From contig JANPEF010000091.1 in assembly GCA_031431875.1 (NCBI GenBank), positions 1 through 64,000 on the forward strand: 64,000 bases of DNA. Reading direction: 5' to 3'. Shown piece by piece: positions 1-64,000 of this stretch. Position numbers and translations under genes: made by a program. How positions within the stretch are numbered: position 1 is the stretch's first letter; the number at the start of each line of letters is the position of its first letter. The notes beneath the pieces were generated by a model. That model saw only the letters and a list, made by a program, of their open reading frames with translations, did no database searches and was not told the origin of the DNA. This DNA is from Candidatus Eiseniibacteriota bacterium. Its GTDB lineage: Bacteria; Eisenbacteria; RBG-16-71-46; DASYSL01.

Positions 1-491
1 CCGCCGATGCGCGCGCCGTCCATCACGACGTCGACCGCGGGCGTCGCGGTCAGGACGTACGCTCCCGTTTCCTCGACCTTCGCGCCGAGCCAGCGCACGG
101 CATCGCCGAGCGAGATGACGAAGTTGCCGTGATTCATCAGCGGCGGCGGCGCGATCGGGAAGCGCAGCTTGCCCGTCTTGGTGAGGAAGTAGACGTCCTC
201 GCCCGTGACTTCGCTCTCGAGCGGGAAGCCCTGCGCCCGCCAGTCGGGCATCAGCTCGTTCAGCGCGATCGGGTCGAGCACCGCGCCCGAGAGACCGTGG
301 TCGCCGATCTCGGCGCTCTTCTCGACGACGGCGAGCTGGATTTCGCCGAGCGCCGGCCCGGGGTGCGTGCCCGCGGCGATGGCTTCGTCGTGGCGCGCGA
401 TCAGGTTCGACAGGTGGAGCGCGCCCGCCAGGTTCGCGGGGCCGGCGCCGACGAAGAGGACGTCGACTTCGAGGACCTCGCGCTCGCTCAT
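1..491 (-). CDS. Electron transfer flavoprotein-ubiquinone oxidoreductase family protein (5' part; runs off window edge)
   Basis: Manual translation [27 protein letters not shown]...[23 protein letters not shown]-binding GAGPA and ETF-QO EK...LSGA motif; ATG overlaps the trxB stop (ATGA). Not in the ORF track. Confidence 0.85.
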
Positions 492-1468
492 CGCGGCGCC
501 GCCTGCGTGGTCGCCTGCGACGCCTGCGCGTGGTGCCGAGCCTCGAGCCAGCGCTCGGCGTCGATCGCCGCCATGCAGCCCGAGCCGGCGGCGGTCACGG
601 CCTGGCGGTAGGTCTTGTCCTGTACGTCGCCGGCAGCGAAGACGCCCGCGAGGTTCGTCTTCGTGCCGTCGTGCGTCTTGATGTAGCCCGTCTCGTCCAT
701 GTCGAGCACGCCCTGGAACGGCTGCGAGTTCGGCTGGTGCCCGATGGCGACGAACAGCCCCGTGACGTCGATCGTGTGCCGCTCGCCGGTGCGCGTGTCC
801 TCGACCACGATGCCGGTGACCTTCTTGCCCAGGCTCTGCCCCTCGCCCTTCACCTCGACCACGGCGGCGTTCGTGATCCAGCGAATCTTGGGATTCGCCT
901 GCGCCCGTGCGAGCATGATCTTCGAGGCGCGGAACTCGTCGCGCCGGTGGATCACGGTGACCGAGCGGGCGAAGCGCGTGAGGTAGGTCGCCTCTTCCAT
1001 CGCGGTGTCGCCACCGCCGACCACCGCGATGTCCTGCTCCTTGAAGAAGAACCCGTCGCAGGTCGCGCAGGCCGACACGCCGAAGCCCATGAACACCTGC
1101 TCCGACGGCAGCCCGATCAGCTTGGCCGACGCGCCGGTCGCGACGATGAGCGCCTCGGCTTCCTCGGTGTGCTCCTCGTCGATCGTGACCTTGAACGGAT
1201 GCGAGTTCAGGTCCACGGCGGTCACCGTACCCTCGATGAACCCGGTGCCGAAGCGGCGCGCCTGTGCCTCCATCTCCTCCATCAACGCCGGGCCCATGAT
1301 CCCGTCCTTGAAGCCGGGATAGTTCTCGACCTCGGTCGTGATCGTGAGTTGCCCACCGCGCTGCACGCCGTGGACGATGGTCGGCTTGAGCCCGGCACGC
1401 GCGGTGTAGATCGCGGCGGTCAGGCCGGCGGCGCCGGAGCCGAGGATGAGGACCTGGTGAAGTGCCAT
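488..1468 (-). CDS. trxB: Thioredoxin-disulfide reductase
   Basis: GSGAAG FAD motif, CATCDG active site, GGGDTA NADPH motif, [12 protein letters not shown]. Confidence 0.97.
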
Positions 1469-1593
1469 GCGGGGGTGACTCCCGGGTCGGGGGAACGGTG
1501 TATTCCTATGGATGCGCGTACGGTTCGTACGGTTCGTACGCGCCCCTCCGGGAGACCCTGTAGCCCCCGGCTTGACGTTTCCGGATCAGTCGA

Positions 1594-2745
1594 TCAGCTG
1601 CTGGAAGGCGCCCCGGCCGCCCGGCCGCTCTTCTTGTACTCCGCGATCAGCGCCGCCATGAACGCCTCGCGCCGGTCATAGAGCCGCTTGAGCGGCCGCG
1701 GCGCGTGCGACTCCATCGCGTAGGCGGTGAGGATCGGCAGCGCCACCGTCGCGTCGAGGTAGCAGGCCAGCGCGTCGGGCAGCTTGTCCGGGTCCACCTT
1801 GCCCCACGAGACGGCCTCGCTGGCCGTCGCCCCCGACAGCCCGCCGGTGTCCGGCCGGGCGTCGGTGAACTGCATGAAGTAGTCGTGGCCCTTCTCTTCG
1901 ATGCCGAGGACTTCCTGGATCTGCGGCTCGGTCTGCAGGGCGAAGTTCTTGGGCGATCCGCCGCCCAGGATGAAGATCGCGCTCTTGCCGCCCATGCGCT
2001 TGGCATCGAGCACCAGGGCGGCGGTCTCGTTCACGTCGCGCGACACGTCGAACGCAAGCAGGTTCCCCTCGAGCGCCTTGGCCGCCACGTTCATGCCGAT
2101 CGAGCTGTCCCCCGGCGACGAGGTGTAGATCGGCACGCCGCACTCCCACGCCGCGGCGACGAGCGATTTGCGACCCTGACCCAGAACATCCTCACGCATG
2201 GCGACATAGCGCCCGACGCGGAAGTGGAACTCGGCGGTCGACATCGTCGCCTGGAACTCGGGGGCGACGATGACCTCGCGGAAGAACGCGTCGGTCGAGA
2301 GCAGCACCTCGTAGTCGAAGAAGATGTCGTAGATGCGCACCACACCATGATCCCTGAGGACCACGTCCGAGGTCTGCGGATTGCCGCGGTGCATCGACAG
2401 GCCGATGCCGTAGTGCGTGTCGTGGTAGAGGTTTGCGCCCGTCGAGATGATCCAGTCGACGAAGCCGGCCTGCACCAGCGGGATGAGCGCGCTCATGCCC
2501 AGGCCCGCGGGCGTGAGCGCCCCCGTGATGGTCAGGCCGACAGTGACGTCGGGCTCGAGCATCTTCTTCGTGAACAGGTGGCACGCCTCGCGCAAGCGCG
2601 CCGCGTTATAGGCCTGAAACGTGCCGTCGACCAGCGCCTTGACCGACATGGCGCCGGTGATCGGCGTCGGATCGATGCGATCGCCGCGCAGGTAGCTGTG
2701 GTTCTGCTGTCCGCCCTGGATGCCCGAAGGCTTGTGAGGATGCAT
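1594..2745 (-). CDS. Deoxyhypusine synthase-like protein (probably homospermidine biosynthesis)
   Basis: [40 protein letters not shown] with catalytic Lys retained. Confidence 0.9.
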
Positions 2746-2754
2746 GCGCGGAGA

Positions 2755-3201
2755 CTACGGGTCGATCGCGGGATCATCAAGGCCGGGCTGGTCGCCGGCC
2801 TCGTCGTCGGCTTCTTCGCCCTCGGCTTCGTCGCCTTCTTCGGGCGCACTCACGGCGGCAGTCGCAAGGAAGTCGTCGAGCACGAGCGCGGCCTCGGCCG
2901 CCTCCTCGGCGGGGACGAGCAGCATCCCCCAGTCGCGCGTCGTCCAGTCGCGCAGCACCTCACCGTAGGCCGGGATCGAGTGCGAGCGGATGAACGGGTG
3001 CAGGCCCTGGCTCTCGAGCGCGCCCTTCCACAGGGCGGCGGCGGTGCTGTTGGGCACCGGGCGGATGGGGACCAGCTCGACCCACTCGCGCTGTCCCTCC
3101 GCGGGTGGGATCTCGGCCGGGTCGACCAGGGGGACCCGGCAGGAACGGCAGAGGACGACGGCGGGCTCGTAGGCGGTCCGGCACTCGGGGCAAAGGCGCA
3201 T
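2755..3201 (-). CDS. Zinc-ribbon / DUF2007-like putative signal-transducing protein
   Basis: N-terminal CPEC..CRSC, 'WKGALESQGL' DUF2007-like core, acidic tail. Confidence 0.6.
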   Translation of the reverse strand: MRLCPECRTAYEPAVVLCRSCRVPLVDPAEIPPAEGQREWVELVPIRPVPNSTAAALWKGALESQGLHPFIRSHSIPAYGEVLRDWTTRDWGMLLVPAEEAAEAALVLDDFLATAAVSAPEEGDEAEGEEADDEAGDQPGLDDPAIDP

Positions 3202-3294
3202 GACCGGAGTCTAGGCGGGGCGGCCCGGGGCGTCCACCCCCGGGCACGGGTCTTGCAACCTGCACCGGTCATGGACGACCTGAGGAGGGATCCT

Positions 3295-4659
3295 ATGTCG
3301 CGCTATGACCTCCGGGACATCTCGGAGAAGCTGTCCGGCTCGAAGGACTCGACGGCGGTAATTACGTCGTTTATCAGCTACTTGCAGTCGATCCGCCGCG
3401 ACTGGAAGGCGTCGATCGCCTTCTATGAGTGCAGCACCGACCGCCTGGTTTCGATCTACTCCGTGGAGGGAACGAAGCTGGAATCGGCCGAGCTCGACCT
3501 GTCGATCGAGAGCCTTCCCCCCAAGCTGGTCCGTAAGTTCTTTCACCACAGCGCCTACTTCGCGGATTTCAACAAGCGGACGGTGCTGTCGCTGATCTTC
3601 CAGAACTCGCCCTTCTACCGGGCGGACCGCAGCGAGAGCGGGGCCCTGGCCCCCATCACGGCGCTGAATGCTTGGGAATCCTGCCTTTGCCTGCCCCTGG
3701 CGGATTCCGAGGACATCATCGCCCTGCTGACCATCTGCTCCGCCAAGAAAAATGCCTTCCCGTCCAAGACGGTGGGTGAACTTCTGCCGGTCAAGTCGGT
3801 CGCCGCCCTCGCCCTGGCCCAGCACCTGTACCGGTCCGAGAAGGGCCGGCTCGAGGAGCAGGTCAAGACCGTCGAGTCGAAGATGGCCAACCAGTTCCAG
3901 GAGAAGGTCTCCAAGCTTTCCGACGAGCGGATGGCCCTGCAGAGCGCCAACGAGGACCAGGCCCGCATGATCGCGGAGCTGGTCGAGAACCTGGGCACCA
4001 TGGACCAGGGCGGCGACCAGTACAGGAGCGAGCTCGACCGGGTGAAGAACGCCCTGTTCGCCCTCGAGGAGCAGTCGTCGGTGGCGACCGAGTATCTGTC
4101 CGACGCCTACGCCGAGCTGGCGCAGACCACGTCGCAGCTGGGCGAGGTCCAGAACACGATGTCGTTCGTGCGCGGCGTCTGCGAGGTCATGGCGCAGGAG
4201 CATAACGAGGCCGAGCTGCCCGCGCTCCTGATCTCGTGGTACGCGGACTACTTCGGCGTCGAGCGCTACTCGTACATGGTGCCGGACCAGCGCGGCGAGA
4301 CGCTCGCCATCTGCATGTCGCGCGGCATCGCCAACAACATCGCCGAGAAGGTGCGCGTGCGTATCGGCCAGGGCATCGCGGGCTGGGTGGCGCACAACCG
4401 GAAGCCGCTGCTGGTCCGCTCGGCCGGCGAGTCGGGCGTGCCACACACGCACCAGGACAACTACAACTCGGACTCGTTTCTGGCCGTCCCGGTGGTCCAC
4501 AACGACGTCATGTTCGGCGTCCTGAACCTGTCGAACAAGAAGGACGGCTCGCTATTCGGCCCCGCCGACCTCGACCGCGCGATGCTGCTCACCCAGTGGA
4601 TCGCGATGTCCGAGGAACGGATGCAGATCGGCAAGAAGGCGCAGGCCTGGGCGAGCTGA
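3295..4659 (+). CDS. GAF domain-containing protein with central coiled coil
   Basis: RBS GAGGAGG before ATG 3295; C-terminal GAF (GQGIAGWVA...SFLAVPV...GVLNLSNK); coiled-coil middle; 3' part of ORF 1705..4659. Confidence 0.8.
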   Translation: MSRYDLRDISEKLSGSKDSTAVITSFISYLQSIRRDWKASIAFYECSTDRLVSIYSVEGTKLESAELDLSIESLPPKLVRKFFHHSAYFADFNKRTVLSLIFQNSPFYRADRSESGALAPITALNAWESCLCLPLADSEDIIALLTICSAKKNAFPSKTVGELLPVKSVAALALAQHLYRSEKGRLEEQVKTVESKMANQFQEKVSKLSDERMALQSANEDQARMIAELVENLGTMDQGGDQYRSELDRVKNALFALEEQSSVATEYLSDAYAELAQTTSQLGEVQNTMSFVRGVCEVMAQEHNEAELPALLISWYADYFGVERYSYMVPDQRGETLAICMSRGIANNIAEKVRVRIGQGIAGWVAHNRKPLLVRSAGESGVPHTHQDNYNSDSFLAVPVVHNDVMFGVLNLSNKKDGSLFGPADLDRAMLLTQWIAMSEERMQIGKKAQAWAS

Positions 4660-4669
4660 TCGCCCGGGC

Positions 4670-5030
4670 CGACCTCACCAGCCAGACGAACCGCTTCGTG
4701 GGTCGGGTCGATGTAGCGCCGTTCGCCACCGCGAAATAGACCCCGGAGCGGAGCGGATTCGGAGCATCGCGAAGTTCGAACTCGCTCCTCCCTCCCTGGC
4801 GGGTCTCCTGCGAGACACTCGCCTCGAGGCGCGCCGCAGGGCGGCCTCGGATGTCATAAATATCGATCTGCGAAACTGGCGCCCCACCCTCACCGCGAGT
4901 CCATGCCAACACGAGTCGACCCCGCTCATCGGGTCCTTCGATCGAGGTCCCTCCCGATTCGATCCTCGCGGCCCGCACCGGATCCGGGGACCCGCCTGCC
5001 GCCGCCACCACATACGCCTCGTGGGGATCG
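4670..5030 (-). pseudogene. Orphan T9SS/FlgD-like C-terminal sorting-domain remnant
   Basis: Frame of ORF 4589..5308 encodes IDIYDIRGRPAARL...LRSGVYFAVANG...TKRFVWLVR, similar to the CTDs at 57.7, 59.4 and 62 kb; no start or signal peptide; boundaries approximate. Confidence 0.55.
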
Positions 5031-5031
5031 C

Positions 5032-6258
5032 TCACGTCTCTGAGTCGCCGATCAGCGGGACGAAGTTCACCCCGACGGATCCCTCGCCCGCTCCTCGCTC
5101 CCTCCCGCTTCCGCCCCATGCCATGCGCTTCCGGCGAATGAACTCGCTCCCGAACGTCCGCTCGGCCTCGAACTGATTGTGCGCGCGGCAGCGCAGGCGA
5201 AGGTTGTCGGCCGTCGACTCTCCGCCGAGCGCGAACGGGAGGACATGATCGAACTCGAGCCGTCGACGTGAGCCGCAGCGTCGGCCCCTTGAGCCTTCGA
5301 AGGTGCACCGACCGCCCTCGCGGGCCCAGACGACGCGTCGAACGTGCGCGGGAATGCCCCGGCCTCGCGGTGCGGGTGCGGGTGCGGCCGCGGGTGCGGG
5401 TGCGGCCGCGGCCGCGGCCGCGGGTGCGGGTGCGACGGCGGCCTCCGCGGAGCGCGGCTTCACCTGGGCTGCGCCCCGGCGCTTCTCGAGCCGATCGAGA
5501 AGCGCGTCGAGTGCCCGATCGAGCACCTGGCCGAGCTCACCCGCGGGCACGGCATGCCCGAGCAGCACCTGCGCGCGCCGAAGCTTGGCGTGCGTCGCCT
5601 CGCTGATCGGCACCTGGATGAGAAAGCGCGCAGGAGCCGAGGATGAGGGGCGGTTGACCTGCGCTGGCGCAGGTTCGATGACCGCGCAAGCGTCGCTGAC
5701 GGGGCCCGGCGCAGGTTCCCCGGCCGGCGAGACGATCCCCTCCGGCGCGAGCGCAAGTTCAGCCCGCGGGGCGGGCGACTTCGGCGCGCCCGTCGGTACG
5801 ATCACCGCCACGCGCGCCCGAAGCCTCGACGCCGGGACGATCGTCCCATCCGCCGGCGCGAACCGCCCCGCGAGCCACGCCTCGAGGTCGACCTTGCGGC
5901 GCCCGGCAGCGGCGGCAACTAGTTCATCCACGTTGCCCGGTGTGAGGCGCGGCGCCAGCAGGCACACAGCCGTCAGGTGCAACCGCCCGGCGGCGACGTC
6001 CTCGAACAGGCGCGGGAAGCGGCGCGCGGCTCTGGCGGCCTGGGTGCGCTTGTACGTGGCGTCCTCGGAGAGTCGGAGCTCACCCAGGCAGTAGGCGAAC
6101 ATCGAGGAATACGCTGCGCCGAGGTAGAGCCGGCGAGTGTCGACTTCGGCGATGTGGGCGAGCAGCTGAGCCGTGTTGGCTCGGTCGCGCGCGGCAAGGG
6201 TTGAGAGATCGTTCAGGAGCGTCGCGTCGTCGAGGTGCGTGAGTCGGTACGTGGACAT
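5032..6258 (-). CDS. HNH endonuclease with DUF222-like helical N-terminus
   Basis: C-terminal RGIPAHVRRVVWAREGGRCTF..RC...LEFDHVLPFALGGESTADNLRLRCRAHN; N-terminal LAHIAEVDTRRLY..YSSMFAYC. Confidence 0.85.
   Translation of the reverse strand: MSTYRLTHLDDATLLNDLSTLAARDRANTAQLLAHIAEVDTRRLYLGAAYSSMFAYCLGELRLSEDATYKRTQAARAARRFPRLFEDVAAGRLHLTAVCLLAPRLTPGNVDELVAAAAGRRKVDLEAWLAGRFAPADGTIVPASRLRARVAVIVPTGAPKSPAPRAELALAPEGIVSPAGEPAPGPVSDACAVIEPAPAQVNRPSSSAPARFLIQVPISEATHAKLRRAQVLLGHAVPAGELGQVLDRALDALLDRLEKRRGAAQVKPRSAEAAVAPAPAAAAAAAPAPAAAPAPAPRGRGIPAHVRRVVWAREGGRCTFEGSRGRRCGSRRRLEFDHVLPFALGGESTADNLRLRCRAHNQFEAERTFGSEFIRRKRMAWGGSGRERGAGEGSVGVNFVPLIGDSET
5369..5434. repeat. Hexamer tandem repeat (GGTGCG/GCCGCG) encoding an Ala/Pro linker in the HNH gene
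   Basis: Run gcgggtgcgggtgcggccgcgg... read directly. Confidence 0.8.
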
Positions 6259-6636
6259 CGTCTGGCTCGCTTCGGGGGCGAGGTCCCAGGTTCGGTGCAG
6301 TGCTCTATGCTCCATGCCCATTCTAACGTGGCGGAAAGTCGCGGCCGGGAGGTGCCCGGGGAGCACGTGTGCCGCGCACGGGGGCGCGCGAAGTCGCGGG
6401 GCTGGAGACGGCGCGTTCCTGCGCGATCCTCGAGGCCCTGGCGGGACAAGCGACGAGAAGCCAGCGCTCAGAAGTTTCGCGCGTCGCGAAATCCGTCAAT
6501 CAGAAAGTGCGAGTCGATGCAGAATGTTCGGAGTACGACTCGTCCCGCGCAGCTTGGCCGTGGTCGCTTCACGCGAACTGGGTGCAGCCGAGACTCACCG
6601 CGACTTGCGCCGGCGCAAGTTGGTGCGCAACTCCCC

Positions 6637-7077
6637 CTACTTCTCCATCCACTCCTGGTTCTTCTGCAGCGGCCGATCGAGCGCGCCCATCTCGACCGAC
6701 GCCCAGGCCCGGTTCGACGCGTCGTTGATTCCCTGCATGTGGAGCGCCAGCTCGTTCGGGTGAGTCGCATAGCGTACCGCATCCTCGGGCGCGATCACTT
6801 TGTTCCTCGCCAGGTTGAGCAGGGCCTGGTCGAAGCTCTGCATCCCATACTGCGTGACGCCTTCCTGGATCGCCCGGCGCTCGGGGGAGAAGATCTGCTC
6901 GACCAGCCGCTCCGTGTCCGCGGGGGCGACGCTCTTCTCCGCGATGGAATCGAGCACGCCATCGATGCGCATTGTCGGCGGATCGCCGACCTTGAGATAC
7001 AGGTCCGATGCGCCGGCCGTGACCATCGGCTGGACGACGGGAAGGCACTCGCGGGGGCTCGTCGCCTTCGGGCTCAT
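6637..7077 (-). pseudogene. PilT/PilU-family remnant with internal in-frame deletion of the ATPase core
   Basis: N-terminal GASDLYLKVGDPPTMRIDG joined at ~6875 to C-terminal AIQEGVTQYGMQSFDQALLNL; no Walker A/B. Confidence 0.8.
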
Positions 7078-7163
7078 CGCCACCTGGCTCGCGCACGGAA
7101 ACTCACGAGATTCACGGTGGTGTGAAGTCGATCTTCGCGCGGGTCTGCCACACGCGTCCTGGG

Positions 7164-7179
7164 CGCAAGGATCATGCCC
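7164..7179 (-). promoter_or_regulatory. Sigma54 -24/-12 promoter upstream of the pilT remnant
   Basis: Minus strand GGGCATGATCCTTGCG (GG-N10-GC); IHF-like CAACGACTTA at 7183-7192; palindrome CACCTGCCCCGGGGCAGGTG at ~7250-7269. Confidence 0.65.
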
Positions 7180-7335
7180 TTGTAAGTCGTTGTGGGACTG
7201 TGGACTCGATCGAGGCTGGAGTTGAAGAACGCGGGCTGCGATGCAAAACCACCTGCCCCGGGGCAGGTGAATCGGCGACTCGCTCCGGGGCAGGATGGGC
7301 AAATCCACATGCGCTGGGGCATGTCGATTCACACG

Positions 7336-7833
7336 TCACTTCGCCGCGATCTCCTCCGCCAGCAGCTTCGCCTTCACCGCAAGACCCTGCGCGCGCTCGT
7401 ATTCGTGGCGCGTGCGCGCCTCGCCGGCCTGCGCCAGGAAGTCCTTCGCGATCACGTACTTGCGATGGCGCTCGACGTCGAGCTTCGTGGCGTCGACCGC
7501 ATCGAGCGCCTTCTGCGCTTGCTCGACCGCCGCGCCCGTTTCCTTCTCGAGCTTCTCCTGCTCCGCCACGGTGACCTGCGGCACGACCGCCGGTGCCGAC
7601 GTCGACGATCCCGTGGTCGTGCCCGGAAATGTCGCGCCGTTGCGCGTCGTCTTCGGCGCGGTCGCCGCCGCGCTGCCGTTCGGCTTCTTCGGCGCGGTCG
7701 CTCGCGCGGTGTCGCCGGCCGCGCTCGTCGCCTTCGCCGCGTCTGCGGGCACGGCGGCGCCCGGCTTCGGCGCGCGCGAACAACCCGCTATGAACAGCAG
7801 GAGCGCAAGCGTGGCCACGACGCGCGTCACCAT
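7336..7833 (-). CDS. Putative lipoprotein (internal in-frame start within the kinase ORF)
   Basis: MVTRVVATLALLLFIAGC signal peptide with lipobox, Ala/Thr/Pro linker, helical C-terminal domain. Confidence 0.65.
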   Translation of the reverse strand: MVTRVVATLALLLFIAGCSRAPKPGAAVPADAAKATSAAGDTARATAPKKPNGSAAATAPKTTRNGATFPGTTTGSSTSAPAVVPQVTVAEQEKLEKETGAAVEQAQKALDAVDATKLDVERHRKYVIAKDFLAQAGEARTRHEYERAQGLAVKAKLLAEEIAAK

Positions 7834-9785
7834 CGGTGCACCGGCCGCGAGCGCCGGCTCGACCGGCTGCGTCAGCGGCACGTTGGTCGGCAGCGCGATC
7901 GTGATCGTCGTCCCGTGGCCGGGCGTCGATTCGATCTCGGCCTGGCCCGAGTGGAGCGCGAGCACGCGCTGGACGATCGATAGCCCGATGCCCGAGCCCT
8001 CCTCGCGTGTCGTGTAGAAGAGGTCGAACACGCGGTCGCGCTGCATCGGATCGATGCCCTTGCCCCGGTCCTGCACGCTCACGGTGAGGCCGCGCGCGGC
8101 GTGCTCGATCCTGATCTCGATCGGTCCCTGATGCGGCCCGGCCTGGATCGCGTTCTGCACCACGTTGAGGAACGCCTGGTAGAGCAGGCCGCGATCGCCC
8201 CAGATCGTGGGCAGGCCCGGCTCGGGCGTGAAGCGCACCTCGACGCCGGCCGCGATCGCCTCGGTCGCGAGCAGGCTCGTCACCTCGGAGAGGATGCCGT
8301 TCAGGTTCAGCGGCTCGCGCTCGGCGTGCGTCATGCGGGCGAAGCGCAGGAACCCGTTGACCACGTCGTCGAGGCGGCGGATCTGCTGACCGACCACCCC
8401 CAGGTTGCGGATCGGCCCGGTCATGTCGGCGTCGCCGGCCTGGCGGATGATCTTCTCGCGGGCCAGGTCGAGATGCAGGTTCATGGCGTGGAGCGGATTC
8501 TTGATCTCGTGCGCGACGCCCAGCGCGACCTGCCCCCAGGCGATCATGCGGTGCGACTCGTCGAGCAGCGACGTGAGCTTGCGCAGCCCGTCCGTGTTGC
8601 GCAGCGTGAGGATCGCCGCCTGCGGCTCGTGTCCACGTGGAATGGGATCGGCGAGCAGCAGGTAGCGATCGCCGCGTGCGTCCGAGTCGAGGCGCACCTC
8701 GCTCTTCTCGCGCGCATCGCGGCCACTCAGCGTCTCCCGCCACATCTCCGTCAGCGGATGCGACTCGCCCAGTGTCGCCGTCAGGTCGTTGCCCACCAGC
8801 GTATCCTCGTCGCGACCCAGGATTCGGCACACGATCGGGTTCGCCAGGGTGATCGTCCCCGCGGCGTCGGCCATGAGCACGCCGTCCTCGATTCCGTCGA
8901 CCAACTCGGCGAGCCGGCGGCTGCGCGACTCGAGCACGGTGCGGTCCTCGGCCAGCCGCTGCGACATCTGGTTGAACGAGTTGACGAGCTGGCCCAGGTC
9001 CTCGGCCTCGACCGCCTCGACCTGCTCGCCGAAGTCGCCCTCGCCCACACGCTCGATCCCCCGCAGCAGCTTGCGCAGCGGATCGACGATCAGGTTGGCG
9101 AGGAACACGGCGAGCGCGAGGGCGATCAAGAGCGCCGCGGCCGCCAACGGCAGCGCCGAGCGGAAGCGCTCGAACAGCGCCTCGCGCACGAACGTGTTCG
9201 CCAGCTCGACGCGCACGGCGCCGACCGTCTTCGTTCCCCGCTGCATCGGCTCGATCACCGTGTAGTCGGTGCCGCCCTTCCACACCGTCTGCAGGCGTGC
9301 CACCGGATCGAGCTTCATGAACTCGTCCGCATCGGTATACGGACCCAGCTTCTCGCCCACGAACGCCGGCGTCGAGTGGGCGAGCACCTTGCCGTCGGGA
9401 TCGGTCACCGCGACCGAGAGGACGAACGGACCGAACGCGGTGTAGGAGCGCAACAGGTTGGTGAGCGCCCGGTCCTTCTGCAGCGTGTTCGCCAGCGAGC
9501 GCTGCGCCCGCGCGGCCGACACCGCCGTGTCGACCTGGCGGACGACCTGCTGCGAGATCAGGCGCCCGTTCTCGACCATCGAGCCGAGCTTCAGGTCGAC
9601 GACCGCGGTCAGGTAGAACACGGTGCCCGTGCCGAGGATCAGGAGCACGAACGCGGGCAACGCCAGCAGCAGCCGCGGCCGGATGCCCAGCCGGGCGATC
9701 GACTTGAGCGTGGCGTCGACGGGGGACGTCGCCGGGTGGGTGGCGGGAGACGTCGACTGATGGGCGCCGGGTGGGTGCTGCCGCG

Positions 9786-9789
<4 letters not shown>
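7336..9789 (-). CDS. HAMP-PAS sensor histidine kinase, read through in frame into a lipoprotein-like C-terminal segment
   Basis: Two TM helices, HAMP, PAS, H-box VAHEIKNPL, N-box NVVQNAIQA, G1/F/G2 boxes; GTG overlaps the upstream regulator stop. Confidence 0.9.
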
Positions 9790-11315
<1,526 letters not shown>

Positions 11316-11792
11316 GGGAGCGGTCCTTCCTTGCGGGGAGCATGGCGCGCGTGGGGGTCAGCGGGGAAGCGCGTAAGACTTTCCCAGACGGACGGGCATC
11401 CGTCCAGCCCGGATTGGCTCCATCCAAAAAACTCGGGTAAAAGCGACACATACCCGTTTGTTCCCGGAATGAATTACCCGCGCAGCGCAACCTGGTTCCT
11501 CCCGTCCGCAGCCGGCGCCCGCCGTCGGATGGTTCGTCGGATGGTTCAGGGAGAACTTTTCACGGCCTTGATTGCGCCCCGGGACCGCAGTCCCGAATCC
11601 GTTGCGCGGGGGCAACTTGGGAGGAATGCAGCAGGCCGCGAAGGCAACCCCGCAGGAGTCTGCCCGGGGGGGCCTGCGGGACTTTTCGCCGGCGTTCGGC
11701 ACGGCTCGTGGTAGAGGCCGCAGGGAGAGACCGGGCGGTCACTCCGGAGAGTCGTGTTGGGCGACTCTCCCACCATCGAGGAGACACCACGC

Positions 11793-12455
11793 ATGACCCA
11801 CCATTCCGACATCAGCCACGGAGCCCGACCTGGTCCTCTTTCTACGGCTGCAACCGTCGTGCTCGGCCTCGCTCTCGTCGCGATCGGCTCGGGTTCGGTC
11901 GGCTGCGCCACCAAGGGTTATGTCCGCCAGCAGCTGTCCGACGCGCAGGTCTCGAACGATACCCGCATGTCCGCGATCTCGGACGACGTGAGCGAGGCAC
12001 AGGCCCGCGCCGACCAGGCGTTCGCCAAGGCGACGCTCGCCGAACAGCTCGCCTCGGGGGCGCTCGATTACACGGTCGTCTCGACCCAGGAAATGCGCTT
12101 CGCCTTCGACGACTACCGACTCGACGACGCGGCGACGGGCACTCTCGATGCGATGGTCACGAGTCTGGCCTCGCGTCCGCGTGGGGTGATCGAGATCCGT
12201 GGCTTCGCCGACGCCAGTGGCGACGAGCGCTACAACTACCGCCTGGGCCGGGAGCGGGCGGAGGCGGTCGAGCGTTACCTGGTGACCCGCCATGGTGTGG
12301 CCGCCGCGCGGATCGCGGTCCTGTCGATGGGCGAAGACGAGCCCACGGCCGGGAACGACACCGAGGATGGTCGCGCACAGAATCGGCGCGTCGCTGCGCG
12401 GCTGCTCGAGATCACGCCGAAGCCCGGCGATGTCCCGTTGGCGGTCGCGCCGTAG
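11793..12455 (+). CDS. OmpA family lipoprotein
   Basis: Lipobox SVGC-ATKGYV; OmpA C-terminal motifs FAFDDY, GFAD..G..YNYRLGRERAEAV, GRAQNRRV; RBS GAGGAG. Confidence 0.9.
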   Translation: MTHHSDISHGARPGPLSTAATVVLGLALVAIGSGSVGCATKGYVRQQLSDAQVSNDTRMSAISDDVSEAQARADQAFAKATLAEQLASGALDYTVVSTQEMRFAFDDYRLDDAATGTLDAMVTSLASRPRGVIEIRGFADASGDERYNYRLGRERAEAVERYLVTRHGVAAARIAVLSMGEDEPTAGNDTEDGRAQNRRVAARLLEITPKPGDVPLAVAP

Positions 12456-12653
12456 TCGTCGCTGGCGCAGCACCGACGTTTCTTCGCTGTTGGTCCGGTG
12501 CGTCCGGGGCGGTCCTCGACCTCCCCAGTCGCCCATCCCGGCGCCCGGACCACAATCTCAACGAGTGTGGGCTGGGACCCCACGCTCCCCCGCTCGGGCC
12601 GCCACCTGAGTGGTGCGGAGCGGCGGGGTCCCGTGCCGTTTCGCGTGCGGCGC

Positions 12654-14288
12654 CTAACGACGCCGCGTCGGGTTGCCGAGCACGCCGCGAATCAGGCGCT
12701 GCCCCTGACGGCTGCTCGCGAACTTGAACAAGCCACCCAGGACCGCGGCGGCTCCCGCCGCAACCTGGGCGCCGGCTCCGGGACCCGTGTTCTTCGGCGC
12801 GGGCGGTCTGGGCGCAGCCGGCCCGGGGTCGGGATGGGTCGGGGGAATCGTGCGATCGTTCGTTGCTTCCCCCCGGCGATCGCCACCCCCGGTCCCATCG
12901 TTCGCCGCTCCGCCCCCCATCCGCGCGGCGAGCATCTCGCGCGCACTCTCGCGATCGACGGCCGTGCCGAGCCGCGCGGCCAGCAGCGAAGCCACCGCGG
13001 CCGCCGCGAACTCGTTCTCGGCGAGCGGCGCCATACGCGAGGCCGGCGGCAGCATGCGACACGCCACGACCGGCGCGGGCGTGCCGTCGGGTGCCAGCAC
13101 GCTGACGACCGCCTCGCCCGTCCCGAGCGTGGTCAGCGTCTCCTCGAGGTCGTAGAACGCCGTCTTCGGGAACGTGCCCACCGTGGCCTTGAGCTTCTTT
13201 GCATCGTCGGGCGTGTAGGCGCGCAGCGCATGCTGCACGCGGTTGCCGAGCTGCCCCAGGACGTCAGCGGGCACGTCCTTCGGCGTCTGCGTGACGAAGA
13301 AGATGCCCACCCCCTTCGAGCGAATCAGCCGCACCACGTGCGTGATCTGCTCCTCGAGCGCCTTCGACGCGTCGTCGAACAGGAAGTGCGCCTCGTCGAA
13401 GAAGAACACGAGCAGCGGCTGGTCGGTATCGCCGCGCTCGGGCAGCTCCTCGTAGAGCTCGGCCAGCAGCCACATCAGGAACGTCGAGAACAGGCGCGGC
13501 CGGTCCTGCACGTCGGCCAGCTCGAGGATCGAAATCACGCCGCGTCCGTCGGGTGCGGTGCGCAGCAGGTCGCGCACGTCGAACGCCGGCTCGCCGAAGA
13601 ATGCGGCCGCCCCCTGCGCCTCGAGCTCGGTCAGCTTGCGCGCCAGCACGCCCGCGGTCGACCTGGCGAGGCCGCCGTACTGCGACAGATCGGGCGGATC
13701 ATCCCCGGCCAGCCACGCGACCACCGCGCGCAGGTCCGGCAGGTCGAGCAACGGCAGGCCCTGGTCGTCGGCGAACTTGAACACCAGCGACAGGACGGAG
13801 CCCTGGGTGTCGTTGAGGTCGAGCGCCTTGGCCAGCAGCAGCGGCCCGAAGTCGGCCACCGTCGCGCGCACGGGCGCGCCGTGCGTGCCGCTCAGGCTCA
13901 GGAACTCGACCGGGAAGCTCGCGGGCGTGAACGTCACGCCGCACGACCGGGCGCGCTCGAGCACCTTGGGCGAGGGCTCGCCGGGCGCGGCCAGCCCCGA
14001 CAGGTCGCCCTTGAGGTCGGCGAGAAAGACCGGAACGCCCGCGGCCGACAGCTTCTCGGCCAGCCCCTGCAGCGTCTTCGTCTTGCCCGTCCCGGTCGCG
14101 CCGGCGACCAGGCCGTGACGGTTGAGCAGCGCCAGCGACGCGGTGACGGGCAGGTCGGCAAAGACGCTCCCCTCGTGCATCGCGGCGCCCAGCGGCAGCG
14201 CGCCGCCCGCGCCCGCGCTCGTCGCGCCGAAGCCCGCTCCGACAGCGGCGCGGAACTCGTCCGGACTAGCCTGCGGCGACTTCGCCAT
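12654..14288 (-). CDS. DUF853 / HerA-like helicase domain ATPase (YjgR family)
   Basis: NRHGLVAGATGTGKTKTLQ, FFDEAH, VRLIRSKGVG, QLGNRVQHALRA. Confidence 0.92.
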   Translation of the reverse strand: MAKSPQASPDEFRAAVGAGFGATSAGAGGALPLGAAMHEGSVFADLPVTASLALLNRHGLVAGATGTGKTKTLQGLAEKLSAAGVPVFLADLKGDLSGLAAPGEPSPKVLERARSCGVTFTPASFPVEFLSLSGTHGAPVRATVADFGPLLLAKALDLNDTQGSVLSLVFKFADDQGLPLLDLPDLRAVVAWLAGDDPPDLSQYGGLARSTAGVLARKLTELEAQGAAAFFGEPAFDVRDLLRTAPDGRGVISILELADVQDRPRLFSTFLMWLLAELYEELPERGDTDQPLLVFFFDEAHFLFDDASKALEEQITHVVRLIRSKGVGIFFVTQTPKDVPADVLGQLGNRVQHALRAYTPDDAKKLKATVGTFPKTAFYDLEETLTTLGTGEAVVSVLAPDGTPAPVVACRMLPPASRMAPLAENEFAAAAVASLLAARLGTAVDRESAREMLAARMGGGAANDGTGGGDRRGEATNDRTIPPTHPDPGPAAPRPPAPKNTGPGAGAQVAAGAAAVLGGLFKFASSRQGQRLIRGVLGNPTRRR

Positions 14289-14637
14289 CGCTCTCCTCCC
14301 AGGTGATCAGGTCGCCCTTCACCGTGCCGCTTGCGGCGATGGCGCCGACCGGCAGCTCGAGCGTCGAATGTGCGCCCCAGAACAGCGGGCCGATGGCCCC
14401 GGGCCTGAGGTCCCTCTTCACGCCGACGACGCGATGCTTCTTGTCGAGCACGACGATGTCGATGGCGAACTTCATCCCGAACATGTGCACCCACTCCCCG
14501 GGTTCGATCCACAGGCCGGTGTCGGGCTCGAGCCCGCTGCGGCCGAGCAACCCCTTGGTGCGGGTTTCGCTGGAGTCGGCCACCTCGACGCGACGCGCCA
14601 GGGTCGTGCCGCGGGTCTGATTCAAGGCGCGGAGCAT
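14266..14637 (-). CDS. DUF192 domain protein
   Basis: VADSSETRTKGLLGR...VHMFGMKFAIDIVVLD...TLELPVG; family commonly found at the end of tad loci. Confidence 0.85.
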   Translation of the reverse strand: MLRALNQTRGTTLARRVEVADSSETRTKGLLGRSGLEPDTGLWIEPGEWVHMFGMKFAIDIVVLDKKHRVVGVKRDLRPGAIGPLFWGAHSTLELPVGAIAASGTVKGDLITWEESDGEVAAG

Positions 14638-14690
14638 GGGTGGGTCCTCAAGGTGGACGACAGGCAGGAGCGACGGAAACAGGCTACGAC

Positions 14691-14722
14691 GAAACGAGCC
14701 CCGCCGGGAAGGCGGGGCTCGT
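14691..14722 (-). terminator. Intrinsic terminator-like hairpin after the tad operon/small peptide
   Basis: Minus strand ACGAGCCCCGCC-TTCCC-GGCGGGGGCTCGT followed by TTC. Confidence 0.55.
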
Positions 14723-14772
14723 CCTGGGGACCTCGGCCGGCGCGGGGGCGCCGGCGTGCTGCCCGGCGCGGA

Positions 14773-14865
14773 CTACTTGCGCTTGGAGCGCGAGCTCTTG
14801 CGCGCCATGTAGGCGATGAAGAGTACGACCGCTGCAAGGATGAGGATGATGTTCAACGTGCTCAT
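14773..14865 (-). CDS. 30-aa single-pass membrane peptide MSTLNIILILAAVVLFIAYMARKSSRSKRK
   Basis: Strong RBS AAAGGAG, ATG 14865, TAG 14773; hydrophobic helix plus basic tail; below the ORF-track cutoff. Confidence 0.75.
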   Translation of the reverse strand: MSTLNIILILAAVVLFIAYMARKSSRSKRK

Positions 14866-14923
14866 CGACGTCACTCCTTTCCCTGGAAACCCGGACGAAG
14901 CCGGGGTCCTGCCTCCCGGAGTC

Positions 14924-15862
14924 CTACTGCGGCCTGGCGATCTTCGACAGCGAACGGAAGATCGAGATGAACCCCGGCCCGAGCAGCACGAGCAGCAGCT
15001 CGGGGAAAATGCAGAGCACGAGCGGGAAGACGAGCTTCACCGCCACCTTGTGAGCCGCTTCCTCGGCGCGCTGACGACGCTTCACCCGAAGGGAGTCCGA
15101 CTGCGCGCGCAGCGAGGCCGCGATGCTCGTGCCCAGACGATCCGTCTGCACGAGCACCGCGACCAGGCTCTTCACGTCGGCCACGCCGGTGCGATCGGCG
15201 AGGGCGCGAAGGGCGTCGATTCGATTGATGCCGGCCTTCATCTCGTTGTTCACCTGGCGCAACTCCTGCGACAGGACCGGGCTGGCCAGCGTGATCTCCT
15301 GCGACACCTTGACGATCGCGGCATTGAGCCCAAGGCCGGCCTCGACGCAGACGACGAGCAGGTCGAGCGCATCGGGCAGCGCATGGGTGACCTCGGTCTT
15401 CCGCTCGCTCGACTTGGCCATCAGCCAGAGCGTCGGCACGTAGAAGCCGATCACCGCGAACACGATCGACCAGATGAGCGTGTTGCCCAGGTTCTGGCGG
15501 AACGCCGCCATGAGCACGAAGAAGATCAGCGGCAGGCCGACCGCGAAGACGATCTTGGCGCCGAGGAACGTGGTGACGGCGTTCGGACCGCGCAGTCCGG
15601 CCTCGGTCAGGCCGTCCTTGATCGACTCCTGCCCGTCGGCATTGGGCAGGAAGCCGGCCAGCCGCGCGAGCAACCGCTCCCAGATGGGACGGCGCTGCGT
15701 CCGCCGCGACTGCCACCACGAGGTCGACTCGGTCGAGCTCTTGATCTCCGCCAGTCGTGCCGCGACCGGATCGGAGCCAGCTTGCCGCTGGTTGATCATC
15801 CCGAAGATGAGCAACGCCACGGTGGCGAAGACGAGGACGACGGCGAGGATGACGAGGATCAT
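14924..15862 (-). CDS. tadC: Tad pilus inner-membrane platform protein TadC
   Basis: LPDALDLLVVCVEAGLGL, RRQRAEEAAHKVAVKLVFPL. Confidence 0.93.
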   Translation of the reverse strand: MILVILAVVLVFATVALLIFGMINQRQAGSDPVAARLAEIKSSTESTSWWQSRRTQRRPIWERLLARLAGFLPNADGQESIKDGLTEAGLRGPNAVTTFLGAKIVFAVGLPLIFFVLMAAFRQNLGNTLIWSIVFAVIGFYVPTLWLMAKSSERKTEVTHALPDALDLLVVCVEAGLGLNAAIVKVSQEITLASPVLSQELRQVNNEMKAGINRIDALRALADRTGVADVKSLVAVLVQTDRLGTSIAASLRAQSDSLRVKRRQRAEEAAHKVAVKLVFPLVLCIFPELLLVLLGPGFISIFRSLSKIARPQ

Positions 15863-15869
15863 GGGCCCC

Positions 15870-16832
15870 TCAGACCTTGATGTTGATGACCTTGCGGATC
15901 CAGAAGAACCCGACGACCTGCAGGACGAGACACATCATGAGCATCATCTGCCCCGCAGGGTCACGGAAGAACGTGAGCATGTAGTTGGGTGCGATCATGG
16001 TGAAGAGCACGCCCAGTGCGATCGGCAGGATCGACAGGATCATGCCGGTCAGGCGACCGTGCGCGGTGCGCGCCTTGACGTCGCCCAGGATCTTGAAGCG
16101 CTCACGGATGATGCGCGCGATCGACTCCATGATCTCGGCGAGGTTGCCACCCGTCTCGCGCTGGATGATGACCGCCGTGACGAAGAACTTGAGGTCGAGC
16201 GAGTCGACGCGATCGGTCAGGTTGACCAGCGCCTCCTTCACGTCGAGGCCCAGGTTCTGCTCGTCGAACGTGACCGCGAACTCCTGCGCCAGCGGATCGG
16301 GCGATTCCTGCGCCACGAGCTGCAACGCGGCCGGGAACGACAGTCCGGCGCGCAGCGCGCTGGTCATCAGGTCGAGCGCGTCGGGCAGCTCCTCGCTGAA
16401 CTGGTTCATGCGCTTGCTCTTCTGCCCCTTCACCCACCAGTAGGGGATGAACGCCGTCAGTCCGCCGACGACCAGGCCCAGCAAAGGCCGATGCAGCAGC
16501 ATCGAGCACAGGAGGAAGAACACGGCCCCCGAGAGCACCATGAGCAGCACGAGCGTGCCCACCCGCCAGCTCAGGCCGGCCTGGTAGAGCAGGAGTTCGA
16601 GCTTGCGCGAGAACGGCAGCGACGACAGGAAGCGGTCGACGATCGTGATGTCCGACATCCGCTTGTCGCGCAGCACGCCCTTGTCGATCGTGTCTTCGCG
16701 ACCGAGCATTGACAGGCGGCGCAACTGGTCCTGGATGCGCTTCTGCCCCTCGGACATGTTCGTTGCGCGCCACGCGTAGAACGTGACGACGAACGCCAGG
16801 AACACGAGCAGGGCGGCGATCAGTGCGAGCAT
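15870..16832 (-). CDS. tadB: Tad pilus inner-membrane platform protein TadB
   Basis: [31 protein letters not shown]. Confidence 0.93.
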
Positions 16833-16860
16833 GTGCGGTTCTCCCCGGGCCGATCGCCGG

Positions 16861-18207
16861 TCAGTCGAACGTGCCCGACGGCAGCTCGACGCCGCTCAGC
16901 TTGAGCCGGTCGAGGAAGCGCGGACGGATTCCGGTGGAGGTGAACGCCCCGAGCACCTGGCCATTCTCGCCGATGCCGGTACGCTTGAACGTGAAGACGT
17001 CCTGCATGGTCACGACGCTGCCTTCCATGCCCGTGATCTCGGAGATGGAGAGGATCTTGCGCTTGCCGTCGGACATGCGGCTGACCTGGACGATGACGTC
17101 GATCGCCGAGCTGATCTGCTCGCGCATGGCCTTGTCCGGGAGCGAGATGCCCGACATCTGCATCAGCGTCTCGAGACGGGTCAAAGCGTCGCGCGCCGAA
17201 TTGGCATGCAGCGTGGTGAGCGAGCCGTCGTGGCCCGTGTTCATGGCCTGGAGCATGTCGAGCACTTCCTCGGAGCGCACCTCACCGACCACGATGCGGT
17301 CGGGGCGCATGCGCAGGGCGTTGCGCACCAGGTCGCGCGCGGTCACCTGGCCCTTGCCCTCGATGTTCGGCGGGCGGGTCTCGAGGCGCACGACGTGGGG
17401 CTGCTGGAGCTGGAGCTCGGCCGAGTCCTCGATCGTCACGATGCGCTCGTCGGGCGGGATGAAGCCCGACATGATGTTGAGCGTCGTCGTCTTGCCCGAA
17501 CCGGTACCGCCCGAGATGAGGACGTTGAGCCGCGCCCGGACCACGCCCTGGAGCACCAGGGCCATGGGCTCGGAAATGGTGTTGAACGACACGAAGTCCT
17601 GCATCGTCAGCGCCTTGACGGCGAACCGGCGGATCGAGAGCAGCGGTCCGTCGAGCGCCAGCGGCGGGATGATCGCGTTGACGCGCGAGCCGTCGGGCAG
17701 GCGGGCGTCGACGTAGGGCGACGCCTCGTCGACGCGGCGACCGACGCGCGAGACGATGCGGTCGATGATGACGCGCAGGTGCTGGTCGTCGCGGAACGTG
17801 ACGTTGGTCAGCTCGAGCTTGCCCCGACGCTCGACGAACACCTGGCGGTAGGTGTTGACCAGGATGTCCGAGATCTCGGGGTCGTGCAGCAACGGCTCGA
17901 TCGGGCCCAGGCCGAAGGTTTCGTCCCGGATCTCCTTGACCAGCCGTTCCTCGTCGGTCGGCGACAGGCGCAGGTCCTGCTCCTTGAGCAGGGTCCGCAC
18001 GACGCGGTCGACCTGCTGCTGCAGGAACTCGTTGTCGACGTTCTCGAGGCTCGCCAGGTCGAGTCGATCGATCAACTGGCGATGAATCATCTGCTTCAGC
18101 TCATGGTACGTATCCTGCGCCCGTGCTTCGGGGGCGAGCGGCGACTGGGCGCCAAGCGTGGCACCGGCCGTTTCAGGTCGTCGGGTGATTCGTTCGCGCA
18201 GTCCCAT
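16861..18207 (-). CDS. cpaF: Tad pilus assembly ATPase TadA/CpaF
   Basis: [41 protein letters not shown]. Confidence 0.96.
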
Positions 18208-18231
18208 CGTGTTCTCCCGGACGCCCGGCCG

Positions 18232-19425
18232 TCAACGGCCGCGGCGAAGGAACTTGTCGAGGAATCCCTTGCCCGCTCTTGCGTCTTCCGTGATCGGCGC
18301 CTCGATGCCCGCCAGCTCGGAAGCGAGCTGGTCGAAGCTCTTCGTGACGTCTGCTTCGGCGTCGATCTCGGACACCGGCATGCCGGCGTTGATCGCGTCG
18401 CTCATGTTCGCGTAGTCGTTCGGGATCCGCCAGTACACCGGGTAGTGCAGCGCCTCTTCGAGCTGCTCGACGCCGATGTCCTTCTGCGGCAGGTACCGAT
18501 TGACCACCAGGCGAACCTTCTCCTGGTCGCGCAGGTAGTTCAGCTGGCGAAACACGTCGAGGCAGCGCTGCGCGGCGCGGATCGACGGCAAGTTGAGGAG
18601 CACGACCACGAGGATCTGGTCCGCGAGGTCGAACACCTCCAGGTTCACGTCGGAGAAGCCGTGCCCGTTGTCCACCACGACGAACGGGAACGAGTCCCGC
18701 ATCGTGGTCAGGATCTCGTTGACCTTGGCGGGCTTCACCACCTCGGTCTGCTCGGGCCGATCCGGACCCGCCAGCACGAACACGCCCGACGAGTGCTTCA
18801 CCAGGGCGCCGGTGATCTGGCCGGAGTCGATCCGGCCGGTCCCCCCGCACACATCGGCGATGGTCTTCGGCGCGCGCGCGTTCATGAAGATGCTGACGTC
18901 GCCCGCCTGCAGGTCGAGATCGGCCAGCGCGACGTCCTTGCCCGTCACCCGCGCCAGCGCGACCGAAAGGTTGGCCGACACCGACGTGGTGCCCACGCCT
19001 CCCTTGTTGCTGAACACCGCGATGATCTTGCCGCGCCCGCCCGAGGTCCGGTCGGCCTGCTTGAGCAGGCGATCGACCGCGGCCCCGAACTCCGCATTGG
19101 GCACCGGGCGAGGCAGGTATTCCTTCGCCCCGGCACGCATGGCGCGCAGGATCGTGTTCGGCTGCGTATCCGTCGACGTGATGAAGATCGCCGTCGCCGG
19201 GTTCTCGAGGTGGAACCGCTCCGCGGCGGCAAGCGCCTCGTCGAGCGGCTTGGCCTCGAGGACCAGCAACGAAGGGCGGACCTGGCGGGCCAGCTTCATA
19301 CCGAGCTGGAGGTCGCCCGCATCCTTCTCGACCGACACACCCGGCATGGAACGAAGCTGGGTGATCAGCGAGCTGCGGGAACCGTCATCCGTGTCGATTA
19401 CGACCGCTGTGAACTTCGACGACAC
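18232..19425 (-). CDS. cpaE: Pilus assembly protein CpaE/TadZ (receiver-like + MinD-like ATPase)
   Basis: AMRAGAKEYL, SNKGGVGTTSVSANL, IPNDY. Confidence 0.9.
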   Translation of the reverse strand: MSSKFTAVVIDTDDGSRSSLITQLRSMPGVSVEKDAGDLQLGMKLARQVRPSLLVLEAKPLDEALAAAERFHLENPATAIFITSTDTQPNTILRAMRAGAKEYLPRPVPNAEFGAAVDRLLKQADRTSGGRGKIIAVFSNKGGVGTTSVSANLSVALARVTGKDVALADLDLQAGDVSIFMNARAPKTIADVCGGTGRIDSGQITGALVKHSSGVFVLAGPDRPEQTEVVKPAKVNEILTTMRDSFPFVVVDNGHGFSDVNLEVFDLADQILVVVLLNLPSIRAAQRCLDVFRQLNYLRDQEKVRLVVNRYLPQKDIGVEQLEEALHYPVYWRIPNDYANMSDAINAGMPVSEIDAEADVTKSFDQLASELAGIEAPITEDARAGKGFLDKFLRRGR

Positions 19426-19525
19426 GCCGTGCCCTCCTGGCCTGGCCCAAACTCCGGCCCGCGCTCCGCGCGCGGACCGGTCGATCCGAACTCCCTCCTG
19501 TGATCGGCTGCGGGGACGGCCCCCT

Positions 19526-20815
19526 TCAGCGAATCAGCGAGAGATTAAAGGTGAAGAATCCCGAGGTCTCCCCGTCGACGCACGGGGCGCCCGGGGCACG
19601 CACCTTGAGGAAGCGGCCACGAACCTCGGCCGGACCGGTCATGCGCTCCATGAAGAACGCGGCGACCTTGACGACCTGCACCTGCTTGCGACCCGAGACG
19701 ATCGGGATCCGAGGATCGTGGATCGGGATGAGAACGATGCGCGGACTCACTGCAAAGTCGGAGTTGACGACGCTCTGCGTCGCATCGTCCCACTCGGCGT
19801 CCGGGTCCTGCGCGATCAGGTCGCGCATGCCCTGGTTCGTCGGGCCGGTCATCAATCCCGGCTCGGTTGCCAGCCAGTCGCCCTCCTCGATGGATGTCGG
19901 GTTGCAGCGCGCGATGTTCTCGCGATACTGGTCCCCACCGGGGATCGGGGTCCCCTTGTTGATCGGCGGCAGGTCGACCGAGAAGAACTGGCCGGGCGCC
20001 GGCGGATCCGAGCTGCTCGGGTTGCCCGCGTGCAGGGTCAACTCGAGACCCAGGTCGCCCTCGGGCGAGAGGAAGTTGCCGGGAATTGGGTCCGGGCCGT
20101 AGCCGGTGAGCGACGGGTGGTAGTTCTCGGCGTCGTACCGGCCGTTCCCATTGCCGTCCGTGTAGTCCTCGCCCAGCTCCCATTTGCCGCTCTGGTCCGA
20201 GTCGGTAAAGGTCTCGAAATCGAATTTGCCGTTGTTCCGCCAGTCCGGATTGCGCCTCCGACCGACGGGCTCGCCCATGTAGCCGGGGATGCCGGTGAGA
20301 TCGTCCCAGCGATCCGGGATCGACCACGGCTTGACGCACGAGACGCTGCACGTGCCGCCGCAGCGCGCGGTCGCGATCGCGTTGACCGCGGACTCACGCT
20401 GCGCGTCGGGGACATCGGCGTCCGGATTGCTCGACTGGAAGATGTTGAACAGGCCCAGCAGGTATTGCCGCGTGTCGCTGCGCGCGATCACCGTGACGTC
20501 GTTGGCGCTTCCCGAGTGCTCGATCGTAATGTCGCCGTCGGCCACGTCGAGGTTGACGGCGTTGTCCTCGAGGGCCTGGTTCGCGTCGGTGATCTTCTTC
20601 GCCTCGGCCTTGGCCTCCTCGTCGGTCGGCGTGCCGCCACAGAACATGCCGGCGCCGGCGAGAGCGCCGGCGTCAGCCGCGTTCTGCAATTGCGTCTTGG
20701 TCACCAGCATTCGACCGATGTCGATGGTCAGGATGCCGAATCCGGCCAGCACCGCGGTGGCCATGGCCACCATGATGAGGACGTTGCCCTTTTCGTTGCG
20801 AATCCACTGACGCAT
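19526..20815 (-). CDS. TadG-like pilus-associated protein
   Basis: EKG-hydrophobic prepilin-like start, IDIGRML..KTQLQNAADAGALAG. Confidence 0.8.
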   Translation of the reverse strand: MRQWIRNEKGNVLIMVAMATAVLAGFGILTIDIGRMLVTKTQLQNAADAGALAGAGMFCGGTPTDEEAKAEAKKITDANQALEDNAVNLDVADGDITIEHSGSANDVTVIARSDTRQYLLGLFNIFQSSNPDADVPDAQRESAVNAIATARCGGTCSVSCVKPWSIPDRWDDLTGIPGYMGEPVGRRRNPDWRNNGKFDFETFTDSDQSGKWELGEDYTDGNGNGRYDAENYHPSLTGYGPDPIPGNFLSPEGDLGLELTLHAGNPSSSDPPAPGQFFSVDLPPINKGTPIPGGDQYRENIARCNPTSIEEGDWLATEPGLMTGPTNQGMRDLIAQDPDAEWDDATQSVVNSDFAVSPRIVLIPIHDPRIPIVSGRKQVQVVKVAAFFMERMTGPAEVRGRFLKVRAPGAPCVDGETSGFFTFNLSLIR

Positions 20816-20856
20816 GGCTGACCTCGACGCTTTCTGCGGACGGTTTTCCTGCCGCG

Positions 20857-21993
20857 CTACTCCTCGGACTTCGCCTCCATCGGGTTCGGCAGCTCGGGCA
20901 CTTCGCTAGCCTCGAGCGGCCGGATGATGCGGGGCGAAACCAGGATCACGAGCTCATTCTCCGTGATCGACTCGTAGGTGTTCTTGAACAGCGCCCCCAG
21001 GACCGGGATCGCGCTCAGGAACGGAATACCACTCGACTGCTTCTGCACTTCCGTGTTGGTGAGCCCACCGATGACCAGGCTCTGTCCGTCCCTCATCTCC
21101 ACAACCGTGTCCACCCGGCGGGTGCGGAATCCCGGAATCAGGAAGCCCGAGATCTCGACCGCGTTCGAGTAGTCCGGCTGGCTGACCTCGGGCTTGACGC
21201 GCAGGTTGATGATGCCCGAGTCGATCACCGTCGGCGTGAAGTCGAGCTTCACGCCGTATTCCTTGAAGATGATGTTGATCGACGACGACCCGGATCCGGC
21301 CTGGATCACCGGAATCGGAATCTCACCGCCGGCCAGGAACGAGGCCTTCTCGCCGTTGACCGCAACCAGGTTCGGGCTGGCCAGGGTCTTGAGCGTTCCG
21401 TCCTCTTCCAGCGCCTTGACCACGGCCTGAATGCGGCGATCGCCCGACAACGTCACGTAATCGAGCGCGATGCCGACCTGCTCACCGAGCGGCGACTCGA
21501 TCAGCGGCATGGACGGCCGCTTGACCTGTCCGCCGAAGAACCCGAGCGAACCCGAGCCCTCGATGCGCCGGCTGTTCAGCGCGCTGACGAAGAAATCGAA
21601 CCCGAGCTCCTTGAGCCGGGCGCGGTTCACCTCCGCCACCTTCACGTTCAGCACGACCTGGTTGTAGCCGGTGCCGTTGTGCACCACCACGTCGTACGTC
21701 TGGAAACGGTTGCCCTTGCTCCACACGACGAGGGACGTGGTCCCGATCTTCTTCGCGTTGAGCAGAAGCTGCCGCGACGTGGCCACGACCACGTCCGCGA
21801 TCTTGTCGTCCGCGATCGCCACGGTCCCGATCGAGTCGGGAACCGAGAGGACCGCCGACCGGCCGATCATGATCCGCACCTTCTGCGGCTCCTGAGCGGC
21901 GGCCGTCCCGGCCCACCCGAGCGCGACGAGCAGGGCCGACAGGCCCAACCCGAGCGCGACAGAACGAATCCACTTCTCCGGCATCAGCGACAT
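20857..21993 (-). CDS. cpaC: Pilus secretin CpaC/RcpA
   Basis: RBS AAGGAGG; signal peptide; QVVLNVKVAEV, LASPNL...ASFLAGGEIPIP, IPFLSAIPVLGALF, ELVILVSPRI. Confidence 0.92.
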   Translation of the reverse strand: MSLMPEKWIRSVALGLGLSALLVALGWAGTAAAQEPQKVRIMIGRSAVLSVPDSIGTVAIADDKIADVVVATSRQLLLNAKKIGTTSLVVWSKGNRFQTYDVVVHNGTGYNQVVLNVKVAEVNRARLKELGFDFFVSALNSRRIEGSGSLGFFGGQVKRPSMPLIESPLGEQVGIALDYVTLSGDRRIQAVVKALEEDGTLKTLASPNLVAVNGEKASFLAGGEIPIPVIQAGSGSSSINIIFKEYGVKLDFTPTVIDSGIINLRVKPEVSQPDYSNAVEISGFLIPGFRTRRVDTVVEMRDGQSLVIGGLTNTEVQKQSSGIPFLSAIPVLGALFKNTYESITENELVILVSPRIIRPLEASEVPELPNPMEAKSEE

Positions 21994-22098
21994 GGGGCGC
22001 CTCCTTGGCTTGTTTTCGTCCGATGGCTTGGGACCAGAGTCATCGGCCCCTGGCCGGTGACGGACGAGGCCCTCCTTCCAGAAGGGCACTCGGGACAC

Positions 22099-22977
22099 TT
22101 AGTCGTTTGCCGGAATCTTCTCCTCCTGCTTGCTGCCCTTGATCACGGTGACCTTGGTCGGCTGCTCCGGCACGGGGGCCGTGGCCTGCACCGGACGGTC
22201 GCGATACTCGATGCGGGGCTTCGACGAGGCCGACGAGCGGGCGCGCGGCGCTGACGGGGCCGAGCCACCCAGCATCTCGCCCGTGCTGATCGAGGCGAGC
22301 TTGAGCGTGTCGGCATCCTCCGGATTGCGCAGCGTCAGGTGGATCTTGCCCTCGTGCATGGCCAGCGCCATGCGCTCGGCCGAGCTCGGATCGACCAGCA
22401 GCGTGATGGTCTGCAGTTCCGTGTTGGGCTTGTTCTGCTGGTCCTTTTGTTCGGTCTTCACACCGGCGGCGAGGACCTCGATGTTCTGCAGAATCGTGCG
22501 CGTGGTCGCATTCTGCGCGCCACCGGCCATGCGGTCGATGGTCACCAGGATGTCGACGCGGTCACCCGGCACGACGAATCCCGAGACCGAAGAAACGAGA
22601 TTCACGGTCACCGACGAGGCCCGGAGATTGGGGCGCACCATCATCGAGAGCCCGCCGCCGATGGTCGACAGCTTGCTCATGAGGACGGGTTCCTTCTCGG
22701 CGAGGAAGATCTTCGTCGTCTGGCCCACGACCGAGTCGAGGCTCGTGTAGGCGCCCGGAGGAACGCTGTCCTTCGGGTAGTTCACGACCTTGAGGAGGTT
22801 GCGTTCGAGCTTCGTGCCGAACGTCAGGTCGGCCGAGGCCACCACGACCGGACGCGTCTGGCGTGCGGTGACGTTGGCGGCGCTCTGCTGGTTGAGGTAG
22901 AAGAACACCACCGCCGAGGCCGCCAGGCCCAGGACGACGGCCAGGATGAGGAAGGGACCTCCCCGGTTCTGTGCCAC
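22099..22977 (-). CDS. cpaB: Flp pilus assembly protein CpaB/RcpC
   Basis: SAF domain VVVASADL, GFVVPGDRVDIL, ILQNIEVLA, LTLRN; GTG after GAGGAGG. Confidence 0.92.
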   Translation of the reverse strand: MAQNRGGPFLILAVVLGLAASAVVFFYLNQQSAANVTARQTRPVVVASADLTFGTKLERNLLKVVNYPKDSVPPGAYTSLDSVVGQTTKIFLAEKEPVLMSKLSTIGGGLSMMVRPNLRASSVTVNLVSSVSGFVVPGDRVDILVTIDRMAGGAQNATTRTILQNIEVLAAGVKTEQKDQQNKPNTELQTITLLVDPSSAERMALAMHEGKIHLTLRNPEDADTLKLASISTGEMLGGSAPSAPRARSSASSKPRIEYRDRPVQATAPVPEQPTKVTVIKGSKQEEKIPAND

Positions 22978-23052
22978 AGACAACCTCCTCGTACGCCGAA
23001 CCTCATGCTCGGCTCAAAACACCCCGCACGGCGGGATCGCGTTACGACGAAA

Positions 23053-23526
23053 TCAGAACGTCTCGGCCTTCATGACCGTCTCGGCATGCAGCGTCAGTGC
23101 CCCAGGGGACACGACGGCCGACCCCGACCCCGGGTTTGTCGGCAAGTCGCCCTGCAAAATCCAGCGAAAAGGCATCTCAGCCGTGGCGACGACGACTTTC
23201 GTGCCCGTTTCGTTTCCATTCGCATCCACGTAGCTCTCGTCCACGTTGCACGAAAGGACGGTCAGGTCGCCCGGCCTGATGCCGGTGCCAACCAGGAATT
23301 CGGTCATCCGCAGTTCGCCGTTGGCCGGGGCCGAGCCCTCGGCGCTCGTCACCGCGACCCGGGCCCCCTCGCGGGTGGCCTGGGCCAGAATGTTGTACTG
23401 GAACAGGGCGCGCCCGAACTCGGTGACCATGAACATGACCACGAGCAGCATGGGCAGGGTGAGCGCAAACTCGACGAGCGACTGCCCGTGGTCCTTCTTC
23501 ATGAACTGCGACTGGGGGCGCTTCAT
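23053..23526 (-). CDS. tadE: TadE-like pseudopilin
   Basis: GQSLVEFALTLP...ATREGARVA. Confidence 0.9.
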   Translation of the reverse strand: MKRPQSQFMKKDHGQSLVEFALTLPMLLVVMFMVTEFGRALFQYNILAQATREGARVAVTSAEGSAPANGELRMTEFLVGTGIRPGDLTVLSCNVDESYVDANGNETGTKVVVATAEMPFRWILQGDLPTNPGSGSAVVSPGALTLHAETVMKAETF

Positions 23527-24077
23527 GATCCACCTCGATACAGGAACTGGGCGACGACACCCAGGGCGATGGCCAACGCGTAGGGCATGTAGTCCTCGCG
23601 CTTAGCCTCGAGCTCGTCCGCCTTCGGCAGACGACCGGTCAGAACCGCAGTCTTGAGCAGGGCCCCGGTCCGGTTGAACAACCGCGGAAGGGAGCGCTGC
23701 CCCAGGCTGTACAGCACGACCAACACGCCGCCCATGGCGGCCGTGAACAGGCCGATCCAGAACACGTGCACGACGCCGAGCAGGGCTCCGAGCGCCGCCA
23801 TGAGTTTGACGTCACCCGCCCCCATGGCACCGAGCGCCATGAACAGCAGGAAGATCAGGAGCCCCAGAACCAGCCCCACCAGCGAGCCGGCGAGTCCCAT
23901 CCATCCCCCGACGATCCCGTTCAACGCCAGGGCCCCGAGGGCCAGCGGGAACGTGAGCAGGTTCGGGATGCGCCGCGAGTTCCAGTCGATCCCGGTCGCC
24001 ACCGCAACGGCAGCGAACGCAATCCACCAGCCCCAGGGCTGTGCACTCACAGGTGACCAGATCAGCGCGTCGAGCAA
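23523..24077 (-). CDS. cpaA: Prepilin peptidase CpaA/TadV (A24)
   Basis: IDWNSRRIPN, MGAGDVKLMAALG, MPYALAI. Confidence 0.92.
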   Translation of the reverse strand: MLDALIWSPVSAQPWGWWIAFAAVAVATGIDWNSRRIPNLLTFPLALGALALNGIVGGWMGLAGSLVGLVLGLLIFLLFMALGAMGAGDVKLMAALGALLGVVHVFWIGLFTAAMGGVLVVLYSLGQRSLPRLFNRTGALLKTAVLTGRLPKADELEAKREDYMPYALAIALGVVAQFLYRGGS

Positions 24078-24232
24078 CGGGACCCCACTGCGTCAGCGAC
24101 GGAGGAACACATCCCTGGGTTGAACCGCCCTGCGACCCCCCGGGCCGGGGTCGGGCTCGCAGGCCCGTCTCCCCGTCCGGAGTTCGTTCAAGAGCGCCCG
24201 AGGTCGAACGGGCGCCCGTCGGTGCCGTGAAG

Positions 24233-24400
24233 CTAGACGCTCGAGATCGCCGTGTTGATCTGCGTCCACACGTCGGCGATGACCGGTCCGAGCAGCGTCA
24301 GCGCCGCGATCGAGACGATCGACAGCAGAGCCGCGAGCAGCGCGTACTCGACGAGATCCTGGCCTTCTTCGCAGACGATGAAATTCTTGAGAGCCTTCAT
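24233..24400 (-). CDS. flp: Flp type IVc pilin
   Basis: MKALKNFIVCEEGQDLVEYALLAAL (G|xxxxEY Flp motif); RBS AAAGGAG. Confidence 0.95.
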   Translation of the reverse strand: MKALKNFIVCEEGQDLVEYALLAALLSIVSIAALTLLGPVIADVWTQINTAISSV

Positions 24401-24576
24401 GTTCGAACTCCTTTGGTCGGCCCCCGACTGGCACCGATGAGATCGGCAGCCGCCGGGGTGCCCTTGAGGCGAGAGCAACGGACACGGGGCCTCGCTGACA
24501 CTGGTTGGGTCGCAGCCCCTCGCGACCCGGCGCATCCTCCCAGCGGGGAAGCGTGCGTCAGGCAGCGTGTAGCATT

Positions 24577-24592
24577 TGCAAGGGCCGTGCCC
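24577..24592 (-). promoter_or_regulatory. Sigma54 promoter of the flp/tad operon
   Basis: Minus strand GGGCACGGCCCTTGCA, near-perfect match to TGGCACG-N4-TTGCW, ~180 bp upstream of the flp ATG. Confidence 0.8.
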
Positions 24593-25130
24593 GCCAGTCC
24601 GGCGAAGGGCCATTCCGATTCAAACCGTCCGAACTATATGGACAGGAACCGGTTGGCCGGAATCACACCCGCGTCGTGCAGACTGCCCACAGCGGGCAGG
24701 ATGCATCAATTTCGGGGGAGATTCCCCACCCAAGGGGCGAAAAAGCGCAAATCTTTTGCTGGGAGAGGTGTGAGACAAGAGGGTGCGTCGATGGTGAACA
24801 CGCAAGGTGTCGCGACCCGGACCCCGTCTCTCCGCAGGGACTTCAGTCCAGATTTGACGCTGATTCCGCGCCTTCCCTTCATGTCTTGCATGAAGGTGTG
24901 GGCAAGCTAGCAGGCTCTGCTTCGACTTGCAAGGGTCGCGATGGGCGGGAGGAGGGCCTCGACCTGGATCCGGATCGTCCGATTCATCGCCCACGAGCAT
25001 CGTGGGAATATTTTCCCGCCCAGACTGGAGTGGGGCGGAGGCGCCGGAGCGGCCCCGCAGCTCGTGGGGTTCGCGAGCACACCGCTTCCAGCGCCTGGGC
25101 AGGCACCGCATTCGTGCGGTTTGAGCGGAC

Positions 25131-26996
25131 CTAAGTTGCGCTTTGCCCGCGAGATGCCGCCCGAGGCGACTTTGCGGCTGGCTTCCGGGAGGGGGTCCGC
25201 GTCCCGGGTTTGGTCGCCTTCGGGGTCTCAGAGCGGCGGAATGCGTGGCTGATCGGCAGGCGGCGATCCCGGCCAAAGGCGCGCGGGGTCACCTTGATCC
25301 CGGGTGGCGACTGCCGGCGCTTGTACTCGTTCCCGTCGACCATGCGCACCACCCGGTCGACCAGGTCCGGCAGGATCCCCTCGGCCGCCAGGTCCTCGGG
25401 CGAGAGGTCCTGCTCGACGTAGGCCTCGAGGATCGGGTCGAGGACCGCGTACGGCGGCAGAGAATCCTCGTCGCGCTGATTCGGCCGCAACTCGGCCGTG
25501 GGCGGCCGGGTCAGCGTCGACTCGGGGATCGGCGCGGTCTCCCCCGCGCGCAGCGCCCGCTCGTTGCGCGTGCGGGCCAGCGCGTAGACCGCGGTCTTGG
25601 GCACGTCCTTGAGCACCGCAAAGCCGCCCGCCGTATCGCCGTACAGCGTGTTGTAGCCGACCGAGACCTCGCTCTTGTTCCCCGTGGTCAGCACCAGCCA
25701 GCCGAACTTGTTCGACAGCGCCATCAGCGTATTGCCGCGGATGCGGGCTTGCAGGTTCTCTTCCGTCACGTCGGCACGCCGGCCCTTGAACACGCCGGCG
25801 AGCGCCTTGTCGTAGGCCTCGGCCACGTCGGCGATCGGCACGGTCAGGCAACGGATCCCGAGGCGCTGCGCCAGGTCGGCGGCGTCCTCCTCGCTGCGCC
25901 GCGAGGTGAACTTCGACGGCATCGACACGCCGATCACGCGATCAGGGCCCAGCGCATCGACCGCCAGCGTGGCCGTCAGCGCCGAATCGATCCCGCCCGA
26001 GAGGCCCAGGACGACCGACTCGAAGCGATTCTTCACCACGTAGTCGCCGAGCCCGAGGACGAGAGCCTCGTGGAGTTCGTGCGGGCCGTCGAGCTGGGGC
26101 GCAATGCCCGGCGTGATGCGCGGCCGACGGCGGGTCGCACCCGCCCGCCGCGGCGGCAACTCGATGCGCCGCACCGGCAGCAGGCCGTGATCCTCGCCGC
26201 GCCAGGCGATGCCGTCGCGCCGCCGCGGATCGCGCAGCCGCGCCCGGAACACGGACTCGAGGTCGAGATCGGCGACGATCAGGTCCTCCTCGAACGCCCG
26301 CGCGCGAGCCAGGACGTCGCCGTGCTCGTCGAGGATGACCGAGCTGCCGTCGAACACCAGTTCGTCCTGGCCGCCCACCTGGTTGACGAAGGCGACGCAC
26401 GCCACGTTGTCCGCCGCCCGCGTGGCGAGCATGCGCTCGCGATCGCGCGTCTTGCCGCGGAAGTAGGGCGACGAGGAGAGCACCAGCAGCAGCTCCGCCC
26501 CGCCCTCGCCGGCCTGCGCCACCGCGGGCCCGTCGGGGTACCACACGTCCTCGCACACGTTGACGCCGAAGGTGACGTCGCCATAGCCGAACACCAGCGG
26601 CTCGCGCCCCGCCTGGAAGTAGCGCTTCTCGTCGAATACGGAATAGTTGGGCAGGTGGTGCTTCCGGTAGATGCCGCGCACCTCGCCGCCGGCGATGACG
26701 GCCGCGGCGTTGTAGACGTCATCGTCACGGTGGGCCACCCCGACGACCACGACCGAGCGGGTGACGTCCCCGGCCAGCGCGGCCAGCGCGCGACGGTTGG
26801 CGTCGATGAACTCGGAGCGCAGGAGCAGGTCCTCGGCCGGGTAGCCGGGGATGGTCTGCTCGGGGAAAGCGATGAGCTCGGCGCCGAGAGCCTCGGCACG
26901 GGTGATGGCGTCGCGGATCCGACGGAGATTGCCGTCGAAGTCACCGACCGTCGTGTTCACCTGCGCCAGGGCGATACGAAGCGTCCGCATGGTCAT
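25131..26996 (-). CDS. nadE: Glutamine-dependent NAD+ synthetase
   Basis: Nitrilase-like domain (FPE, LPNYSVFDEKRYF, VCEDVW) plus GLSGGIDS, ENLQARIRG, TGNKSE, EYKRRQSPPG; start 26996 or 26990. Confidence 0.95.
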   Translation of the reverse strand: MTMRTLRIALAQVNTTVGDFDGNLRRIRDAITRAEALGAELIAFPEQTIPGYPAEDLLLRSEFIDANRRALAALAGDVTRSVVVVGVAHRDDDVYNAAAVIAGGEVRGIYRKHHLPNYSVFDEKRYFQAGREPLVFGYGDVTFGVNVCEDVWYPDGPAVAQAGEGGAELLLVLSSSPYFRGKTRDRERMLATRAADNVACVAFVNQVGGQDELVFDGSSVILDEHGDVLARARAFEEDLIVADLDLESVFRARLRDPRRRDGIAWRGEDHGLLPVRRIELPPRRAGATRRRPRITPGIAPQLDGPHELHEALVLGLGDYVVKNRFESVVLGLSGGIDSALTATLAVDALGPDRVIGVSMPSKFTSRRSEEDAADLAQRLGIRCLTVPIADVAEAYDKALAGVFKGRRADVTEENLQARIRGNTLMALSNKFGWLVLTTGNKSEVSVGYNTLYGDTAGGFAVLKDVPKTAVYALARTRNERALRAGETAPIPESTLTRPPTAELRPNQRDEDSLPPYAVLDPILEAYVEQDLSPEDLAAEGILPDLVDRVVRMVDGNEYKRRQSPPGIKVTPRAFGRDRRLPISHAFRRSETPKATKPGTRTPSRKPAAKSPRAASRGQSAT

Positions 26997-27105
26997 GCTC
27001 CGCAGATTGCATCCGCCGCGCGGGGCCCCGATCTCGTTGCAGGACTTCCCGTTACCTACGGGAGAGCCCGGGCCCGCCCCCACTGTACCACGACGTCCCC
27101 CGGAC

Positions 27106-27140
27106 AATGAAAACGGGCCCGGAATTGCTTCCGGGCCCGT
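27106..27140 (-). terminator. Intrinsic terminator of the candidate sRNA
   Basis: ACGGGCCCGGAA-GCAA-TTCCGGGCCCGT (12-bp stem, GNRA loop) followed by TTTCATT. Confidence 0.8.
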
Positions 27141-27291
27141 GCGAGGACCGTGGGTGTGCCCTTCCGTCCTCCCTGACGAACCGCCTTCCGTGGCCCCGGC
27201 CTTCCCTGGTCGGGCGTGCTTGCGGGCTGGCAATCCCTGCCGTGTGACCCCTCGGTAGCTGCCTGTCCCCCCCTCAGGAGACGCTGGCAGA
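27106..27291 (-). ncRNA. Candidate CsrB/RsmZ-like small RNA (multiple GGA-loop hairpins)
   Basis: Lies between a sigma54 promoter (27302-27317) and a terminator (27106-27140); hairpins ggcaGGGATtgcc, ccAGGGAAgg, gccACGGAAggc, gtcAGGGAGgac, cctg-AGGGGGGGA-cagg, plus ACGGAAG; 5' end inferred. Confidence 0.65.
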
Positions 27292-27301
27292 GCATTGCAA
27301 T

Positions 27302-27317
27302 CGCAGGGTCCGTGCCA
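27302..27317 (-). promoter_or_regulatory. Sigma54 -24/-12 promoter driving the candidate sRNA
   Basis: Minus strand TGGCACGGACCCTGCG (TGGCACG, GG-N10-GC); IHF-like CAACGAGTTA at 27368-27377. Confidence 0.75.
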
Positions 27318-27535
27318 GTCGGGCGGGGCGCGAGCGGCGCGACGAAGCGCGGTCCCCAGGCTGCTCATAACTCGTTGCCACGAATGATGTTCGGATGTCG
27401 GCGGGGGTCGATTCGGGGGGCCGCGTCCGCAACGAAATCGGCGCCCGGGAAGTCCCGGACGCCGCGTCGTGCACGATGCGCGATCAATCGCCGCGCAAGA
27501 TGCAATCTTCGGAGGATGAACCGGAGGCTGACGAT

Positions 27536-28132
27536 CTACTCGAAGACGGCTTCCTTCGCGGTGACCACCGCGCGCAAGGTTGTCAGCTGGATATCGCCCT
27601 CCATCGGCGCGAGACCCACCCCCGAGTCCAGCACCAGCCGGATCCCGATCTGCGCTTCCTTCCCCGTGAACAGCTCGGCGAGTTCGGCGTCCCCGACGAC
27701 GATCGTCTCGATCGTGTCGGCCATCGCGCCATTGACCGTGAACGTGCCGACGACCGGCGTGCTGTCGGTGACGAAGGGGTCGGTGTCCGCCGGCGACAGG
27801 TACACGGCGATCCGCCCGGTGCCGGAGCCCGTCAGGTTGGTGATGATGGCGCCCACCTCGACCTGGACGTCGGTCACGGTGGAGACGTCATCGAGCCCGG
27901 GCAGCAGGTTGAGCCGTCGCGACTGGACAACGTCCACCGAGTCGGAGATCCCGGGCGGCACGGGGCCGTAGTGAGCGTTCTGCTCGTCGGCGGTGAGGAA
28001 GGTGAGCAGGTCGACGCGGACGATCAGGCTCTTGTCGCCGCAGCCGACGGCCACCATGGCGGTGAGAGCGCACGCGAGCAGGACGAAGCGCGCGGCCTTG
28101 TTCGGGCGCCGCGAACGGATGGTCGGGTTCAT
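27536..28132 (-). CDS. Hypothetical lipoprotein
   Basis: MNPTIRSRRPNKAARFVLLACALTAMVAVGC lipobox; ATG overlaps the upstream stop. Confidence 0.75.
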   Translation of the reverse strand: MNPTIRSRRPNKAARFVLLACALTAMVAVGCGDKSLIVRVDLLTFLTADEQNAHYGPVPPGISDSVDVVQSRRLNLLPGLDDVSTVTDVQVEVGAIITNLTGSGTGRIAVYLSPADTDPFVTDSTPVVGTFTVNGAMADTIETIVVGDAELAELFTGKEAQIGIRLVLDSGVGLAPMEGDIQLTTLRAVVTAKEAVFE

Positions 28133-29508
28133 TCGCTGCCTCCCGGGCCGTACAGCGCGAGCGATGCGGCCAGCTCGAGACCACGGTCGGTCGTGATGCC
28201 GCGGCTGTTGGTGGCCAGCGCGATGTCGAGCCCGATCGAGCCGAGCTTGATGCCGCTGCCGGCAGTGAACTGGAGCTGCTTGTACGTGTCGAGATAGACG
28301 CCGCCCCGCAGCGGCACCGCGAGGGCCCACGTCTCGAAGCCGGCGCGCGGGATCCAGCGCTCGTTCGAGGTGCGGTCGAGCGTGCCGCCGAACATCATCG
28401 GCCCCGTGCGGTAGGCCACGTTGAGGCTGCCGGTGACCGGGAACTTGCTCTTGTACTCGACGCCGCGCTCGAGCTCCTCGGTCGTCGTGTTGCCCGAGAC
28501 CGAGTCGTAGGCGATGCGCTTGAGGTCGGTGTTCTTCCACGTCATCGTGCTGCCCAGGTCGGTGACGCCGACACCGATCTCGATCTTGTCGACGAACACA
28601 GCCACGCCGAAGTCGCCGCCGACGCCGGTGCCGGCGCCGAACTTCGGGTCCGAGGCGTCGCGGATGTCCGCCTGGTAGGCGGCGTCGATCGGCGTGGTCG
28701 TGCCGAAGATGGTGTCCCCGGTGGCGAAGTTGCCGGCCGCGTCGGCGCGCCAGAAGGCGATCCCGCTCAGGTACTTGAGGCGCGCTCCGGCGTAGACGGC
28801 GAAGCCGCCGCGGCGCGGATCGCCCTCGGGCGCGTCGGGGGCGGTGACCAGCGGCAGCGCGGCGCCGGCGGTGAAGGCGATCGCGGTCTGGGCCTGCACT
28901 TCGTCGGTCGCGCCATAGACCGAGTTCGGTTGCACGGGCGCGGCCTCGCCCAGCACCTGCTGTAGCGCAGGATCGAGGTCGAGCGACATGCGGCCGTCGG
29001 TCTGCGGGCGCACACCGGCGAACACGTTGGGCGTGCCGAACTCGAGGTTCGGCGACTGCCACGAGACGCCGTAGCGGATCGATTCGTCGGGGAACAGGCG
29101 CTGCAGCTCGCCCAGGTCGACGGCGAGGCTGTTCTTCGAGATGTCGATGATGATGTCGCTCGACAGCTCCTCGGGCTCGATGAGCTGCAGCGTCCACGGC
29201 GATTGACCGAGCAGGTTCGCGATCTGGAACACGTTGAAGTTCGGGTTGTCGGGATCGAACTCGGGCGGATCGGCGAAGTACTGGATGATCCCGAGCGGCA
29301 GCGGAATCGCGTTGTAGCCGGCGAACGACTTGCCCGGCTTCGGCACCGCCCGGTACGCCACGTTCTGCGTGTTCGAGCCCGAGACCTCGGAGACGATGAT
29401 CCCGCCCATGCCGAGGCGGCGCGCGTCGAACGACTGCGCGCCGGCGGGGCCGGCGATCGCGGCGAGCGCGCCGAGTGCGATCCCGGCCGTCACGATGCGT
29501 TTGAGCAC
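28129..29508 (-). CDS. Putative outer-membrane beta-barrel protein (TraF/DUF5723-like)
   Basis: Signal peptide AGA|QSFDARRLGMGG, amphipathic beta-strands; GTG after GGAGG. Confidence 0.6.
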   Translation of the reverse strand: MLKRIVTAGIALGALAAIAGPAGAQSFDARRLGMGGIIVSEVSGSNTQNVAYRAVPKPGKSFAGYNAIPLPLGIIQYFADPPEFDPDNPNFNVFQIANLLGQSPWTLQLIEPEELSSDIIIDISKNSLAVDLGELQRLFPDESIRYGVSWQSPNLEFGTPNVFAGVRPQTDGRMSLDLDPALQQVLGEAAPVQPNSVYGATDEVQAQTAIAFTAGAALPLVTAPDAPEGDPRRGGFAVYAGARLKYLSGIAFWRADAAGNFATGDTIFGTTTPIDAAYQADIRDASDPKFGAGTGVGGDFGVAVFVDKIEIGVGVTDLGSTMTWKNTDLKRIAYDSVSGNTTTEELERGVEYKSKFPVTGSLNVAYRTGPMMFGGTLDRTSNERWIPRAGFETWALAVPLRGGVYLDTYKQLQFTAGSGIKLGSIGLDIALATNSRGITTDRGLELAASLALYGPGGSE

Positions 29509-29559
29509 GGCGATTCCTCCCTGGACCATTCCCCCGCGCTCCCTGCGCGGGGCGGCACT

Positions 29560-30099
29560 TCAGCGTCGGGCGCGCCGTTCGCGCTGTTCGCGCCGCAGCC
29601 CGGCGTCGAACTCACGAAGCGCCCGCCGATGCGAGCGAAACACCAGTTCCGGTCGATCGGCCGCGGCGAACCAGCCCGCGTCGTCGGCGTCGTCGCCGGC
29701 GACGAGGACTCCGCCGACCAGCCGCGCGCGATAGACCAGCAGGAGTACGGGGACGCCCGTGTCCGCGCCGGCGCGGTACGCGTTCTGCAGGCCGGTCAGC
29801 TCAATCTCGAGCCCGGTCTCCTCCAGAGCCTCGCGCACCGCGGTGGCCTCGGGCGACTCCCCGTACTCCATGAAGCCGGCGGGCAGGCCCCACCCCCCGG
29901 CCATCGGCTCGAATTTCCGGCGCACGAGGACGATCTGGTCCTCGCGCTCGAGAATCACGCCGACCGCCGGGGCGGGATTGCGATATGCAATGAACCCGCA
30001 GGTGGGGCAGGTGGGCCGCAGCACGCCGTGGTCGTCCGCGGAGACCAGGCGAGTGGCGCAGTAGGGGCAGAAGCGGGCCGGCTTCCGGGGCAGGGGCAT
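29560..30099 (-). CDS. NUDIX hydrolase with N-terminal zinc ribbon
   Basis: FCPYCA..CPTCG, Nudix box GFMEYGESPEATAVREALEETGL. Confidence 0.92.
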   Translation of the reverse strand: MPLPRKPARFCPYCATRLVSADDHGVLRPTCPTCGFIAYRNPAPAVGVILEREDQIVLVRRKFEPMAGGWGLPAGFMEYGESPEATAVREALEETGLEIELTGLQNAYRAGADTGVPVLLLVYRARLVGGVLVAGDDADDAGWFAAADRPELVFRSHRRALREFDAGLRREQRERRARR

Positions 30100-30120
30100 G
30101 ACGACCACCCTAGCAGACGC

Positions 30121-30152
30121 ACGAAGGGCCCCGATCGATTGCGATCGGAGCC
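30121..30152 (-). terminator. Hairpin downstream of the PDZ gene
   Basis: GGGCTCCGATCG-CAAT-CGATCGGGGCCC followed by TTCGT. Confidence 0.5.
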
Positions 30153-30204
30153 CCTCACCCGGGCCTCGCTTGCGGCGGCCGCCGCGGGTGCCGCGGCTGG
30201 TCGC

Positions 30205-31401
30205 TCAGTCGTCGTCGTGGTCGCGCTCGTCGTCGCGCTCGTCGCGCAGGTCGCGCATGAGTTCGCGCATCTCCTCGCGCAGCTCGCGCATTTCCTGCTC
30301 AAACTCGGCGCGCTCCCTGGGGTCCATGTCCTCGAGGTCGTCGAGGTCGCGGAAGATGCGGACGTGGCCGTCGATGCCCTTGCCGTCGTACCACTTCATG
30401 CCCCTGAGCTTGCTCTTGAGTTTGTCGAGGTCGCCGTCGTCCATGCCGCGGAAGTGGAACTGGTGCGACATGCCGGGCGCGTCGTCATCACCGTCCATCC
30501 AGCCCATCCACGGGCCGTTGCCCGGGCCACCCTGCCCGTTCCAGCCCTGGGCCTCCTCGAGCCGGACCGTCACCGCGCGCGCCGTGCCGGCGCGCAGCAC
30601 GCGCAGCTCGACGTCGCCGGCCTCGCGATCGCGCAGCACGCTACGCAGCTCGTCGCCGTCGGTGACCGACTTGCCGCCGACCGTCGTGATCACGTCGCCG
30701 GCCTTGAGCCCGGCGCGATCCGCCGGCGTGTCGTCGAGCACGCGCAGCACCAGCACGCCCGCATCCTTCGTGGTCTTGAAGTACGGCGCGAGGTCCGCGT
30801 CGATATCGTGCGTCTCGATGCCGAGGCGGCCGCGACCGTTCAGCGTGAACGCCTGCATTCCGGGGGTCGGGACCGGGGCGACGCGCATGGCACGGGGCGC
30901 GCGAGGAGTCCGCGGAGCGCGGGGCGCGACCGGTGGCGCGGCGTACCAGCGATCGCCTTTCTCGTCACGCGCGGTCGCCAGGTCGGCGATCTCGGCGCGG
31001 CCGAGGTTGCGCGTGTCGCCGTCGCGCACGACGGTCACGGTGACGAGCGTGCCGGGACGCATGGCGCGGATCTTCGTCGTGACCTGGTCGGCGCTCGACA
31101 CCGCATCGTCGTCGAGGCGCAGCAGGATGTCGCCCTCGCGGATGCCCGCCTTCGCGGCCGGGCTGCCCGGGACCACGTCCGAGACCAGCACGCCGCTGCC
31201 CTTGTAGTCGTAGGACTCGCGGAGACCCGAGGTCAGGTCCTGCAGCGAGACGCCGAGGAAGCCCCGTTCGCCCGAGGTCGAGCGCTGGGCGCTGGCCTCG
31301 CGTGGCGCATGCGCGACGACCCCGCCGACGAGAACGGCCAAGGCGAGGGCGAACAGGGCGGCCGGGCGAAGCCGGGGGCGTGAACTGCCGTGACGATCCA
31401 T
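30205..31401 (-). CDS. Exported tandem-PDZ domain protein
   Basis: Signal/TM segment; two PDZ domains (GFLGVSLQDL..SPAAKAGI; GRLGIET..TPADRAGLKAGD); no protease domain; charged helical tail. Confidence 0.85.
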   Translation of the reverse strand: MDRHGSSRPRLRPAALFALALAVLVGGVVAHAPREASAQRSTSGERGFLGVSLQDLTSGLRESYDYKGSGVLVSDVVPGSPAAKAGIREGDILLRLDDDAVSSADQVTTKIRAMRPGTLVTVTVVRDGDTRNLGRAEIADLATARDEKGDRWYAAPPVAPRAPRTPRAPRAMRVAPVPTPGMQAFTLNGRGRLGIETHDIDADLAPYFKTTKDAGVLVLRVLDDTPADRAGLKAGDVITTVGGKSVTDGDELRSVLRDREAGDVELRVLRAGTARAVTVRLEEAQGWNGQGGPGNGPWMGWMDGDDDAPGMSHQFHFRGMDDGDLDKLKSKLRGMKWYDGKGIDGHVRIFRDLDDLEDMDPRERAEFEQEMRELREEMRELMRDLRDERDDERDHDDD

Positions 31402-31539
31402 GGGTCTCTCCTTGCGGTCGAGAAGCGGGACGAGGGGGTCGTTCTCGGACCCTTCGATACAAGTTGAGGCGCACAGGGTTGAAAGCCGGCCCGCGGACGG
31501 ATAGCCTGCGCCTGTGAGCCCCGCCCCGGCGTCAACATC

Positions 31540-33015
31540 GTGAAAAAAGACGACGTGCTCGAGCTGACCGTCGATTCCCTCGCCCTGGGGGGCGCCGGGG
31601 TCGGCCGCATCGGCGACTTCGTCGTGTTCGTCGCCGGCGGTTACCCGGGCGAACGGGTGCGGGCCCGGCTGCTGCGCAAGAAGTCGAGCTTCGGCGAGGC
31701 CGCGCTGGTCGAGGTGATGACCGCGGCGCCCGAGCGGGTCGCCCCCCGCTGCGCCCATTTCGGCGATGTGTGCGGCGGGTGCCGGGCGCAGGACCTCGCC
31801 TACCCGGCACAGGTCGCCGCCAAGACGCGCCAGGTTCGCGAAACCCTGGCCCGCCTCGGCGGCCTGCGCGACGTCCCGGTGGCCGACTGCGTCCCCTCGC
31901 CCGAGACCTGGCGCTATCGCAACAAGATGGAGTTCGCGTTCCACCCGGGAGCCGACGGCGCGGTACTCTTGGGACTCCACGTGCGCGAGCGCTTCGACCA
32001 GGTGTTCGACCTGGCCGACTGCACGATCGCATCGGAGCTGACCAACCGCATCGTGGCCGCAACGCGCACGTTTGCCATACGCCACGGCTGGGCGCCGTAC
32101 CATGCGCGGCTGCACACCGGGCTCGTGCGCTTCCTTACCGTGCGCCACCTGCCGACGACCAACCAGGCCGCCGTGAACCTGGTGGTCGCGCGCGACACCG
32201 TGCCTCAGATCGAGCGCTGGGGCGAGGAACTCGCCGGGCTCGATCCGGCGGTGCGGAGCGTCGTCGTCACGGTCAACGATGGGCGCGCCAACATCGCGTT
32301 CGGCGAAAGCTCGCGCGTGGTGTGGGGCGCCTCCACGATCGAGGAGCGCCTGCTGGGGCTGTCGTTCGAGGCGAGCGCCAACTCGTTCCTGCAGACCAAC
32401 AGCCACCAGGCCGAGGCGCTGTACGCCGCCACGCTGGAGGAAGCCGCACTCACCGGGAGCGAGCGCGTGCTCGACGTGTACTGCGGCGCGGGCACGATCT
32501 CGCTCGCGCTGGCGCGCCACGCGGCCGAGGTGGTCGGCATCGAGACCGTCGAACCCGCGGTCGCCGACGCGCGGCGCAACGCGACGCGCAACGGGATCAC
32601 GAACGCGCGCTTCGCCTGTGGCGACGCCCGCGCGGTGCTGCGCGCCTGGTCGCATGCGCGCGCCGGCAAGCGCACGACACCCGAGGCAGCGCGGCTGAAG
32701 GACGCGAAGGCGCCCCTCGACCCCGCCGCCTACGAGCCCTTCGCGCCGGACGTCGTGGTGGTCGACCCGCCGCGCGCGGGACTGCACGAGCGGGTGATCG
32801 AGCGCGTGGCGGAACTTGCGCCAGCGCGGGTGGTCTACGTCTCGTGCAATCCGGCGACACTGGCGCGCGACCTGGCGCACTTCGCCCGCCACGGCTATGC
32901 CACCACCCGGGTGCGCCCCTTCGACATGTTTCCGCACACCCCCCACGTCGAGTGCGTGGCCCGGCTGGACCCGGTCCCCGCTTCGGCGTCGCCTGCCGGG
33001 GAGGCTTCCGCGTGA
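31540..33015 (+). CDS. rlmD: 23S rRNA (uracil-C5)-methyltransferase RlmD family
   Basis: TRAM domain, CAHFGDVCGGC Fe-S motif, YRNKMEF, SFLQTN, LDVYCGAG, VDPPRAG, YVSCNP, DMFPHTPHVE. Confidence 0.93.
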   Translation: MKKDDVLELTVDSLALGGAGVGRIGDFVVFVAGGYPGERVRARLLRKKSSFGEAALVEVMTAAPERVAPRCAHFGDVCGGCRAQDLAYPAQVAAKTRQVRETLARLGGLRDVPVADCVPSPETWRYRNKMEFAFHPGADGAVLLGLHVRERFDQVFDLADCTIASELTNRIVAATRTFAIRHGWAPYHARLHTGLVRFLTVRHLPTTNQAAVNLVVARDTVPQIERWGEELAGLDPAVRSVVVTVNDGRANIAFGESSRVVWGASTIEERLLGLSFEASANSFLQTNSHQAEALYAATLEEAALTGSERVLDVYCGAGTISLALARHAAEVVGIETVEPAVADARRNATRNGITNARFACGDARAVLRAWSHARAGKRTTPEAARLKDAKAPLDPAAYEPFAPDVVVVDPPRAGLHERVIERVAELAPARVVYVSCNPATLARDLAHFARHGYATTRVRPFDMFPHTPHVECVARLDPVPASASPAGEASA

Positions 33016-33608
33016 CACACCCTGAGCCGGGCGCCGTAACCCCGGTAGCTGCGATGGGACCCGAGGTCCTGGAGCGCGTCCGGGTCCGCGACCCCGAGGC
33101 CATGGCGTCGTTCTTCGACCGCTACTTCGGGTTGGTCTATGCCGTGGCCCTGCGGCTGTCGGGCGACCGGGACAGGGCGGAGGACCTGGCCCAGGAGGTG
33201 TTCTACAAGGTGAACCGGGCGGCCCACACGCTCGACCCGGCACGGGACCCGGCGCCCTGGCTGGTCGGCATCACGACGAACGCGTTCCGCGACCGCTGGC
33301 GCTCGACCGCCGGGCGAATCGATCGCCACAGCGCCTCGTTCGACGGCGATCTGGTCCTGCGCGACACGGTCGCGGCGCGCACGCCCGGCCCCGTCGACGA
33401 TTTCGTCACCGGCGAGCGCGAGCGCCGCCTGCGCGAAGCGATCGCGGCGCTGCCCGAGGGACTGCGTACGTTGGTCTCGCTGCACGACTTCGCCGGATGG
33501 GGACACGACCGGATCGCCGAGGCGCTCGGCATCACCCACGATGCCGCGCGCAAGCGGTATTCACGAGCTCTCGCGACGCTCCGCCGCGGACTCGAGGACC
33601 TGGCATGA
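33012..33608 (+). CDS. ECF RNA polymerase sigma factor (copy 1)
   Basis: AEDLAQEVF, PWLVGITTN, region 4 HDRIAEALG..RKRYSRAL; start GTG 33012 or ATG 33054. Confidence 0.9.
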   Translation: MTHPEPGAVTPVAAMGPEVLERVRVRDPEAMASFFDRYFGLVYAVALRLSGDRDRAEDLAQEVFYKVNRAAHTLDPARDPAPWLVGITTNAFRDRWRSTAGRIDRHSASFDGDLVLRDTVAARTPGPVDDFVTGERERRLREAIAALPEGLRTLVSLHDFAGWGHDRIAEALGITHDAARKRYSRALATLRRGLEDLA

Positions 33609-34528
33609 ACGTGAACGACGACTTCGATCCGGACCTGCCGCTTCTGTCGGCCGAGGACGAGGCGCGCCTGCGGGCAGAGCTCGCCGCGCTCGGCACGACG
33701 GGTGACGCCGGCGCGGTGGGTGCGGCGCGCGACGCGTTTCGCGCCGGGCTGCGCGAGCGCTTCGTCGCCGGAACGATGGAGGCGCTGGTGTCCGCACCCC
33801 GCGTTCCCGTGGCGGCGCGGCGACCGCGCGTCCTTCGTCCGTGGGCGGCGGGGCTGGCGGCAGCGGCGCTGCTGGCGATCGCCGTCTTCGCCTGGCTGCC
33901 GCGGCCCGAGTCGCCGCGCGCACCCGCGTGGACGGTGATCGCGGCGACCGCCGACTCCACGGCAGCCGCCGGCGCGGTCGCGCTCATCGACGGCCGCGAG
34001 ATCGCGCTCGCCGCGCTCCCCACGACGACGGTCGCGCCCGGCGCGCGCGTCGAGTTGCCCGCCGGCGTGGCGATGGAACTGCGACTCGCCGGAACGCTTC
34101 TGCTCGAGACCGCCCCCGGCACATGGTTCACCGTGCCCACCGCCGGCGTGGCAAGCCGCGCGAGCGTCGACCATGGTGAGGTGCGTTTCGCCACCGGCCC
34201 GGCGTTCGCGGGCACGCGGTTGACGGTCGAGAGTCCCGAGGCGATCGTCGAGGTGACCGGCACGGCATTCGTCGTCATCGCCGAGCCGCACATGACGTGC
34301 GTGTGCGTGGGCGAGGGCACGGTGCACGTGACGTCGCGCGGCGGCGCGAGCGCCGACTCGGCGCGCGGCCCGACGACCGGGCACGACATCGCGGCGGGCC
34401 ACCGTCGCGAGATCTACCCCGATGGAACGATGTCGGACGAGCTGGACGTGCACGCAAACGAGGCGATGAAGCTGGGGCGGCTCAAGGCGGAGATGGGCGG
34501 CGCGCCGGGGGCAACGGCCAAGCCCTAG
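33605..34528 (+). CDS. FecR-domain anti-sigma factor (copy 1)
   Basis: Overlaps sigma stop; single TM; FecR motif VESPEAIVEVTGTAF..VCVGEGTV. Confidence 0.85.
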   Translation: MNVNDDFDPDLPLLSAEDEARLRAELAALGTTGDAGAVGAARDAFRAGLRERFVAGTMEALVSAPRVPVAARRPRVLRPWAAGLAAAALLAIAVFAWLPRPESPRAPAWTVIAATADSTAAAGAVALIDGREIALAALPTTTVAPGARVELPAGVAMELRLAGTLLLETAPGTWFTVPTAGVASRASVDHGEVRFATGPAFAGTRLTVESPEAIVEVTGTAFVVIAEPHMTCVCVGEGTVHVTSRGGASADSARGPTTGHDIAAGHRREIYPDGTMSDELDVHANEAMKLGRLKAEMGGAPGATAKP

Positions 34529-34557
34529 CGCGCGATCGAGAAGGCTGGCATCGGCCG

Positions 34558-35221
34558 CTACCAGCTCTCAGGCCGGGCTACCGTCGCTCCACCCACGAGT
34601 CTGCACGGATTTGGAAACTGGCACTGTGCGTACTTCTCCTTTGTCGCGCGGATCGTGCTGCTTGCAAGTCCCCTCAAGTCGAAACTGCCGCGGCCGTAGG
34701 GCAAGACGACATGAATCGGAGTGCCGGGAAATCGCAATCGAGCAAGGCGTACGGCTGAGGCGAGATCGCTGTCGGCGCTTACGAGCACGAGTGCGTCGCA
34801 CTGCCGAGTCCACAACAGATCAAGAAGCCGGACGCCGATCGCAACATCGGTCTCTTTTTCCTCGTGCCGTTTGATCTCGACGCCGCAGCTTGGGCAGTAG
34901 ATTCGCTTCTCCTTGAAGTGCCCGAGTTCGACTTGCACACCCGAATCTTCCAAGCATCGGATGTACGCTCGGTGCCGGTCGGTCACTTCAGGCTTCCACG
35001 CCTCGATATGCGTAGCGATCGCGGATGAAGTAGTGGACGGATCCGAGCCGATAGTTTCGGCCGAGGACCGGCAGGAAGGATTGACAGAAGGCCCTGAGGT
35101 CGAGCCACTTGGTGTTCCTGACTCTCGGTCTTCCTTGGGCTTGATCGAGGGAGTGGTACAGGTTGAACCCGTCGACGAGAAACGCGGTTTTCACGTCGTT
35201 CGGACTTGCCTCCGTGCTCAT
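34558..35221 (-). pseudogene. NYN domain (PIN-fold) RNase, frameshifted
   Basis: FLVDGFNLYH ... EEKETDVAI ... LVSADSDL split over two frames; removing one A at ~35026 restores HYFSAIATHIEAWKPEVTDRH. Confidence 0.85.
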
Positions 35222-35274
35222 TGATGCCGATACTCCTTTCATGTCGACTCCGGCCGGGCCCTCGGGCTCGCCGG

Positions 35275-35310
35275 TCCCCCCCGGGTCACGATCCGGGGGG
35301 TTTTTTCTTG
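35275..35310 (+). terminator. Intrinsic terminator on + strand, antisense to the NYN leader
   Basis: CCCCCCGG-GTCACGAT-CCGGGGGG followed by TTTTTTCTT. Confidence 0.7.
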
Positions 35311-35333
35311 CCTGCCCGCTCTCAAGCCCGAGC

Positions 35334-36173
35334 CTACCCGGGCCGCACGCCCTCGGCCCACGCGCTCGCGTACCAGATCGTCGCCTCGGGGCGATCGCGC
35401 CAGCGATCGAAGCCGTCGAGCGCCGCCGCGAACGTCTGCCGATCGAGGTCGCCGGCCTCGCGGATCGCCTCCTCGGCGCCGCGCAGGATCTCGCGGATGT
35501 TGATTGCCAGCGCCTGCAGCTCGTCGTCCCCCGTGCCGGCGCATGCCCCGAACCACAGCCAGCGGTTCTTCACCGGACGCGCACCGGCCTCGTGCAGCAG
35601 CGCGACGAGCCGGCGACCCACGTACGGATCGCAGCCCAGGCGATCGTAGGTGCGCTCGTATGCCGCCCAGATGCGATCGAACCCCGGGGGCTCGGGCCAC
35701 AGGCGCAGCACGGCGTGATCGTCGTCCTCGAGCACGATGCGGCCGCCCGGCCGCACGGCGCGCAGCATCACGCGGACCACGCCGAGCGGATCGGGGACGT
35801 GCTCGAGCAGGAAGCGGGCATGCCCGACGTCGAACGTCCCCCACTCGTCGGTCGCGAGAGGCGGCGCGAGCGAGTTGCCCGGCCGCAGGTCGAACGCCTC
35901 GTCGATCTCGGGCGCTTCGCGCCGGGCCAGGTCGCGCGCGCGTTCGATCTGCGCGGCGCTGCGCTCGACGCCGACGACGTGTGCCGCACCACGGGCGATC
36001 ATGCCGCGCGCCATCTGGCCCAGGCCGGCGCCCAGGTCGAGAACGCGCTCGCCGCCGGCCAGCGCCAGCGCATCGAGTGAGCGCGCGTTGAGCAGCGCAT
36101 TGAGCTTCGCCAGGCGGTCCTGTTCCGCGGCCGCCGTGCCGTGCACGTAACCCGCATCATCGCGGGCGCTCAT
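35334..36173 (-). CDS. Class I SAM-dependent methyltransferase
   Basis: YVHG...EQDRL, VLDLGAGLG, FDVGHARFLLEHVPDP..VRPGG. Confidence 0.9.
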   Translation of the reverse strand: MSARDDAGYVHGTAAAEQDRLAKLNALLNARSLDALALAGGERVLDLGAGLGQMARGMIARGAAHVVGVERSAAQIERARDLARREAPEIDEAFDLRPGNSLAPPLATDEWGTFDVGHARFLLEHVPDPLGVVRVMLRAVRPGGRIVLEDDDHAVLRLWPEPPGFDRIWAAYERTYDRLGCDPYVGRRLVALLHEAGARPVKNRWLWFGACAGTGDDELQALAINIREILRGAEEAIREAGDLDRQTFAAALDGFDRWRDRPEATIWYASAWAEGVRPG

Positions 36174-36610
36174 CGGGCGTCCAGCCAGGTGCGATAGGCC
36201 TGGATCCCGCCGTCGAGCCACGCCACCTCGCGATAGCCCTCGCGCGACAACGATTGCGCCGCCGCCTGCGCCCGCAGGCCGTCCTTGCAATAGAGGAGTA
36301 CCGGGCGGTCGCGGTACGCCGTGATCTCGCCGAGACGCGCCGCGAGCTCGGCGTACGGAATCTGCACCGCGCCGTCGAGGTGACCGAGCGGGTCGTTCCA
36401 TTCCTCGGGCGTGCGCAGGTCGAGCGTGATGCCGCGATCGTTCATCCCGCGCCACAGGTCGACCTCGCTCGCGCGCACCGCCTGCACATAGCCGGGTGCG
36501 GCCGCCGTGGTCGGCGCGGCGACAGGAGCCGGCGCCGGCACGCAGCCGCCGAGCGCGACCAATGCGCCGCCCGCGACGAGGCTCAGCGCCAGGCTTCGAA
36601 AAGACGCCAT
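36170..36610 (-). CDS. Rhodanese-like lipoprotein
   Basis: Lipobox LGGC; LDLRTPEEW..GHLDGA, LYCKDGLRA, LDGGI. Confidence 0.88.
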   Translation of the reverse strand: MASFRSLALSLVAGGALVALGGCVPAPAPVAAPTTAAAPGYVQAVRASEVDLWRGMNDRGITLDLRTPEEWNDPLGHLDGAVQIPYAELAARLGEITAYRDRPVLLYCKDGLRAQAAAQSLSREGYREVAWLDGGIQAYRTWLDAR

Positions 36611-36729
36611 CTCTGGTAGACTCCTTGTCGATCCGGGTCCCGCCACGGGGCCCGTCGTTCCCAAGCATGCCACGGAGCGTCGCGGCGAGCACGCGACATC
36701 CGGCCCCGACTCCCCGCCAGGAGCGACTC

Positions 36730-37560
36730 GTGACCGCACAACTTCGGGCCGCCCGCGCGGCGGCCCTCGTCCCGGCTTTCGGGCTGGCCCTCGGCCTGGT
36801 GCTCTCGTTCGGCCCGGCGATCGTCGGCCCGGCGCGGGCGCAGGCACCCGGCTGGATCTCACGCGACTCGTCGTCGTTCGAGATCTGGCAGGGCGACCTG
36901 CTGCTCGGCACCGAGGAATACCGCGTCTTCCAGGCGGGCGACACCCTGATCATGGGCTCGACACTGCGCCTGCCCGGCGCACGCCCCGACAGCAAGCTGC
37001 CGCTCGAGAAGCGGACGACTTTCCTGCGCCGCGCGCTCGACTCGTATCCGCTCGTCTTCCAGGTGATGGACATCCCGCGCGACACGACGCGGAGCAAGGG
37101 CAGCGCGATCAACGTCACGTTCAGCGACACGACGGCCGTGATCTATCGCGAGATCACGGGCGTGATGGGTCGCGGCGAGGCGATCGGCCTGCCGCCCGGG
37201 CGCATCTACCTGCTCGAGCCGGGCATCTACGCGCAGGTGCAGACGCTGGCCGGCGATTTCCTGGCGACCAAGCAAGCGAAGCGCCGCCAGCCGGTGCTTA
37301 TCCCCTCGGCGCAGCAGGTCGTCGAGCTCACGCTCACCCGCGGGCCGGTCGAGCGCCTGGGCAACGAGGGCCATGTCGTCACCACGACTCGCGTCGACAT
37401 CACCGACAAGCTGACGCAGCTCGTCGCATGGGTCGACGCCGACGGCCGCATGTGGAAGATGGAGGCGCCTGGCCAGGGGCTGCGCGTCGAGCGGGCGGTG
37501 CCGGCAGGCCCGGCCACGAAGCCGGCGACGAAGCAGAAGGCGGGCGCGAAGAAGGGCTGA
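36730..37560 (+). CDS. Hypothetical exported protein
   Basis: GTG after AGGAG, signal peptide ending ARA|QA, beta-rich body. Confidence 0.7.
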   Translation: MTAQLRAARAAALVPAFGLALGLVLSFGPAIVGPARAQAPGWISRDSSSFEIWQGDLLLGTEEYRVFQAGDTLIMGSTLRLPGARPDSKLPLEKRTTFLRRALDSYPLVFQVMDIPRDTTRSKGSAINVTFSDTTAVIYREITGVMGRGEAIGLPPGRIYLLEPGIYAQVQTLAGDFLATKQAKRRQPVLIPSAQQVVELTLTRGPVERLGNEGHVVTTTRVDITDKLTQLVAWVDADGRMWKMEAPGQGLRVERAVPAGPATKPATKQKAGAKKG

Positions 37561-37819
37561 TCGGCGGGGATCCGGGTCCCAGCCGTCGATTTTGAATCAC
37601 ACCTTGCCGGTCCGTTCGTAGGTGGAAACGGAGACACCGCGCCACAGGAAAGGTCTGCAGGTCGCATTCAGGTCCCTGCAATGCGATTCCCCCTGCGAGT
37701 CCCCGGGCAACTCGACCCGCCCTCGCGAGATCGTGCCCCGTTCCGGCGGGCGCGGCGCTCCACGATGCGATACGAACGGCGGCCAATGCCGTGACCTCGT
37801 CGAGGGGACCCCACGCCCG

Positions 37820-38440
37820 ATGGCACAACCCATCAAGGGAATCGTACCTTCGGGCGGCCCCTCGGTGGGCCGGATCGAGCCCCCTCCCCCGGCTCTTCTC
37901 GAGGGAGTGAGGCGGCGCGATCGGGCAGCGCTGTCCTCGTTCTTCGACTGCTACTTCGATCTCGTGCACGGCGTCGCGTACCGCCTGACCGGAGATCGCA
38001 CGGCCGCCGAGGATCTCACGCAGGACGTGTTCTACAAGGTGCAGATGGCGGCCCACACCCTCGATCCGACTCGCGATCCGGCACCGTGGCTGGTGAGCAT
38101 CACGCGCAACGCGCTCTACGATCAGCGCCGCTCGGCGCGCGATCGCCTGGCACGGGCGAGCACGTCGCTCGATGCCGACCCGCTGCTCCGCAATCAGCTG
38201 CGGGGAAGCGCGCCATCGCCTGAGGAATCACTGATACGCCAGAAGCGCGACGCGAGTGTGCAGGCTGCGGTCGCACGGCTGCCTGAATCGCTGCGCGAAG
38301 TGGTCGTCCTGCACACGTTTCTTGGCTGGGGACACGATCGGATCGCCGAGGTGATCGGCGCCAGCCACGCCGCGACGCGCAAACGCTATTCGCGGGCCCT
38401 GACGGTGCTGGCGGACATGCTCGAGGACCTCGACCGATGA
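37820..38440 (+). CDS. ECF RNA polymerase sigma factor (copy 2)
   Basis: AEDLTQDVF, PWLVSITRN, WGHDRIAEVIG..RKRYSRAL; paralog of 33012..33608. Confidence 0.9.
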   Translation: MAQPIKGIVPSGGPSVGRIEPPPPALLEGVRRRDRAALSSFFDCYFDLVHGVAYRLTGDRTAAEDLTQDVFYKVQMAAHTLDPTRDPAPWLVSITRNALYDQRRSARDRLARASTSLDADPLLRNQLRGSAPSPEESLIRQKRDASVQAAVARLPESLREVVVLHTFLGWGHDRIAEVIGASHAATRKRYSRALTVLADMLEDLDR

Positions 38441-39372
38441 GCGACGATTCGGTGCGCCCCGATGATCGCCAACCAGCGGACGCTCCCCCGACGCCCCGTG
38501 AACAGCGGGTCGAGGCGATGGCGCGATCGCTCGCGCCTCCGCCGTCCGATCCGGAGTTTCGGGAGCGGCTGCGCGATCAATTCGCGGGATCGAGGGTCGC
38601 TCCCACCGCGCCGGCGGCACCGCCTCCGCCCGGGCGCTCCCGGAGCGCCATGCTGCGACCCCGTTTCTCGCGCCGACGCTCGATTCTCGCGCTCGCCGGC
38701 GCGCTGGCCGCGGGCATCGCGATCGTCGCCCTGCTGCGTTTCAATGGTCGCCTGCACGAACCCGGGGTGATCGAGAACGCGTCGCCGGTCGCCTACGACA
38801 CGGCACCGGGCGAGCTGACGGATGATGGATTGCTGCTCGTCGATGGGCTCGAGGTCGCGGTGGCGGACGTCCGTGCCGGGCGTAGGCGAATCCTTGCCGG
38901 GCAGGACGTCGAACTGCGTGGAACGCTGCCGCTCGAACTCGTCTGGGATGACGTGCTCGCAATCGAACTCGTTCCCGGTTCACGCTGCACCCTTCCGGGA
39001 GGCACAGGCGGTGCGGGTGACGAATCGGCGACGGAGTTGCACGGCCACATCGCCCGCGGCGAGGTGCGCATCGTGACCGGCCCGGGCTTCAGCGGACGGA
39101 CGTTGACCATCGAGAGCGACGACGCGAGCGTCCACGTCGTCGGCACGACGTTTGCCGTGATCCGCGACTCCGCCGGCACATGCGTCTGCGTGGAGGACGG
39201 CGTGACGCAAATCCGCTCGCGCGAAGGAAACCAGGGCGGGCGGGTCGTCGCCGGACGGCGGCTGCAGCTCTTCGACGACTTCCGCCCGCCCGTCGACAGC
39301 CCGATCCGCCCCGAGGAAGCGATGAAACTCGGTATGCTGCGCGATCGCGCCGGAAGCCGCTTCGTTCCCTGA
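38437..39372 (+). CDS. FecR-domain anti-sigma factor (copy 2)
   Basis: ATGA overlap; TM helix; IESDDASVHVVGTTF..VCVEDG. Confidence 0.85.
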   Translation: MSDDSVRPDDRQPADAPPTPREQRVEAMARSLAPPPSDPEFRERLRDQFAGSRVAPTAPAAPPPPGRSRSAMLRPRFSRRRSILALAGALAAGIAIVALLRFNGRLHEPGVIENASPVAYDTAPGELTDDGLLLVDGLEVAVADVRAGRRRILAGQDVELRGTLPLELVWDDVLAIELVPGSRCTLPGGTGGAGDESATELHGHIARGEVRIVTGPGFSGRTLTIESDDASVHVVGTTFAVIRDSAGTCVCVEDGVTQIRSREGNQGGRVVAGRRLQLFDDFRPPVDSPIRPEEAMKLGMLRDRAGSRFVP

Positions 39373-39492
39373 AGTCACAAGCCCTCGTGCAGTTTCGTAT
39401 TCCCATGTGCGGCCGCGCTTCCTGCCCGTCGCTTCCCGACGGGCCCCGTCCAGCTCATCGCTTTCGCACTTCCACTTGGAAGGGGATTTCCC

Positions 39493-40314
39493 ATGCTCCG
39501 CTCGCACGCCGTCACCGCACGCTCGTCCATCGCAGCGCCGGCAAGCCTGTTCGCCGGTCTCGTGCTCACGCTATTCGCAGCTGCTCCCGCCGAACCCGCA
39601 GCGACCGTCACCCCAATCACCGGGCCGACCGTGATCAGCGAACCGGGTGACTACGTGGTGACCTCGGACTTCACCGTCACGGATCCCGCAGGCGATGCCA
39701 TCGTCATCCGGGCGAGCAACGTCCGGCTCTCGCTGGGCGGCCGGACGATCACCGGCCCGGGCAACAAGCAGGGCCGCGGCATCGTCCTCGAGGGCGCCAC
39801 CAACGTGAGCGTCGAGGGCGGGTCCGTGCGCACGTTCGGGATCGGGATCGCCCTGATCGGCACGCGCCGGTCGAGTGTCTCCAACGTGGCGGTCGAGGGC
39901 GCGGACGAGTTCGCCGATCCGCCGGCGATCGCGCCGCAGATCGGTGTGCTGCTCGTCAACTCCGCGATGAACACGATCCGCGGCAATCGGCTGGAGCGCG
40001 TCAACCTGGGCATTTTCGTCCGCGGGGCGCAGAGCTACGAGAACCGCATCCAGCAGAATGCGGCGACAGCGGGATTCAACGGCCTGCTCGGAATCTGCTA
40101 CAACCCCGCCGCGGGGGAGGGCGCCGTCGGGCCGCAGCGCGACCAGGTGCAGCAGAACACGATCGACGGTTTCCCCAAGGGAATCCAGGCCAGCGACGAA
40201 TCGACGAACAATCGCTTCGTGGCCAATGTCATCCGCTTCACCGATGTTGCCTACGAGGATCGCAACGGCTCGAATCAATTCGTCGGCAATCGCTCGACGG
40301 ATCTCACGCCGTAG
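39493..40314 (+). CDS. Secreted right-handed parallel beta-helix protein (NosD/pectin-lyase-like)
   Basis: Signal peptide; ISEPGDYVVTSD, AIVIRASNVRLSLGG, Asn-ladder repeats. Confidence 0.8.
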   Translation: MLRSHAVTARSSIAAPASLFAGLVLTLFAAAPAEPAATVTPITGPTVISEPGDYVVTSDFTVTDPAGDAIVIRASNVRLSLGGRTITGPGNKQGRGIVLEGATNVSVEGGSVRTFGIGIALIGTRRSSVSNVAVEGADEFADPPAIAPQIGVLLVNSAMNTIRGNRLERVNLGIFVRGAQSYENRIQQNAATAGFNGLLGICYNPAAGEGAVGPQRDQVQQNTIDGFPKGIQASDESTNNRFVANVIRFTDVAYEDRNGSNQFVGNRSTDLTP

Positions 40315-40346
40315 GCAACGGACTTCGCCCGGACGCGAAATGGAGA

Positions 40347-40385
40347 CGGCGGCGGCGCTCCGGGTGGAGCCGCCGCCGCCGTTTC
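40347..40385. terminator. Hairpin between convergent genes
   Basis: GGCGGCGGCGCTCC-GGGT-GGAGCCGCCGCCGCC followed by GTTT. Confidence 0.5.
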
Positions 40386-40403
40386 GCCCTTTCGACGCGG
40401 GCC

Positions 40404-41915
40404 CTACTTCTTCGCCGCCGCCCGCTCGACGTAATCCACCAGCAGGCGCACGCCAAAACCCACGGCGCCCTTCGGGCCATAGGGCTTGTCGCGGTCGTTC
40501 CACGCCACGCCGGCGATGTCGAGATGGACCCACGGATAGCCCTGCGCGAACTGGGCGAGGAACATCGCACCCGCGATCGTCCCGCCCTCACGGCCGGCCG
40601 AGTTCTTCATGTCGGCGATGTCGCTGCGCAGGAGCTCGTTGTACTCGGGCCAGGTCGGCAGCTGCCACAGCCGCTCGCCGGTGCGCTTGCCCGACTCGAT
40701 CACGTCGTCGACCAGGTCTTGATCGTTGCCCATGATCCCCGCGCACTGCGAGCCGAGCGCGACCACCACGGCGCCGGTCAGCGTGGCCAGGTCGATCACC
40801 GCGTCGGGCTTGTAGCGATGGGCGTACGACAGAGCGTCGGACAGGACGAGCCGGCCCTCGGCGTCGGTGTTGTTGACCTCGATCGTCAGGCCGTTCGAGG
40901 CGGTGAGCACGTCGCCCGGCTTGAGCGCCTTGCCGCCGGGCATGTTCTCGGCCGCGGCGACCAGGCCGATGACGCGCACGCCCGCCGGACGCAGCTTGCC
41001 GAGCGCGTGCATCGCGCCGAGCACGGCGGCGCCACCCGACATGTCGTACTTCATCTTCTCCATCGAGTCGGCGGGCTTGAGCGAGATGCCACCGGTGTCG
41101 AACGTGATGCCCTTGCCGACGATGCAGATGGTCTTCCTGACCCGGCCCCTGGGCTTGTAGTCGACGACGATGAAGCGCGGCGGCTGCGCCGAACCCCGAC
41201 CCACGCCGAGAAGCGCGCCCATCTTCATGCGCTTCATCTCGAGCGGCCCGAAGATCGTGGCCCTGAGCTGCGCCGACGTGCCCGCGATCGTGCGCGCCGC
41301 CGTGGCCAGGTCGGCCGGCGTCATGTCCTGGCCCGGATGGCTGGACAGGTCGCGCGTGATGACGACGCTGGCGGACAGCGTCTCGCCCTTCTTCGCGCCT
41401 CGCGTGACGGCGGCGAGCTTCGCCTTGTCCGCTTCGACGACGATGAGCGACTTGACCTGGCGCTTGCGATCCTTGTCCTGCGTAAGGTAGTGGCCGAACA
41501 CGTAGTTGCCCAGCACCGAGCCCTCGACGACCGCCTGCGCGGCGAGGTCGGCGTCGAGCGCGCCCTTGCCGGCGCCGTGCGCGACGGTGGCCAGCGTCTT
41601 CACGCCGAGCATGCGGGCGCGCGTGACGGCGGTGCCGGCGGCCTGGCGGACGCGCTCGGCATCGACGCCCTTCTCGGCGCCGAGGCCGACGACGATCAGC
41701 CGCGCGAGGCGGCCGGTCGTCGGATAGAGGACGACGCACTGTCCGGCCTTGCCGGCGAAGTCGCCGCTCTTGAGCAGTTCGCGGATCGCGCCGCCGGCGG
41801 CCTTGTCGACCGCCTGCGCCGCGCCCGACGGGCGGCTGGTGCCTTCGAAGAAGCCGAGCACGAGCGCGTCGGCGGCGACACGTTCGGCGGCGCCACCGCG
41901 AACGACGATCTGCAT
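40404..41915 (-). CDS. pepA: Leucyl aminopeptidase (M17)
   Basis: VGKGITFDTGG, MKYDMSG, NTDAEGRL, DLATLTGA, WVHLDIAG. Confidence 0.96.
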   Translation of the reverse strand: MQIVVRGGAAERVAADALVLGFFEGTSRPSGAAQAVDKAAGGAIRELLKSGDFAGKAGQCVVLYPTTGRLARLIVVGLGAEKGVDAERVRQAAGTAVTRARMLGVKTLATVAHGAGKGALDADLAAQAVVEGSVLGNYVFGHYLTQDKDRKRQVKSLIVVEADKAKLAAVTRGAKKGETLSASVVITRDLSSHPGQDMTPADLATAARTIAGTSAQLRATIFGPLEMKRMKMGALLGVGRGSAQPPRFIVVDYKPRGRVRKTICIVGKGITFDTGGISLKPADSMEKMKYDMSGGAAVLGAMHALGKLRPAGVRVIGLVAAAENMPGGKALKPGDVLTASNGLTIEVNNTDAEGRLVLSDALSYAHRYKPDAVIDLATLTGAVVVALGSQCAGIMGNDQDLVDDVIESGKRTGERLWQLPTWPEYNELLRSDIADMKNSAGREGGTIAGAMFLAQFAQGYPWVHLDIAGVAWNDRDKPYGPKGAVGFGVRLLVDYVERAAAKK

Positions 41916-42120
41916 GAGCGAGCCTCCATCCTGGATGACGGGCAACGGTGGATCCCGGGGGAATGCGGGCGGCGGGACCGCCCGACAACCTGCACAGAAC
42001 ACGGGATTTGCCGCGCCAAGTCAAGCGCGGGATGGGGCTTGTCGCCGCACGCAGCCTGCGCGATCCTCGCTCCGTCCGCCGTCGCGCATTTTCTTCTCTC
42101 TTCCGTTGCGAGGATCCGCC

Positions 42121-42834
42121 GTGTCGACTCCGAGCCCCGCTGCATCCCGCCCGCGCGCCCTCGTCACCGGGGGGAACGGCAATCTCGGCGAGGCCGTCGC
42201 GCGCCTCCTGCAGCGCGCCGAGTACGAAGTGCACATCACCGTGCAGGACCAGCGAACGCGCGCCGAGTTCGCCTTCGGCCTGATCCAGGCCGACATCCAC
42301 GTGCACGTCGTCGACCTCACCGATCCTTCCGCGGTGGCAAAGCTCGCGACCGAGATCGGCGGCCCGCTCGAGGCGCTGGTCTCGACGGTCGGCGGTTTCG
42401 CCGGCGGGCCATTCGCGGACATGGATCCCGCGCTCTTCGACCAGCAGTACTCGCTCAACCTCAAGACCACGCTGCTCACGCTGCACGCCATGTACCCGCT
42501 ACTCAAGGCGAGCCCGGGCGGCAGCTCGGTCGTGCTGGTCGGCAATCGCCCCGCACTGTCGGCGGGTCCCGGCGTCGCCGTCTCGTCCGCGATGAAGGCC
42601 GCCGTCATCCACCTGGCGAAGAGCCTGGCCAAGGAGTGGAAGCCCGACGGCATCACCGTCAACGCGATCGCGCCCGGCGTCATGGACACGCCGCAGAACC
42701 GCCGCGACATGCCCGACGCGGATTCCTCGGGCTGGCCCACGCCGGGACAGGTCGCCGAGGTCGTCGCCTTCCTGCTCTCGGGTGCGGGCTCGATCGTCTC
42801 GGGCGCGGTCGTGCCCGTGTTCGGACGGTCGTAG
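42121..42834 (+). CDS. SDR family oxidoreductase
   Basis: ALVTGGNGNLG, VNAIAPGVMDTPQN; catalytic YxxxK appears as SSAMK. Confidence 0.88.
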   Translation: MSTPSPAASRPRALVTGGNGNLGEAVARLLQRAEYEVHITVQDQRTRAEFAFGLIQADIHVHVVDLTDPSAVAKLATEIGGPLEALVSTVGGFAGGPFADMDPALFDQQYSLNLKTTLLTLHAMYPLLKASPGGSSVVLVGNRPALSAGPGVAVSSAMKAAVIHLAKSLAKEWKPDGITVNAIAPGVMDTPQNRRDMPDADSSGWPTPGQVAEVVAFLLSGAGSIVSGAVVPVFGRS

Positions 42835-42837
42835 CGC

Positions 42838-43668
42838 TTGGCCGCCACGCCCCGCATCTCGATCATCGTCAGCCACTTCGATCGTCGCCGCTGCCTGTCC
42901 GAGGCGCTCGATTCGATCGCCGCGCAGACCCGGCGCGACTTCGAGGTGATCGTCGTCAGCGATGCCGGGCCACGCGGCTCGGCCGCGGTCGTCGAGGCAT
43001 TCGCCGCCGCCCACGCCGGCGCGTTCACCGCGCGCTTCGTGCGCCGCGAGCTCAACGGTGGCGTGGCCGCGACGCGCAACACGGGCGTCGCCGCGGCGGA
43101 GGGCACGCTGATCGCGTATCTCGACGACGACGATCGCTGGCGGCCCTCCCATCTGGCCGAGCTCGTGCGCGCGCTCGAGCGCACGCCGGACGCCGCGCTC
43201 GCCTACGGCGATGCCGAGGTGCAGCGCCTCGAACCGATCGACGCGCGGGGCGGACGCGCCCCCGACGGCGACCTCGATCCGTGGACCTGGCGTGTCGCGG
43301 CCCGGCTGCCGCTGGCGGTGCCGTTCGCTGTCGACGACCTGCGCCGCGACGACTTCATCGTGCCCGGCGGCATGCTGCACCCCCGCGCGTTGTACGACGC
43401 CGTCGGCCCGTTCGACGAGTCGCTCTATGTTTCCGACGACTGGGACTGGCTGCTGAGGGTTCTTGCCGCACGCGGCCCCGGCGCGTTCGTGCGCGCGCCG
43501 CTCCCGGTGGTCGACGTGCGCATCTGGAGCGCGGCCGGGGCGAACCTGTCGGCCGACTCCGGCGCCCGCCGCCGCGCCGCCCTGGCCACGATCGAGCAGC
43601 GCCACGGCACCCCGCCGCTGGCGCCGAAGACGTTCTGGGAGGTGGCCGAGACGTACGCTGCGCGCTGA
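42838..43668 (+). CDS. Glycosyltransferase family 2
   Basis: ISIIV, FEVIVVSD, GVAATRN.G, AYLDDDD, DDWDWLLR. Confidence 0.9.
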   Translation: MAATPRISIIVSHFDRRRCLSEALDSIAAQTRRDFEVIVVSDAGPRGSAAVVEAFAAAHAGAFTARFVRRELNGGVAATRNTGVAAAEGTLIAYLDDDDRWRPSHLAELVRALERTPDAALAYGDAEVQRLEPIDARGGRAPDGDLDPWTWRVAARLPLAVPFAVDDLRRDDFIVPGGMLHPRALYDAVGPFDESLYVSDDWDWLLRVLAARGPGAFVRAPLPVVDVRIWSAAGANLSADSGARRRAALATIEQRHGTPPLAPKTFWEVAETYAAR

Positions 43669-43728
43669 GCTCTCGCCGGGATCCCCAGTCACTTGTCGAA
43701 AGCTTGTCTGGCCGGCGGCCATCTGTGG

Positions 43729-43760
43729 GACCAGAATGACCAGAATCTGATTCTGGTCAT
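43729..43760. promoter_or_regulatory. Probable TetR operator
   Basis: Perfect inverted repeat ATGACCAGAATC-T-GATTCTGGTCAT (43736-43760) plus an extra GACCAGAAT half-site, directly upstream of tetR. Confidence 0.75.
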
Positions 43761-43782
43761 CACGCACCCGGGGGAGTCGTTC

Positions 43783-44448
43783 ATGCCCGCCACCAGCCGC
43801 CCCTTCGCTGCCGAGTCCGCGACGGCCGACCGCATCCTCGATGCGGCCGATCGCCTGCTGGGCCGCTTCGGCTATCGCAAGATGACCGTGGACGACCTGG
43901 CCCGCGAGGCCGGGATCGGCAAAGGCACGGTCTACCTGAGCTTTCGCAGCAAAGAGGAGATCGCGCTCGCCTGCATCGACCGCATGGCCGGCCGCCTGCG
44001 CATTCGCCTGGAGTCCATCGCCGCCGAGGCCGGTCCGCCGGCCGACCGGCTGCGCCGTATCCTCGTCCTGCGCGTCATGCACCGCTTCGACTACGCGCGC
44101 GGCCATTCGGCGCGGCTCGACGAGTTGCTGGCGGCGATCCGCACCGAGCTCATCGCCCGCCGCACGCGACACTTCGCGGCCGAAGCCACGATCGTCGCGA
44201 GCGTGATCGCCGGAGCGGGAATCCCGCGCATCGATCCGAATGCCGCCGCCGAGGCCATGATCACGGCCACGAACGCGCTCCTGCCCTACAGCCTGAGCGC
44301 GCGCGAGCTGGGCCGGCGCGCCGAGATCGAGACGCGCGCCATCACCGTCGCCGAACTCGTCGTGCGTGGAATCGTCGCGCCGACCGCCGCTTCGTCCCGT
44401 CCGCCGTCCATTCCCGAGCCCCCGCGTCCCCGGAGGAATCCGTCATGA
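43783..44448 (+). CDS. TetR/AcrR family regulator
   Basis: RILDAA..GYRKMTVDDLAREAGIGKGTVYLSFRSKEE. Confidence 0.93.
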   Translation: MPATSRPFAAESATADRILDAADRLLGRFGYRKMTVDDLAREAGIGKGTVYLSFRSKEEIALACIDRMAGRLRIRLESIAAEAGPPADRLRRILVLRVMHRFDYARGHSARLDELLAAIRTELIARRTRHFAAEATIVASVIAGAGIPRIDPNAAAEAMITATNALLPYSLSARELGRRAEIETRAITVAELVVRGIVAPTAASSRPPSIPEPPRPRRNPS

Positions 44449-45626
44449 TTCGCGTCTTTCGTCATTTCTCGTCGTTCAGCCTACTCGCCGCGACCGTCTT
44501 CGCCTCGCTGGCGCTCGGCGTTGTGCCCGCCACCGCACAGTTCGGCGCCCCGCCCGCGGACCAGCCGGATCTCCTGGTCGATCGCGCGACGTCGCGCGCC
44601 GTCGTCGAGAGCCTCGCGGTGAAGGTCGAAGCCGAGTACGTGTTCCCCGACGTCGCCAGGAGGGTGGCGAAGGGCCTGCGCGACCGGGCGAAGCGGGGCC
44701 GCTACGACTCGATCGGCCAGGCGAAGGAGTTGTCCGACACGCTGAACGCCGACCTGCGGACGCTGGCGCACGACCTGCACCTGCGCCTGCACTACTCGAG
44801 TCGCCCGCTTCCCGCGACCGCACCGAACGCGGGCTCGAACGCGGATCACCTGCCCGACCCGGCCGAGCAGGTGCGCGTTGCCGCGCAGGCCCGGCGCATG
44901 AACCACGGCTTCGACAGGGTGCAGCGCCTGGCCGGCAATGTCGGCTACCTGGAGCTGCGCGCCTTCGACGGCTCGCCGGACGCGGGCAAGACTGCGATCG
45001 CGGCTCTCGAGTTCCTCAAGAACTCGGATGCACTCATCTTCGACCTGCGCCGCAACGGCGGCGGCGACCCGAACATGATCGTTCTGCTGCTCAGCCACCT
45101 GTACAACGGGGAGGACCGCGTGCACGTGAACGACTTCTACGAGCGTCGCGACGACCGCACCGTCGAGTACTGGACTTCGACGACCGTGCCCGGCCCGCGC
45201 TTCGACGGCAAGGAGGTCTTCGTCCTGACCAGCCGGCGCACCGGCTCGGCGGCCGAGGAGTTCGCCTACGACATCAAGAACCTCAAGCGCGGCACACTGG
45301 TCGGCGAAGTGACCGCCGGCGGCGCAAACCCCGGCGGCCTGTTCCGCCTCAACGACAACTTCGCGGCGTTCATCGCCACCGGGCGCGCGATCAGCCCGGT
45401 CACGAAGACCAACTGGGAAGGTGTGGGCGTCGCCCCCGACGTTGCCACGAGCGCCGACGAGGCGCTGAAGACCGCGCACGTCATGGCGCTGACGAACCTG
45501 CAGGCGAAGGCGACCGATCCGGAGCTGAAGGGGATGTACGACCGCGCGCTCGACCAGGCGAAGAACGCGCCGGTGGAGCCGGTGGCCGGGCTCGGCGGGC
45601 CGGCAGGCCCGGCGGCGAAGCGCTGA
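44445..45626 (+). CDS. S41 family peptidase (IRBP-like), secreted
   Basis: Signal peptide; GNVGYLEL, IFDLRRNGGG, TGSAAEEF, VGEVTAGGA, WEGVGVAPD. Confidence 0.92.
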   Translation: MIRVFRHFSSFSLLAATVFASLALGVVPATAQFGAPPADQPDLLVDRATSRAVVESLAVKVEAEYVFPDVARRVAKGLRDRAKRGRYDSIGQAKELSDTLNADLRTLAHDLHLRLHYSSRPLPATAPNAGSNADHLPDPAEQVRVAAQARRMNHGFDRVQRLAGNVGYLELRAFDGSPDAGKTAIAALEFLKNSDALIFDLRRNGGGDPNMIVLLLSHLYNGEDRVHVNDFYERRDDRTVEYWTSTTVPGPRFDGKEVFVLTSRRTGSAAEEFAYDIKNLKRGTLVGEVTAGGANPGGLFRLNDNFAAFIATGRAISPVTKTNWEGVGVAPDVATSADEALKTAHVMALTNLQAKATDPELKGMYDRALDQAKNAPVEPVAGLGGPAGPAAKR

Positions 45627-45652
45627 TCGCAGCTTCGCGCGCGGAGTAACGA

Positions 45653-45686
45653 AAGGGCGCCCGCCGAGTCGACTCGGGGGCGCCCT
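45653..45686. terminator. Hairpin between convergent genes
   Basis: AGGGCGCCC-GCCGAGTCGACTCGG-GGGCGCCCT. Confidence 0.5.
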
Positions 45687-45725
45687 CCCTTCCGTCTCCG
45701 GGCCGCGGTCGCGGTCTCCGACTCG

Positions 45726-46007
45726 TCAGCGCCGGTACGCGCTCTTCACGGCACCCCAGCTCTTCTTCGCGTGCAACACCTTCGGGATCATTCCCGCCAC
45801 CTCGGCCGGGTGCTCGATCTCCTCGGGGATCGGCTCGACGCTGACCTCGCCACCACGCCGCCACGCATCCTGATCGGCAAGCATCGAGCCGGCATTGGTG
45901 CGCGTGGGGGTGTCGGTCGCTCCAGCGCTGGTGGAGAGGAACAGGGCGGCCAGAAGGAGCAGGCTCCCGAGGCTCAGGGACTTGGCGGACATCGCACGAG
46001 CGGTCAT
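45726..46007 (-). CDS. Small secreted protein with C-terminal SWGAVKSAYR motif
   Basis: RBS AGGAGGT; signal peptide ending SAGA; 93 aa. Confidence 0.75.
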   Translation of the reverse strand: MTARAMSAKSLSLGSLLLLAALFLSTSAGATDTPTRTNAGSMLADQDAWRRGGEVSVEPIPEEIEHPAEVAGMIPKVLHAKKSWGAVKSAYRR

Positions 46008-46282
46008 GACGCACCTCCTGGTCGTTAGGGGGGGAGTCTCGGGCGCCCCCTCGGGCGCCTCTGCCTTCCCGCCTGCCAGGGTGGTCGTACTCTCAGGGGA
46101 GGTGTGACATCGGCCCGGGCGCGGGCTGGGGATCTGGATGCGGTGCGAGATGCGGAGCTGGCTGGGGCCCGGAGTGCGATGCGTCAGGTCGGGAGAGATC
46201 CCCGAGCGCCCGTGCGTCCCAGACCCGAGCCACGAGTGGCAGTTTGGATCCAGAGACGCCGGGGCCGGGAAACTCGAAGTCT

Positions 46283-46741
46283 TCAGGCGTCGGGCGCGCG
46301 GCACCCCGCACAGACGCCGTTGAACCGAATCGTGTAGTCGCTCACCGCAAAGTCGAGGCCGCCCGGGGGGAGCACGGTGTCGAACGCCTCGTGGGCGACG
46401 TCCTGCAGCGTGTGACATTTCACACACCACAGGTGATGGTGACCGCCGAGATTCGCGTCGAACCGCCGGCTGGTTCCCGGGGCATCGACCTCGCGCACGA
46501 AGCCGAGTTCGACGAGAAAATCGATCGTCTTGTAGACCGTTCCGAGAGACAGCGCCGGCAGGCCGGGCTTCAACTCCCGAAACACCCCCTCCGCACTCGG
46601 ATGCTCCCGGCTCGCGAGCAGTGCCCGGTAGACGGCCAGGCGCTGATGGGTCACCGGCACCCCACGGTCGTGGCAGGTGCGGGTGAACCGATCGAGTTCC
46701 GAAGCGACGTCCGGTCGCGAGGGGCTGAGCGCAGGGTGCAA
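46283..46741 (-). CDS. Fur/PerR family transcriptional repressor
   Basis: THQRLAVY...HPSAEGV...LSLGTVYKT...HHHLWCVKC...GVCAGC; TTG start uncertain. Confidence 0.9.
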   Translation of the reverse strand: MHPALSPSRPDVASELDRFTRTCHDRGVPVTHQRLAVYRALLASREHPSAEGVFRELKPGLPALSLGTVYKTIDFLVELGFVREVDAPGTSRRFDANLGGHHHLWCVKCHTLQDVAHEAFDTVLPPGGLDFAVSDYTIRFNGVCAGCRAPDA

Positions 46742-46773
46742 GGGGTCGCTTCTCCGGAGAGCTTCTCGAGAGA

Positions 46774-46788
46774 TGAGAAGGATTCTCG
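46774..46788. promoter_or_regulatory. Fur/Per-box-like operator
   Basis: TGAGAAG-G-ATTCTCG resembles the 7-1-7 TGA(T/G)AAT-N-ATT(A/C)TCA box, just upstream of the Fur-family gene. Confidence 0.5.
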
Positions 46789-47219
46789 AACAGGAATCTA
46801 GCGGTCCGGGTGGCGCTCGGCAAGCGCTCCGAGCAGGCCAAACGTTTATTTGACAATATGTTGCATTCTGAGCCAATTGCGCTGTCAGGGGCGCGGAGGG
46901 GTCCGCGGGGGTCCGCGGGGGGCGGCGCGGGGCGGACCTGAGGCGGTTGGGGTCGGTCGGCGGCAACTTGGGCCGGCGCAAGTTGGTGGGGCCCGCCCCA
47001 CCGCCAGACAGGCAGAATCGCATGCCCCAGCGCATGTCATTTGACCAGTCTGGGGGGCCGTTTCGCGAGCGGTTCCTCCGGCCGCGCCTCCGCCCCCGGC
47101 TCGATTTGCGCGGGCCCAAGTTTTCCCGCCTGTCCACGGTCCTCCACCGGCACACCCCGCCCCCTCGCCGCATCCGAAGATGACGCCCGGAGCCGGGCGC
47201 ACGGAAAGGACGGGCGACC

Positions 47220-48290
47220 ATGCAGCCTGCGAACTTCACGACTTCCGCTCCTTCGCCGCAGGGCGATGACCGCGCGCTGCTCGACTCCTACTCGCGCGCC
47301 GTGATCGACGCGACCGACCGCGTGAGCCCCGCCGTGGTCAATCTCGAGGTGACGCACCGCGTTCCGGCGGGCCGTTCACGGCGCGGCGGACGGGGTCGCG
47401 GTCCCCACGGAGGCGACGGTCACGGCGCGGGCGCCGGCGACGATCCCGAGGTGCACGGCACGGGCTCGGGCTTCCTGTTCACGCCCGACGGTTTCGCGCT
47501 GACCAACAGCCATGTCGTGGGCGGCGCGACGCGGATCACGGCGACGCTCACCGACGGGCGACATGTCGCCGCGACGCTGGTCGGCGACGATCCGCACACC
47601 GACCTCGCGGTCGTCCGTCTGCAGGCCGAGGATGCGCACCTGCCGACGGTCGACCTGGGCACGTCGGGCGACCTGCGCGTGGGCCAGCTGGCCGTCGCGA
47701 TCGGCAATCCCCTCGGCTTCCAGACGACGGTCACGGCGGGCGTCGTCAGCGCGCTCGGCCGCTCGCTGCGCGCCAGCTCGGGACGCCTGATCGACGACGT
47801 GGTGCAGACCGATGCGGCACTCAACCCGGGGAACTCGGGCGGGCCGCTGGTCGACTCGCGCGGGACGGTGATCGGCGTCAACACGGCGATCATCCGCGGC
47901 GCGCAGGGCATCTGCTTCGCCATCGCGGTCGACACCGCGCGCTTCGTGGTGGCGCGGCTGATGAGCGAGGGATGTGTGCGGCGCAGTGTGCTGGGCCTGG
48001 GCGGGCAGAACCTGCCGATCCGGCGCCAGGTCGTGCGCTTCCATGACCTGCCGGTCGAGAGCGGCGTGCTGGTGCTGGGAATCGAGCCGGGCGGCCCGGC
48101 CGAACGTGCGGGCATTCGCGAGCGCGACGTCGTGATCGCATTCGGCGACCGGCCGGTTGCCGGCATCGACGACCTGCACCGTGCGCTCACGCACGAGCGC
48201 GTGGGAGTGGCGACGTCGATCACGGTGATCCGCCGCGCCGAGAAGTTGACGCTGAGCACGGTGCCGGTCGAGGCGGATTCCGCGGCCTGA
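47220..48290 (+). CDS. HtrA/DegS-like trypsin serine protease with PDZ domain
   Basis: GTGSGF, LTNSHVV, DLAVV, QTDAALNPGNSGGPL, C-terminal PDZ. Confidence 0.95.
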   Translation: MQPANFTTSAPSPQGDDRALLDSYSRAVIDATDRVSPAVVNLEVTHRVPAGRSRRGGRGRGPHGGDGHGAGAGDDPEVHGTGSGFLFTPDGFALTNSHVVGGATRITATLTDGRHVAATLVGDDPHTDLAVVRLQAEDAHLPTVDLGTSGDLRVGQLAVAIGNPLGFQTTVTAGVVSALGRSLRASSGRLIDDVVQTDAALNPGNSGGPLVDSRGTVIGVNTAIIRGAQGICFAIAVDTARFVVARLMSEGCVRRSVLGLGGQNLPIRRQVVRFHDLPVESGVLVLGIEPGGPAERAGIRERDVVIAFGDRPVAGIDDLHRALTHERVGVATSITVIRRAEKLTLSTVPVEADSAA

Positions 48291-48349
48291 CCTCCCCATC
48301 GGGCTGATAAGGTGGCGCCGACTTCGACCTGATCCGGGAGCGGCGCCTC

Positions 48350-50422
48350 ATGTCCCACGAACTGACCATCCTCCGCGAACTCACCCTGCTCGCCGGCGTC
48401 TCGCTGGTGGTGAACCTGCTGCTGCGCCGACTCAAGGTCCCCTCGGTCGTCGGCTTCCTGTTCACGGGGATCCTGATCGGCCCGGGCGGCCTGGGGCTCG
48501 TGCGTGAGCCCGAGACGGTGGCGACGCTCGCAGAGATCGGCGTCGTGGTCCTGCTCTTCGCCATCGGTCTCGAGTTCTCGCTCGCCGACCTGAAAAAGCT
48601 CGGCCGCAAGGCCGTCATCGCGGGCGTCGGCCAGGTGGTTGTCACCGCCGCGGCTGTCGCGCTGGTCCTCATCGCGATGGGTGCAGTTCCCGCGAAGGCG
48701 ATCTTCCTCGGCATGCTGATCGCCCCTTCCTCCACCGCGCTCGTCTTTCGCTTGATCACCGATCGCGGCGAGCTGCAGGCACCGCACGGGCGCCTGCTCA
48801 CCGGCGTCCTCCTGGTGCAGGACCTGGCGGTCGTACCCATGGTGCTGCTCGTCCCCGCGCTGTCGACATGGGCCGCCGGTGGCGGCGGCGCGGACGTACC
48901 GGCAGGGGCAGCGGTGCTGGGCCACGGCGGCACGACGGGCGGCGGCTTCGAGCTGGTGCTCCGGGGTCTCGGGACGATCGGACTGGTCGTGCTGGCCTTC
49001 TTCGCCGCGCGGCGGCTGGTGCCGTGGCTGGTGGCGCGTGCGGCGGCGGGTCGCTCGCGCGAGACCTTCCTCGCCGCGGTCCTGCTCGTCGTCGCCGGCT
49101 CGGCGTGGCTGTCGCAGCAGGCCGGGCTGTCGGTCGCCCTGGGCGCATTCCTCGCCGGCCTCGTGCTGGCCGAGTCGGAGCATCGGTCGCAGGTTCACGC
49201 CGACATCCTGCCGTTTCGCGACATGCTGCTCTCGGTGTTCTTCATCTCGATCGGGATGTTGCTCACACCGTGGACGCTGCTCCTGCACCCGCTCGAGGTC
49301 GGCTTCGCGACGGTCGGCATGGTGACGTGGAAGCTGGTTGCCGCGGCGGCGGTGGCGCGCCTCGCCGGCTATCCGTGGCGCATCGCACTCGCGGCCGGGC
49401 TGAGCCTCGCGCATGTCGGCGAGTTCTCCTTCGTGCTGGCGCAGGCCGGCACGCCCGCGGGCCTCTTGCCGCCGCCGTGGGACCAGGCGTTCCTCGCCGG
49501 CGCCGTGTTCTCGATGATGCTCACGCCGTGGTTCGTCAACTCGGCCCCGCGCTGGGCGCTGACCCTGGAGATGAAGCTGCGCGGCCTGCGCGAGATCTCG
49601 CACCTGCCGGGCTCGCCGCATGCGGAGACGCCGCAGTCGCTGCTGATGCGCGACCACGTGGTGATCGCCGGCTTCGGGTTGAACGGGCGGAACCTCGCGC
49701 GCGTTCTGCGCTCGGTCAAGATCGGCCATGTCGTCGTCGACCTCGATCCCGAGGCGATCGTCCAGTGCGGCGAGGAAGGCAGCCCCGCGCTGGTCGGCAA
49801 CGTGACCCAGCCCGAGATCCTGAAACAGCTCGGGATCGCGCGGGCGCGCGTGCTGGTGCTCGCGCTGTCGGATCCATTCGCCTCGCGGCACGCGGCCCGG
49901 CTGGCGCGCTCGCTCAATGCGCACCTGTTCGTGCTGGTGCGCGCTCGCTCGGTCGAAGACATCGATGCGCAGTACGAGGCCGGAGCGAACCTGGTCATCC
50001 CCGAGGAGTTCGAGACGTCGATCGAGATTTTCACGTCCGTGTTGCGGGAGTATCACGTGCCGGTCAACGTCGTCGAGGCGCAGGTCACGATGTTGCGCCA
50101 CGAGCGCTACTCGCTACTGCGTGGCCGCAAGCTCCCTCGCGCGGTGCTCGAACAGCTCGACGCGATCCTGACCAAGGGCACGACCGAGGCGGTCGTCGTG
50201 CTCCATCACTCGCCGGTCGTCGGTCAGGTGCTGTGGGAGACGGGGCTGCTCGACGAGGAGCACGTGAAGCTGATCGCCATCGTGCGCGGCGGCAACGCGA
50301 TGATCGACTTCGATCCGCAGATGGAGATCCGGGTCGGCGACACGCTCGTGATCACGGGCGGCCATGGCGATCTCGACCAGGTGATGGAGCGGCTGCGGCC
50401 CCTGGATCGCTCGGTGAGCTGA
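48350..50422 (+). CDS. CPA2/KefC-like cation:proton antiporter with TrkA-N and TrkA-C domains
   Basis: LAEIGVVVLLFAIGLEFS, LLVQDLAV, GEFSFVL, HVVIAGFGLNG, C-terminal RCK. Confidence 0.93.
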   Translation: MSHELTILRELTLLAGVSLVVNLLLRRLKVPSVVGFLFTGILIGPGGLGLVREPETVATLAEIGVVVLLFAIGLEFSLADLKKLGRKAVIAGVGQVVVTAAAVALVLIAMGAVPAKAIFLGMLIAPSSTALVFRLITDRGELQAPHGRLLTGVLLVQDLAVVPMVLLVPALSTWAAGGGGADVPAGAAVLGHGGTTGGGFELVLRGLGTIGLVVLAFFAARRLVPWLVARAAAGRSRETFLAAVLLVVAGSAWLSQQAGLSVALGAFLAGLVLAESEHRSQVHADILPFRDMLLSVFFISIGMLLTPWTLLLHPLEVGFATVGMVTWKLVAAAAVARLAGYPWRIALAAGLSLAHVGEFSFVLAQAGTPAGLLPPPWDQAFLAGAVFSMMLTPWFVNSAPRWALTLEMKLRGLREISHLPGSPHAETPQSLLMRDHVVIAGFGLNGRNLARVLRSVKIGHVVVDLDPEAIVQCGEEGSPALVGNVTQPEILKQLGIARARVLVLALSDPFASRHAARLARSLNAHLFVLVRARSVEDIDAQYEAGANLVIPEEFETSIEIFTSVLREYHVPVNVVEAQVTMLRHERYSLLRGRKLPRAVLEQLDAILTKGTTEAVVVLHHSPVVGQVLWETGLLDEEHVKLIAIVRGGNAMIDFDPQMEIRVGDTLVITGGHGDLDQVMERLRPLDRSVS

Positions 50423-50464
50423 TCGCCCCGGCTCAAACCTTCGGGGGCGTCGGGGCGCCGTGGG

Positions 50465-52948
50465 TCACGACCGCATCCTGCCGCGCCACGCCGCCGCGTC
50501 CCCCGGGCGATCGGTCGCCTCGTAGACTTCGACGAGTGCCTTCACCGCGCGCTGCACTCCCGGATCGCCGTCGTCGCCGGAGAGGGCGCGCAGGATCGCG
50601 TGCGCGCCCAGGAGCTCGGGCTCGGCTTCGCGAGGCCGATCCAGTCCGACGAGCGCCTCGCCCAGGGCGAGTTGCGTGATCCCGATCCCGACGTAGCCGG
50701 GCGGCATCACGCGGCGGGTGGAGGCGAGCGCGCGACGCAGGATCGCCTCGGCCTCGGTAAACCTCTCCAGCCGGTTGTACACGCGGCCGAGATTCGTCAT
50801 CGAGACGAGCACTTCCGGATGCTCTTCGCCCAACGCGCGGCGGCTGATCTCGTAGTCGATCCGGTACAGCGGCTCGGCTTTTTCGGGGCGACCGCTTCGC
50901 GCGTAGATCACGGCGAGGTTGTTGAGCGCCTGCATCGTCTCGGGATGCTCGGGCCCGAACAGCCGGCGGCGCCCCTTCAGCGCGCCCACGGCGAGGGACT
51001 CGGCCCCCGCGAAGTCCCCGGCCTGGTTCCGCGCCCACGCCAGGTTGTGCATCACGGTGAAGGTGAAGCGATCGTCGACCGGCACGAGGCGGCGCTGCGC
51101 CGCGAGCGTGAGCGTGAGCAGGCTCTCGGCGCTCGTCGAACGCCCATCCTCGGTGTAGAGCAGTCCGAGGTCGTTCATCGCCTGCACGACGTCGTGGCTC
51201 CCGTCACCGAACGTGCGCCGGTGGCCCGCAAGCGCGGCCAGGTACAGGGGCTCGGCCTCGGCGACCCGCCCCTGCGACACGAAGAGCGCCCCGAGCTGCT
51301 GCGCGACGCGCAGGCCGTCCGTGTGGCCCGCGCCGTCGACACTGTCGTACAACGCGCGCGCGGTGACGAGCGTCGGCTCGGCCTGGTCGAACAGTCCAAG
51401 CTTGAAGTACGTGTCCCCGATCGAGCTCAGGAGCTGCGCCCGGATGCGCGGCCGGTCCGCGAACTGAACGGCCGCCGCGGCGATCGCCTCGGCGAGCACG
51501 TTCTCGTCGAGGACACGCAGCGCAGCGTCGGTCGTGTTGATGTCCGCCAGGTGTGCGTGGAGCGACGCGACGGCCGCGGCGACCGCGGCCTCGGATCGAC
51601 CGGCATCGCGCAGGGAGGTCGCCAGCCGCGCGGCCAGGTCGGCCTCGAGCCGGCGCGCCATGGTGAGCGCGTCGATCCCGCCGAGCATGTTGCGCTGGAA
51701 CTCGACGACGGCCTCGGTGTCGAGGCGCGCCTGCTCGGCCGCGCGGCGCTGCGTCGCCTCGCGCAGCCCGAATGTGGTCGTGGCGACGATGCCTGCCAGG
51801 AGCGCAATCATCGTGGCCGCGACACCGACGACCAGCGAGCGGTTGCGCCGGGAGAACTTGCGGAGCCGGTCGAGCGTGCTCGGGCTCCTCGCCAGGATGG
51901 GGCGCGAATCGAGGTGGCGCTCGACGTCTTCGGCCAGCGCGGCGGCGCTGGGGTAGCGCCGATCGGCCTCCTTCTCCAGCGCCTTGCCGACGATCGTCTC
52001 GAGGTCGCCATCGACAGGACGCGTCCCCTTCCAGGCGTGGCGGAGCGACGACGGCGGCTGCTCGCAGATGATGCGCACCGCCTCGGGGATCGACGCCGTC
52101 TGCGTGTCGTAGGGGCGCGCGCCCGTGAGCATCTCGTAGAGCAGCACGCCGAGCGCGTACACGTCGGTGCGCAGGTCGACCTGGTCGGAGTCGCCGCGCG
52201 CCTGCTCGGGGCTCATGTACGGCAGGGTGCCCTTGATCTCGCCGACTTCCGAGACCGCGGTCGCCGCCTCGACGTCGGACTCCGTGATGCGGGCGAGCCC
52301 GAAGTCGAGGATCTTCACCTCGGGCAGGCCCCGCGATCCGCCGCGGCTGTCGGACGCGGTGGTCGCGGTCGTGATCGCGCTCGAGGCTTCTTCGAGTTCG
52401 GCGACGACGATATTCGACGGCTTGAGGTCGCGGTGGATGACGCCGCGCTGGTGTGCATAGTTGACCGCGCCGCAGATCGCGAGGAAGAGCCGGAGCCGCA
52501 GGCGCAGCTCGGCCGCGTCGACCGGCGTCGGGCGCGCGCGCAACCACGCGCCGAGCGAGGCGCCCCGCACCAGCTCCATGGCGAAGAAGTGCTCGCCGGC
52601 ATCCGTGTGGCCGGCCTCGTAGATGGCGGCGATGTTCGGATGCTTGAGCCGGGCGAGCGTGTCGACCTCGCGCTGGAAGAGCCGGACCTGCTGCTCGTCG
52701 ACGAACGAGCCGCCGCGGATGACCTTGAGCGCGACGTGTCGCCGCGGGTGCTCCTGCTCGGCCTCGAACACGATGCCCATGCCACCCTCGCCGAGCCGGC
52801 CGAGGATGCGGAAGCGCCCGATCGTCGCGGGGAGCCCCGCCCTGCGCGCAGGCGTCGAGGCGGCGATGCGGGGCGGCCCCGCAGGCGCGACCGTTGCGTC
52901 GTTGTCGGGTGTCGGGTCGCCGGGGGACTCGGGATTCACGGGGTCCAT
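50465..52948 (-). CDS. Ser/Thr protein kinase with TM helix and TPR repeats
   Basis: GEGGMG, VALK, HRDLKPSN, DFGLA, YMSPEQ; kinesin-light-chain-like TPRs. Confidence 0.95.
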   Translation of the reverse strand: MDPVNPESPGDPTPDNDATVAPAGPPRIAASTPARRAGLPATIGRFRILGRLGEGGMGIVFEAEQEHPRRHVALKVIRGGSFVDEQQVRLFQREVDTLARLKHPNIAAIYEAGHTDAGEHFFAMELVRGASLGAWLRARPTPVDAAELRLRLRLFLAICGAVNYAHQRGVIHRDLKPSNIVVAELEEASSAITTATTASDSRGGSRGLPEVKILDFGLARITESDVEAATAVSEVGEIKGTLPYMSPEQARGDSDQVDLRTDVYALGVLLYEMLTGARPYDTQTASIPEAVRIICEQPPSSLRHAWKGTRPVDGDLETIVGKALEKEADRRYPSAAALAEDVERHLDSRPILARSPSTLDRLRKFSRRNRSLVVGVAATMIALLAGIVATTTFGLREATQRRAAEQARLDTEAVVEFQRNMLGGIDALTMARRLEADLAARLATSLRDAGRSEAAVAAAVASLHAHLADINTTDAALRVLDENVLAEAIAAAAVQFADRPRIRAQLLSSIGDTYFKLGLFDQAEPTLVTARALYDSVDGAGHTDGLRVAQQLGALFVSQGRVAEAEPLYLAALAGHRRTFGDGSHDVVQAMNDLGLLYTEDGRSTSAESLLTLTLAAQRRLVPVDDRFTFTVMHNLAWARNQAGDFAGAESLAVGALKGRRRLFGPEHPETMQALNNLAVIYARSGRPEKAEPLYRIDYEISRRALGEEHPEVLVSMTNLGRVYNRLERFTEAEAILRRALASTRRVMPPGYVGIGITQLALGEALVGLDRPREAEPELLGAHAILRALSGDDGDPGVQRAVKALVEVYEATDRPGDAAAWRGRMRS

Positions 52949-52951
52949 GGA

Positions 52952-53041
52952 TCAGAACACCAGCTTGTAGCCGAGCAGGATCGACAGGGCAGAGATGCGC
53001 GGCATGGCGAAGCCTCCGGGAGAGCGAATGTCGAGCTGCAT
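52952..53041 (-). pseudogene. Tiny ORF (…MPRISALSILLGYKLVF), probable collapsed outer-membrane protein gene
   Basis: RBS before ATG 53041 and before ATG 53005; signal-peptide-like start fused to a beta-signal-like GYKLVF end; tail homologous to 61503-61530. Confidence 0.45.
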
Positions 53042-53192
53042 GGCGGACTCTCCTGTAGTTGGCGGGTCGGGTCAAGCCGACCATCACCGCCCGGTCCGAG
53101 CGCACGACCCGCAGCGGCAGCTTGCCCTCCGCCGTGGTCGAGCGTAGAGTCCCTGCCTCGCCGTCCGGACGCCGATCCTCGGAGATCCCCCC

Positions 53193-56100
53193 ATGCTCGC
53201 ACGCCTGGCTTGTGCCGCGTCGCTCCTCCTGCTCGTTGTCGTCCTCCCCGCCCACGCCCAGTCCATGCGCACGCTCGACCCGGGCAGCAGCGCGTGGAGC
53301 GCACCCGTCGGGGCCGAGCCGTGCATGGCCGAGGACGACCTCGTGCGGCGGCTCGCGGCCGATCCCACGCTCGCCGCGCGGCGCGAGTTGTTCGAGCAGT
53401 TGGTCGCTGAGGCGACTCGCCAGAAGCTGATCGGCGGCACGACCAACGCGGGACCTTCCTACGTGATCCCGGTGGCGGTGCACATCGTGCACATGGGCGG
53501 AGTCGAGAACATCTCGGACCAGCAGGTGCTGAGCCAGATCTACGCGCTCAACCGGGACTTCGCCGACTCGACGGGCAACGGCGCACCGGCGGTCGATACG
53601 AAGATCTCGTTCTGCCTGGCGCAGAACCTGCCGGCGACGAGCAGCGTGGTCTGGTCGACCACGCCCGGCATCACGCGCACGTTCTCGACGCAGACGAATC
53701 ACACCTACGGCAGCTTCGTCAGCGAGCAGGCGCTCAAGGCGATCGACTACCTGCCCTCGACCGGCTACCTGAACATCTGGGTGGTGAAGGCGATCAGCGG
53801 CGGCTCGGGGGGCGTAGCCGGCTACGCGACGTTCCCGGGCACGGTGCCGGCGACGCTCGACGGCATCGTCATCCGCGCCGACGCGTTCGGCAGCAACTTC
53901 ACGCCGTTCGGCTCGGGCTACACGCTGCTGCCCGTCAACGACGATGGCAAGATCATGACGCACGAGGCCGGCCACTGGCTGAACCTGTTCCACACGTTCC
54001 ACGGTGGATGCTCCACTACCGGCGACCAGGTCGCCGACACGCCAAAGGAGCAGGTGAACCGCACGGGTTGCCCGACGACGTCGCTGGCCAGCTGCACCGC
54101 GGTCGCCGACCCGATCGAGAACTTCATGGACTACACGAACGACGCCTGCCGCTTCGCCTTCACCGCGGGGCAGCAGGTGCGCATGCAGACCGCGCTCGGC
54201 GCGCACCGCGCCGGCCTGGTGAGCGCGGCGAACCTGCTCGCCGCCGGCTGCTCGAGCGGGCTCGATCCGTTGATCATCCTGACGCCGGGCCAGCTCTGTT
54301 CCGGCGGCACGGTGCAGGCGACGACGACCGCGCAGGCAGCCGGCATGACCTACGCGTGGTCGTTCCCCGGCGGGACGCCGGCGGCTGCTGCGACGCAGAG
54401 CGCGTCGACGACGTACCCCACACCGGGTGTGTACCCCGTCACGCTCACGGTCACGACCGCGGCGAATGCGAGCGCGACGAACACGAAGTCCGTCTACGTC
54501 CTTGCCTGCACGCCGATCGCGAACACCTGCACCAACTGGACGTTCGGCCTCAACCAGGGCCTCAGCTTCGCGACCGGGGCCCCCGTCGCCGTGGCGGGCC
54601 GGATCCCGGCGGCCATCGAGGCGGGAACGACGATGTCCGACGCGGGGGGAAACCTCCTGTTCTACTCCGATGGCGTGCGCGCGATCGACCGGACGGACAA
54701 CGTCATGCCGAACGGCAACGGCCTCCTCGCCGGCGGCAGTTCGCACACCGGCATCATCACCTTCCCCCGTCCCGGCTCGAGCACGCAGTACTTCCTGTTC
54801 GCCATGATGATGCTGGAAGACTCCCCGGTGCCGAACCCGCTCACCTACAGCGTCGTGGACATGACCCTGAACGGCGGACTGGGCGACATCCCGTTCGGGC
54901 AGAAGAACCTGCCCGTCACCCTGCCGGGCAATCCCACGTTCACGATGGAGGCGCTGGCCGCGATCCCGCACTGCGGCGGACAGGCGTGGTTCGTGATCTC
55001 GCACGGCGGCTATCTCGACGCATTCAAGATCTACGTCACGGTGGTCACCAGCGCGGGCCCGGTCTCGACCAACGTCTACCCGATCGGTCTCGACGTGCCG
55101 GGCACGACGGGCGGCTCGATTCGCCCCACGCCGGACGGTACCAAGTTCGTGATCACCGGCGCGGCGACGAAGGAGCTGGCGATCTACGACTTCAACCGCT
55201 CGACCGGAGCGGTGACCGTTTCGCTGCCGCCGACCATGCTCGAAGTGGGCGGCGACGCGCTCCTGAGCCCGAACAAGCAGCTCGTCTACTACACGTTCAG
55301 CGACAGCGGCGTGTACGGGCTGCGCCAGGTCAAGCTGTCGACGATGGAAGTGCGCGAGATCATCCGCAACTCCGCGGGCCCGATCGCGCCCGGCCCCGAC
55401 GGGAAGATCTACATGGCACCGGGCTCGCAGAACGCGCTCCACACGGTCAACTACCCGGACCTGTTCAACACGCAGAACCTGAACGAGTGCGGCTTCAATC
55501 CCCTGAGCGTGCCGCTGGCGTCGGCCAGCACCCTGTTCGGGGCGCTGCCGAACAACGTCGTCGCCTGCACCGGATCCCTTCTCCCCGCTGCGTTCACGGC
55601 CAAGGTGACGAACTGCCTCACCGTCCAGTTCACGACCACGAACTGCGGGGGCCCGGCCACCTGGAACTTTGGCGACGCCTCGGGCGGAAGCGGTCTGACG
55701 GTCTCGCACACGTACGCCGCACCAGGAACGTACACGGTGACGCTGACGGCAACCGGCTCGAACCCGAGCGTGGCCACGCAGACGATCCCGCTCGGCCTGG
55801 CGCCAGTATCGATCGCGGGCGCGAACACGGCGTGCACGACGGCGCAGAACTACTCGGCGATCGGGCCGGCTTCCTACACCTACGCGTGGTCGACCTCGGG
55901 AGGCACGCCGACGAACGCGAGCGGCAACAACATCGACGTCGTCTGGCTCCCGACCGGCGGCACGCTCACCCTCACCGTGACCGACTCGACCACGGGCTGC
56001 ACGCAATCGATCGCGAAGCTGGTGGGCCCCTGCCCGGTGTGCAAGTCGCCGCCGCTCAACATGAACGCCTGGTGGCCACTCGACGAACCGACGGGTCCGA

Positions 56101-57782
56101 CCGCCCTCGAGACCGTGCTCGGCAGCCACGCCACCGACGTGGGCGCTCCGCTGCACGTGCCCGGCATGGTGCGTCGCGCCCGCTCGTTCGACGGCGCGAC
56201 GCAGTGGCTGGAGGCGAACGACGCGCCCGGGCTCAACTTCGGTGCCGGCGACCTGACGATCGACGCGTGGGTCCGCACGGAAGCGGCGACGGGCATCCGG
56301 CGCATCGTCGACAAGCGCACGCCCGATCCGGCGCAGGGCTACTCGCTGTACCTGAAGAACGGGCGCCTCGCGCTGGGCCTGGGCGCGCCGCCCAACGCCT
56401 CGATGAGCGAGTACTGGTCGCCCACGGCGCCGTTCGTGGCCGACGGGCAGTGGCACCACGTCGCGGGCGTGCTCGAGCGCGCCGACGCGCTCGCGGGAAC
56501 GCGCCTGTACGTCGATGGCAGCCTGGTCGCCAGCTGGCCCGCATTCGATCCGGCAGGCAACCTGACGAACACCGAGAAGCTGCGGATCGGCGCGGGCGTG
56601 GGCTTCGGCCCGCCGGTCGAACACTTCCCCGGCGAGATCGACGAGGTCGAGCTGTTCCAGCGCGCCCTCTCGGCGAGCGCGATCCTCGGCGTCGCCCAGG
56701 CCGACACGCTGGGCAAGTGCAAGGAGTTCGTCTACGTGCCGGCGGTGAGCAGCCTGTGCCGGGATCGCAACGACGTCACGGTGACCATTTCGGTCTGCAA
56801 CTACTCGACGGCGGCGCAGAGCTATCAGCTGACGTTCGCCGGGCTGCCTGCGACGCCGCCGTGCACGTTCCCCGGACCGACCACGTTCCAGGTGATCGGA
56901 CCCAATCCGGTCACCGTCCCGGCCAACGGCTGCGTGGCGGTGCAGGTGAAGATCACGCGGCCGGTCGCGATGCCGCTCAACACGAACGCGTGCTGGCAGG
57001 TGACCGCGACGAACACGGCGACGAACCTGCCGATCGTGGGCCAGGGCACGGTCGTCGCGGCCCGCCGCTGGTGCGACCTGATCGCCGTGCCGTTCCTCGA
57101 CGGTGGGATCGGCCTGGGCGGAACCGGGGCATCAGCGCACCTGCGCTTCAAGGCGACGAACGAGTCGGGCGGGCCGCTGACGGTGCCGTACACGATCACG
57201 GTCGTGGCCGCGCCGGGCTCGGAGGGCGACACCGGTGGCGGCGGGCTCGGCGATCCGCCGGGCGTGATGCTGAACGGCCTGCCGCCGGGGGCACCGCTGA
57301 CGGGCGACGTCGTGCTGGCGAACGGCGCGACGGCGGACATCGAAGTCGAGGCGACGTTCGCCGAGCCGCGCTCGTTCCGGTTCTACGACGTGGTGCTGCG
57401 CATGGACGACGACGAGGATGGCGGTGGGGATGCGCTGGCCGCGCACGGGCTCACGTTCCGGGAGGGCGGGTCGCCGTCGGTGGACGTGCCGCCGCCACCC
57501 GCCGCGATCGCCCTGCCGTCCCGGATCGAACTGGGCGCACCGTGGCCGAACCCGGTGACGGGGCGGACGACGGTGCGCTTCGCGCTACCGCGCGCCGGCG
57601 CCATCTCGCTCGCGCTGTACGACATTGCCGGACGTCGCGTACGCATGCTGCACCACGGCGAGGCGGTGGCGGGCCCGGGGGCGCTGCAGGTCGACTGCGC
57701 CGGGCTGCCGCGCGGGCTCTACTTCCTGCGACTGGCGCTTGAAGGCGAATCGGCGGCGCAGCGGATCACGGTCGTGCGTTAG
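53193..57782 (+). CDS. Secreted M43 (pappalysin/ulilysin-like) metalloprotease with PKD, beta-propeller, LamG and T9SS-like C-terminal domains
   Basis: HEAGHWLNLFHTF, NFMDY Met-turn, WSFPGG/WNFGD PKD motifs, LamG DGQWHHV..GEIDEV, CTD PNP..LYDIAGRRV..GLYFLRL. Confidence 0.92.
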   Translation: MLARLACAASLLLLVVVLPAHAQSMRTLDPGSSAWSAPVGAEPCMAEDDLVRRLAADPTLAARRELFEQLVAEATRQKLIGGTTNAGPSYVIPVAVHIVHMGGVENISDQQVLSQIYALNRDFADSTGNGAPAVDTKISFCLAQNLPATSSVVWSTTPGITRTFSTQTNHTYGSFVSEQALKAIDYLPSTGYLNIWVVKAISGGSGGVAGYATFPGTVPATLDGIVIRADAFGSNFTPFGSGYTLLPVNDDGKIMTHEAGHWLNLFHTFHGGCSTTGDQVADTPKEQVNRTGCPTTSLASCTAVADPIENFMDYTNDACRFAFTAGQQVRMQTALGAHRAGLVSAANLLAAGCSSGLDPLIILTPGQLCSGGTVQATTTAQAAGMTYAWSFPGGTPAAAATQSASTTYPTPGVYPVTLTVTTAANASATNTKSVYVLACTPIANTCTNWTFGLNQGLSFATGAPVAVAGRIPAAIEAGTTMSDAGGNLLFYSDGVRAIDRTDNVMPNGNGLLAGGSSHTGIITFPRPGSSTQYFLFAMMMLEDSPVPNPLTYSVVDMTLNGGLGDIPFGQKNLPVTLPGNPTFTMEALAAIPHCGGQAWFVISHGGYLDAFKIYVTVVTSAGPVSTNVYPIGLDVPGTTGGSIRPTPDGTKFVITGAATKELAIYDFNRSTGAVTVSLPPTMLEVGGDALLSPNKQLVYYTFSDSGVYGLRQVKLSTMEVREIIRNSAGPIAPGPDGKIYMAPGSQNALHTVNYPDLFNTQNLNECGFNPLSVPLASASTLFGALPNNVVACTGSLLPAAFTAKVTNCLTVQFTTTNCGGPATWNFGDASGGSGLTVSHTYAAPGTYTVTLTATGSNPSVATQTIPLGLAPVSIAGANTACTTAQNYSAIGPASYTYAWSTSGGTPTNASGNNIDVVWLPTGGTLTLTVTDSTTGCTQSIAKLVGPCPVCKSPPLNMNAWWPLDEPTGPTALETVLGSHATDVGAPLHVPGMVRRARSFDGATQWLEANDAPGLNFGAGDLTIDAWVRTEAATGIRRIVDKRTPDPAQGYSLYLKNGRLALGLGAPPNASMSEYWSPTAPFVADGQWHHVAGVLERADALAGTRLYVDGSLVASWPAFDPAGNLTNTEKLRIGAGVGFGPPVEHFPGEIDEVELFQRALSASAILGVAQADTLGKCKEFVYVPAVSSLCRDRNDVTVTISVCNYSTAAQSYQLTFAGLPATPPCTFPGPTTFQVIGPNPVTVPANGCVAVQVKITRPVAMPLNTNACWQVTATNTATNLPIVGQGTVVAARRWCDLIAVPFLDGGIGLGGTGASAHLRFKATNESGGPLTVPYTITVVAAPGSEGDTGGGGLGDPPGVMLNGLPPGAPLTGDVVLANGATADIEVEATFAEPRSFRFYDVVLRMDDDEDGGGDALAAHGLTFREGGSPSVDVPPPPAAIALPSRIELGAPWPNPVTGRTTVRFALPRAGAISLALYDIAGRRVRMLHHGEAVAGPGALQVDCAGLPRGLYFLRLALEGESAAQRITVVR

Positions 57783-57809
57783 GCGCCGCGACGTGGTGCC
57801 CCGCCCGGT

Positions 57810-58100
57810 TCAACCGGCCTCGGACTCGTGCTCCTTCAGCATCTGCTGGATCTCCTCGAGGACGAATGCGTTGAGCTGGATGACGCGGGCTGCCGCGCGG
57901 AAGGCCGGCGGCACGATGGCACGGGCCTCCTCCTTGCTGGCGACTTCGACGGTGAACCATGCCTTGTGCTCGCCGTCCTTGCAGCCCCAATCGGCATGCG
58001 TGAGAAAGTGGGAGCCGCTCTTGAGCAGCACCTCGACCGCTCGCAAGCAGGACTGCATCGTCGCCTCGTGCGGGACCTCGATCAGGAATTTCACGCTCAT
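57810..58100 (-). CDS. Small hypothetical protein
   Basis: 96-aa ORF with RBS GAGGG; typical codon usage; FLTHADWGCKDGEHKAW. Confidence 0.7.
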   Translation of the reverse strand: MSVKFLIEVPHEATMQSCLRAVEVLLKSGSHFLTHADWGCKDGEHKAWFTVEVASKEEARAIVPPAFRAAARVIQLNAFVLEEIQQMLKEHESEAG

Positions 58101-58167
58101 CGCTCAACCCTCCGTGTTGCGAGGCGGCCGCCCGGAGCGGCGACCGCCTCCTGTCGCCCCTGTTTCG

Positions 58168-59045
58168 CTACTGTCGCGCCATGGCGATGCGCATCGCATC
58201 CTGCGGCGTGATCAGGTGATCCGAGTTCTCGGCGGCTTCATCAATGGCGAGCTGCACGCCCTTGATCCGCCCGTTGAACCCGTTGCCCTGCGAGCCGTAG
58301 TCCTCGGACACGAGAGCCCCGGTGTCCTCGCCCACGTCGCAGCCATCGTCGGCGGAGTAGATCATCGCCAGTGTCGCAGGGATGACTTCCTCGCCGACCT
58401 GCTTGCCGTCGGTGAACAGCGTCACCTTGCCGCCCTTCGCGTACAGGCTCCACCCGCCGATGTGCGCGCCCTGCGCGATGATGACGCCCTCGGCGCCGCC
58501 CTTGGGAACGACGATCTCGGCGGTGACGGAGTGCGACTTGTTCTTGAGGTTGAGCACGCAGTTCTCGGACAGGTGCCCCATGCCGCCGAACAGGATCTGG
58601 GTCTTCCCCTTGATCAGCACGGGACGACCGGCAGTGTCGGGGTTCATCTTCTCCATGATCCGGTCGTCGATCGGCAGGACCTTGTAGCGTGTCGCCTCGA
58701 TGATCCACAGGCGCTGCAACTCGTGCAGCTTCTGCGGCATCTGCCTGGCGAGGTCGTTGGCCTGGCTCCAGTCCTTCGTCGTGTCGTACAGCTCCCACAC
58801 GTCGTCGTCGAGCGGGATGCTCGGTGCCTGGATCCACGGTGTCACGTGCCGGGTCACCGCGGTCCACCCCTTGTGGTAGATGCCGCGGTTGCCGAACATC
58901 TCGAAGTACTGCGTCTCGTGGCGCTCCGCCGCCTTCGCATCGTCGAAGGCGTAGAGCATGCTGACGCCTTCGATGGCATCCTGCTGCACCCCGTTCACCG
59001 AGACGGGCTGCGGCAGGCCCGCCGCCTCGAGAACGGTCGGGGCAC
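58168..59045 (-). pseudogene. Arylsulfatase C-terminal fragment (5' truncated, internal deletion)
   Basis: APTVLEAAGLP..VNGVQQ..EGVSM, RHETQYFEMFGNRGIYHKGW, WELYD..DWSQANDLA, KNKSHSVTAE; lacks the catalytic CxPxR N-terminus. Confidence 0.85.
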
Positions 59046-59157
59046 GGCGTGGGAATCGGGTGGGATAGTAGCATCGGACCACGGCTGGCGACACGGAATC
59101 CCCGCCCGCGGCGTGAACCACGCGCGGGGATCGTCGCTTCCCGGAGCAGGTCGCGCC

Positions 59158-59313
59158 CTACTTCAGGTACGTGACCCGCACCTTCTTCGCCTCGTTGCCG
59201 ATGCGCATCTGGATGAAGTACATGCCGCTCCGCGCGGTCGCGCCGCGCTCGTCCCGGCCGTTCCACACCACGACGTAGCGCCCTGCCGACTGCGTGTCGA
59301 CGGCCAGCGTGCG
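59158..59313 (-). repeat. Orphan duplicate of the 3' end (CTD) of gene 61944..64000
   Basis: 156 bp matching 61944..62099 with 7 mismatches by eye; downstream hairpin also conserved. Confidence 0.9.
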
Positions 59314-59345
59314 GGCTCAGCCGCGCGCTGCCGGTGTCATCCAAA

Positions 59346-61361
59346 TCAGCGCGCGACGATCACGCGTTCGACGCGCTGCTCGGCCCCGAACTCGAATCGC
59401 GCGAGATAGACACCGGAGGCGAGCTTGCGACCGGCGTCGTCGAGTCCATCCCACGCCACACTCTGCGCGCCCGCCTGGAAAGACGCGTCGGCCACGGTGC
59501 GGCGGCGGCGGCCGGCGTGGTCGTAGAGCGCGAGACGCACATGGCCCTCGCGCGGCAGGGCGAACCGAAAGCGTCCACCGGCCGACGTGGGGTTGGGCGC
59601 CAGCCCGGCGAACGCGAGCGTGGAGCCGCCGGAACCCGCGGGCACGTCGACCGCTGCACAGGTGGCGATGTCGCACGCCGGAATCGCTGCATTGGGGGTG
59701 ATGGACCCGCAGGCACCTCCGCCGGCCTGCGTGACGGTCAAGTTGCTCGCGAGGGCTCCCTGACCCCCGGCCTGGCCGTTGTTTCCATCCCCGTCCGGGG
59801 TGCCCTCCGCGAGGGGAGCCGAAACCCCGCCGGTGCCGCCGGCCCCTGCCGAGCCGCCGTTGATCACGACGTTCACGTTGTTGGCGACGACTCCACCACA
59901 ACTGACGAAGGCGACACTTGCGCCACCACCACCACCACCACCGCCACCAGCGTGTCCGCCGTGAGCTCCCGCGCCGCCCCGGCCCCCGCGCCGCCCATTG
60001 GTGCCAAGGCCACCCGATCCGCCAAGCCCACCCTCCTGCCCGCGGCCGCCCGTGCCACCGCTGCCCCCGCTCCCCCCAGTTCCGCGGGTGATCACGCAGT
60101 CCTGGATGTCGAGATGTGACGCGGCGAGAAGGATCCCATAGCTGCCGCCCCCGGCCCCGCCGGCACCACCGGCGCCAGTTGCCGCACATCCCCCGGCCCC
60201 GCCGCCGCCGCCGCCTGCACCGTAGGCGTCGACCCCGGAGTCACAACCTCCCTCGCCGCCACCTCCGCCGCCGCCCCCACCGTTCGCCCCGAGCTGACCC
60301 GCTGTTCCCGCGGCCGCGACAAGAAAACCTGCAGCCAGGCTCGGGGTCGAGCTTCCGCCCGATCCGCCGCTGCCATTCTGCAGGTGTCCCGGGTTGCCCG
60401 TTCCTCCCGACGTGCAAAACGATCCCCCGTCTCCACCGGTCCCCAGGAGCGCGAGGACGTGCGCGGCGCTGCCTCCCACGTTCCCGGGCCTGGCCTCGAA
60501 GTTGTTGTTGAATAGCTCGCAGTGGGTGTCCATGGTGCCGCCCGTGCCGCCGTCTCCACCGTTCGGCAGGACGACTCCCGCGCACGTGTTCGTCCCGCCC
60601 GGCCCGGCCGATCCGCGAGACGCGTCGTTGCACGTCGTGGCGAACTGATCGCCGGTGCCACCGGAACCGCCATTCCTCCCCGCCGTGCGCGGGATGTTCA
60701 TCGCATCGCTCCCGTTTGCGCCGCCCGCCCCGGCCACACCATTGCCGGCAATCAGCGTCACGTCGCGCAGGACGAGGTTTGACTGCAGGGCATGAATGAC
60801 ATACGAGCTCTTGCCCGAGATTCCGGTCAACCCCTGGGCAGCGGCGCCGACCAGGACGAGATTGCTCAGCACGGGTGCCGTCACGAGATTACTCAGAAGG
60901 ACGGTCCTGGTCTGGCCCTGCACCTGGTTCGCCACCCCGATGATGCGGACACGATGGGCCAGGTCGGCGCGCGGACCGAGCTGCCAGTTCGTGTCGAATC
61001 CGCCAGTGAGCGCGATTCCGTCGTGCAGGGTGATCGTCCCGGTGTAGTCGCCGGCCTGCACGAAGACACAGGACAGGCCATCCTCGACCGCGCGATCGAG
61101 TCCCTTCTGGACCGTACGGCAGGGTGTGCCGGGTGTGAGGCCGCAGGTCGGACCATCGATGCCGGTCGTTGTCACCAGGATGCCGCAGGTCAACGACTGC
61201 AGGCGCACCGGACCGTTGACGCTGACGCCGGACGCCGGGGCTGCGAAGGCGGCCGGGAGCGGTCCAAGGATGCCCAGGCAGGCTGCGAGAATTACGTGCA
61301 CCAGGTGGCACGGACGAATCGTCGGGATGACCCGGGCGGGTCCAGCGATCCACGGAAACAT
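59346..61361 (-). CDS. Secreted glycine-rich protein with FlgD/T9SS-like C-terminal domain
   Basis: RBS AAGGAG; signal peptide; DUF1565-like PCRTVQKG; PE-PGRS-like Gly repeats; CTD PNP..LYDHAGR..WDGLDDAGRKLASGVY. Confidence 0.85.
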   Translation of the reverse strand: MFPWIAGPARVIPTIRPCHLVHVILAACLGILGPLPAAFAAPASGVSVNGPVRLQSLTCGILVTTTGIDGPTCGLTPGTPCRTVQKGLDRAVEDGLSCVFVQAGDYTGTITLHDGIALTGGFDTNWQLGPRADLAHRVRIIGVANQVQGQTRTVLLSNLVTAPVLSNLVLVGAAAQGLTGISGKSSYVIHALQSNLVLRDVTLIAGNGVAGAGGANGSDAMNIPRTAGRNGGSGGTGDQFATTCNDASRGSAGPGGTNTCAGVVLPNGGDGGTGGTMDTHCELFNNNFEARPGNVGGSAAHVLALLGTGGDGGSFCTSGGTGNPGHLQNGSGGSGGSSTPSLAAGFLVAAAGTAGQLGANGGGGGGGGGEGGCDSGVDAYGAGGGGGGAGGCAATGAGGAGGAGGGSYGILLAASHLDIQDCVITRGTGGSGGSGGTGGRGQEGGLGGSGGLGTNGRRGGRGGAGAHGGHAGGGGGGGGGASVAFVSCGGVVANNVNVVINGGSAGAGGTGGVSAPLAEGTPDGDGNNGQAGGQGALASNLTVTQAGGGACGSITPNAAIPACDIATCAAVDVPAGSGGSTLAFAGLAPNPTSAGGRFRFALPREGHVRLALYDHAGRRRRTVADASFQAGAQSVAWDGLDDAGRKLASGVYLARFEFGAEQRVERVIVAR

Positions 61362-61502
61362 GGGCGGCTCCTTGCAGTTCGCGCACGGATTGAGGCTGAA
61401 CAGGCGGGGCGATTCCGGATGTGCGCCGGTGTCGAATGGCGAAACATCATACACCCAGACGGGGGAGCTCACAAGGTTCGGGGAGCTTTCGTGGACCATG
61501 GA

Positions 61503-61800
61503 TCAGAAGACCGGCTTTCAGCCCAGCCGGAACGACAGCGCGCCGATCGTGGCCAGCGAGTCGACGTCGATGTCCCCGCGGTAGCGAAGATCGGTGGCGA
61601 AACTCTGCCGCAAGAGGATCGAGTAGGCGAACCGCGTGGCCGACTCCCCGCCCGCGACGAAGTTGCCAGCGATGAGCGCGGGCGAGGTCGCGAGAGCGCA
61701 AAACGTGCAGGCGGAGAGCAGCAAGGGCAACAGGAGAGCCGAAGTTCAGCGTTGCGACGGGCGGGGGGTCCGTGAGGAGGTACGTCCAGTGGGATTCCTC
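61503..61800 (-). pseudogene. Degraded outer-membrane protein-like gene remnant
   Basis: Hydrophobic signal-like segment and beta-strand-like tail LSFRLG*KPVF* with premature TGA; homologous to the 52952 tail. Confidence 0.4.
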
Positions 61801-61943
61801 CGTCTGCGGATTCCTCCGTAGGGCGCCGAGGCGGCGGCGTGGGGCGAGGGTCATGCGGGGGAATCTGCGCCAGAGCACGAAACCCCGCCCACGGCGCGAG
61901 CCGCGAGCGGGGATCGATGTGCCCCTTGCTGCGATGGGTCGCG

Positions 61944-64000
61944 CTACTTCAGGTACGTGACCCGCACCCGCTTCGCCTCGTTGCCGATGCGCATCTGGAT
62001 GAAGTACATGCCGCTGCGCGCCGTCGCACCGCGCTCGTCCCGGCCGTTCCACACCACGACGTAGCGCCCCGCCGACTGCGTGTCGCCGGCCAGCGTGCGC
62101 ACGAGACGTCCCGCCAGGTCGAACACCTTGATGCTGACCGTCGCGGTTGCCGTGGGCACCTCGTACGCGAGCCGCATGCCGTTGCTGAACGGATTCGGCA
62201 CCGGCCGGTACAGCTCGAGCGCAGGTCCGTCGAGCGGAAGATCGTCGTCGACACCGGTCGTCGCCGGCGTGCCGATCTGCAGGCCATCCGGATCCTGGTC
62301 GACGACCTGTCCGTTGATCACGGTCTTGAAGTCGTAGTGCAGGCCGCCGACCGGCGGCACGTAAGCGCCGAGGATCGACTTGAGGCTGTACTTCACCTGG
62401 ATGATCAGCACGTCGCCCGCCTGCACGCCACTCACCGGAATCGACACCTGACCGGTCGAGGTCTCCGTGCCGCCGCCGATGCCGTTGCAGTTCTCGTCAT
62501 AGAGCGTGACCTGCCCCTGGTGGGTGGCGATGAAAGGGGCCGTCGGGCTGTTCTTCTCCTGCACCACCTGGATCGTGAAGTTCGCGCTCGGGGCGACGAC
62601 CTTCGACCAGTAGAAGAACACGCCCGGCGCGATGTTCGTGATCACGTTGTTCTCGAGGGCGTAGTTCACGTCGCTCGAGGGCATGTCCGGGCCCTCGCCG
62701 GCCTGGTACGACGTGCACGTCGCGCTCGTGTGCGTGAGCTGGCCTTCGCAGTCGCGGATCCGGTAGACGCCGCTGCCCGTCGCCTTGCAACCGCGCGCGT
62801 CGGTGATCGTCACGCTGTAGCGGCCGGTGTCGGCCACCGCGATGCACCGCGTCGTCGCGCCGTTGCTCCACAGGTACGTGTAGGGCGCGAGGCCGTTGGC
62901 GGCATTCGCGCACAGCTCGACCGGTGCGACCCCGTCACAGACGATGCGGTTCGGGACGGTGACCGTCGGCTGGGCGAACGTGATCTTCACCTGGTCGCTC
63001 ACGGGGCCGCACGGACCGGCGGGATCGTTCGTCGTGAACGTGAGCGTCACGCTGCCCGAGGCGACCTCCCCGGGCGTCGGCGTGTACGTCGGGTTGAACG
63101 AGGAGCGGCCGGGCGCGAACACTCCCGCGCCACCGACCCACGCGCCGCCGTTCGCGGAGCCACCGAGCGTCGCGGTGAGCTGCACCTGCGGCGTCGCCGC
63201 GCAGACGACCTGGTCGGCGCCGGCGTTCACCGTCGGCGCGGGATTGATCACGATCGTCACGAGATCGCTCGCCGGCGGACAGGGCCGGGTCGAGGTCGCG
63301 CTCGTCAGCGTGAGCGTGACGCTTCCGGCCACGATCTCCGCCGGGCTCGGGGTGTAGAACGCATCGAGGTCGTTACGGCCCGGGCTGAACGTGCCGGTGC
63401 CGCCGGTCCACGTACCGCCCGACACCGGGCCGGTGACGGCGCCGTGAAGCTGCGTGCGCGCGCTGGTCGCGCAGACGACCTGGTCGGGACCGGCGTTCAC
63501 GATCGTGAGCGGATCGATCGTGACGCGCACCTGGTCGGCGACCGGACCGCACGGGCCTGCCGGATCATCTGACGTCAGCGTGAGCGTGACTCCGCCGGCG
63601 GCGATTTCGCCCGGCGACGGGGTGTAGCGCGCGTTGAGCGCGGTCGCGCGCGGGCTGTACGAGCCGCCGCCGCCGCTCCACGTGCCGCCCGACGCGCCGC
63701 CGGTCACCGCGCCGGCGAGCTGCACCTGCGGGCTGCCAGCGCACACGATCTGGTCGGGACCCGCGTAGACGACCGCGGCCGGGTTGATCGTGATGAGCAC
63801 CTGGTCGCTGAAGGCGCCGCACGGGCCGGCCGGATCATTCGTGACGAGGGTCAGGAGGACGCTGCCAGCCGTGACCTCACCGGGCGTCGGCAGGTACGTC
63901 GCGTTGAGCGCCGAGCGGCCCGGCGTGAATGTGCCGTTGCCGCCGTTCCACGTGCCGCTGGTCGCGCCGCCGCCAACCGAGCCGGCGAGTTGCGCAAGCG
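61944..64000 (-). CDS. Large secreted repeat protein (Ig/PKD-like VxAGxDQxVCA repeats) with FlgD/T9SS-like CTD; 5' end beyond window
   Basis: At least 4 ~80-aa repeats (AGPDQIVCA..GGTWSGG.G.FSP..YTP.PGE..AG.VTLTLT); CTD PNPF..VFDLAGRLVRTL..WNGRDERG..SGMYF. Confidence 0.88.
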   Translation of the reverse strand, partial: LAQLAGSVGGGATSGTWNGGNGTFTPGRSALNATYLPTPGEVTAGSVLLTLVTNDPAGPCGAFSDQVLITINPAAVVYAGPDQIVCAGSPQVQLAGAVTGGASGGTWSGGGGSYSPRATALNARYTPSPGEIAAGGVTLTLTSDDPAGPCGPVADQVRVTIDPLTIVNAGPDQVVCATSARTQLHGAVTGPVSGGTWTGGTGTFSPGRNDLDAFYTPSPAEIVAGSVTLTLTSATSTRPCPPASDLVTIVINPAPTVNAGADQVVCAATPQVQLTATLGGSANGGAWVGGAGVFAPGRSSFNPTYTPTPGEVASGSVTLTFTTNDPAGPCGPVSDQVKITFAQPTVTVPNRIVCDGVAPVELCANAANGLAPYTYLWSNGATTRCIAVADTGRYSVTITDARGCKATGSGVYRIRDCEGQLTHTSATCTSYQAGEGPDMPSSDVNYALENNVITNIAPGVFFYWSKVVAPSANFTIQVVQEKNSPTAPFIATHQGQVTLYDENCNGIGGGTETSTGQVSIPVSGVQAGDVLIIQVKYSLKSILGAYVPPVGGLHYDFKTVINGQVVDQDPDGLQIGTPATTGVDDDLPLDGPALELYRPVPNPFSNGMRLAYEVPTATATVSIKVFDLAGRLVRTLAGDTQSAGRYVVVWNGRDERGATARSGMYFIQMRIGNEAKRVRVTYLK

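What the first reader, a model, noticed from the sequence alone, without database searches (positions are those of the whole stretch)
27106..27317. Sigma54-driven CsrB/RsmZ-like sponge sRNA in a non-gammaproteobacterial lineage
Seen: this intergenic region is a complete minus-strand transcription unit with no plausible ORF. It has the promoter TGGCACGGACCCTGCG (27317-27302), then ~185 nt containing at least six GGA motifs, then a 12-bp GNRA-loop terminator. The GGA motifs sit mostly in short stem-loops: cctg-AGGGGGGGA-cagg (27278-27262), ggca-GGGAT-tgcc (27241-27229), cc-AGGGAA-gg (27209-27200), gcc-ACGGAA-ggc (27194-27183), gtc-AGGGAG-gac (27177-27166), plus ACGGAAG. Established: repeated ANGGA hairpin loops are the hallmark of CsrA/RsmA-sequestering sRNAs. 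These are characterised in Gammaproteobacteria under GacA/UvrY-type activation, while other phyla are known to antagonise CsrA with the FliW protein. Inference: a new Csr-type sRNA wired to sigma54 and an enhancer-binding protein, possibly controlling the adjacent Tad pilus and surface programme. An extended -10 (TGGTACAGT, 27090-27082) after the terminator suggests nadE has its own promoter.
Basis: partly seen in the sequence, partly recalled or inferred. Interest (0 to 1): 0.9.

Follow-up and report, generated by a model that had tools for sequence, protein, structure and literature searches.

The report
Sigma-54 CsrA-sponge RNA beside FliW
An uncultured, apparently flagellum-less bacterium carries a conserved small RNA built like a decoy for the translation repressor CsrA, in a genome that also keeps the protein inhibitor FliW, so it may use both known ways of switching CsrA off; binding and expression are still untested.

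Summary
The unit is real: a sigma-54 site, about 187 non-coding nt and a 12-bp terminator upstream of nadE. It occurs in 9 of 10 genomes of this Ca. Eisenbacteria family and on 3 metagenome contigs. Four hairpin loops (not six) are conserved: across 9 aligned copies all 16 A-x-GGA columns are invariant while x varies and the stems covary. The genome has two csrA genes with the FliW-type tail, fliW, rpoN and 19 sigma-54 activators. No UvrY/GacA, Hfq, flagellin or FliF was found. The same loop type sits in the csrA1 and fliW leaders, and in the flagellin leaders of the flagellated sister family. Best reading (0.8): a stand-alone CsrA sponge acting alongside FliW, perhaps replacing the lost flagellin-mRNA sink. 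It works like RsmY/RsmZ but is not an Rfam member and lacks their activator. Control of Tad pili is unsupported. Expression and binding are untested. The scan had no look-alike of this RNA; it earlier noted a similar sigma-54 GGA leader in another lineage and this genome's flagellum-less regulator island. A different, unknown structured RNA occupies the same site in family f3.

The parts
27439..27464 (-). Terminator-like hairpin after the upstream gene (ends 27536); may insulate the unit from read-through
   Evidence: not checked for conservation beyond G001/G002
27368..27377 (-). Possible IHF site (CAA-N4-TTA; consensus recalled), 60 nt above the promoter
   Evidence: pattern met in 3 of 9 homologues only, so weak
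27302..27317 (-). Sigma-54 -24/-12 promoter (GG 27316-27315, GC 27304-27303)
   Evidence: TGGCAY-N7-GC present in 12 of 12 homologues, 121-123 nt (9 copies) or 94-98 nt (3 copies) above the same hairpin; rpoN present
27104..27292 (-). Predicted non-coding RNA, about 187 nt; 5' end inferred from promoter spacing
   Evidence: model R1 scores 143-183 bits on 9 copies, 7 of which built it
27260..27289 (-). 5' stem-loop P1 (GUCUCCU paired with a G-run, plus a 4-bp outer stem); not a GGA loop
   Evidence: GUCUCCU invariant in 9 of 9; replaced by another hairpin in the 3 genus-g2-type copies
27229..27241 (-). ANGGA hairpin 1 (7-nt loop)
   Evidence: A-x-GGA in 9 of 9; outer pair C-G 5 / G-C 3
27196..27212 (-). 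ANGGA hairpin 2 (hexaloop)
   Evidence: 9 of 9; x = G4/C4/A1; 100% of cells paired, one pair changed on both sides
27183..27194 (-). ANGGA hairpin 3 (hexaloop)
   Evidence: 9 of 9 plus the 3 g2-type copies; stem never varies, so no covariation evidence
27163..27180 (-). ANGGA hairpin 4 (hexaloop)
   Evidence: 9 of 9; two pairs with change on both sides
27148..27255 (-). Long-range helices enclosing the GGA domain (27255-27247 with 27157-27148; 27227-27224 with 27161-27158)
   Evidence: read by eye per sequence and seen in the constrained fold; out of register in the alignments, so not scored for covariation
27104..27140 (-). Intrinsic terminator, 12-bp stem plus short U-tract
   Evidence: -25.9 kcal/mol; 3 pairs change on both sides; U-tract poor in some homologues
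27082..27090 (-). Candidate extended -10 box for nadE
   Evidence: TGGTACAGT kept in G000, G001, G002; most other homologues have TAGGAT-like boxes shortly before the nadE start
25131..26990 (-). nadE, glutamine-dependent NAD synthetase; syntenic neighbour, probably not part of the transcript
   Evidence: Pfam NAD_synthase + CN_hydrolase; synteny

Best explanation
A stand-alone sigma-54-transcribed small RNA that titrates CsrA. Shown by sequence comparison: promoter, four exposed ANGGA loops, terminator, no conserved ORF, and cognate csrA, fliW and rpoN genes. Inferred: an enhancer-binding protein switches on the RNA; its four loops bind about two CsrA dimers and free mRNAs that carry the same loop at their ribosome-binding region, the clearest being csrA1 itself and the fliW-csrA2 leader. 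Because fliW-csrA2 also has a sigma-54 promoter, the same sigma factor would raise both a competitive (RNA) and an allosteric (FliW) inhibitor. More speculative: the RNA supplies the CsrA sink that flagellin mRNA supplies in the flagellated sister family.
For: A-x-GGA columns invariant 16 of 16 against 16 of 93 other unpaired columns, x free. 97.9% of cells paired, 8 pairs with compensatory change, 0 of 500 shuffles reach this, slid controls 38-57% (related sequences inflate this). Found upstream of nadE in 9 of 10 family genomes and 3 metagenome contigs. Two csrA, fliW, rpoN, 19 strong sigma-54 activators; UvrY/GacA best 47.6 bits against cut-off 280. CsrA1 aligns without gaps to E. coli CsrA and to the CsrA chain of 5DMB. 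csrA1 leader has an AGGGA pentaloop over the ribosome-binding site in 8 of 8 family copies (stem 4 bp in six, 3 and 2 bp in two; read). fliW leader has two ANGGA hairpins in 5 of 8 and a sigma-54 site in 8 of 8. Flagellin leaders of family f2 carry the same C-G-closed ANGGA hexaloops in 3 of 3, as C. jejuni flaA has ANGGA loops (PMC4894983, passages).
Against: No transcript or binding data. Unconstrained folds bury some loops in G000 and G005. A machine-learning model predicts few Eisenbacteria CsrAs would repress B. subtilis hag, although E. coli CsrA falls in the same class and the authors warn against reading this as inactivity (PMC13443453, passages). CsrA2 of G000 has Gly at position 5 where CsrA1 and E. 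coli CsrA have Thr. Family f3 keeps csrA (46 of 48) with neither FliW (0 of 48) nor this RNA, so CsrA in this order can do without both. Genome-wide leader enrichment is modest: 62 of 2833 leaders against 15 of 2453 coding controls, with control motifs 1.1- to 1.7-fold and ribosome-binding sites confounding (crude gene calls).
Confidence: 0.8

Rival explanations
1. A CsrA-responsive 5' leader or attenuator of nadE: CsrA binding changes read-through at the terminator.
For: Always directly upstream of nadE on the same strand (12 of 12); U-tract short or broken in several copies.
Against: Spacer from the last GGA loop to the nadE start varies from 85 to 200 nt; separate -10-like boxes precede nadE. 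The terminator stem covaries and I saw no conserved antiterminator (not searched exhaustively). In f3 the RNA at this site can lie up to about 4.9 kb from nadE.
Confidence: 0.08
2. A dual or mainly base-pairing sRNA: the invariant GUCUCCU pairs with AGGAGAC ribosome-binding sites such as that of fliW, and CsrA binding only stabilises or chaperones it.
For: GUCUCCU invariant in 9 of 9 with two invariant U-G wobbles; fliW has CAGGAGAC in G000, G001, G002, G005 and CAGGAGAT in G007; genus g2 lacks both seed and site.
Against: The seed is locked in a -9.1 kcal/mol stem; 8 of 2894 crude gene calls share the 8-mer and 507 share AGGAG; no Hfq found; the co-occurrence may be plain relatedness.
Confidence: 0.07
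3. The loops bind a different GGA-loop-reading protein, or the RNA is a silent relic.
For: Predicted low hag-repressing activity of Eisenbacteria CsrAs (PMC13443453); a different RNA at the same site in f3 shows the locus can host non-GGA RNAs.
Against: Strict conservation of promoter, loops and terminator at 77% mean identity; the same loops in csrA, fliW and flagellin leaders.
Confidence: 0.05

Closest known systems
RsmY/RsmZ/RsmX and CsrB/CsrC sRNAs of Gammaproteobacteria
   Same: Non-coding, own promoter and intrinsic terminator, repeated ANGGA hairpin loops, cognate CsrA.
   Different: No Rfam match (PrrB_RsmZ 12.1 bits against 44); sigma-54 site and no UvrY/GacA; FliW in the same genome; only four loops against 22 GGA in CsrB (PMC7652899, section 8); a different phylum.
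C. jejuni flaA mRNA (and B. subtilis hag) in the CsrA-FliW-flagellin circuit
   Same: An RNA with ANGGA loops titrates CsrA in a FliW-bearing cell (PMC4894983, passages); CsrA has N55 and the C-terminal extension (PMC13407953, passages).
   Different: flaA is a sigma-28 mRNA; this is a dedicated non-coding sigma-54 transcript in a genome with no flagellin or FliF found.
TwoAYGGAY and Bacillaceae-1 RNA motifs
   Same: Computationally predicted CsrA-binding RNAs outside Gammaproteobacteria (PMC4333381, passages; unvalidated there).
   Different: Two loops rather than four; Firmicutes; neither family appears among the 12 Rfam matches at E <= 10.
Sigma-54-dependent protein-sequestering sRNAs such as CrcZ
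   Same: Sigma-54 promoter driving a protein sponge (recalled; only search listings seen).
   Different: CrcZ titrates Hfq; no Hfq found here.

Membership tests
Csr/Rsm sponge sRNAs (functional class) | Several ANGGA motifs in hairpin loops, conserved | tested here: met
Csr/Rsm sponge sRNAs (functional class) | Non-coding | tested here: met
   No sense ORF shared by the 12 copies; G001 has none of 15 aa or more. The 79-aa ORF at 27295 loses its ATG in G001.
Csr/Rsm sponge sRNAs (functional class) | Own promoter and intrinsic terminator | tested here: met
   Sequence level only:
Csr/Rsm sponge sRNAs (functional class) | Cognate CsrA with intact RNA-binding surface | tested here: met
   the residues I checked (L2, L4, R6, V40, V42, R44, I47) are recalled as the key ones and match E. 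coli CsrA in CsrA1
Csr/Rsm sponge sRNAs (functional class) | Expressed as a discrete transcript, binds and titrates CsrA | not testable with these tools
   needs RNA-seq or bench work
CsrB/CsrC/RsmX/RsmY/RsmZ (Rfam families) | Score above the family gathering threshold | tested here: not met
CsrB/CsrC/RsmX/RsmY/RsmZ (Rfam families) | Activated by BarA/UvrY (GacS/GacA); host lacks FliW | tested here: not met
   PMC4682653 passages
TwoAYGGAY / Bacillaceae-1 | Match to the Rfam model | tested here: not met
Sigma-54 promoter | GG and GC at -24/-12 spacing, rpoN and activators present | tested here: met
Sigma-54 promoter | Conserved upstream activator site and IHF site | tested here: inconclusive
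   TTGCA-type words 100-190 nt upstream in most copies but no fixed palindrome; IHF-like pattern in 3 of 9
nadE riboswitch or attenuator | Known aptamer and a terminator with an alternative structure | tested here: inconclusive
   no Rfam cis-element; read-through cannot be measured here

The most novel reading that the evidence does not exclude
An independently evolved, sigma-54-driven dedicated CsrA sponge that works in the same cell as FliW: after this family lost flagellin, the RNA took over the CsrA-titrating role of flagellin mRNA and was wired into the surviving flagellar regulatory cascade, while the sister family that lost FliW holds a different structured RNA at the same locus.
Probability: 0.5. 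Interest if true: 0.85.

Novelty: new variant of a known kind. Interest (0 to 1): 0.72.

Why it matters
A 2020 review states that whether FliW and sRNAs act together on CsrA in any species remains to be determined (PMC7652899, section 8), and a 2026 paper still treats the two mechanisms as alternatives (PMC13407953, passages). Here a dedicated sponge candidate and fliW share 7 of 10 genomes of one family, both behind sigma-54 sites. All parts are small and can be tested in E. coli or B. subtilis. It would also show CsrA sponges arising outside Gammaproteobacteria without BarA/UvrY. The claim is tempered by C. jejuni flaA mRNA, which already titrates CsrA beside FliW, and by earlier unvalidated predictions in Firmicutes.

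Tried and rejected
Expression: no RNA holder was listed, so no reads were laid; this is no evidence either way. Hidden peptide, as in an earlier scan finding: no shared ORF. Tad control through flp: only an AAGGAG ribosome-binding site; a sigma-28-like box seen before flp in G000 and G002 is absent in G004, G007 and G009, so dropped. Flagellin in G002: a low-GC fragment fused to a gene that is continuous in G000, taken as a contig-end chimera. Wider spread: model R1 over 151 phylum genomes gave 14 weak extra hits; the 9 I read were not GGA arrays and the other 5 cover only the terminator. A three-loop pattern hit 19 genomes outside the family; one locus from each was read, none had a sigma-54 site within 200 nt, and most were tandem repeats. 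G008 (92% complete) lacks both the RNA and a nadE match: not found, not shown absent. The f3 RNA as GlmY/GlmZ (recalled resemblance): no Rfam match and no RapZ in 31 genomes. No complex prediction was run, since CsrA-FliW would pass by likeness to 5DMB. Nine paper searches showed no description of this RNA or of a validated dedicated sponge in a FliW-bearing species; the library omits most subscription papers and I opened no supplements (Zere 2015 S3 Table and the PMC13443453 predictions could bear on the claims).

Full report
Observation. Four ANGGA hairpins arise in 1 of 20,000 dinucleotide shuffles. This is the only four-hairpin cluster within 90 nt in the genome, and it lies directly below a sigma-54 site; three shuffled genomes gave 0, 0 and 1 clusters. 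The unconstrained fold buries some loops; the all-loops-open fold costs 4.6 kcal/mol more.

Lineage and homologues. Relatives of the csrA1 product are titled Ca. Eisenbacteria. That is 9 of 10 family genomes; G008 lacks a nadE match too. Counts of homologues, alignments A4 and A7, and the fliW tallies include G007, which is unpublished; it supplies one compensatory pair in hairpin 4 and one in the terminator.

Structure. In 9 alignable copies (77% mean identity) all 36 loops read A-x-GGA: 16 of 16 such columns are invariant against 16 of 93 other unpaired columns, and x is G, C or A. Of 37 pairs, 8 change on both sides and 97.9% of cells pair; no shuffle of 500 reaches this and slid controls give 38-57%. 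The sequences are related and the structure was drawn from them, so this is not a p-value. The three genus-g2-type copies have a different 5' hairpin and three loops with weaker stems. No sense ORF is shared. Rfam gives no family at threshold; RsmZ scores 12.1 bits against 44.

The protein side. The genome has two csrA genes, fliW next to csrA2, rpoN and 19 strong sigma-54 activators. It has no UvrY/GacA over cut-off, no Hfq, and no flagellin or FliF at 98% completeness. CsrA1 aligns without gaps to E. coli CsrA and best to the CsrA chain of 5DMB; both copies have N55 and a C-terminal extension, the FliW-binding features named in PMC13407953 (passages). fliW was found in 8 of 10 family genomes, and together with the RNA in 7. 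csrA1 heads a cluster with a PAS kinase, a sigma-54 response regulator, a MinD/FlhG-like ATPase and an alternative sigma factor, agreeing with two earlier scan notes; which activator drives the RNA is unknown.

Targets. The loop type recurs where CsrA should act. The csrA1 leader has an AGGGA pentaloop over its ribosome-binding site in 8 of 8 copies, under a sigma-28-like promoter in 8 of 8. The fliW leader has a sigma-54 site in 8 of 8 and two ANGGA hairpins in 5 of 8. In the flagellated family f2, where model R1 found nothing (0 of 3), all 3 flagellin leaders carry two ANGGA hexaloop hairpins. This is an internal control that CsrA of this order meets such loops. Genome-wide, 62 of 2833 crudely called leaders carry the hairpin against 15 of 2453 coding controls, but ribosome-binding sites confound this. 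The neighbouring flp pilin leader has only AAGGAG, so Tad control is unsupported.

Mechanism. Most likely a sigma-54 activator induces the RNA, whose four loops bind about two CsrA dimers and release csrA1, fliW and other leaders (0.8). Anatomy and conservation are shown; transcription, binding and titration are inferred. The pattern across the order (f2: flagellin, FliW, no RNA; f1: no flagellin, FliW, RNA; f3: no FliW, other RNA) suggests that the RNA replaced flagellin mRNA as the CsrA sink. With three families this is a hypothesis, not a correlation. Rivals are a nadE attenuator (0.08), a base-pairing role for the 5' seed (0.07) and another partner or a relic (0.05). One caution from print: Eisenbacteria CsrAs are rarely predicted to repress hag, but E. 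coli CsrA shares that class (PMC13443453, passages).

Same site, different RNA. In family f3, 20 of 22 nadE loci read have directly upstream a sigma-54-type site, a multi-branched RNA of about 220 nt with compensatory helices and no ANGGA array, and a terminator. A model of its core finds it in 56 of 60 f3 genomes and in none of the other 91. It has no Rfam match and RapZ was not found. Whether it shares ancestry with the GGA RNA is open.

Comparison and novelty. It works like RsmY/RsmZ but fails membership on Rfam score, activator and FliW exclusion (PMC4682653, passages). Pourciau 2020 (PMC7652899, section 8 part 1 read) leaves joint FliW-sRNA control open. C. jejuni flaA mRNA already titrates CsrA beside FliW (PMC4894983, passages), and TwoAYGGAY and Bacillaceae-1 were predicted as CsrA binders outside Gammaproteobacteria (PMC4333381, passages). 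In P. stutzeri, loss of RpoN raises rsmZ rather than lowering it (PMC8249394, passages). Nine searches showed no account of this RNA; subscription papers and supplements were not seen. Verdict: a real, family-specific, new variant of a known kind; interest 0.72.

Noticed in passing
L073-L094 upstream of nadE, e.g. L084:3368-3627 (-); family f3: A different, undescribed sigma-54-driven structured RNA of about 220 nt at the same locus, with invariant AAAG and AAG loop words, compensatory helices and a terminator; in 56 of 60 f3 genomes, no Rfam match, no RapZ.
   Followed up: partly
window 24365-24605 (-): The flp pilin gene has a sigma-54 site about 240 nt upstream and a long leader with conserved, apparently paired segments in G000, G002, G004 and G007; no Rfam match.
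   Followed up: partly
L176 (G000:C153:76650-83470): csrA1, a small FlgM-like ORF (by eye), PAS kinase, sigma-54 regulator, receiver protein, FlhG-like ATPase and alternative sigma factor in a genome without flagellin or FliF.
   Followed up: partly
L177 (G000:C115:16755-17646): fliW-csrA2 stands apart from any flagellar genes with its own conserved sigma-54 promoter; CsrA2 has Gly5 in genera g1/g3. FliW's partner in the absence of flagellin is unexplained.
   Followed up: partly
window 27276-27282 (-) and L177 fliW ribosome-binding site: The invariant GUCUCCU of the RNA is complementary to the AGGAGAC before fliW in four genomes; could be chance.
   Followed up: partly
L035-L064 (family f3 csrA loci): f3 CsrAs have a proline-rich tail in place of the f1/f2 C-terminal helix-like segment, lack fliW (0 of 48) although 16 of 48 have flagellin matches, and mostly have GCGGAGG rather than ANGGA loops in their leaders.
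   Followed up: partly
L237:~700-800, L228:~655-740, L284: Unrelated metagenome contigs with intergenic GGA-hairpin arrays followed by terminator-like stems; possible Csr sponges of other lineages, hosts not determined.
   Followed up: no
L153:1-150 (G002:C26): A low-GC flagellin fragment fused to a gene that is continuous in G000; probably an assembly chimera.
   Followed up: yes
window 28132-29529 and 27536-28129 (-): Upstream genes: an outer-membrane-like protein with a weak DUF5723 match and an ANGGA hairpin in its leader, and an unannotated lipoprotein-like gene; the first was not found in five other-genus genomes.
   Followed up: no
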